A stretch of 32,707 nucleotides of DNA from Alphaproteobacteria bacterium (GCA_030743445.1 JASLSL010000111.1:1-32707); one strand, 5' to 3'. Positions 1 through 32,707 are shown, counted from the first letter of the stretch. The notes: generated from the letters alone by a model not told the origin. Program-made: numbers and translations.

Positions 1-582
1 CTCCAGCAATTGGGCCTCGTCACCCGCCGCCAGGGGGTCGGCACCAAGGTCGTGGCGGTGTCGCCGGCGCAGCACTACACCCACGCGTGGAATTCGATCG
101 AGGAACTGTTGCAATACGCGGTCGAGACCCGGCTCGAGGACATCGAGATGACCGACGTGGTCGCCGATACCGCACTCGCCGAGCGGCTCGGCGTGCCGGT
201 GGGTCAGGAATTCCTTCGCATCCGCGGGGTGCGGGTCGAAGTCGCCGACCCCGAGGCGCCGCCGATCTGCTGGACCGATATCTTCGTCTCCGCCGCCTTC
301 GCCGGCATCCGGGGCGACATCGGCCGGCACCGCGGCCTGATCGCTGACCTGATCGAGCGGCGCTATGGCGAGAAGGTCGCCGAGATCGGGCAGGAGATCG
401 ACGCCGCGCGAATCCCGAAGGCGCTCGCCGAAAAGCTCAAGGTGCCGGCCGGCAGCCCGGGGCTCGAGATCCAGCGCCGCTACATCGGCGACGACGGCAA
501 GCCGTTCGAGATCTCGCTCTCGACCCACCCGGCGGGGCGCTTCACCTATTCGATGCGCCTCAGGCGAAACGGAGGCGTGTGA
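1..582 (+). CDS. GntR-family (HutC/UTRA) transcriptional regulator, 5' end outside window
   Basis: Frame is open from base 1. LQQLGLVTRRQGVGTKV is the typical end of a GntR winged HTH, followed by a UTRA-like domain (ERLGVPVG..., EIQRRY...GKPFEISLSTHPAGRFTY). TGA at 580-582. Confidence 0.88.
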   Translation, partial: LQQLGLVTRRQGVGTKVVAVSPAQHYTHAWNSIEELLQYAVETRLEDIEMTDVVADTALAERLGVPVGQEFLRIRGVRVEVADPEAPPICWTDIFVSAAFAGIRGDIGRHRGLIADLIERRYGEKVAEIGQEIDAARIPKALAEKLKVPAGSPGLEIQRRYIGDDGKPFEISLSTHPAGRFTYSMRLRRNGGV

Positions 583-965
583 TGTCCTTGGACCGCGACC
601 AGGCGATGGAGGTGCTGAAGGCCTTCGGCAAGGCGTTCAACAAGGGCGATGTGGACGCCATCCTGGAATGCGTCACCGACGACTTCGAATGGCGGCTGAA
701 CGAGGGGCCCGAGGCGCCCGATGGTAGGGTTGTCCGTGGCAGGGAAGAGGTGCGCCGGACGCTGGCCGAGCGCGCCGCGCTCTATAACGACGTGCGGTTC
801 TCCGAGACGGAAGTATTCTTCGCCGACGACCAGGTAATCGGCCGGTTTCGCGCCACCGGCTCTCATGCCGACGGCCGCCCGTTGGACGTTCGCGGGGTCG
901 ACATCTACTCGTTCCGCGACGGCAAGATCGCGGTCAAGGACAGCTACTGGAAGGACATCGGGTAG
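582..965 (+). CDS. SnoaL-like / NTF2-family protein
   Basis: AFNKGDVDAILECVTDD, GREEVR and GVDIYSFRDGKI are NTF2/SnoaL hallmarks. ATG overlaps the upstream stop (TGATG) after a GGAGG SD; alternative GTG start at 579. Confidence 0.85.
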   Translation: MSLDRDQAMEVLKAFGKAFNKGDVDAILECVTDDFEWRLNEGPEAPDGRVVRGREEVRRTLAERAALYNDVRFSETEVFFADDQVIGRFRATGSHADGRPLDVRGVDIYSFRDGKIAVKDSYWKDIG

Positions 966-985
966 GCACGGCGGTGCCTCTTCGT
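964..985 (+). terminator. Possible weak intrinsic terminator
   Basis: AGGCAC-GGCG-GTGCCT hairpin (964-979) at the stop codon, followed by CTTCGT; the U-tract is poor. Confidence 0.3.
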
Positions 986-1022
986 CCTCGCCGCTTGTGT
1001 AATCCGCCGGCATGATCGGCGA

Positions 1023-1050
1023 TTGACCACAATTCCAGCATGGTTACTAT
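1023..1050 (+). promoter_or_regulatory. Putative sigma70-type promoter for the EthD-like gene
   Basis: TTGACC (1023-1028)-N16-TACTAT (1045-1050), 50 bp upstream of the ATG at 1100. Confidence 0.55.
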
Positions 1051-1099
1051 GGCAATCGCCGCACAGCGTCCTGCAACGATGACCAACCGGGGAGGGGCC

Positions 1100-1435
1100 A
1101 TGTACGTGCGATGCGCCTATCTCGTCGGCGATGTCGAAAACGGCAAGGAGGCCGAATTCGACGCGTGGATCGATCGCGAGGTCGGCCCCGCCATCGCGGC
1201 CCTGCCCAAGGTGCGCGAGGTCCGCATCCTGAAGGCCCGCGAACGCGACGACAACGCGCCGGGCGTCTACATGACCCTCGAACACCTCTACGACAGCGCC
1301 GAGGATCTGAAGACGGCACTCGCCACACCGGCGCGCGATGTGGTGCTCGAAAAGCTGAAGGCGATCTTGCCGCTGTTCGACGGCGAGTTACTGCACGTCA
1401 ATTACGACGTCGACCGGCGGCCGGTGGCGAATTAG
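1100..1435 (+). CDS. EthD-like / dimeric alpha+beta barrel small protein
   Basis: GGAGGGG SD then ATG at 1100. The pattern EFDAWIDREVGPAIAALPKVREVRI...YDSAEDLKTALATPAR is typical of EthD-family proteins; 111 aa. Confidence 0.7.
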   Translation: MYVRCAYLVGDVENGKEAEFDAWIDREVGPAIAALPKVREVRILKARERDDNAPGVYMTLEHLYDSAEDLKTALATPARDVVLEKLKAILPLFDGELLHVNYDVDRRPVAN

Positions 1436-1441
1436 GACGCT

Positions 1442-2920
1442 TTACGGCTGGTTGGCGCGGGCGTGGCGCATGGCGGCGTCGATCCCGGCTTGGCGGCCGA
1501 ACACGGCGCCGCGCATTACCGAGGTCGAGCCGGTATAGGTCCGGTAGTAGATGCCCATCACCTCGCCCGCGGCGTAGAGCCCGGGGATCACCTCGCCGTC
1601 CATGTTCAGCACCTGCGCCCGCGCGTTCACCTTGACCCCGCCGAAGGTGAAGCAATTGGCGGCGATGATCGGCCAGGCGAGGAAGGGCGGCTTGTCGAGC
1701 GGCCGCGCCCAGTTGCTCTTGTTCGGCTCCAGGCCGGCGGTCGCGAGGCCGTCGAGCTTCATCGCATCGAACCCGGCTTCGCCCGCGCAGGCGGCATTGA
1801 AGGCCTCCACGGTCTCGGCGAGCTCATGGGGATCGAGCTCCAACGCCTCGGCCAACGCTTCGATGCTATGGGCCTCGACCGGCGGCTGGTCGCTGCGCAC
1901 CGCCTTCCGCCAGTTCGGCACGTCTTCCATGCGGCCGTCGTGGATCGCATAGGCGATGCCTTCCGGCTGGTGCATGATCTCGCGGGTGACCGCCTCATAG
2001 GTCGCGTCGACCATGCCCGGCGCCTCGTCGATGAACCGCCGGGCCCGCTTGTTGACCAGCAGGCCGTAGGAATAGCTCAGCACCACCGGCTCCGCCTGGC
2101 CCGAGCGCGGATCGACCGGCTGGGCGTGGAAGCTGCCGAAGTCGCCGGCCGGTGCGGCGCCGAGGTCGAGTGCGGTGCGGATGCCCTCGCCGCGGTTGTA
2201 GTAGCCGCCGCGGGCGACCGGACGCAGCCACAGCGCATCGGTGCCGAGGTAATGGCTCAGCATCTCCGGGTTGCCCTCGAACCCGCCCGACGCCAGCACC
2301 ACCGCCTTGGCGCGGAACTCGACCGGGCGGTTGTCCTCGACCACGGCGCGGATCCCGGCGATGCGCCCGTCCTCGTCCTGCAATAGCGACGTCATCGTGG
2401 TCTCGTAATGGATCGCGATGTCGTCGGGCACGCTCTCGGCGTGGGCGGCGAGCGCCTCGACCAGCGCCAGCCCGCCGCCGACCGGCGCCATTCGCGTGGT
2501 CGACTGGATGATGAAATAGTTCGGCAGGAAGTCGAATTTGACCCCGAAGCCGGTCAGCCATCTCAGCGTCGGCCCGGCAAGCTCGGCGAATGTGGCGACC
2601 AGTTCCGGGTCGGCGAAGCCGAGGCTCTTGAGCAAGCGCGGCCAGCCCTCGTAGGGCCCGCTCGCATCCTTGATCACTTCCGGGTCGAGATGCCCGCCGG
2701 CGTTCTCGGCGAAGCGCTCGGTGAAATCGTCCGAGACCTCGTTCTCGCTTTTCATCCGCCAGTAGGATTCGGTGTAGCGGGTGTTGCCGCCGCGCTCCTC
2801 CCTCGGCGCGCGCTCGAGCACGCGCACCTTGGCGCCATGCTCTTGCGCCGAGACCGCCGCCGCGAGCCCCGATATGCCGCAGCCGACGACCACCACGTCG
2901 GTCTCGAATGTTTCCACCAT
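1442..2920 (-). CDS. FAD-dependent oxidoreductase, tricarballylate dehydrogenase TcuA/CobZ-like (FAD_binding_2)
   Basis: DVVVVGCGISG FAD motif, ERAPREERGGNTRYT, VVLASGGFEGN, FTFGGVKVN, IPGLYAAGE and GAVFGR; 492 aa; GGAGG SD. Confidence 0.82.
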   Translation of the reverse strand: MVETFETDVVVVGCGISGLAAAVSAQEHGAKVRVLERAPREERGGNTRYTESYWRMKSENEVSDDFTERFAENAGGHLDPEVIKDASGPYEGWPRLLKSLGFADPELVATFAELAGPTLRWLTGFGVKFDFLPNYFIIQSTTRMAPVGGGLALVEALAAHAESVPDDIAIHYETTMTSLLQDEDGRIAGIRAVVEDNRPVEFRAKAVVLASGGFEGNPEMLSHYLGTDALWLRPVARGGYYNRGEGIRTALDLGAAPAGDFGSFHAQPVDPRSGQAEPVVLSYSYGLLVNKRARRFIDEAPGMVDATYEAVTREIMHQPEGIAYAIHDGRMEDVPNWRKAVRSDQPPVEAHSIEALAEALELDPHELAETVEAFNAACAGEAGFDAMKLDGLATAGLEPNKSNWARPLDKPPFLAWPIIAANCFTFGGVKVNARAQVLNMDGEVIPGLYAAGEVMGIYYRTYTGSTSVMRGAVFGRQAGIDAAMRHARANQP

Positions 2921-2995
2921 GCCTTGCCTCCGTTTGCGACGAGCTTAGCAGATGCGGGATCGTGTTGGGTCCGGTAAGCGGCTAATCGGGCCAGG

Positions 2996-4369
2996 TTACG
3001 GCGTCAGCAACGCCGCGATCTCGCGGCAGTCGGCGATCTCCTCCAACCGGTCGATCGCTTCGATCAACGCCTCGCCGTTGGCTTCCGGCAGCGGGTTGAC
3101 GCCGGCCTGCCAGTTCGAGCGGAACTTGGCGAGGTGCTGCTCGCGGGTCAGAGGTTTATCGGGATGGCCGATGACGGTCCCGACGTCGAGCGTGTGCTCG
3201 CCCCCGTCCTCGAGCCGCACCGTGATTCGCTGCGGGACGAGGGCGTTGGGGTCGGGGTTGTCGGTCACGACCACCTCGATGCGCCGCGCGAGCGCCGCGA
3301 CGCCCGGGTCGCCGAGACGGTCGGCGCGGAAGTCCGCGACCTCGACCGCGTCGCGCAACAGCGCCACCGCACCGACATAGGGGATACAGAGCCGTGCATA
3401 GTTCGGCCCTGGATCGTCGATCATCGGCCGGCCAGTGAGCTCGAGGACCAGCGGCGTCACCTCGGCGAGCACATGCGCCACGTCTTCCGGTCCGAAGCCG
3501 TGTTGGCGGCGCAGGGTCAACAGCGCATGGATCGCCCCGTGGCTCGCGCGGCCGGAGGGAAAGGGTTTGTGCGAGATCTTGGCGATCCGCCAGGTCTTGC
3601 CCAGCGCCGGTAGCACGCGGTTGAGATCGTGCCCGCCCTCGAACAGCGCGTAGTAGCCGAACTCCCCTTCGAGCACGTCGTGCGGCCCTGTGACGCCGCG
3701 CGCCGCGAGGTCGCGGGCCATCACCGCCGCCCTGGTGCAGAAGCCGAGCTGCAGGCCGAGGGCAGCCGAGCCCTCGCGGTGCGCCTGCATGGTGCCGGAA
3801 ATCTGGCCGAGCAGCAGGCCGAAGGCGTTGGTCATCGTATCGGCGTCGAGGCCGGAGAGTTTGCCGACGGCCGCGAGCGCGCCGAAGGCGCCGGCCGTCG
3901 CAGGGCGGAAGAAGCTCAAGCCGGTCGTGGCGCCGAGCCCGATGCCGCACGACACGTCGCAGCCGAGCACGACTGCTTCCAGCAGCGCGCGGCCCGACAC
4001 GCCGCCCTGGCGCTCCGCATCGCTCATGGATGCGGCGAGGATCGAGGCCATGGCGTGCACCACCGCGCCCTCGTGGATCGCATCGAACTCGCTGTTGTGG
4101 GTCTGATAGGCGTTGACCATGGCCGCACTCGGCGCCGGCAGCCGCGCGCCGCGGCCCCAGACCGACGCTGCGTCGCCGGCACCCCAGTCGCCCGCCGCTT
4201 CGATCAGCTCGGCGACGTGGGGCCCGGTTGTGCCGGCGATGGCGACACCGAAGCTGTCGAGGATGAAGGTCTTGGCCTTGTCGATCGCCGCCGCCGGGAA
4301 GTCGTCGAAGCCGGTCGTCGCCACGTGGCGGGCAAAGGCATCGATCGCATCCGTTCCGTCGTCACCCAT
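2996..4369 (-). CDS. MmgE/PrpD family protein (copy 1)
   Basis: AKTFILDSFGVAIAG, AAMVNAYQTHNSEFDAIH...H, KPFPSGRASH, and C-terminal GHPDKPLTREQHLAKF; 457 aa. Confidence 0.88.
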   Translation of the reverse strand: MGDDGTDAIDAFARHVATTGFDDFPAAAIDKAKTFILDSFGVAIAGTTGPHVAELIEAAGDWGAGDAASVWGRGARLPAPSAAMVNAYQTHNSEFDAIHEGAVVHAMASILAASMSDAERQGGVSGRALLEAVVLGCDVSCGIGLGATTGLSFFRPATAGAFGALAAVGKLSGLDADTMTNAFGLLLGQISGTMQAHREGSAALGLQLGFCTRAAVMARDLAARGVTGPHDVLEGEFGYYALFEGGHDLNRVLPALGKTWRIAKISHKPFPSGRASHGAIHALLTLRRQHGFGPEDVAHVLAEVTPLVLELTGRPMIDDPGPNYARLCIPYVGAVALLRDAVEVADFRADRLGDPGVAALARRIEVVVTDNPDPNALVPQRITVRLEDGGEHTLDVGTVIGHPDKPLTREQHLAKFRSNWQAGVNPLPEANGEALIEAIDRLEEIADCREIAALLTP

Positions 4370-4388
4370 GGGGATCGCGCCCCGGCGC

Positions 4389-5492
4389 CTAGTCCGCCGC
4401 CGCGGCCTGGTCCTTGCCGAAGCTCGGGTCGAAGCGGGGGGCGACGTCGCGGGCGAAGCGCTCGTACATCTCGCGCCGGACCTCCACGGGCGTGCCCGGC
4501 AGCGCCGTCGCCAGGATGAAGTAGTTGAACCCGAGCTCGTAGAGCACCTCGACCCGTTTGGCGACGGTGTCGGGGCTGCCGACGAAGTTGAGGTCCATCA
4601 GCGGCCCGAGATTGTCCGGGTCGGTCATCGCCTTCAAGTTGGCGAACATCTTCGAGAACGCCTGGTATTCCGGAATCTCCTTCCACGGGTCGGCGTCGAC
4701 CTCGTAGTGCTGGGCCTGCAGGGCGAAGTTGCGCGGCAGGTATTTGCGGCCGAGCTCGCGGGCCTCCTCATCCGTGTCGGCGATGAAGCACTTGACCTGG
4801 ATCGGGAAGGTGCCGTCGACGGGCTGGCCGCGCTCGGTGCGCACCTCGCGCCAAGCGGCGAGCACCTTCTCCAACAGGTGGTCCGGGAACTGGGCGAGGC
4901 AGAGCGGCGGCAGGCCGAGCTCGCCCATGATCTTGCCGCTCGCCGGGCTGCCGATGGCGCCGTAGAACCGGACCTCTTTCTCGATCGGGGTCGGGCGCAG
5001 CCGGATTTCGCGCTCGAGCTTGAGATACTCGCCCGTGTAGGTGAAGGGCTCGCCCTTGAGGGCGAGATCGACGATCTCCCAGGTTTCCTTGAAGCGCGCG
5101 CGGGCCTCGTTCATGTCGACGTTGTAGGCGTCGTATTCCGACTTCGCGGTGCCGCGGCCGAGGCCGAGGTGCAGCGTGCCCTCGGTCAGCGAGTTGACCA
5201 TCGAGATTTCCTCGGCAAAGCGCAGCGGGTGGTACCACGGCAGCACCAGCACCGCGACGCCGAGGCCGAGCGTCGGGCAGTGCGCCGCGATATGCGACAT
5301 CATCACCAGCGGGCTCGGGGTCGGGTAGTAATCCGAGAAATGGTGCTCCAGGAACCACGCCGCCTCGTAGCCGAGCTCGTGGCCGAAGACGCACTCCTCG
5401 ATGACTTCGCGGTAGAGCTCGCGGTCCGGTTTCGGCTCCCAGGTCGAGGGGGCCGAATGGAAGGCGAAGGTGACGTTGCCCTTGGCGCTCAT
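4389..5492 (-). CDS. LLM-class (luciferase-like) flavin-dependent oxidoreductase (copy 1)
   Basis: WFLEHHF, HPLRFAEE, LGLGRG and VGSPDTVA motifs. Start placed at MSAKGNV after an AGGAG SD; the longer ORF-track start overlaps the SDR gene. Confidence 0.88.
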   Translation of the reverse strand: MSAKGNVTFAFHSAPSTWEPKPDRELYREVIEECVFGHELGYEAAWFLEHHFSDYYPTPSPLVMMSHIAAHCPTLGLGVAVLVLPWYHPLRFAEEISMVNSLTEGTLHLGLGRGTAKSEYDAYNVDMNEARARFKETWEIVDLALKGEPFTYTGEYLKLEREIRLRPTPIEKEVRFYGAIGSPASGKIMGELGLPPLCLAQFPDHLLEKVLAAWREVRTERGQPVDGTFPIQVKCFIADTDEEARELGRKYLPRNFALQAQHYEVDADPWKEIPEYQAFSKMFANLKAMTDPDNLGPLMDLNFVGSPDTVAKRVEVLYELGFNYFILATALPGTPVEVRREMYERFARDVAPRFDPSFGKDQAAAAD

Positions 5493-5530
5493 GGCCGGTC
5501 TCCTTTTGGTCTCCCGCTTTTGGCTCCGGA

Positions 5531-6301
5531 TTATATCCCATTGCCGTATTTTTGCTTCAAGCGCTGCATGCCGCCGATCCAGCGGTCGTAATCCGCGGTC
5601 TTGCCCTGGATGTAGTCGAGCACCTCGCCGTGCGGCGTAATCAGGAAAGATTCCTCGCCCATCGCCCGGATCACGTGCTCGGCCAGGTCTTCCGCCTCCA
5701 TCATGCCGTCGAGCGACGCTACACCTTGCTCGCGGCCATCGGTCATCGCGGTGCGTACCGCCTGGGGGCACAGCACCGAGACCTTGACGCCTTGGCCGCC
5801 GTAATTGATCGCGAGCCACTCGGCGAAACCGACCGCGGCGTGCTTGGTGACCGAATAGGTCGCCGAGTTGACGTGCGACAGCAGCCCCGCGGCGGATGCG
5901 GTGTTCACGAGATACCCGCCGCCGCGTTCGGCCATCTTGGGCGCCAGATGCCGGGCCGCATAGATATGGGCCATGACGTGGATCTGCCAGTTGGTCTGCC
6001 ACTCCGCGTCGGGCGCGTCCTCGCCGCCGATATTGCAGACACCGGCATTGGAGCAGAACACGTCGATCGGCCCGAGCTCGGCTTCCGTCCGGTCGATCAG
6101 ATTTTGGATGTCGACCTCCTTGGTCACGTCGCACGGGATGGCGAGGCCCCCGACCTCGGCCGCGACTTCGGCCAAGGCCTCCTCGGAAATATCCGCGAGG
6201 GCGAGGGCCTTGGCGCCCTCGCCATGAAACCGCCGCGCCAGCGCCCGGCCGATGCCGCTCGCCGCCCCGGTGATCGCCGCGATCTTGCCGTCGAGCTTCA
6301 T
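5531..6301 (-). CDS. Short-chain dehydrogenase/reductase
   Basis: TGAASGIG, SNAG, NTASAAG and catalytic YSVTK. ATG overlaps the hyuA stop (ATGA). Confidence 0.9.
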   Translation of the reverse strand: MKLDGKIAAITGAASGIGRALARRFHGEGAKALALADISEEALAEVAAEVGGLAIPCDVTKEVDIQNLIDRTEAELGPIDVFCSNAGVCNIGGEDAPDAEWQTNWQIHVMAHIYAARHLAPKMAERGGGYLVNTASAAGLLSHVNSATYSVTKHAAVGFAEWLAINYGGQGVKVSVLCPQAVRTAMTDGREQGVASLDGMMEAEDLAEHVIRAMGEESFLITPHGEVLDYIQGKTADYDRWIGGMQRLKQKYGNGI

Positions 6302-8361
6302 GTCCCGTTCTCCATCTCCAGTCCCGGCACTTCGATGTCGAGCCAACCGAGCGGCGTCGCCACCGCCCGATCGCCGGGCCGCAGCAATACCGTGGTGGTT
6401 TCCGACTCTACCACCGCCGGCCCCTGGATGGCTTGTCCCGGGGCGAGGGCGGCGAGGTCGAACACCTCGACCACCTGCCAGTCGCCGATATGAACCGGGC
6501 GCTGGCCCTTTGGTTCCGCCGCCGGGCGGTCCGGCAACTCAGCTTCCCGTGGTGTCGCCGGCAGCTCGCCGGTGACCGCGACCCTGGCGTTGACCAGCAC
6601 CACCTCCTGGTCTTCGAGCGCATAGGTAAAGAGCGCCTCGTGGCGGCGGTGAAAGCAGCTTGCGACTTGATTCAACAGGTCCGGCGCCGTCCAATCGACC
6701 TCATCCAGCGGCACGTCGATCTCGAAGACCTGCTCGCCGTAGCGCATGTCGGCGGCGCGCCGCGCCAAGACAGTGCCTTCGAACCATTCGGCGAGCCGGG
6801 CGCGGCCCTCGTTCTCGATCTCCTGGAACAGCGACGATAGTCCCTCGGCCTCCAGCGTCGCCGCGTCGCCGACGTGGGTGCGCACGCCCTCGACGCGCAA
6901 GTCCGAGGCCAGCATGCCCCAGGCCGAAAGCACCGAGGCGACGTTGGGGACCACGACCCGCGATATCTCCAGGTGCCGGGCCAGTTCGGTGACGTGCAGC
7001 CCCGCCGCCCCGCCGAAGGCGAGCAGCGCGAAGCCGCGCGGGTCGACCCCGCGGCGCACGGAGACGAGGCGAATGCCCTCCGCCATCCTGGTGTTGACCA
7101 CCCGGTGGATGCCGGCCGCCGCCTGGATCGTCTCGACCCCCAGCGCCTCGGCGATTTGCGATACCGCCGTGGCCGCCGCGGCGCGGTCGAGGTACTGGCG
7201 GCCGCCGAGGAAGTTCTCCGGGTCGAGATAGCCGAGCAGAAGGTTGGCGTCGGTTACCGTCGGTCGCGCGCCGCCCTGGCCGTAGCACGCCGGGCCCGGA
7301 TCGGCGCCGGCGCTTTCGGGCCCGACATGCAGCACGCCGCCCGGGTCGACATGCGCCACCGAACCGCCGCCCGCGCCCAGCGAGACGATGTCGAGGCTCG
7401 GCAGCGCGATCCGTTGGCCCGCGACCCCGCGTTCCGCCGAGAGCGCCGGCTCTCCGCCGGCGATCATCGAGATGTCGGTACTGGTCCCGCCCATGTCGAA
7501 CGGGATCAGGTCGCCGGCGCCGAGGATCTCGGCGCAATGCAGTCCGCCGCCGACGCCGCCCGCCGGACCCGACAGCACGGTGCCGACGGCGAGCCGCACC
7601 GCCTCATCCACCGGGGTCACGCCGCCATGGCTCTGGATGATCAGCAGCGGCCCCGCGTAGCCGGCGTCGGTCAGGCGTTCGGCGAGCCGGGTCAGGTAAC
7701 CCTCGACCACCGGTCCGACGTAGGCGTTGACCACCGTGGTCGAGACCCGCTCGTACTCCTTGATCTGCGGCAGTACGTCGGAGGAGAGCGTGACGTAGGC
7801 GTCGGACAGGGCCTTCCGGACCGCCTCCGCCGCCGCCCGTTCGTGCCCGGGGTCGCGATAGGCGTGGAGGAAACAGATCGCCACCGCCTCGACGTTCTCT
7901 TGTCTCAGGGTCTCGACCGCGGCTTGGAGCGATTTACCGTCGATCGGTACTCGCACCGTGCCGTCGGAGTTCAGCCGCTCGGCGACGCCGAGGCGCAGAT
8001 CGCGTGGCGCCAGCGGTTCGGGTGGCGGAAGGCGCAGATTGTAGCGCTCGTCCTTCAGACCTTCGCGCATCTCCAACACGTCGCGATGGCCCTCGGTGGT
8101 GATCAGGCCAACCTTGGCGCCCTTGCGCTCCAAGAGCGCGTTGGTCGCGACCGTGGTGCCGTGGACGATGCGCTCGGTCTCGGTCACCAGTTCGCCGAGG
8201 CCGATGCCGAGTTCCGCGGCGAGCCGGGTCAGCCCGTCGATCACGCCCGCCGATTGGTCCGCCGGCGTGGTCGGCGCCTTGGCGAGGGTCGAGCGGCCTT
8301 CGCCGTCGATCGCGACCACGTCGGTGAAGGTGCCGCCCACGTCGATGCCAATCACGTACAA
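6298..8361 (-). CDS. hyuA: Hydantoinase A / 5-oxoprolinase ATP-binding subunit
   Basis: GIDVGGTFTD, HGTTVATNALLE, SGPAGG, DMGGTSTD, GPESAGADPGPACY and FGGAAGLH; TTG start; 687 aa. Confidence 0.92.
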   Translation of the reverse strand: MYVIGIDVGGTFTDVVAIDGEGRSTLAKAPTTPADQSAGVIDGLTRLAAELGIGLGELVTETERIVHGTTVATNALLERKGAKVGLITTEGHRDVLEMREGLKDERYNLRLPPPEPLAPRDLRLGVAERLNSDGTVRVPIDGKSLQAAVETLRQENVEAVAICFLHAYRDPGHERAAAEAVRKALSDAYVTLSSDVLPQIKEYERVSTTVVNAYVGPVVEGYLTRLAERLTDAGYAGPLLIIQSHGGVTPVDEAVRLAVGTVLSGPAGGVGGGLHCAEILGAGDLIPFDMGGTSTDISMIAGGEPALSAERGVAGQRIALPSLDIVSLGAGGGSVAHVDPGGVLHVGPESAGADPGPACYGQGGARPTVTDANLLLGYLDPENFLGGRQYLDRAAAATAVSQIAEALGVETIQAAAGIHRVVNTRMAEGIRLVSVRRGVDPRGFALLAFGGAAGLHVTELARHLEISRVVVPNVASVLSAWGMLASDLRVEGVRTHVGDAATLEAEGLSSLFQEIENEGRARLAEWFEGTVLARRAADMRYGEQVFEIDVPLDEVDWTAPDLLNQVASCFHRRHEALFTYALEDQEVVLVNARVAVTGELPATPREAELPDRPAAEPKGQRPVHIGDWQVVEVFDLAALAPGQAIQGPAVVESETTTVLLRPGDRAVATPLGWLDIEVPGLEMENGT

Positions 8362-8371
8362 GGGCGGCGCC

Positions 8372-10033
8372 TCAGCTCGTCATCCCGAGGCAGCGGTCGC
8401 GTTCGCGATCTTGCTTCGAGCGCTGCCCCGGGTCGCCCCAGCCGCCACCGCCGCCGGACTCGACATGGAACTCGCCGCCCGGGTGGACGGCGATGCCTTC
8501 CTCCTTGGTCTTGAGCACCCGGTCGGGCATCCCGTCGGATTTCAACACGTAGTGATGGGTCGCACCGTCCTTGCCGCCGAGGATACCGCACGCACCGTGT
8601 TTGGCGCCCTCGCCCGCGGTATTGGCGAGCGAACCGGTCTCGGTCTCGAGCACGAGTTCGAGGCTGCCCCCGGTTCCGCCCCGGTACTGTCCCTCGCCGC
8701 CTGAGTCCGGCCGGAACTCGTGGCGCCGGAAATAGAGCGGGAAGCGCACCTCGGCGACCTCGACGCTGCCGAACTTGATGCCGCCGGCGGAATGCCATTC
8801 GCCTGCCGAATTCCAGCCGTCGCCGCCCGACGACGCACCGGCCCCGGGTCTTGCGTGGAACATGTGCCAGATGAACGGTTTGCCGGTCCGCGGGTCCTCG
8901 CCCTTGATCGCGATGCGGAAGCGCCGTCCCCAGCCGGCCATGGCGCGCTCTGGACAGGCCCCCGCCAGCGCCTTGACCACCGCCTCGATGATCTCCTGGC
9001 CGCAATGGCTGGTGCACAGCGTCACCGGCGCCCCCGGATTGGCCCACACCACGGTGCCGGGCTTGGCCTTGACCGTGAGCGGCCGGAACGCGCCGTCATT
9101 CTTCGGCGTCTCCGGGTCGAGCAGGAAAGCGAGGGCCATGGTTACCGCCGACTGCATGTTGGCGTGCGAGGAATTGATGAAGCCCTTGACCTGCGGGTCG
9201 GAGCCGGTGAGGTCGACCTCGAGATCGCTGCCCCGCTTGGTGACCCTGGCGCGGATCGCAATATCCTCGGCGCCATGGCCGTCGTCGTCGAGCAGCGCCT
9301 CGCCTTCGTAGACCCCGTCCTTCCAACCGGATATCACCGCGCGGGCCTGTCGCTCGGAGGCATCGAGGATCGCGCCGACCGCCGCCTCGACCGTCTCTGC
9401 GCCGAACTCGGCCATCAGTGCGCCGAGCCGGCGCTCGCCGATATGGACCGATCCGATCATCGCCGCCAGGTCGCCGCGAAAGTCGCGGGGGTGGCGCACG
9501 TTGAGCATCATGATCTCCAACAGGTCCTGGCGCATCTCGCCGCGCCGGTAGAACCGGATCGGCGGAATGCGCAACCCCTCCTACCAGATTTCGGTCGCCT
9601 TGGCGTTGTAGGCGCCGTGGGTCGAGCCGCCGATGTCGCTGTGGTGCGCCCGGTTGACCGACCAGAAGGCGACCCGGTCGCCGACGAAGACCGGCACGAA
9701 CGCAGTGACGTCCGGCAGGTGGCTGCCGCCGTGATAGGGATCGTTGAGCAAATAGACGTCGCCCGGCTCGATCCTGCCGTCGAAGGTCTCGACCACCGCG
9801 CGGACCGCCCAGGGCAGGGCGCCGATATGGACCGGGATGTGCTCCGCCTGGGCCACCAGGTGGCCCTCGTCGTCGCACAGTGCCGTCGAGAAATCGCGGC
9901 TCGAGTTCAGAATCTGCGAATAGGAGGTGCGCAGCATCGCCTCGCCCATCTCCTCGACGATGGCGGTCAGGCGGTGCTGGATGACGGAAACGGTGATCGG
10001 ATCGAGTTGGGCGGCCAAAGGGGGAATCCTCAT
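8372..10033 (-). pseudogene. hyuB: Hydantoinase B / oxoprolinase subunit interrupted by one in-frame TAG at 9581-9583 (nonsense mutation, sequencing error or readthrough)
   Basis: The track ORFs 9581-10033 and 8372-9574 are in one frame: ...ATEIW-TAG-EGLRIPP... Both halves carry HyuB motifs (DPIT, RDFS, NDPYHGGSHLPD, HHSDIGG, SGGEGQYRGG, GGGGGWGDP). The true start may be TTG at 10018 after GAGGA. Confidence 0.85.
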
Positions 10034-10070
10034 TTTTGCCCAGCGACCCTATCACGTCGCCGCCCACGAC

Positions 10071-10099
10071 TTTAAGCCCGTATTGCCGCGTGCTACCTT
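10071..10099 (+). promoter_or_regulatory. Possible promoter for the methyltransferase gene (short-leader or leaderless transcript)
   Basis: TTTAAG-N17-TACCTT with GC immediately before the -10; the ATG is 8 nt downstream and there is no SD. Confidence 0.3.
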
Positions 10100-10107
10100 C
10101 GCCGGCG

Positions 10108-10938
10108 ATGGAACGGCACACCCAATCGGTCACCGATCACTACCGCCGCGACGGCCTCGCCGAGATCATCCGCGAGGCGCTGGCGAAGGATGGCAAGGAC
10201 CTCGACAACCTTACGATCGACGACCTGGCGCCGGTCGACGAGTTCCATACCCGCGGGCGCGAGGCGACGGTGGAGCTCGCCGAATTCGCCGGAATCGAGC
10301 CGGGCATGCGGGTCGTCGACGTCGGCAGCGGGCTCGGTGGGCCCGCGCGCTATCTGGCCCAGACCTATGGCTGCACCGTCGCCGGCGTCGACCTCTCGGA
10401 AGAGTTCTGCCGCACCGCCACCATGCTGGCGGAGATGACGGGGCTTGCCGACAAGGTCTCGTTCCAGCACGCCAGCGCCCTCGACATGCCGTTCGAGGAC
10501 GCGAGCTTCGACCTAGCCTGGACCGTCCAAATACAGATGAATATCGCCGACAAGGCGCGGTTCTACGGCGAGATCTTCCGCGTGCTCGAGCCCGGCGGCC
10601 GGTTCGTCTTTCAGGACATCCTGCAGGGGCCGGGCGGCCCTATCCGCGTGCCGACGCCATGGGCGAGCGAGCCCGGGATGAACTTTCTTTACAGCCCCGC
10701 CAAGCTTTCGGACTTGCTCACCGATGTCGGCTTCGAGCAGATCGAGTGGCGCGACCGAACCGACGCCCACCGCGAATGGTACGACCACCAACCCGAGGCG
10801 ACCGGCAAGCCGATGCCGAAGCTCAGCATCCACCTGGTCCTCGGCCCCGAGGCCGGGGAGAAACGACGCAACACAAGGCAGAACCTGTTGGAAGACCGCA
10901 TCGCCTACGTCCAGGCGATCCTCTGCAAACCCGACTGA
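10108..10938 (+). CDS. Class I SAM-dependent methyltransferase (sarcosine/dimethylglycine N-methyltransferase-like architecture)
   Basis: VVDVGSGLGG motif I, GVDLS, MPFEDASFD and RVLEPGGRF; N-terminal DEFHTRGREAT. Confidence 0.85.
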   Translation: MERHTQSVTDHYRRDGLAEIIREALAKDGKDLDNLTIDDLAPVDEFHTRGREATVELAEFAGIEPGMRVVDVGSGLGGPARYLAQTYGCTVAGVDLSEEFCRTATMLAEMTGLADKVSFQHASALDMPFEDASFDLAWTVQIQMNIADKARFYGEIFRVLEPGGRFVFQDILQGPGGPIRVPTPWASEPGMNFLYSPAKLSDLLTDVGFEQIEWRDRTDAHREWYDHQPEATGKPMPKLSIHLVLGPEAGEKRRNTRQNLLEDRIAYVQAILCKPD

Positions 10939-10954
10939 GGAGAAGAAGATCGTT

Positions 10955-11734
10955 ATGGCGAACGACGCATCCGCCCCGTCCATCGAAACGCCGACCACGA
11001 GCGAGACCATCGAGCTGCTGCTCGACCGGCGCAGCGTGCGCAGTATCGCGCCCGATCCGATTCCCGAGGCCCAGGTCGAGGCGGTCTTGCGCGCCGCGTT
11101 CCGCGCGCCGACCTCGTCCAACATCCAGGCCTACAGCGTCGTCGTGGTGCGCGATGCGGAAACCCGCCAGGCGCTTTCGGTGCCGACCGGCAACCAGCGC
11201 CATGTCGCCGAGGCGCCGGTGTTCCTTGCCTACTGCGCCGATTTGACCCGCATCGAGCATGCGCTCGAGAAGCACGGCCACACCCTCGACGACAACAATT
11301 TCGAGGTCGGGTTGGTCTCCAGCATCGACGCGGCGCTGGTCGGCATGTCGGCCTACCTCGCCGCCGATTCGCTCGGCCTCAAGGGGGTGATGATCGGGGC
11401 GGTGAGGAACGATCCGGTCGCGATCGCGAAAATCCTCGGCCTGCCGAAGCGCGTCTACTGCGTCTATGGCATGTCCCTCGGTCGGCCGGCGGCACTCCCC
11501 GAACAGAAGCCGCGCATGGACTACCGCGCGATGGTGCACGAGGAACGCTACGACCGGGACAAGATGAAGGACTTGTTGGAGACTTACGATCCGGTGCTGG
11601 CGCAGCATTACCGCGAGACCGGACGCGAGACGACGGACGATTCATGGACCCACGACATGGACAAGAAGTTCCATCCCTATCTGCGCGACGGATTGCGCGA
11701 CGCTTTGCGGGAACTGGGCTTCGATTTTCGCTAG
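10955..11734 (+). CDS. NfsA/Frp-type nitroreductase / NADPH-flavin reductase
   Basis: RRSVR, APTSSNIQAYSVVVV, SSIDAAL, GVMIGAVRN and KPRM; GAGGAG SD. Confidence 0.88.
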   Translation: MANDASAPSIETPTTSETIELLLDRRSVRSIAPDPIPEAQVEAVLRAAFRAPTSSNIQAYSVVVVRDAETRQALSVPTGNQRHVAEAPVFLAYCADLTRIEHALEKHGHTLDDNNFEVGLVSSIDAALVGMSAYLAADSLGLKGVMIGAVRNDPVAIAKILGLPKRVYCVYGMSLGRPAALPEQKPRMDYRAMVHEERYDRDKMKDLLETYDPVLAQHYRETGRETTDDSWTHDMDKKFHPYLRDGLRDALRELGFDFR

Positions 11735-11748
11735 GAGAGGAAGAAACG

Positions 11749-12918
11749 ATGAGCGATTCGAACGGACAGGGTGGGCCCCTCGCGGGCCTCAAGGTGGTGG
11801 AACTCGCCGGCATCGGGCCCGCCCCGCTATGTTGCGCGCTGCTCGCCGACATGGGCGCGGACGTCATACGCATCGACCGCGCCGCGCCCTCGGGGCTCGG
11901 CATCCCGCGCGCCGGCAAGACCGACGTGACCCGGCGCGGCCGGCCCTCGGTCGCGATCGACCTGAAAAATCCAAAGGGGGTCGAGACCGTGCTGCGCCTG
12001 GTCGAAGACGCCGACGCGCTGATCGACCCGCTACGGCCCGGCGTCACCGAGCGGCTCGGTCTCGGGCCCGAGGACTGCCTCGCCCGCAACAAGCGGCTCG
12101 TTTACGGACGGATGACCGGCTGGGGCCAGGACGGGCCGTTGTCGCAGGCCGCCGGGCACGATTTGAATTACTTGGCGCTGACCGGCGTGCTGCACGCGAT
12201 CGGGCCGAGGGAGACGCCGGTGCCGCCGCTGAACGTGGTCGCCGACATGGGCGGCGGTGCCATGTTCCTCGCGGTCGGCTTGCTCGCCGCGGTCCACGAG
12301 GCGCGCAACTCGGGCCAGGGACAGGTGGTCGACGTCGCCATGACCGAGGGCTCGGCCTTCCTCGCCATGGGGTGCTTCGGCCTGATTGCCGCCGACTATT
12401 GGTCCGACCAACGCGCCGACAACGTGCTCGACGGCGGCGCCCATTTCTACCGCTGCTATGAGACCAAGGACGGCAGGCACGTCTCGATCGCCTCGATCGA
12501 GGCGAAGTTCTACGCCATCCTATTGGACAAGCTCGGCCTCGATCCCGCCGACCTGCCGGACCAGATGGACCGCGACCAATGGCCGGCGATGTCCGAACGC
12601 TTCGCCGCCCTCTTCAAGGAGAAGACCTGCGACGAGTGGTGCGAGATCATGGAAGGCACCGACATCTGCTTCGCCCCGGTGCTGACCTTCCGCGAGGCCT
12701 CGAACCATCCGCACAACGCGGCGCGCGACAGCTTCGTCGAGGTCGATGGCGTGATCCAACCGGGGGCGGCGCCGAATTTCAGCCGCACGCCTTCCGGGAT
12801 CAAGGGCGGGCCGCCCGAGATGGGCGCCCAGACCGACGAAGGCCTCGCGGCCTGGGGATTCTCGGCCGACGAGATCGCGGCCTTGAAGGCCGAGAGCGCG
12901 ATCGGCCAGCAGACTTAG
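11749..12918 (+). CDS. Alpha-methylacyl-CoA racemase-like CaiB/BaiF (CoA-transferase family III) protein
   Basis: GPLAGLKVVELAGIGPAP, RPGVTERLGLGP, MTGWGQDGP, GHDLNY (catalytic His), NVVADMGGG (catalytic Asp) and LDGGAHFY: the racemase-type signature. Confidence 0.88.
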   Translation: MSDSNGQGGPLAGLKVVELAGIGPAPLCCALLADMGADVIRIDRAAPSGLGIPRAGKTDVTRRGRPSVAIDLKNPKGVETVLRLVEDADALIDPLRPGVTERLGLGPEDCLARNKRLVYGRMTGWGQDGPLSQAAGHDLNYLALTGVLHAIGPRETPVPPLNVVADMGGGAMFLAVGLLAAVHEARNSGQGQVVDVAMTEGSAFLAMGCFGLIAADYWSDQRADNVLDGGAHFYRCYETKDGRHVSIASIEAKFYAILLDKLGLDPADLPDQMDRDQWPAMSERFAALFKEKTCDEWCEIMEGTDICFAPVLTFREASNHPHNAARDSFVEVDGVIQPGAAPNFSRTPSGIKGGPPEMGAQTDEGLAAWGFSADEIAALKAESAIGQQT

Positions 12919-12932
12919 GCGAGCCCCGAGGC

Positions 12933-14162
12933 TTATTCGGCGGCGATCGGCTGCAGGTTGGCGCCGGCGGCGAGCGTCTCGCCGGTCACCGGTTGGCCGC
13001 GCTTGACCACCATGCGGTGGTTGTCGCGGTTTGCCGCCATCTCGATATCGGTAGCGGGGTCGCCCTCGACTACCAGCAGGTCGGCGAAGGCGCCTTCCTC
13101 GATCCGTCCCTCGCCGGGCAGGTCGACCAGATCGGCCGCGTTGCCGGTCGAGAACCTGAGCGCGTCCAAGGGCGTGATCCCGACCTCGACCATATAGGCG
13201 AGCTCCTGGGCGTTGGCGCCGTGCTTGTTGAAGGGCGTGCCGGCGTCGGTGCCCATCGCGATCTTGCCGCCGGCGCTGTAGAACATCTTGATCGAGGCGA
13301 CATGCGCCTCGGCGACGCGCGATGCCTTCTCGACCGCATAGGCCGGCACGCCGTGGTCCTGCATGCCGATGATGTGGGTCAGCGCCGAGAAGGTCGGCAC
13401 CAGATAGGCGCCGCGTTCCATCATTTCCTCGACGCATTTCTCGGTCATGAAGAAGCCGTGCTCGATCGAATCGACGCCGCCGCGGACCGCATTCAGGATT
13501 CCTTCCGCGCCCTGGGCGTGGCTCGCGGTGCGCCTGTGGAAGCGCTTGGCCTCGCCGATGCCGGCCGCCATCTCGTCCGCCGAATAGTGCGCGTCCTCGG
13601 GATTGACGCCCGGCGTCATGACCCCGCCCGTGGCCATGATCTTGACCAGGTCGCAGCCGGCGTGGATTTGCTCGCGCACCGCCTTGACGACCTCGTCCTT
13701 GCCGTCGGCGATGCGGCCGATGTAGCTGCCGTGGCCGCCGGTCATGCAGATCATCCGGCCGGCGCAGCGGATCGAGGGACCCATGAATTGGCCCGCGTTG
13801 CAGGCGTCGCGCACCGCGAACTCCAGGTAATCGCGGCCGCCGCAATCGCGGATCGCGGTAATGCCGCCGGCGAGCGATTCCTGCGCGCGCTGCAGGGCGC
13901 GGACGACGATCTCGCCGGTCGTCAGCTTGTCGCCCGCGGCGCGCGGGTCGGCCTCCGCACCGAGGCAAAGATGGACGTGGCAGTCGATGATGCCCGGCAT
14001 CAGCGTGCCGCCGGTGGTGTCGACCGCATCGCCTTGGAAGCCGTCGAACTCGGCGGCCGGCGCCACTTTGGCGATCTTGTCGTCCTCGACCAGCACCGCG
14101 TGGCCCTCGACCGGCTCGTTGAGCCCATCGAACAGCTTGCCGCCCCGATATAGCGTCGTCAT
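12933..14162 (-). CDS. Metal-dependent amidohydrolase (Xaa-Pro dipeptidase-like subgroup)
   Basis: LMPGIIDCHVH, VKIMATGG, ASHAQG, SIEHG and MGTDAG; GGAGG SD before MTTLYRGG. Confidence 0.9.
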   Translation of the reverse strand: MTTLYRGGKLFDGLNEPVEGHAVLVEDDKIAKVAPAAEFDGFQGDAVDTTGGTLMPGIIDCHVHLCLGAEADPRAAGDKLTTGEIVVRALQRAQESLAGGITAIRDCGGRDYLEFAVRDACNAGQFMGPSIRCAGRMICMTGGHGSYIGRIADGKDEVVKAVREQIHAGCDLVKIMATGGVMTPGVNPEDAHYSADEMAAGIGEAKRFHRRTASHAQGAEGILNAVRGGVDSIEHGFFMTEKCVEEMMERGAYLVPTFSALTHIIGMQDHGVPAYAVEKASRVAEAHVASIKMFYSAGGKIAMGTDAGTPFNKHGANAQELAYMVEVGITPLDALRFSTGNAADLVDLPGEGRIEEGAFADLLVVEGDPATDIEMAANRDNHRMVVKRGQPVTGETLAAGANLQPIAAE

Positions 14163-14189
14163 GGCATGTCCCTCCGTGCGTCCCGCAAC

Positions 14190-14218
14190 TTTGGCACCTC
14201 GACCGCTTGGAGACAAGA
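14190..14218 (-). promoter_or_regulatory. Possible internal promoter for the amidohydrolase
   Basis: Minus strand TTGTCT-N17-CAAAGT upstream of the SD/ATG at 14162; the -10 is weak. Confidence 0.3.
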
Positions 14219-14224
14219 AAGCCG

Positions 14225-14776
14225 CTATCCCACGGGTTCCGCGTCGATCAGGATCGCGGCGAGCACCGCCGGCTCCGAGCCCTTGTTGACCCAGCCGTGG
14301 TTGGTGCCGCGCTGGATCACCACGTCGAGCGGTTTCATCTCGACCTCACCCTCGTCGACCAGCATCGTCACTTCGCCCTTGAGTAGAATGATGTAATCGA
14401 CCGTGTCGGTCTTGTGCATGTTCGGATGGCGCGCCGAGGGGTCGCGGTTGTGCCCGGCGCCCATCGCCTCGAACAACCGGTCCGCTTCGGCCTGCTTCTG
14501 CTCCCCGGTCTTGCCGGCCTCGTCCGCCTCGGGCGCGATCTGGAAATAGCGGAACACCGAGCCGCCTGCCGGCGGGGTCAGCACGACCTCGGTCGCTGCC
14601 GCGTCGGCATCGCCCGAATTGTCCGCCGGCATCGCATAGGTGCGCCAGAGGTCGGTCAATCCGCGCGCCGGGTTGACCGGGTTGGGCTTGAGGTGCGGCG
14701 AGGGCTCGTCCGAGAGGATGATCGAGCGGCCATCCGTGTCGTGGCCGGTGACGATGCGGCGGACGGGTCTCAGCAT
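14225..14776 (-). CDS. Cupin-domain protein
   Basis: VRRIVTGHD, MHKTDTVDYIILLKGE and VIQRGTNHGWVN are cupin motifs. Confidence 0.88.
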   Translation of the reverse strand: MLRPVRRIVTGHDTDGRSIILSDEPSPHLKPNPVNPARGLTDLWRTYAMPADNSGDADAAATEVVLTPPAGGSVFRYFQIAPEADEAGKTGEQKQAEADRLFEAMGAGHNRDPSARHPNMHKTDTVDYIILLKGEVTMLVDEGEVEMKPLDVVIQRGTNHGWVNKGSEPAVLAAILIDAEPVG

Positions 14777-14787
14777 GACATGTCTCC

Positions 14788-15618
14788 CTATTTGCCGAAT
14801 AGGCGTTCCGCGTTCCGGTATGCGATCTTCTCGGCGACCTCGCGCGGCAACTGCTCGAGCCAGGCGCGGTGCTCATCGACGAGCCCGATATAGACCGCCC
14901 AGCGGTCGCTCACATAGGTGTCGGTGCCGACCATGAACCGGTCCGGGTGGCTGAGGAACAGATCGCGCCAGGCGGGATCGATGCGCTCGCCGGGCATGAT
15001 GCTGTGGGCGCGGAACGACATCTCGACCCAGAGGTTCCGGTAGCGCTCGACCAGTGCGCCGACCTCTGCCGGCGGCGTGGTGAATCCGGCGTGGGCCCAG
15101 AGGATCTTCGACTTCGGCTCGATCCGGAACATCGCCTCGACCGGGCCGGGGCCCGAGTGGATGTGAAGGAACAGGCTCCGCGCCGCCGCCAGCTTCGCCA
15201 TTTGGCGTACCTGTGGGGTCGCGGTCGATCCCGGCAGGTCGAACAGATGGAACTCGCCGATGCCCTTGTGAACCCCGAGCTTCAGCCGCGCCTCGAGGTA
15301 GTCGATCAGCTTCGGATCGTCGATCCAGTTGCTCGACCGCACCTCGCCGCGATAGGGCCGCAGGATCGGGACGATCCTGTCCGGCGCCGCGCGGTGGAGC
15401 TTGATCGTGCCATGGTCGGGCGAGCTCGACACCAGCGCCCGCTCGACGCCCGCGGCTTCGAGCGCATCGAGCGCCTTCCTCGGGCTGAACGCGTCCCAGG
15501 CACCCTGGCTGTAATGCACGTGGGTGTCGAAGATCGGCAGGCGCTCGCCGGCGATGCCCCCGCCGGCGACACCCGCGATCGCCACCGCGCCCATGAAAGC
15601 GGGAAGGAAACGGCGCAT
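14788..15618 (-). CDS. Secreted amidohydrolase_2 / TIM-barrel metallohydrolase
   Basis: Signal-like N-terminus MRRFLPAFMGAVAIAGVAGG; DTHVH, GIGEFH, HIHS, WAHAG and GTD metal ligands; C-terminal IAYRNAERLF. Confidence 0.8.
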   Translation of the reverse strand: MRRFLPAFMGAVAIAGVAGGGIAGERLPIFDTHVHYSQGAWDAFSPRKALDALEAAGVERALVSSSPDHGTIKLHRAAPDRIVPILRPYRGEVRSSNWIDDPKLIDYLEARLKLGVHKGIGEFHLFDLPGSTATPQVRQMAKLAAARSLFLHIHSGPGPVEAMFRIEPKSKILWAHAGFTTPPAEVGALVERYRNLWVEMSFRAHSIMPGERIDPAWRDLFLSHPDRFMVGTDTYVSDRWAVYIGLVDEHRAWLEQLPREVAEKIAYRNAERLFGK

Positions 15619-15623
15619 GCCCC

Positions 15624-16259
15624 TCAATCGAGCGTCGAGAACGCGGTCGGCGAGAGGATGATCGACTGCATTTCCAGCAGCATCGGCCCGCCGACCTTGA
15701 GGAAGGCGCGCCAGCCCTTGTCCTTCGCCGCCTCGGCGCGGGCCGCGGCGCGCGCGTTGAGGTCGGGATAGACCCACATGTGCGAGACCTCGTGCGGCTG
15801 CGGGTTGATGGTGTGCCAGAGGCCGACGATCGGCGAGTATTTCTCGCGCGCCTTGAGCCCTTCCTGGAAGGCTTCCAGCCATTGCGGCGCCTTGCCGGTC
15901 TCGACCCGGTAGAAGCGGTATTCGTAGAGATTGCCCGAGTCCGCCGGCGGCTTGACGTCGATCACGCCGTTCATGAACCGCACCTCCTGCTTCTCGATGA
16001 TCGGGCGGACGTTGGCGACGTATTCGCCGGTCCAGTCCTTGTTCTTGGCCAGCTCCGCGTGCAAGGCCTGGCGCTCGCCGAGGCCTTCGTAGCTCCAGAG
16101 ATGCCAGATCTGATTGAGCTGGCCGAACTCCGAGACCCAGTAGCCGTGGTTGGTGCCGAAGTCGTTGCCGCGGATCGGACGGCCGACATCCTCGGCGAGC
16201 TTGAGGTAGGCCGGCACGTTGGTCGGCCGAAGGGTGTAGGTTCTGAACTCGTAGATCAT
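15624..16259 (-). CDS. NIPSNAP family protein (two domains)
   Basis: MIYEFRTYTL, GQLNQIWHLWSY, a second repeat LYEYRFY...HMWVY, and C-terminal ILSPTAFS. Confidence 0.88.
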   Translation of the reverse strand: MIYEFRTYTLRPTNVPAYLKLAEDVGRPIRGNDFGTNHGYWVSEFGQLNQIWHLWSYEGLGERQALHAELAKNKDWTGEYVANVRPIIEKQEVRFMNGVIDVKPPADSGNLYEYRFYRVETGKAPQWLEAFQEGLKAREKYSPIVGLWHTINPQPHEVSHMWVYPDLNARAAARAEAAKDKGWRAFLKVGGPMLLEMQSIILSPTAFSTLD

Positions 16260-16297
16260 GGCGATATGCTCCCGCTTCCTGTTATTGGTATGTCGGG

Positions 16298-16305
16298 ATT
16301 ATAGC
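16298..16305 (-). promoter_or_regulatory. -10 element for the NIPSNAP operon
   Basis: Minus strand GCTATAAT about 40 nt upstream of the ATG; no good -35 at 17 bp. Confidence 0.4.
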
Positions 16306-16310
16306 GCCCG

Positions 16311-16339
16311 AGGGAGGCCCAAGGGAGGCCCAAGGGAGG
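16311..16339 (+). repeat. 11-bp tandem repeat (AGGGAGGCCCA x2.6) containing the SD of the downstream SDR
   Basis: AGGGAGGCCCA AGGGAGGCCCA AGGGAGG, then TACATC ATG. Confidence 0.85.
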
Positions 16340-16345
16340 TACATC

Positions 16346-17200
16346 ATGTTCCAAGCGGATTTATTGGCCGGCAAACGGATCCTGATCACCGGCGGCGGCA
16401 CCGGGCTCGGCAAGAGCATCGGCCGGCGCTATGTCGAGCTCGGCGCCGAGCTCGTCATCTGCGGCCGGCGTCTGGAGAAGCTCGAGGAGACCCGGGCCGA
16501 GTTCGAGAAGGATTTGGGCGGCAAGGTGAGTATCCACCGATGCGACGTGCGCGACCCGGACGCGGTCGAGGCGATGATGGACATGATCTGGGCCGACGGG
16601 CCCTTGGACGTGCTGGTCAACAACGCCGCCGGCAACTTCATCGCCCAGACCGAGCGGCTGTCGCACCGCGCGATCGACGCGGTGCTGGGCATCGTGCTGC
16701 ACGGCACCGCCTATTGCACGACGGCGGTCGGACGGCGCTGGATCGACGCCGGGCGCCCGGCGGTGGTGCTGAACATCCTCACCACCTCGGCCCTCCATGG
16801 CGGCGCCTACCGGGTGCCCTCGGCGATGGCCAAGGCGGGCGTGGCGGCGATGATCAAGAGCCTCGCGGTCGAATGGGGACCCATGGGCATCCGCATGGTC
16901 GGCGTGGTGCCGGGGCCGTTCCCGACCCCCGGTGCGGCGACCCGCCTGCGCCCCGAAGGCGCCGGCCAGGCGCCGGAGGAAGACGACGTCCCGCTGCGCC
17001 GGGTCGGCGAGCATAAGGAGCTCGCGGACCTCTGCACCTACCTGGTCTCGGACCAGGCCGGCTACGTCAACGGCGAGATCGTGGTGATCGACGGCGGCAA
17101 ATGGCTGCAGGGGGTCTACGGCGCCTCGATCCGCCAGATGCAGGACTGGGACGACGCCAAATGGGCCGAGGTGAAAGAGCAGACGCGCAAGGGGGCGTGA
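16346..17200 (+). CDS. SDR, 2,4-dienoyl-CoA reductase (DECR)-like
   Basis: TGGGTGLG, ICGRR, NNAAGNF and LAVEWG. SAMAKAG replaces YxxxK, as in DECR-type SDRs. Confidence 0.85.
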   Translation: MFQADLLAGKRILITGGGTGLGKSIGRRYVELGAELVICGRRLEKLEETRAEFEKDLGGKVSIHRCDVRDPDAVEAMMDMIWADGPLDVLVNNAAGNFIAQTERLSHRAIDAVLGIVLHGTAYCTTAVGRRWIDAGRPAVVLNILTTSALHGGAYRVPSAMAKAGVAAMIKSLAVEWGPMGIRMVGVVPGPFPTPGAATRLRPEGAGQAPEEDDVPLRRVGEHKELADLCTYLVSDQAGYVNGEIVVIDGGKWLQGVYGASIRQMQDWDDAKWAEVKEQTRKGA

Positions 17201-17222
17201 GGCCGACCGTGCCACCCCGCAT

Positions 17223-17294
17223 CGTCATCCCCGCGCAGGCGGGAATGGAATTCAATAATATCAATAGGTTATAAAATGGGGACAGTCCCCATTT
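17223..17294. repeat. Composite intergenic repeat, copy 1: CGTC-tagged REP-like hairpin + IHF consensus + perfect palindrome
   Basis: CGTCATCCCCGCGCAGGCGGGAAT (17223-17246); TATCAATAGGTTA matching WATCAANNNNTTR (17259-17271); AAATGGGGAC-A-GTCCCCATTT (17274-17294). Ungapped match to 23171-23242. Confidence 0.88.
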
Positions 17295-18345
17295 AGGCCG
17301 CGGCGTTGGTCTTCTGGAACTCGGGCGCGACCTCTTGCATAAAGAGGGTCAGGCTGGAGCGCGCCGCCTCGTCCGCCATAAAACCCATGCGGAAGGTCAT
17401 CAGGACGCCGCCGACGTCGATCGCCTCGATCGCCGCGATCTTCTCCGCCACCGTCGCCGGCGAGCCGCAGATCAGCCCGTGCTCCGGCTGGTTGCGCGCG
17501 ACCATCGGGTCGTCGCGCTGCATGATGACGCCCTGCTCCTTCAGCACCCGCTCGCGCATATCGGCGCGCTTCTCGAACTGCTCGACGAAGTGGGCGGTGC
17601 CGATCCTCTCCGCCTCGGCGTCGGTCTCGGCGACGAATATGTTGCGCCACACCCAGGTGTCGTCGACGTTCCGGGCGATCAACGCCTCGTCATGCCCCTC
17701 GTCGCGCATGGTCTGGCGGTAGAGGTCCATGCGCTCCTTCGTGACCCCGTTCGACTGCACGTTCATCAGGAACGGCCGGCCCTCCCTGGCCATCCGGATG
17801 GTCGACTCCTCGCCGGCGCAGGCGCGGATGATCGGCGGGTGCGGCTTGGTGTAGGTCGCCGGGCGCAGCAATGGCAGCCTTAGGTTCCAGTACTTGCCGT
17901 TGTGCTCGTAGTCCGCGGTCGTCCACGCCTTGACCAGGATCTCCTCGGACTCGATCAGGCGCTCCAAGGCCTCGTCCGGGTCGATGTCGTAGCCCTGGTA
18001 GTCGTAGATGTTGTAGGCGGTGCCGCGGCCGAGCCCGACGATCAGCCGGCCGTGGCTGATGTTGTCGATGATTGACATCTGCTCGGCGAAGCGGATCGGG
18101 TGGTGCAGCGACATCTGCGCCACTGCGAAGCCGATCCGGCAGCGCTCGGTGATCATCGCGATCGCGGCGGCGAAGCTGACCGGGTCGACATAGGCGCAGA
18201 TGCCGTCGAAGTGGTGCTCGGCGAGCCACAGCACGTCGACGCCGAGCTCGTCGCTGAGCTTGGCCTCGGCCAGGGTCTCGTCGATGATCCGCGAGTCGTC
18301 CTCGGGCGAGGGGCTCGCGGGGAACAGGAAATTGCTGAATTTCAT
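17293..18345 (-). CDS. LLM-class flavin-dependent oxidoreductase (copy 2)
   Basis: MKFSNF, WLAEHHF, HPIRFAEQ, GRLIVGLGRG, GSPATVAE and LFMQEVAP. Confidence 0.9.
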   Translation of the reverse strand: MKFSNFLFPASPSPEDDSRIIDETLAEAKLSDELGVDVLWLAEHHFDGICAYVDPVSFAAAIAMITERCRIGFAVAQMSLHHPIRFAEQMSIIDNISHGRLIVGLGRGTAYNIYDYQGYDIDPDEALERLIESEEILVKAWTTADYEHNGKYWNLRLPLLRPATYTKPHPPIIRACAGEESTIRMAREGRPFLMNVQSNGVTKERMDLYRQTMRDEGHDEALIARNVDDTWVWRNIFVAETDAEAERIGTAHFVEQFEKRADMRERVLKEQGVIMQRDDPMVARNQPEHGLICGSPATVAEKIAAIEAIDVGGVLMTFRMGFMADEAARSSLTLFMQEVAPEFQKTNAAA

Positions 18346-18383
18346 GGTTGGCAGGCCGTGCGCTTGGTTTCTTGGTTGATCTA

Positions 18384-18410
18384 GCTATAGCGCAGATCGC
18401 CATGCCCTTA
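18384..18410 (-). promoter_or_regulatory. Possible internal promoter for LLM copy 2 (coordinates approximate)
   Basis: Minus strand TTTAAG-N17-TATAGC with GC before the -10; the same layout as 10071-10099. Confidence 0.35.
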
Positions 18411-18415
18411 AAGAA

Positions 18416-19789
18416 TCATTGGCGATGGCCGGAATCGCCGCGCAGCAGGTCCATCAGTCCGGCGACCTCGTCGGCCGACAGCTCGTCGAGCCGGCCCGCG
18501 AGATCGACGATCCGCTCGGCGGTTTCCTCCTCGAAGCGCAGCGCCAGGCAGTCGCGCACCTTGACCAGGTGGTCCGCCTCGGGGATCGGCGGCGTGCCCC
18601 AGATGCCGCGCGGCCCGGTGCAGCGGGTCTCCAGCGCCTCGCCGCCTTCCAGCGTGACCCGCATCTCGACATACATCTGGTCGAACCGGCCCGGGATGTC
18701 GTCGCGCATCTCGAGATCGTATTTCCCGAGCATCGCCTCCATGTCGGGGCTGAAGCGGCGCTCGTCGGTGAAGCTCGAGATCACCACCTTGCCGTCGAGC
18801 AAGGCGCAGGCCGAGGTGTACTGCCAACTGAACTTGCCGTCGAGCCCGTCTGCCGGCTTCGGCCGGTCGATATAGGCCATCATCGGGGTCTTCAGGTGGA
18901 CCCGCTCGATCCGCGACGCATCGCCGATCTTGCCATGCAGCTCCAGCCCGGCGGTAATCACGAAATGGGTGCCGAACTGGCTCGGGAACATCTTGATCGC
19001 GTAGCCCGGGTCGGCGACCCGAAAGGGCGGGCCGTAGTTCAACAGCTCTTGCGTGTCGAAGTCCTTGTCGAAGAAGGTCGCGACATAGCCGCGCGGATCG
19101 TCGAAGGTCTCGGTGTTGCCGGTGAAGCCGCGCGAGGCCAGCAGCGCCGCGTCGAGCCCCATCGCGACGGCGAGCCCGCAATTGGTCGATTTCGACATCG
19201 TGCCGACATTGCCGAGGATGCTGCCAATGCGCGACGAAGTAGTGCCGAGCGCGTTCCGCAGCTGCATCGCGTCGAGCCCCAACAGGTGGCCCGCCGCGAC
19301 CGCCGCCCCCATCGGGCCGACCAGCCCCGGCGGGTGGTAGTGGGTCTGCTTGATGTCGTGCTGGCCCGAGGCGGCGCGAATCCAACCCATCGTCTCGATG
19401 CCCTTGACCATGGCCGTCAAGGCCTCGCGGCCGGGAAGGCAGCGCGCCTCGGCGAGCGCCAGGACCGCCGGCAGCGAGGTCGAGACCTGGTGGTTGGCGG
19501 GCTGCCACATCGGCTCGAAGTCGAGCACGTGCATCGCCGAGCCGTTGACGTAGGCGGCGTTCACCGGCGAGGTCTTGAACCCGAAGCCGATCACCGAGGA
19601 CGTCGGGTTGCCGCCAAGCTCCCGGACGTGCGCGGCGAGAATGCCCGGCGCCTCCTCCTGCACCGTCCCCGCGACCGCCACCGCGACCCCGTCGAGCACC
19701 AGGCGCCGCGCCGCCGCTATCGCGGCCTTGGGCAGATCGTCGTATCCCGTGGCGACGATCTTCTCGGCGAGTTCGGCGGTAACGGTCAT
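18416..19789 (-). CDS. MmgE/PrpD family protein (copy 2, HVLDFEPMW variant)
   Basis: ARRLVLDGVAVAVAG, AAYVNGSAMHVLDFE, KMFPSQFGTH and GKFSWQY. ATG overlaps the stop of the DMT gene. Confidence 0.88.
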   Translation of the reverse strand: MTVTAELAEKIVATGYDDLPKAAIAAARRLVLDGVAVAVAGTVQEEAPGILAAHVRELGGNPTSSVIGFGFKTSPVNAAYVNGSAMHVLDFEPMWQPANHQVSTSLPAVLALAEARCLPGREALTAMVKGIETMGWIRAASGQHDIKQTHYHPPGLVGPMGAAVAAGHLLGLDAMQLRNALGTTSSRIGSILGNVGTMSKSTNCGLAVAMGLDAALLASRGFTGNTETFDDPRGYVATFFDKDFDTQELLNYGPPFRVADPGYAIKMFPSQFGTHFVITAGLELHGKIGDASRIERVHLKTPMMAYIDRPKPADGLDGKFSWQYTSACALLDGKVVISSFTDERRFSPDMEAMLGKYDLEMRDDIPGRFDQMYVEMRVTLEGGEALETRCTGPRGIWGTPPIPEADHLVKVRDCLALRFEEETAERIVDLAGRLDELSADEVAGLMDLLRGDSGHRQ

Positions 19790-20652
19790 AAGCGGCTCTC
19801 CCGGCGGATGCTGTAATAGTTGCCGGCGAAGATCAGCGCCGCCCCCAGGAACACGAAAAACTCCAACGGTTCGTTATAGAGAATGTAGGCGACGAGGGCG
19901 ATCAAGGGCAGGCGCATGAACTCCATCGGCATGACGATGGTCGCGTCGGCATGCAGGAAAGCGTTGGCGAGACTGTAGTGCGCGGTCAGGGCGCAGAGCC
20001 CGACGATCAGCAGCCACGGCAGGTCGGTCCATCCCGGCGTCACCCACTGGAACAGCGCCGGGACCAATCCCATCGGCAGTTGGATCAGCGACATATAGAA
20101 CAGGATCGCGAGCGGCCGGTCGGTCCGGATCAGGGTCTTGGTGCAGACGATCGAGCCGGCGAAACACATGGCGGCGCCGATCATCACCAGGGCGCCGACG
20201 TCGATGATCTCGATCCCCGGGCGCAGGATCACCAATATCCCGACGAAGCCGGCAATCATCGCCACGGCGCGCCCGCGGTTCATGCGCTCGCCGAGAAGCG
20301 TTATCGCCAGGATCGCGGTCCACAGCGGAATGGTGAACTCGATCGCGAACACCTCGGTCAGCGGCAGCAGCGACAGGCCGAGGACCCAGCCGAACTGGCC
20401 GCCGTAATGGATGATGTTGCGACCCACCTGCATCTTCGGCTGGTAGGTGCGGATTTCGCTCCAGCCGACCCGGGCGACGATCGCCACGGTGATGATCAAC
20501 CCGACGAGGCTGCGGAAGAACAGGATCTCGAAGGTTCCCATCGTGCCGTGCAGCTGGCGCACCGCGACCGCCATGACGGTGAAGGACAGCAAGGTGCCGA
20601 TCATCCAGGTCGCGGCCTTGAGGGTGGGGTGGGTCGATTTCCGGCGCGCCAT
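19786..20652 (-). CDS. DMT/EamA family transporter
   Basis: About 10 hydrophobic segments; EILFFRS, FTIPLWTAILA..LLGERM, GILVILRPG and ADATIVMPMEF. Confidence 0.88.
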   Translation of the reverse strand: MARRKSTHPTLKAATWMIGTLLSFTVMAVAVRQLHGTMGTFEILFFRSLVGLIITVAIVARVGWSEIRTYQPKMQVGRNIIHYGGQFGWVLGLSLLPLTEVFAIEFTIPLWTAILAITLLGERMNRGRAVAMIAGFVGILVILRPGIEIIDVGALVMIGAAMCFAGSIVCTKTLIRTDRPLAILFYMSLIQLPMGLVPALFQWVTPGWTDLPWLLIVGLCALTAHYSLANAFLHADATIVMPMEFMRLPLIALVAYILYNEPLEFFVFLGAALIFAGNYYSIRRESRL

Positions 20653-20755
20653 TGGAGAGCCAACCATGCCCCGCGGGGTGGGGCGAGGCAAGGCGTTGCC
20701 AAAACCCGCCGTTCCGGGTCAGATAGGCGCGCTAAATTCAGGGGAGGCGATCGAC

Positions 20756-21538
20756 ATGCGGTGGGCCAGGATCGAGGTGGACGGCGCGGCGGTCCACGGG
20801 ATCGTCGAGGGCGACGAGGTCGAAGTGGTCACCGGCGACCCGTTCGACGGCTACGAGCGGACCGGTAACAGGTTACCGCTCGACGCGGTCAAGCTGCTGG
20901 TGCCGGTAGTCCCGAAGACGTTCTATGCGGCGGGGCTCAACTACCTGGAGCACGTCAAGGAGCAGGCGGCGCTGCGCGGCACCGAGCCCAACATCGCGGA
21001 GCGGCCGGAAATCGGCTACCGCGCCAACAACGCGCTGATCGCCCACGGCGAGGCGATCGTCATTCCCGCCGACGCGACCGACAAGGTCGAGTACGAAGGC
21101 GAAATCGTCGCCGTGATCGGCAAGCAGGCGAAGCACGTCGCCGTGGCGGACGCGCTCGACTGCGTGCTCGGCTACACCATCGGCAACGACGTCAGCGAGC
21201 GCAATTGGCAGAAGTCGGACCGCACCATGTGGCGCTCCAAGAACACCGACACCTTCAAGCCGATGGGGCCGTGGATCGAGACCGATGTCGACCTCGACGC
21301 GCTCGAGACCACGGTGCGGCTCAACGGCGAGGAAATGATCCGCTTCAAGACCAACCACATGCTGTTCGGCATCGAGGCCTATATCAGCGCGATGTCGCAA
21401 TACATCACGCTGCAGGCGGGCGACGTCATCTGGATGGGCACCGAGGGTGCGGCCCGGAACCTCGAGGACGGCGACGTCGTCGAGGTCGAGATCGACGGGA
21501 TCGGCACCCTGAGCAATCCCGTGATCCGGGAAGGCTAG
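20756..21538 (+). CDS. Fumarylacetoacetate hydrolase family protein
   Basis: AGLNYLEH, EYEGE, GYTIGNDVSER, KNTDTFKPMGP and GDVVEVEIDGIGTLSNP; GGAGG SD. Confidence 0.92.
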   Translation: MRWARIEVDGAAVHGIVEGDEVEVVTGDPFDGYERTGNRLPLDAVKLLVPVVPKTFYAAGLNYLEHVKEQAALRGTEPNIAERPEIGYRANNALIAHGEAIVIPADATDKVEYEGEIVAVIGKQAKHVAVADALDCVLGYTIGNDVSERNWQKSDRTMWRSKNTDTFKPMGPWIETDVDLDALETTVRLNGEEMIRFKTNHMLFGIEAYISAMSQYITLQAGDVIWMGTEGAARNLEDGDVVEVEIDGIGTLSNPVIREG

Positions 21539-21540
21539 TA

Positions 21541-21762
21541 CTAGGTCGCCACTAATTCCTTCAGGATACTGCGGCCGGAAGCGGTCAGGCTCGCCTTGTC
21601 GAAGCCTTGACCGAAGGGGGAGAGCCGAATCCAGTTCGCCGCCTTGCATTCCCCGAGCGTGCGGAACAGCAGGGTGCCGTCGTCCTCGCTCGGGACCGCG
21701 ATGTCGCCCGACATCGAGATCAACTCCAGAAGCAATGTCTGCTGCGGCAACGGCTTGGCCAT
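21541..21762 (-). CDS. Small hypothetical protein (73 aa), possibly winged-helix-like
   Basis: ATG after a G-rich SD; protein-like composition; fills the gap between flanking genes; the LTASGRSIL tail resembles a wHTH wing/helix. Confidence 0.6.
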   Translation of the reverse strand: MAKPLPQQTLLLELISMSGDIAVPSEDDGTLLFRTLGECKAANWIRLSPFGQGFDKASLTASGRSILKELVAT

Positions 21763-21930
21763 GGCGGGTCCCCCCTGTTTACCGGCCCATCGTGTCGGCC
21801 CCTCTGGCGGGGGCGCTTCTATTTTCCGGGCACCACAAAACTAGAGGGACCCCGCCGAAGTCAAGGCCCGTGCTGTTCCGCGCCTGGCGATTGGATTAGG
21901 CTCGAAGCGGATCAACGACGGAGGCTTGCG

Positions 21931-22299
21931 ATGATCGACAAGATCCAGGGGTGCGTGAACGGCGACAAGATGCTGATCCGGCGCGGCCGGTTCGTCGATC
22001 TCGCCTTTCTGCTTGGTGTCGGCGACGAGGACTACCTTGTCACCATAGAGAAGGGGCGCATCGCCTCGATCGAGCCGCGTGAGCTCGAGACCATAACCGG
22101 CCAATTCTCGATCCGCGCCGCGTCCGAGGTCTGGCAGGAATTCTGGAAGCCCATGCCGAAGCGCAACCATCACGACATCTGGGCAATGCTGGCGGCGGGG
22201 CTGGTCGAGCTCGACGGCGACCTCGCGCCGTTGATGCAGAACCTGCAGTACTTCAAGGACGTGTTGTCGTCGCCGCGGCCGAAGGCGCGGAGGAGGTAA
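21931..22299 (+). CDS. Hypothetical protein, SCP2 (sterol carrier)-like fold
   Basis: GGAGG SD then ATG at 21931. The pattern VTIEKGRI...FSIRA...VELDGDLAPLMQNLQYFK is SCP2-like. Confidence 0.65.
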   Translation: MIDKIQGCVNGDKMLIRRGRFVDLAFLLGVGDEDYLVTIEKGRIASIEPRELETITGQFSIRAASEVWQEFWKPMPKRNHHDIWAMLAAGLVELDGDLAPLMQNLQYFKDVLSSPRPKARRR

Positions 22300-22303
22300 G
22301 GCG

Positions 22304-23152
22304 ATGCCGGATTACGAGCCGATCGTCGGGCGCTACCTCACCATCGAGGTCGCGGGCGAGGCCTGCCGCATCCATGTCGAGGAGGCGGGCGACGGGATTC
22401 CGCTGGTCTGCCTGCACACCGCGGGCTCGGACGCGCGCCAGTACCGCCACCTGATGTGCGATCCCGCGATCACCGACCACTACCGGGTCATCGCCTTCGA
22501 CATGCCGTGGCATGGCAAGTCGAACCCACCCGTCGGCTGGCGCGACCGCGAGTACAGCCTGACGACCGAGCTCTACAAGGACACCATCATGGCGTTCTGC
22601 CGGGCGATGGAGCTCCGGCACCCGGTGATCATGGGCTGCTCGATGGGCGGGCGCGTGGTCCTCCACCTGGCGCTGGAGCAGGCCGACCGGTTCCGCGCGG
22701 TGATCGCGCTCGAGGGTGCCGACCGGCTCGAGCCCTATTACGAGCTCGATTGGCTGCACCGCCCGGACATCCACGGCGGCGAGGTCTGCGCCGCCATCGT
22801 CTCGGCCCAGGTCGCGCCGCAGAGCCCCGACGAATACCGCTGGGAGACGCTGTGGTCCTACATGCAGGGCGGTCCCGGCATCTTCAAGGGCGATCTCTAT
22901 TTCTACTGGTACGACGGCCATTTCGACGACCGCTCGCCGCTGATCGATACGGACAAGTGTCCGGTTTACCTGTTGTCGGGGGAGTACGACTCGTCCTGTA
23001 CGCCCGAGCGCACGGCGGCGACCGCGTCCCGCATCGCGGGCGCCAAGGCGACGGTGATGGAAGGCATCGGCCACTTCCCGATGTCGGAGAACCCGGCGCT
23101 GTTCCGCACTTACATCCTGCCGGTGCTGGATGAGATCAGGGGTGCGGGGTAG
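22304..23152 (+). CDS. Alpha/beta fold hydrolase
   Basis: LHTAG, DMPWHGKS, GCSMGG nucleophile elbow, GEYD and GHFPMSENP. Confidence 0.9.
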   Translation: MPDYEPIVGRYLTIEVAGEACRIHVEEAGDGIPLVCLHTAGSDARQYRHLMCDPAITDHYRVIAFDMPWHGKSNPPVGWRDREYSLTTELYKDTIMAFCRAMELRHPVIMGCSMGGRVVLHLALEQADRFRAVIALEGADRLEPYYELDWLHRPDIHGGEVCAAIVSAQVAPQSPDEYRWETLWSYMQGGPGIFKGDLYFYWYDGHFDDRSPLIDTDKCPVYLLSGEYDSSCTPERTAATASRIAGAKATVMEGIGHFPMSENPALFRTYILPVLDEIRGAG

Positions 23153-23170
23153 GGCGAAGAATCACGATCA

Positions 23171-23242
23171 CGTCATTCCCGCGAAAGCGGACCCGGCATC
23201 AAGTAAAATCAATGACTTATAAAATGGGGACAGTCCCCATTA
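23171..23242. repeat. Composite intergenic repeat, copy 2
   Basis: CGTCATTCCCGCGAAAGCGG (23171-23190); AATCAATGACTTA IHF consensus (23207-23219); AATGGGGAC-A-GTCCCCATT (23223-23241). Internal offsets are identical to copy 1. Confidence 0.88.
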
Positions 23243-23514
23243 ATTACGATAGACCGGCTCCGCCTGCTCGAGGAAGCTCGCCAGCACGTCGTAGACCATC
23301 AGGTGGTTCTTCTGCTGGAAGCTCGCGTGGCTGATCTCGGGCATCACCTTGAACTGCTTCGACGGGTTCGCCAGGAGCTTGAAGAACTCGAGCAGATCGA
23401 CGATCCCGGCGTGCCCTGGTACTTCTCCCAGAGGAAGAGCTTGATATCGCCCTTGTTGGTCCAGTGCGCCTCGCCGGTCACCGATGGATCGGCCTGTTGC
23501 GGTGCCTGGCTCAT
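23240..23514 (-). pseudogene. Alpha/beta hydrolase remnant with a large internal deletion and frameshift
   Basis: ATG at 23514 gives MSQAPQQADPSVTGEAHWTNKGDIKLFLWEKYQGTP (hydrolase-like N-terminus). Near 23405 this joins, in another frame, DLLEFFKLLANPSKQFKVMPEISHASFQQKNHLMVYDVLASFL (C-terminus with catalytic-His region). Total length is only 275 bp. Confidence 0.75.
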
Positions 23515-23525
23515 GTTCCCCGTCC

Positions 23526-24296
23526 TCAGAATCCGATCTGCGAGCCGCCGCAGATGTTGAGGTGCTGCCCGGTAACATAGCTCGCCGTGTCGCTCAGCAG
23601 GAAGCACACCGGGCCGGCGACTTCGTCGGGCGTGGTCATCCGGCCCATCGGAATCCGCGCCATCGTCTGCTCGATGAATTTCGGGCCGCGGACGACCTCG
23701 GTCATCTCGGTCTCGACGGTGCCGAAACAGACGCTGTTGACGCAAATGCCGTAGCGCGCCCACTCGTGCGCGGCGCTCATGGTGATGCCCAGCACGCCGG
23801 ATTTGGCGGCGCCATAGTTGATCTGGCCGATGGTGCCGCGCCGTCCCGCGACCGAGGAGACGTTGACGATACGCTTCGGGCTGTCGTCGCCCTCGCCGGC
23901 GCGCTCGCGCATATGGCGGCCGACCGCCTGCAGGCAGACGAACACGCCCGTCAGGTTGACGTCGATCACCGCCTGCCAATCGGCGAGCGACATCTTGTGC
24001 GCCATCGCCGCGCGGACGATGCCGGCGTTGTTGTAGAGCCCATTGATGGCGCCGTGCTTGTCGATCACGGCCGCGACCGTGTCCTGCACGAATTTCGGGT
24101 CGGCGACGCTGCCGACGTGGAGGTTGGCGCCGTTCTCGAGCATGCCCTGGGTTTCCTTCAGGCCATCCTCGTTGACGTCGACCAGGGCCAGCGTCGCGCC
24201 CAGCGCCGACGCCTTCGCCGCCACCGCCTGGCCGATGCCCTGCGCCGCACCGGTCATCATGATCACGCGCCCCTCGAGGCTCATCGGGTTTTCCAT
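23526..24296 (-). CDS. SDR, 3-oxoacyl-ACP/CoA reductase (FabG-like)
   Basis: TGAAQGIG, NNAGIVR, NVSS, GQINYGAAK and SYVTGQ. AGGA SD before MENPMS; alternative start at 24317. Confidence 0.9.
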   Translation of the reverse strand: MENPMSLEGRVIMMTGAAQGIGQAVAAKASALGATLALVDVNEDGLKETQGMLENGANLHVGSVADPKFVQDTVAAVIDKHGAINGLYNNAGIVRAAMAHKMSLADWQAVIDVNLTGVFVCLQAVGRHMRERAGEGDDSPKRIVNVSSVAGRRGTIGQINYGAAKSGVLGITMSAAHEWARYGICVNSVCFGTVETEMTEVVRGPKFIEQTMARIPMGRMTTPDEVAGPVCFLLSDTASYVTGQHLNICGGSQIGF

Positions 24297-24335
24297 CGCA
24301 TCGTCCTTTCGCCGCATTGTGTGTTCCCTAAGCCG

Positions 24336-24363
24336 AGCATAGCGCCCGGCTCCGCGAATCCAA
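24336..24363 (-). promoter_or_regulatory. Putative sigma70-type promoter for the FabG-like SDR
   Basis: Minus strand TTGGAT-N16-TATGCT with GC before the -10. Confidence 0.45.
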
Positions 24364-24660
24364 GGGCGCGCGGCGAACGCCCAACCGAGGGATCGCAGAA
24401 CCGGTCCAGGCTGACGAGCCTTTATTTGAACCTGCCCGGCTATTTCGACCCGGTTACTTCCAAGTATTGCCCGAATATTGCCGCCGAGACTTCTGATTCA
24501 CTTGACGCCGAGCCGTCCTGCTAGGTCCACGGCAACCTGTTTCGCGGTCTCATTCCAGGCGCGAAATCGCCAAATAATCGCCTTAATTCAATAGTTTAAT
24601 CCAGGATCGCATGGTTTCGTCCCGATCCGGAGGGCGGCGCCACGGCGGTCCGGGCCGCAT

Positions 24661-24677
24661 TTGGCGCAATATTTGCG
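24661..24677 (+). promoter_or_regulatory. Putative sigma-54 (-24/-12) promoter
   Basis: TTGGCGCAATATTTGCG is TGGC-N7-TTGC with exact GG-N10-GC spacing, about 100 bp upstream of the ATG at 24778 in a long intergenic region. Confidence 0.6.
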
Positions 24678-24777
24678 TGTTATTTGCGCGAGAAGCGGTT
24701 GGACCCTGATTTATTTCGCCGATACAGGGACCGAACGTCGACTTTGGATACGGAATGACAAGCGGAGGATTAGGGGC

Positions 24778-25239
24778 ATGAAACGATTTCCCACCGCGAT
24801 CGTCGTCGCCGTGCTCGCTCTGGCGCTGTCTGCCGTGGCGGTCGCCGGCGGCAAGTACAAACGTTACACCAAGAAGTCGCTCTCGAGCCTGCTTGAGATG
24901 TGCGTCGAAGGCGACGACACCGGTTGTTACTTCTATGCCGGTATGCAGGCCAAACGCGGCAACTACAAGGAAGCGCACGACGCCTATCTGGTCGGCGCCG
25001 AGACCGCAACCAGCCGTGCCGGCTTCGTCTCGATGCTCAAGCTTGCCCAGCTCTACCGTCAGGGCAAGGGCGTTCAGAAGGATTTGGTCCAGGCCTACCG
25101 CTGGTACTCGGTCGTCGCCGAGCGCCAGAAATCGAAGGACCTCAGGGTCGCCGCCACCGGCCAGCGAAAGAAGATCGCCAAGCAGATGACCACGCGGCAG
25201 ATCGCCCTCGCCGAGGCGCTGTCCAAAGCCTGGAAGTAA
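24778..25239 (+). CDS. Secreted Sel1-like repeat protein
   Basis: Signal peptide MKRFPTAIVVAVLALALSAVAVA; Sel1 repeat SMLKLAQLYRQGKGVQKDLVQAYRWY; tail KQMTTRQIALAEAL. Confidence 0.82.
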   Translation: MKRFPTAIVVAVLALALSAVAVAGGKYKRYTKKSLSSLLEMCVEGDDTGCYFYAGMQAKRGNYKEAHDAYLVGAETATSRAGFVSMLKLAQLYRQGKGVQKDLVQAYRWYSVVAERQKSKDLRVAATGQRKKIAKQMTTRQIALAEALSKAWK

Positions 25240-25266
25240 CGCCGCAACCGTTTCCACAGGGGTAAC

Positions 25267-25310
25267 GCTGCCCGCGCGGGATCAAGCCACCGCGCGGGCG
25301 GTTTCTCGTT
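25267..25310. terminator. GC-rich hairpin between convergent genes (probable intrinsic terminator)
   Basis: GCCCGCGCGG (25270-25279) pairs perfectly with CCGCGCGGGC (25290-25299); followed by GGTTTCTCGTT. Confidence 0.6.
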
Positions 25311-25332
25311 CGCGCCGATACTCGTTGTCCGG

Positions 25333-26526
25333 TCAGGTGACCGACAGGTCGGGCTCGTGGCCCAGGATATAGGCGCCGACCGTCTGCAGGTGGGACTTCT
25401 GTCCCTGCATCTGCTGGGTCACGGTGTGGATGTCGCGGAACCGGCGCTCCATCGGGTGGCTCGCGAAGATCGACGTCGCTCCCGCCGCGTCATAGGCCAT
25501 ATCGGCCACGGCCTTCGCCTCGTGGATGCCATAGGTCGTGGCCAGGCGAATGCGCATGCGCTGCGCGATTTCGAGCCTTCCGGTATGCACGACCTCGCGC
25601 CAGATATGGTCGAGCTCGCTGAGGATAAACGCCCGGGCCGAGCCGAGCCGGGCCTCGGCCTCGCCGACCTCGCGCTGGATCATGCCGTTGTCGCGCAGCA
25701 CCTGTTTGGCGCGCTGCGGCTGCTTTTCCATCGCCAGTTCCTTGAAGCTGTCGAGCATCGTGCGGGCGATCCCGATAGCCGTTCCCGAAAACCCGGTGGC
25801 GTAGAGGTTGGTCTGGTGGAACTGGTAGAGCGGCGCCTCGATGCGCCGTTCGGCCGGGTCGTCGCGCGAGACCGAGTGCTCGTGGGGGATGGCGAGATCG
25901 CCGACCCGGAAGCCGTCGCTCGCGGTGGCGCGCAGGCCGATCACGTCCCAGATATCGATCGGGGTCGCCTGGTCCGCCGGGAACAGCATGGTCCGGATCA
26001 CCGGGCCGCCGTCCTCGCGGCGTTCGGGCTCGCCGTCCGCCCCCAGGACGACCGAGTGGGCGCCGAGCCAGCTTGCGTGTCGCATGCCGCTTGCGAACGA
26101 GCATTCGGCGTTGAGGCGGAATCCACCGTCTTCCGGTACGACCTCGGCCTTGCCCGGCCCCCAGGCGACGACGCCGTTCGGGTCGTTGCCCCAGATCTCG
26201 TCGGCGACCTCGGGCTCGAGGAAGGCCGCGGTCATCGCGCATCCATTCGCCTGGCAGAGGCACCAGGCAGTGCTGGCGTCGTGCTTCGCCACCGCCTCGA
26301 TGGTTTGGAAGAAAGTCATCGGGTCGACCTCGCCGCCGCCGAACTGCCGCGGCAGCAGAAGACGGAACAGGCCCGCGTCGTGCAGGGCGGCCAGTACGTC
26401 GTCCGGCAATCGGCGGTCGCGCTCGGCTTGGTCGGCGGCGGCGTCGATGATCGGCGCGATGTCCCGGACCCGGTCCAGGTAGTCGACGTCCGATCCGGCC
26501 GGGGCTGTCGATGACCGTGGCGCCAT
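25333..26526 (-). CDS. Acyl-CoA dehydrogenase-fold flavin-dependent monooxygenase (HsaA/DszC-like oxygenase component)
   Basis: AERDRRLP, AGLFRLLLPRQFGG, STAWC, SFASG, WDVIGLRATAS and ERRFRDIHT; AAAGG SD. Confidence 0.85.
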   Translation of the reverse strand: MAPRSSTAPAGSDVDYLDRVRDIAPIIDAAADQAERDRRLPDDVLAALHDAGLFRLLLPRQFGGGEVDPMTFFQTIEAVAKHDASTAWCLCQANGCAMTAAFLEPEVADEIWGNDPNGVVAWGPGKAEVVPEDGGFRLNAECSFASGMRHASWLGAHSVVLGADGEPERREDGGPVIRTMLFPADQATPIDIWDVIGLRATASDGFRVGDLAIPHEHSVSRDDPAERRIEAPLYQFHQTNLYATGFSGTAIGIARTMLDSFKELAMEKQPQRAKQVLRDNGMIQREVGEAEARLGSARAFILSELDHIWREVVHTGRLEIAQRMRIRLATTYGIHEAKAVADMAYDAAGATSIFASHPMERRFRDIHTVTQQMQGQKSHLQTVGAYILGHEPDLSVT

Positions 26527-26688
26527 GATCCCTTTCCTATCGTTCCAGCTTGCTGCGTCGGGCGCCGCGACGCCGATACAACCGTTTTACCGTGACGCAT
26601 GGCGCCGGAATCGACAACACCCATCTCTCCGTAAATCGCACTCGGCGGGCGATTCCGATGATGCGAAGCGCCTTGGGCCGGCCTGGAT

Positions 26689-27528
26689 TCAATCCGGATC
26701 GCAGGCGAAGGGCCAGATGATTTTCGCACCGGGCGGCACGATTTTGCCGGTTTCGAGCTTGTAGGCGATCTTCACCCGCCTTTCGCTTTTCGGCAGTGCG
26801 CGCATCGCTTGGGTGTCGATCGGCATCTTGCCGCGGAACAGCGCGACCGGGTCGGCGTAATGCCCTTCCATCGGAACGAGCAGCCATTTGTTCCGCGCAT
26901 ATTTCGGCGATTTGCTGAAACTGACGGTGAGATGCAGATGCGGCTCCCGCATTTCGCCCGGAACGCCGCTCTTGCCGTTCGGACCGAGCACGTCGCCGAT
27001 GCGCACCCGTTGGCCGATCTCGACTTCGGGCATGCTGGAGAAATGCGAATAGAGCGTATAGATCCACACCGGCAGGCCGGTATCCTCCGGCGAATGCCGC
27101 AAGACGATTTGCAGGCCCCGATAGCCTCTCTCGCCGGTGAATTTGGCGACGACTTCGCCGTCCGCCATCGCATAGATCGGATCGTCCCACCATGCCGGAA
27201 TATCGGTGCCGGTGTGGAACTTGCCGGCGACCGGGCCTTGCCACGCCTCGCCGTATATGTGGTCGATCTTGGGGCAATCGGCGCCTTCCGGGTAAACCGG
27301 TATCAGCTTGCTTTCCAGCAGGCCCCGCTCGATTTGGTGGTCGCGATTGCTGAATTTGCCGGTGAAGGCGCCCTTGGTGACTTTGTCGAGGGACTTGAAA
27401 TCGACCAAATCATCGCCCGCCTGCGCGCCGCCCGACCACAGGGCGACAAGGCCGAGCAATAGGATCGCACCGATCAGGCCGGTGCTTAGCAACCCAAAAC
27501 CCGAATGATTCGGCATCGAAATCCGCAT
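26689..27528 (-). CDS. Secreted or membrane-anchored M23 family metallopeptidase (start uncertain, 27516-27564)
   Basis: HTGTD (HxxxD), PIYAMADGEVV, LYSH, GQRV..GD.LG..G.SG and PHLHL; hydrophobic N-terminal segment. Confidence 0.82.
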   Translation of the reverse strand: MRISMPNHSGFGLLSTGLIGAILLLGLVALWSGGAQAGDDLVDFKSLDKVTKGAFTGKFSNRDHQIERGLLESKLIPVYPEGADCPKIDHIYGEAWQGPVAGKFHTGTDIPAWWDDPIYAMADGEVVAKFTGERGYRGLQIVLRHSPEDTGLPVWIYTLYSHFSSMPEVEIGQRVRIGDVLGPNGKSGVPGEMREPHLHLTVSFSKSPKYARNKWLLVPMEGHYADPVALFRGKMPIDTQAMRALPKSERRVKIAYKLETGKIVPPGAKIIWPFACDPD

Positions 27529-27702
27529 GAATACTTGCCTGAGAGCGATATTGCCGAGGGACAATTATATCGACGGTTGCCGATATTCTCCATGCGACAC
27601 CAAGTCCCGGAATCGAGGGGGATTTCCGCACGGCCGATTTCGGTGTAGAAGCGCATAAGGCCGTCCGAACAGCGGTCGGCAATGTCAGCCGGAGAGAGCG
27701 CC

Positions 27703-28533
27703 ATGACCTACAAGACGATCATCTACGAGGTCCGCGACGAGGTCGCGATCCTCACCTTCAACCGGCCGGAAAAGCGCAACGCCTTCGACATCACCATGCG
27801 CGAAGAATTGGCCCATGCGGTGATGGTCGTGCGCGACGACGCCGACCTGAAGGCGATGCTGATCACCGGGGCGGGCGAGGCGTTCTGTGCCGGCGGCGAT
27901 TTGCAGGCGATCACCGACGACAAGATGGACGCGCGGTCCGGCCGGCGGCGGATTCAGAACATCCATGTCTGGCTGCCGCAGCTCATCGGGCTGGAGATTC
28001 CGGTCGTCGCCGCGGTCGACGGCCCGGCCTATGGCGCCGGGTTCAATCTGGCGCTCGCCTGCGACTTCGTGCTGGCGACGCCGAGGGCCCGGTTCTGCGC
28101 CGTGTTCGGGCGCATCGGGTTGGTGCCGGACGCCGGCGGGTTCTTTTTGCTGCCGCGCATCGTCGGCCTGCAGCGCGCCAAGGACCTGATCTTCACCGCG
28201 CGATCGGTCGGCGCGGAGGAGGCCGAACGCATCGGCATCGTCCACGAAATCCATCCGCCCGAGGCGCTGTTCGACCGGGCGCTCGAGTTCGCCGGGCGGT
28301 TCCGGGCGTCCTCGCGGCTTGCGATCGGCATGGCGAAGACCGTGCTCAACCAGGCGCTCCACCTCGACCAGCACGCGATCGCCGAGATGGAGGCCTGGTC
28401 CCAGGGCCTGGCGCTCGATTCCGACTATCACAAGGCGGCGGTCCAGCGCTTCCTCGACAAACAGCCGCTCGACTACGACTGGGATGCGGCGGTGAAGGAA
28501 GGGGCAGCGAAACAAGCGGCGGCCGATGATTAG
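27703..28533 (+). CDS. Enoyl-CoA hydratase/isomerase (crotonase), PaaG-like
   Basis: NRPEKRNA, AFCAGGD, GPAYGAGFNLALACD and RIGLVPDAGG; GGAGAG SD. Confidence 0.9.
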   Translation: MTYKTIIYEVRDEVAILTFNRPEKRNAFDITMREELAHAVMVVRDDADLKAMLITGAGEAFCAGGDLQAITDDKMDARSGRRRIQNIHVWLPQLIGLEIPVVAAVDGPAYGAGFNLALACDFVLATPRARFCAVFGRIGLVPDAGGFFLLPRIVGLQRAKDLIFTARSVGAEEAERIGIVHEIHPPEALFDRALEFAGRFRASSRLAIGMAKTVLNQALHLDQHAIAEMEAWSQGLALDSDYHKAAVQRFLDKQPLDYDWDAAVKEGAAKQAAADD

Positions 28534-29482
28534 AGCCGCGCTTCTCGCGGCGCTCGTCGTTTCCGGCCTGGCGGTGGGCCGCGCCGCGCCGGGCCAGGCC
28601 ACGGAGGCCTGGCGCCGCGGCTCGGAGATGCCGAGCGTGCGCTCCGAGATCGCCGTCGCCGCGGCGGGCGGCCGCGTTTACGTCGCCGGCGGCATCGGCC
28701 GGCTCGGCACGACCGACGCATTCGAGGTCTACGATCCCGCCGCCAATGCCTGGCGCGAGCTCGCCGACCTGCCGGTGGCGCTGCACCATCCGGCGATGGC
28801 CGGGATGGACGGGCGCCTTTACCTCAGCGGCGGCTACGACGACATGACGTTCACGGCGAACCGCCGCAGCGCCTGGGTCTACGACCCGGTGGCCGACCGT
28901 TGGCAAGCGCTCGCCCATATGCCGGGCCCGCGGGCGGCGCACAGGATGATGGCGCTTGCCGGCAAGCTCTACGTCTTCGGCGGCGTGGGCACCGAGCCGG
29001 CGGTACTGTGGGCCTACGATCCGGCGACCGACCGCTGGAGCGTGCGCGAACCCTTGCTGACGCCGCGCGAGCATCTGGCGGCGGCGGCGCTCGGCGGCAA
29101 GTTCTACGCCGTCGCCGGGCGCTGGTCCGAACAGGGCAACCTCGCCGTGGTCGAGGCCTACGATCCGGCGACCGATCGCTGGACCCGCAAGGCCGACCTG
29201 CCGGCGGCACGCGGCGGCCACACCGCGGCCGCGGTCGCCGGCCACATCCATGTCACCGGCGGCGAGGCGTTCTCCCCGCCGGACACCTTTGCCGAGCACT
29301 GGGCGTACGATCCGAGTGCCGACCGCTGGACCAGGCTCGCCGACATGCCGACGGCGCGCCACGGCCTCGGCTCCGCCGTCGTCGGCAAGCGCTGGTTCGT
29401 GGCCGGCGGCGGCACGGGAGCCGGCGCCCGCACTTTCTTCACGCTGACCGACCTGATCGAAATCTACACCGCTGGGAAATAG
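28526..29482 (+). CDS. Secreted Kelch-repeat beta-propeller protein
   Basis: Signal peptide MIRAALLAALVVSGLAVG; six repeats of Y/F-V-x-GG...YDP..DRW...P..R. Confidence 0.88.
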   Translation: MIRAALLAALVVSGLAVGRAAPGQATEAWRRGSEMPSVRSEIAVAAAGGRVYVAGGIGRLGTTDAFEVYDPAANAWRELADLPVALHHPAMAGMDGRLYLSGGYDDMTFTANRRSAWVYDPVADRWQALAHMPGPRAAHRMMALAGKLYVFGGVGTEPAVLWAYDPATDRWSVREPLLTPREHLAAAALGGKFYAVAGRWSEQGNLAVVEAYDPATDRWTRKADLPAARGGHTAAAVAGHIHVTGGEAFSPPDTFAEHWAYDPSADRWTRLADMPTARHGLGSAVVGKRWFVAGGGTGAGARTFFTLTDLIEIYTAGK

Positions 29483-29490
29483 GAAGCGTC

Positions 29491-30645
29491 GTGGCCGACA
29501 ACGCGATCATCACCGGCGTCCACAACACCAAGGTCGGCAAGGTCCCGGGCTCGTCCGCGATGTCGCTGCATGCCGAGGCGGCGCTCGGCGCCATCGCCGA
29601 TGCCGGGCTCGCGCTCGGCGACATCGACGGCGTGATCTGCGCCTACATCCTGACCGAGAACTACCCGATGCTGAGCTCGGCGTTCTGCGAGTATCTCGGC
29701 ATCGAGCCCAACTTCAACGCCGGGCTCAACGGCGGCGGGGCGACGGGGGCGATGATGGTCATGCAGGCCGCCTCGCTGGTCGAGACCGGCCAGTGCCGCC
29801 ACGTGCTCTGCGTCGCCGGCGACAGCCGGGTCTCCGGCATGACCCGCGACCAGGCGGTCGCGGTGCTCGCCGATTTCGGCCACCCGCAGTTCGAGGTGCC
29901 CTACGGCATCAGCATCCCCGCGGCCTATGCCCTGGTCGCCCGGCGCTACATGCATGAGACCGGGGCGACCTTGGAGCATCTCGCGGCGCTCGCGGTGACC
30001 CACCGGGCGCACGCGGCGATGCACCCGGACGCGCATATGCAGGACCCGATCACCATGGACGACGTCGCCGCGGCGCGGACCATCGCCTCGCCCTTGCGGC
30101 TTTTGGATTGCTGCCTGATCTCCGATGGCGGGGCGGCCTATGTGGTGAGCGCGCCGGACGCCGCCCGGGACACCGCCCGGCACCCGGTCCGGGTGCTGGG
30201 TGCCGGTCAGGGCCACACCCACGAACATATCTCGCAGGCCCCTTCGCTGACCGATTTCGGCTGCAAGAACGCGGCGGCGCGCGCCTTCGCCAAGGCCGGC
30301 GTGACGCCAAGCGATATCGATGTCGCCGAGATCTACGATTCCTTCACCATTACGCTGCTGGTCGAGCTCGAATCGATCGGCTTCTTCGCAACCGGCGAGG
30401 CCGGCCCGGCGGCACTCGCGGGCGAGCTGACCCACGGCGGCCGGCTGCCCTGCAACACCCATGGCGGGCTGCTGTCGTTCGGCCATTCGGGGGCGGCAGG
30501 CGGCATGTTCCACATCGTCGAGGCGGTGCGCCAACTGCGCCACGAGGCGGCCGATCGCCAGGTGCCGGACGCCGAGCTCTGCTTCGCCCACGGCGACGGC
30601 GGGATTCTCTCGGCCCATTGCTCGCTGGTGCTGGGGAGGGGTTGA
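29491..30645 (+). CDS. SCPx/Ltp2-type thiolase-superfamily protein lacking the N-terminal catalytic Cys
   Basis: GTG start; IASPLRLLDCCLISDGGAA, AEIYDSF, NTHGGLLSFGH and EAVRQLR. GLNGGGATG sits at the usual Cys position. Confidence 0.88.
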   Translation: MADNAIITGVHNTKVGKVPGSSAMSLHAEAALGAIADAGLALGDIDGVICAYILTENYPMLSSAFCEYLGIEPNFNAGLNGGGATGAMMVMQAASLVETGQCRHVLCVAGDSRVSGMTRDQAVAVLADFGHPQFEVPYGISIPAAYALVARRYMHETGATLEHLAALAVTHRAHAAMHPDAHMQDPITMDDVAAARTIASPLRLLDCCLISDGGAAYVVSAPDAARDTARHPVRVLGAGQGHTHEHISQAPSLTDFGCKNAAARAFAKAGVTPSDIDVAEIYDSFTITLLVELESIGFFATGEAGPAALAGELTHGGRLPCNTHGGLLSFGHSGAAGGMFHIVEAVRQLRHEAADRQVPDAELCFAHGDGGILSAHCSLVLGRG

Positions 30646-30647
30646 CG

Positions 30648-31046
30648 ATGACCGCGAAACCCGTCCCCCGGCCGAACGCCGACACCGCGCCCTACTGGGA
30701 GGCCTGCAACGAGGAGCGGCTGCTCTATCAGAAATGCGGTGCGTGCGGCCACAACCAGTTCTACCCGCGCTCGATCTGCGCCAAGTGCGGTGGCGGCGAG
30801 CTCGCGTGGACCGAGGCGGCGCCCACTGGCGCGGTGCACAGCTTCACCGTGGTCGAGCGCGCGCCGTCGGAGGCCTTCAAGCCCGACATACCCTATGTCC
30901 TGGCGCTGGTCGACATGGCCGACGGCTACCGGATGATGATGAACGTGGTCGATTGCGACCCGGCGGCGGTCGAGATCGGCATGGCGGTCCGCATCGTCTT
31001 CGAGAATCGCCATGGCCAGAAGCTGCCGCAGGCGACACCGGCCTGA
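30648..31046 (+). CDS. DUF35 Zn-ribbon/OB-fold protein
   Basis: PYWEA, CGACGH, ICAKC, GAVHSFTVV, PYVLALVD and IGMAVRIVF. Confidence 0.92.
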   Translation: MTAKPVPRPNADTAPYWEACNEERLLYQKCGACGHNQFYPRSICAKCGGGELAWTEAAPTGAVHSFTVVERAPSEAFKPDIPYVLALVDMADGYRMMMNVVDCDPAAVEIGMAVRIVFENRHGQKLPQATPA

Positions 31047-31122
31047 ACGAAGCCGTGATTTGCCTTCCCGCGGGCGATCCCGCAACATCCATCCAGGCTC
31101 ATTTCGAGGGGAGGAAATTCCT

Positions 31123-31512
31123 ATGAGTGTCGATCTGCAAATGCTGATGTGGACCGCGGTGCTGTGCGTCCTGCTGGCCTTTCCCTACACCCTGGGGCTG
31201 ATCGGCGGGGTCGGTCTCGGCAAGGCGGCAAGCTATCCGCAGCCGGGCCACGACAGTCTGCCGGACTGGGTGCAGCGCTCGAAGCGTTGTCACATGAACC
31301 TGATCGAGAACATCGCGCCCTTCGCGATCCTGGTGCTGGTGGCGCACGTCGCCGGCAAGGCCAACGCGACGACGGCGCTGGCCTCGCAAATCTTCTTCTA
31401 TTCCCGGCTCGCGATGGTGGTCGGCCACACGGGGGGAATCCCGTACCTGCGCACGGTTGCCTGGGCGGTCAGCCTTGCCGCGCTAGTGATGATCCTGCTG
31501 CAGATTCTTTAA
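31123..31512 (+). CDS. MAPEG family membrane protein
   Basis: RSKRCHMNLIENIAPF and FFYSRLA; 3-4 TM helices; GGAGG SD. Confidence 0.85.
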   Translation: MSVDLQMLMWTAVLCVLLAFPYTLGLIGGVGLGKAASYPQPGHDSLPDWVQRSKRCHMNLIENIAPFAILVLVAHVAGKANATTALASQIFFYSRLAMVVGHTGGIPYLRTVAWAVSLAALVMILLQIL

Positions 31513-31530
31513 GAGACGAGGACGGGCCGC

Positions 31531-32013
31531 ATGTCGGAATTCAATCCCGACGACTTCGAAACCGACTTCTGGAAAGAGGCGGAGGTGCGCGCCGGCTGGG
31601 ACGATCTCGAGCCCGGCGTCGTCCTCCGCTCCCGGCCGGTCACCATCACCAAGGAAATCATCCAGCGCTACGCGCGCTCGATCGGCGACGAGAACCCGCT
31701 CTACTTCGACGAGGCCTTTGCCAAGTCGACCCGCTTCGGCGGGCTGATAGCACCACCCAGCATCCATGCGCTGTTCCTCTTCGCCTGCACCGGGCACGAC
31801 CACTTCATGCGCACCCCCGGGACCATCAACATGGGGCAGAACTGGTGGCTGCACCGTCCGGTCCGCCCCGGCGACACGATCGCGCTCGAGGCGCGTTGCC
31901 TCGACAAGCTGATCCGCAAGGGCAACACCTTCGCGATCCACGACAACGTTTTCCGAAACCAAGCGGGCGAGGTGGTGTGCTCCGGCCGCGGCTGGACCAT
32001 GCGGCCGTACTAG
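31531..32013 (+). CDS. MaoC/hot-dog dehydratase, non-catalytic-type subunit
   Basis: YARSIGDENPLYFDEAFA, GLIAPP, RPVRPGDTI and NQAGEVVC. Confidence 0.85.
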   Translation: MSEFNPDDFETDFWKEAEVRAGWDDLEPGVVLRSRPVTITKEIIQRYARSIGDENPLYFDEAFAKSTRFGGLIAPPSIHALFLFACTGHDHFMRTPGTINMGQNWWLHRPVRPGDTIALEARCLDKLIRKGNTFAIHDNVFRNQAGEVVCSGRGWTMRPY

Positions 32014-32028
32014 GGCGGGGCAGGGAGC

Positions 32029-32475
32029 ATGACGGTCGATTTCACCTACGACGACTTGGAGGTCGGATACGGCTTCGACGGGCCCGAGGTCGTCATTACC
32101 CGCGAGATGATCGCGGAATTCGCCGCCGCCTCGTTCGACCACAACCCGCTGCATTGGGACGACAAGTACATGACGGAGACCGAGTTCGCCGGCGGCAAGT
32201 CGTTCGACGACGTGATCGCCCACGGACTGATGACGTACGCGTTCATGACCCGGGCGATGACCGACTGGCTCTGGCCCGACAACGGCGAGCACCGGCGCCT
32301 GGAGACCCGCTTTCGCCAGCCGATCTATCCCGGCGACACGATCCGAATCCGGGTCGAGGTCGCCTCGAAACGCGAGACCCGGGCGGCCAAATGGGCCGTG
32401 TGCCAGGTCACGGTGACCAACCAGAACGGCGATATGGTTGCAACCGGGGACGCGCTGGCGGAGATTTTGAATTAA
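32029..32475 (+). CDS. MaoC-family (R)-specific enoyl-CoA hydratase, catalytic-type subunit
   Basis: DHNPLHWD (D-x4-H hydratase-2 motif), IAHG, RFRQPIYPGDTI and NQNG. Confidence 0.88.
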   Translation: MTVDFTYDDLEVGYGFDGPEVVITREMIAEFAAASFDHNPLHWDDKYMTETEFAGGKSFDDVIAHGLMTYAFMTRAMTDWLWPDNGEHRRLETRFRQPIYPGDTIRIRVEVASKRETRAAKWAVCQVTVTNQNGDMVATGDALAEILN

Positions 32476-32510
32476 GGGGGGGTGCCGCCGTGTCCCCCGC
32501 CGTCTGAACC

Positions 32511-32707
32511 CTACTTCGCGGCTTCGATTTCCTCCTCGACGTCGCGCAGGCGGTCCTTGCCGAAGAACATCTCCTTGCCGACGAAGAACGTCGGGATTCC
32601 GAACGCACCACGTTCGACCGCCTCCTCGGTGTTCTTGAACAGCCGGTCCTTGACCTCTTGGTCCTGGATCCGCGCCATGGTTTTCTCGCCGTCGAGGCCG
32701 GACTCCT
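32511..32707 (-). CDS. 3' end of a 2-hydroxychromene-2-carboxylate isomerase / GST-kappa (DsbA-like) protein; not in the ORF track
   Basis: Manual translation gives ESGLDGEKTMARIQDQEVKDRLFKNTEEAVERGAFGIPTFFVGKEMFFGKDRLRDVEEEIEAAK*. GAFGxPTFFVG..MFFG.DRL is the family C-terminal motif. Confidence 0.85.
   Translation of the reverse strand, partial: ESGLDGEKTMARIQDQEVKDRLFKNTEEAVERGAFGIPTFFVGKEMFFGKDRLRDVEEEIEAAK

Follow-up and report, generated by a model that had tools for sequence, protein, structure and literature searches.

A CGTC-tagged hairpin and a palindrome unit of probable REP/REPIN type lie side by side between convergent genes of an alphaproteobacterium

The stretch of DNA analysed here (hereafter the window) is 32,707 nucleotides long and comes from the genome assembly of an alphaproteobacterium (GCA_030743445.1, JASLSL010000111.1). 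Two short sites in it, at 17223-17294 and 23171-23242, lie in direct orientation 5948 bp apart and are identical at 56 of 72 positions in a gapless alignment, a count that an earlier note on this DNA had made by hand and that re-alignment returns unchanged. As that note had also stated, both sites are flanked by convergent ORFs. The first (copy A) follows a short-chain dehydrogenase (SDR) gene (16346..17200, plus strand), which ends 22 nt before it on what we shall call the arm side, and faces a luciferase-like monooxygenase gene (17293..18345, minus strand), the TAA stop codon of which (17293-17295) overlaps the palindrome of the site and lies within its extended form. The second (copy B) has on its arm side an alpha/beta-hydrolase gene (22304..23152, plus strand) and on the other an ORF of 112 aa without a Pfam match (23240..23578, minus strand; its C-terminal frame was read by eye), behind which lies another SDR gene (23526..24317, minus strand).

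Each 72-mer starts with CGTCAT[CT]CCCGCG.A.GCGG, carries at offset +36 a match to the IHF consensus WATCAANNNNTTR, and ends with AATGGGGACAGTCCCCATT, a perfect palindrome centred at +61 within a 25-mer identical in both copies. The two 13-mers at +36 differ at four positions, which are the W and three of the N positions of the consensus. All of these features had been listed in the earlier note, and all are found in both copies. In copy A, the CGTC-tagged hairpin (17223..17246, plus strand) consists of CGTC followed by ATCCCCGC, a GCAG loop and GCGGGAAT, with one mispair. Then comes an AT-rich arm (17247..17274, plus strand) with (A/T)TCAAT twice in direct orientation at a distance of about 11 bp, the IHF-consensus match TATCAATAGGTTA (17259..17271, plus strand) and a TTATAA that adjoins the palindrome. 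The latter (17275..17293) is the REP hairpin proper; one extra A:T pair brings it to 21 bp (17274-17294). Copy B has the same layout, with the remnant of a CGTC-tagged hairpin (23171..23194, plus strand) that reads CGTC, ATTCCCGC, GAAA, GCGG, then ACCC, its degenerate 3' arm leaving 4 of the 8 stem pairs; an arm (23195..23222, plus strand) that encloses the IHF-consensus match AATCAATGACTTA (23207..23219, plus strand); and the palindrome (23223..23241), the end of which is overlapped by the TAA stop of the 112-aa ORF. Folded as DNA, the 19-bp palindrome is predicted to make a hairpin of -8.0 to -8.3 kcal/mol (z -2.5 to -3.1).

It had been proposed that the three elements form one colinear tripartite family, and that its copies be counted in the whole genome. 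The count does reveal repeats, namely 21 palindrome units and 35 exact heads of the CGTC hairpin, which is thus the commoner of the two, but the modules come together only at the two sites of the window; the remaining 19 palindrome units have no CGTC hairpin beside them, and the tripartite family dissolves. The CGTC hairpin of copy A is a member of a separate family, outside the palindrome unit. In this genome the consensus of that family is CGTC-ATTCCCGC-GAAA-GCGGGAAT-CCA, that is, an 8-bp stem starting with AT, a loop of 4 nt and a CCA tail, and matches to it are also present in relatives. Parts of the paper by Di Nocera et al. (2013, PMC3733652) describe just such a class of repetitive extragenic palindromes, CGTC-1, with the CGTC tag, the 8-bp stem starting with AT, the 4-nt loop and the CCA tail; these repeats are said there to be common in Alphaproteobacteria, to lack a dedicated transposase and to include the dRS3 element of Neisseria. 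By its sequence, then, the first module of the 72-mer fits this published class, a likeness that covers only 17223-17246 and 23171-23194, and both of these copies are damaged, one by a mispair, the other by the loss of its 3' arm. They also lack the continuation …CCATGCCTGAG…CTCAGGCATGG… that is usual in most copies of this genome. The CGTC-tagged hairpin would be an old repeat, common to the relatives and independent of the palindrome unit.

The palindrome and its arm make up a repeat unit of about 50 bp, arm followed by AATGGGGACAGTCCCCATT, of which the assembly (3.03 Mb) contains 21 copies, AT-rich in a genome of 66% GC; all copies examined lie between ORFs. The 19-mer is found 19 times exactly and 21 times if one mismatch is allowed, against no match for a reversed-pattern control, and the recurrence of the 72-mer match and of its 19-mer is far beyond chance. 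A profile search of the assembly recovers exactly these 21 units, and yields no decayed, arm-only or half-palindrome copy. All 21 have the arm, of about 30 bp, which never changes sides relative to the palindrome, and in the orientation that it defines the central base of the palindrome is A in 20. Mean pairwise identity falls from 98.5% in the palindrome to 58% in the arm and 26% in the flanks, with 3 mismatches to the consensus in 399 positions of the palindrome versus 214 in 693 of the arm (Fisher P = 6e-44), much as parts of the REPIN literature describe a conserved REP joined to a looser spacer. Six of the units form three close inverted doublets (C129, 3222/3291; C145, 206/310 and 2224/2327), while the other 15 are singlets. 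The two doublets that were folded are predicted to form long hairpins of -26.5 and -29.1 kcal/mol (z -8.5 and -6.9).

The distribution of the unit is patchy: none of 40 relatives has the palindrome, either exact or with up to two mismatches. No palindrome unit follows the monooxygenase gene at the loci of seven relatives out of seven, and the C-terminus of the enzyme encoded in the window is intact, its length being equal to that of orthologs from six relatives. In other genomes, however, the palindrome is found at at least 125 loci versus about 4 expected (2 x 596e9 / 4^19); a good many of the single-copy matches from other phyla may come from hairpins unrelated to it, and there are other genomes with 99, 21, 10 and 8 copies. 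The richest (G041), where most of its 99 copies form inverted pairs, has a single Y1 gene (L135:1465-2184); a palindrome doublet precedes this gene by about 95 bp, and another palindrome lies on its stop codon. The encoded protein retains the HUH motif and the tyrosine, and passes the NCBIfam model REP_Tyr_transpos (NF047646) with 82.8 bits for a cut-off of 80. The earlier note had suggested a search for genes of REP-associated tyrosine transposases (RAYTs) or other HUH transposases flanked by the repeat. This proved fruitful abroad: the palindrome, exact or with up to two mismatches, flanks RAYT genes in six of the nine other palindrome-bearing genomes examined (G041, G043, G089, G090, G091 and G092). 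Of the others, G042 has RAYTs accompanied by other REPs, not by the palindrome; G093 gave no Y1 match, and no flanking was seen there; and G045, a Lachnospiraceae genome, has two tnpA copies of the IS200 type that share a left end, and the palindrome lies at the edge of it; this is the only end visible since both copies are cut by contig ends. Related hairpins, which have a GGGGWCAG core, flank RAYT homologs at another 19 loci. At home the search was less rewarding. The assembly is 70% complete, which bears on genes not found in it, and no active RAYT is among those present. Its only Y1 homolog (C239, 271 aa, 35% identical to the RAYT of G041) has an HTH_28 domain, but RYQ in place of HUH and no tyrosine; judged from these residues it is catalytically dead, and no palindrome lies within 1.4 kb of it.

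These observations lead us to see the 72-mer, probably, as the juxtaposition of a CGTC-1-class REP hairpin and of a non-autonomous element of REP/REPIN type, about 50 bp of arm and palindrome, that belongs to a RAYT, a Y1 enzyme of the HUH kind. Two independent REP-type repeats would thus have come to lie side by side in a short space between convergent genes. The earlier note, which did not recognise the element as a described one, had been right to speak of a REP-like object at the ends of convergent genes, assembled from two unrelated palindromes and plausibly a non-autonomous mobile unit. Both components are nevertheless of an already known kind of bacterial repeat, the one fitting CGTC-1 as described in the parts of PMC3733652 cited above, the other being read as a REP/REPIN-type unit without the GTAG tag; it is a mostly ordinary finding with a few unusual details. 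From what is known of TnpA-REP of E. coli and of the biochemistry of IS200/IS605 TnpA, we infer how the unit would spread. At the replication fork, where the DNA is single-stranded, the palindrome would fold as a hairpin, to which the RAYT would bind; with its HUH motif and its tyrosine the enzyme would then cut and rejoin the strand, and in this way units, as well as inverted doublets folded as one long hairpin, would be copied to new extragenic places. The copies that survive would be those that landed just past stop codons, where they are harmless, and where the hairpin may double as an RNA structure at the 3' end.

The units do sit at the 3' ends of genes, usually on a TAA stop and mostly between convergent genes. 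In 13 of the 21 copies, according to a script, and in copy B by eye, a long ORF with high GC3 runs toward the palindrome and ends 2-17 nt short of it, and where the stop is at most 6 nt away it is TAA in 10 of 11 cases, versus a background of 18% (P = 4e-7). The genes concerned are ordinary (SDR, monooxygenase, hydrolase, HldE-like, redoxin, MmcB). Such a position, with a hairpin that in about two thirds of the copies begins so soon after the stop, invites one to think that the unit serves mainly as an intrinsic terminator, possibly a bidirectional one, or as a stabiliser of mRNA 3' ends, multiplied because it is useful, and that its link with a transposase is incidental. Read from the gene toward the palindrome, the stem is indeed followed by TTTATAA; in Firmicutes and Actinobacteria the 19-mer often tops a longer perfect stem followed by a run of T; and parts of PMC3733652 put REPs on record as terminators or stabilisers of this sort. 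Yet a consensus terminator scan (at least 5 T in 8) flagged neither copy in the window, while between 16000 and 24500 it flagged 10 sites elsewhere; the tract of T is short, and A residues upstream pair with part of it; and the copy in C153 stands directly behind a canonical terminator, so that it is not needed there. Selection for termination would also leave unexplained the 21 copies with the identical 19-mer, the shared arm of 30 bp and the flanking of RAYT genes. We regard this origin as quite improbable, and would rather count termination as a possible secondary effect of the unit than as a rival account of where it came from.

A mobile origin of another sort has still less to recommend it. 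The units might be solo ends, or a MITE, of a transposon other than Y1 that duplicates a TA target, the palindrome being two terminal repeats fused together. Many copies, in this genome and in others, do have a TA beside the palindrome, at one end or at both, the units contrast by their AT-richness with the DNA around them, and the doublets carry inverted arms. The outer flanks, though, are complementary rather than direct repeats (GAA/TTC, GGA/TCC or AAA/TTT in other lineages), and TA is simply self-complementary. No larger element that codes for a transposase and is bounded by units was found; what lies in the 767-bp interval of C253 is a small ORF and an MmcB-like gene. To this we must add that no copy in the assembly is reduced to its arm or to half a palindrome, and that the genes flanked by the palindrome elsewhere encode Y1 enzymes, all of which makes this reading barely credible.

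The IHF match within the arm calls for a longer discussion. In E. coli, BIME-1/RIB elements are made of REP Y, an L motif with an IHF site, and REP Z1. Arm and palindrome might likewise be a host-selected architectural module, in which IHF or an HU-like protein would bend the AT arm beside the REP hairpin at the ends of convergent transcripts, and there is a likeness: where transcription units have their 3' ends, here mostly between convergent genes, a REP-type palindrome adjoins a match to the IHF consensus. The exact consensus WATCAANNNNTTR is found at a fixed register in 12 of the 21 units, these being among 50 matches genome-wide on both strands, and the palindrome has stayed nearly perfect though no active RAYT is seen, which could reflect a host function instead. 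That variation would spare the bases specified by IHF, as had been anticipated, is true in part: T-C-A-A and T-T-R are kept in at least 19 of the 21 units, while the W and three N positions vary. The consensus is nonetheless broken in nine units, chiefly at position 2, where it specifies A and the 21 units have 12 A, 8 T and 1 C; at one N position 19 of the 21 have T, a conservation equal to that of the core; and conservation alone is weak evidence because the copies share descent. The architecture fares worse. The IHF-like site mostly does not lie between two inverted REPs (15 of the 21 units are singlets), and in the three close doublets, the arrangement that BIME-1 requires, the exact consensus is found in only one arm of six; the units do not have a BIME-1/RIB architecture. 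The two genes of the HU/IHF family in the incomplete assembly score best as HU, and neither reaches the cut-off of an IHF model (at most 78 bits for 111-120). In other lineages, finally, quite different arms stand beside the palindrome, without an IHF-like motif. The consensus match makes of the 13-mer a weak candidate for IHF binding, and we think it unlikely that the unit was shaped as a module of this kind.

We come back to the REP/REPIN-type element. Its likeness to the REP/REPIN-RAYT systems of E. coli, Pseudomonas and Stenotrophomonas is extensive: a short extragenic palindrome (19-21 bp here) in tens of copies; sites downstream of genes, between convergent ORFs and sometimes on a stop codon; inverted doublets that fold as one hairpin, three in this case; a conserved hairpin with a looser spacer and a patchy distribution; and, in the six other genomes, a palindrome that flanks single-copy RAYT genes in the manner of a REPtron. 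There are differences as well. A RAYT would have spread the copies in this genome, yet an active one, a defining feature of these systems, is missing from an assembly that is 70% complete, and this may be an assembly gap; a metagenome scan with the arm/palindrome junction of the host returned four short contigs and no RAYT, and neither insertion polymorphism nor an empty site was seen across four other samples. Singlets far outnumber doublet members, unlike in classic REPIN populations, and the stem, perfectly palindromic, has no bulge. Canonical REPs have a 5' GT[AG]G foot, whereas the unit has neither GTAG nor GTGG at either foot; parts of PMC6006769 report atypical REPs that lack this foot, and parts of PMC3733652 untagged REP families. 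The unit also recalls the terminal hairpins of the IS200/IS605 family, through the place that the palindrome occupies at the left end of the tnpA copies in G045, and differs from these elements by having no transposase inside it. In IS200-type elements the end hairpin is recognised by their Y1 transposase. REPs, for their part, are usually lineage-specific, whereas the identical 19-mer recurs here in several phyla, together with RAYTs from at least two to three parts of the family tree.

Two stretches of the window, copy A (17223-17294) and copy B (23171-23242), form a gap-free alignment with 56 identities over 72 positions, exactly as an earlier note had counted. That note read them as a single tripartite element resembling RIB/BIME-1 and made of a REP-like hairpin, an IHF site and a palindrome. 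The listed parts are indeed there: both copies start with CGTCAT[CT]CCCGCG.A.GCGG, both match WATCAANNNNTTR at +36 (17259-17271 in A, 23207-23219 in B) and both carry AATGGGGACAGTCCCCATT (17275-17293 and 23223-23241) within a 25-mer that is identical between them. Each also lies between convergent genes. Copy A is flanked by a short-chain dehydrogenase gene on the left (16346-17200, + strand) and by a luciferase-like monooxygenase gene on the right (17293-18345, - strand). Copy B follows an alpha/beta-hydrolase gene (22304-23152, +) and faces a 112-aa ORF belonging to no Pfam family (23240-23578, -), behind which lies an SDR gene (23526-24317, -). The start of this ORF overlaps the end of the SDR gene by about 50 nt, and other frames of 23344-23979 also hold long ORFs; the gene structure near copy B is ambiguous. 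No Rfam family matches the window at gathering thresholds.

What does not hold is the unity of the element. The CGTC hairpin adjoins the palindrome unit (an AT-rich arm followed by a 19-bp perfect palindrome, hereafter the 19-mer) in the window copies only, that is, in 2 of the 21 units of the genome. The unit begins at the same offset in both, +24 from CGTC (junctions 17246/17247 and 23194/23195), although on the left side of CGTC their DNA has nothing in common. The composite may have been duplicated as one piece, or the unit may have a preference for that spot. By a rough estimate, two chance CGTC neighbours among 21 units would not be surprising, because the genome holds some 50 CGTC repeats and its convergent intergenic spaces are limited. 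We explain this eye-catching repeat as two ordinary REP-type families, and the window therefore need not count as a new architectural element.

The CGTC hairpin is the head of the commoner repeat, the genome having 35 heads that match exactly and some 50 that match more loosely; most run on as …GGGAATCCATGCCTGAG…(variable)…CTCAGGCATGGATTCCGG. In its consensus the CGTC tag is followed by a stem of 8 bp that opens with AT, then by a loop of 4 nt and by CCA as the tail. Di Nocera et al. describe the same anatomy for their CGTC-1 family, and place the family mostly in Alphaproteobacteria, without a dedicated transposase (PMC3733652). Judged by its sequence, the CGTC hairpin is a member of this already described family. 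Matches to it are present in several relatives of the genome. Both hairpins of the window are damaged, one by a mispair, the other by loss of its 3' arm.

The palindrome unit is rarer. The assembly (3.03 Mb, 365 contigs, 65.9% G+C, 70% completeness) contains 19 exact palindromes, 21 when up to one mismatch is allowed; a search with a profile of the unit recovers these 21 and no others, and one with the arm by itself turned up no convincing additional copy. Once the copies are oriented, the arm, AT-rich and about 30 bp long, lies on the same side in all 21 (consensus roughly GAATCAnnTAAAATCAATnACTTATAA, then the palindrome, usually then TA), and the central base of the palindrome is A in 20. 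Mean pairwise identity across the family is 98.5% in the palindrome, 58% in the arm and 26% in the flanks. Mismatches to the consensus amount to 3/399 in the palindrome versus 214/693 in the arm (P = 6e-44). Folded in isolation as DNA, the palindrome gives a 9-bp stem and a 3-nt loop at -7.3 to -8.3 kcal/mol (z about -2.5 to -3.1). Three head-to-head pairs, arms inward and 69-104 bp apart, occur on contigs C129 (3222/3291) and C145 (206/310 and 2224/2327); each of the two that were folded forms one long hairpin, at -26.5 and -29.1 kcal/mol respectively (z -8.5 and -6.9). A fourth pair, on contig C253, is 767 bp apart, and its inward-facing units enclose a small hydrophobic ORF (L126:3468-3600) and an MmcB-like DNA-repair gene (L126:3611-4099). 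That this pair forms a composite element is ruled out: each unit stands at the 3' end of the gene outside it, HldE-like on one side and redoxin on the other. Other identities were discarded as well. The outer flanks covary as a palindrome, hence a TA target-site duplication is rejected; integron attC sites were dropped for want of R''/R' cores, DNA-uptake sequences because the copy number is much too low, and operators for a regulator that binds palindromes in view of the position of the sites at 3' ends.

As for IHF, its consensus is exact in 12 of the 21 units, in the register of a 13-mer starting 16 nt before the palindrome, and matches 50 times genome-wide on both strands. The earlier note took differences confined to the W and N positions as the pattern expected if protein binding is under selection. 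In line with this, at least 19 of the 21 units preserve T,C,A,A and T,T,R, and W and three N vary; but the specified A of position 2 is present in only 12/21, and the first N is T in 19/21. Shared descent, or a constraint tied to a transposase, could be the source of the same pattern. Only two HU/IHF-family genes were found, and both score best as HU and far below the IHF alpha/beta cut-offs; the assembly being incomplete (70%), the absence of IHF genes is not decisive. Nor do the units have the BIME-1 layout, where the site lies between two inverted REPs.

With genes called by a crude GC3 rule, a long ORF directed toward the palindrome stops 2-17 nt short of it in 13 of 21 copies, a count that is approximate because antisense frames also pass the rule; copy B, read by eye, is one further stop-adjacent case. 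Where the stop lies within 6 nt of the palindrome, it is TAA in 10 of 11 cases, against a background of 18% (227 of 1240 stops of long high-GC3 ORFs of this genome, a set that contains some antisense frames; binomial P = 4e-7). This tight and statistically clear association with TAA goes a little beyond the routine. At copy A, the TAA of the monooxygenase gene overlaps the extended palindrome (TAAATGGGG…). The C-terminus of the monooxygenase is equal in length to that of six orthologs from relatives, and the unit is absent behind the gene at all seven relatives' loci. The synteny of SDR and monooxygenase genes is not kept in relatives, so only the 3' end of the monooxygenase gene can be compared as an empty site. 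A consensus terminator scan flagged neither window copy, and the tail in the gene-to-hairpin direction is only TTTATAA. A role as hairpin in the 3' end of RNA is proposed for REPs generally (PMC3733652), and the palindrome unit may have one too.

The distribution of the 19-mer is wide and patchy. Among 40 relatives, 24 from its own family and a further 16 from its order, none has the palindrome, whether exact or with up to two mismatches. Yet the exact 19-mer is found in at least 125 stretches of a collection of species-representative genomes, versus about 4 expected in random sequence (2 x 596e9 / 4^19), and the matches listed span many phyla, by record titles. These matches are not independent, since several from Collinsella represent one orthologous locus; many of those listed are single copies, and some are possibly unrelated, because hairpins are common after genes. 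No exact match occurs in viral contigs. Several genomes carry families: 99 copies, mostly in inverted pairs 49-73 bp apart, in a Usitatibacteraceae MAG (G041), 21 in a Lachnospiraceae isolate (G045), 10 in a Novosphingobium MAG (G043) and 8 in a Thermoanaerobaculia MAG (G042). The adjacent DNA is lineage-specific: TGTAACA…TGTTACA in G041, cctagcaaaaggggcc in Steroidobacteraceae, and ATGTGC/GCACAT in G045, where the whole repeat is a 31-bp perfect palindrome, ATGTGC + 19-mer + GCACAT. On the two sides of the 19-mer, the three adjoining bases change together and stay complementary (TAA/TTA, GAA/TTC, GGA/TCC, AAA/TTT), evidence in favour of a hairpin. In other lineages too, the palindrome often comes within a few bases after a stop codon.

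The earlier note proposed to look for transposase genes flanked by the repeat. Such genes exist: 6 of the 9 other palindrome-bearing genomes examined have a REPtron-like arrangement, a RAYT (REP-associated tyrosine transposase, a Y1/HUH enzyme) flanked by the palindrome or a close variant of it. G041 has a single Pfam Y1_Tnp gene (L135:1465-2184, 239 aa), with a doublet of palindromes some 95 bp upstream of it and another palindrome at its stop codon; its product retains NHVHLL and RYIELNPV and scores 82.8 bits against NCBIfam NF047646 (REP-associated tyrosine transposase; cut-off 80). In G043, three palindromes (0-1 mismatch) lie upstream of the best Y1 gene and a degenerate one lies downstream. 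Y1 genes have a palindrome on each side in G089 and G090 (0-2 mismatches), 1-mismatch variants on each side in G091, and a 2-mismatch variant together with GGGGACAG/CTGTCCCC pairs on each side in G092. A Y1 search of G093 returned no match, and the RAYTs of G042 are flanked by repeats of other kinds, not by the palindrome. In relatives of G041, RAYT homologs (40-52% identity to that of G041) are flanked by hairpins of a related type, whose core is GGGGWCAG and which in many cases directly adjoin the stop codon; the exact palindrome is present in 1 of 40 such genomes, as a single copy. Two RAYT homologs with an internal stop (TGA, TAA) are still REP-flanked, L156 (G053 C1:2734551-2735243) and L155 (G066), the REP of G053 being the close variant AAAAGGGGACTGTCCCCTTTT.

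In a tree of 36 aligned RAYT cores, built by a quick method, rooted at the midpoint and supported by SH-aLRT values alone, the eight palindrome-flanked rows cluster beyond shuffled labels (10 of 500 shuffles as low), yet well-supported branches force at least three changes. The nearest neighbours of palindrome-flanked RAYTs include paralogs with other REPs. In G045 the partner is of another kind: two IS200-type tnpA copies (L189:1-420 and L194:1-420), both cut by contig ends, share upstream DNA that runs into the palindrome, which places it at the left end of the IS; in L189 some 85 nt of other DNA interrupt it at the apex. That an identical 19-mer accompanies Y1 transposases in several phyla likewise goes a little beyond the routine, and bears on the evolution of hairpin specificity in HUH enzymes.

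Within this assembly, the only Y1 homolog (C239:7744-8166; L132:1015-1830, - strand; 271 aa) has 35% identity to the G041 RAYT, RYQ in place of HUH, no catalytic tyrosine and a C-terminal HTH_28 domain, and neither palindrome nor REP lies near it. Its sequence suggests a relative of RAYTs that is dead or has been domesticated, and it resembles the HTH-bearing RAYT subclass 2.1, which Quentin et al. found without REPs (PMC6006769). A scan of metagenome contigs with the 25-mer spanning arm and palindrome retrieved four short contigs, two from the same organism and two with further copies of the unit, none of them bearing a RAYT. Among the contigs of four other samples, one of 404 nt (X5) bridges copy A unchanged; contigs break at the palindrome of copy B, and joints between copies A and B are repeat cross-matches. 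These contigs hold no empty site, which is uninformative either way. We infer that a RAYT mobilised the units in this lineage. Strong conservation of the palindrome without a visible active RAYT, together with its association with TAA stops, makes a possible case for studying how orphan REPs are maintained.

By most tests the palindrome unit is a REP/REPIN element. It differs from typical REPs in lacking a GT[AG]G or CGTC tag, in the perfection of its stem, in occurring mostly as singlets in this genome, and in recurring across phyla as an identical 19-mer. Two surveys (PMC3733652, PMC6006769) state that there are REP families that lack tags or are otherwise atypical, and that their cataloguing is poor; that this hairpin is without the GTAG/CGTC tags by which REPs are catalogued is a further point a little beyond the routine. 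A search for the 19-mer in a searchable library of papers returned no microbial paper, only unrelated mammalian and human-cell studies. A joint reading of all this can be put forward tentatively, and taken whole we think it rather unlikely. AATGGGGACWGTCCCCATT would be an untagged perfect hairpin recognised by differing Y1/HUH transposases, namely several RAYT clades (Proteobacteria, Myxococcota) and a Firmicute IS200-type TnpA. In distant phyla it would have given rise to separate multi-copy families that differ in their arms, landing on or supplying a stop codon (TAA in this genome). It would have stayed near-invariant in the marine lineage of this genome though an active RAYT is absent, a host or trans-acting enzyme maintaining the 3'-end hairpin, perhaps with an AT arm bound by IHF/HU.

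A minor observation concerns the CGTC hairpins. Outside the window, a third repeat, …CAAAATA[AC]GGGGA[CT]ACGATGGTGAAG…, splits them directly after GCGG (C256 near 6430, - strand; C101 near 5000, + strand, and near 2350, - strand). It may be an element inserting into CGTC REPs, and its entry point is the point where the hairpin of copy B breaks off.
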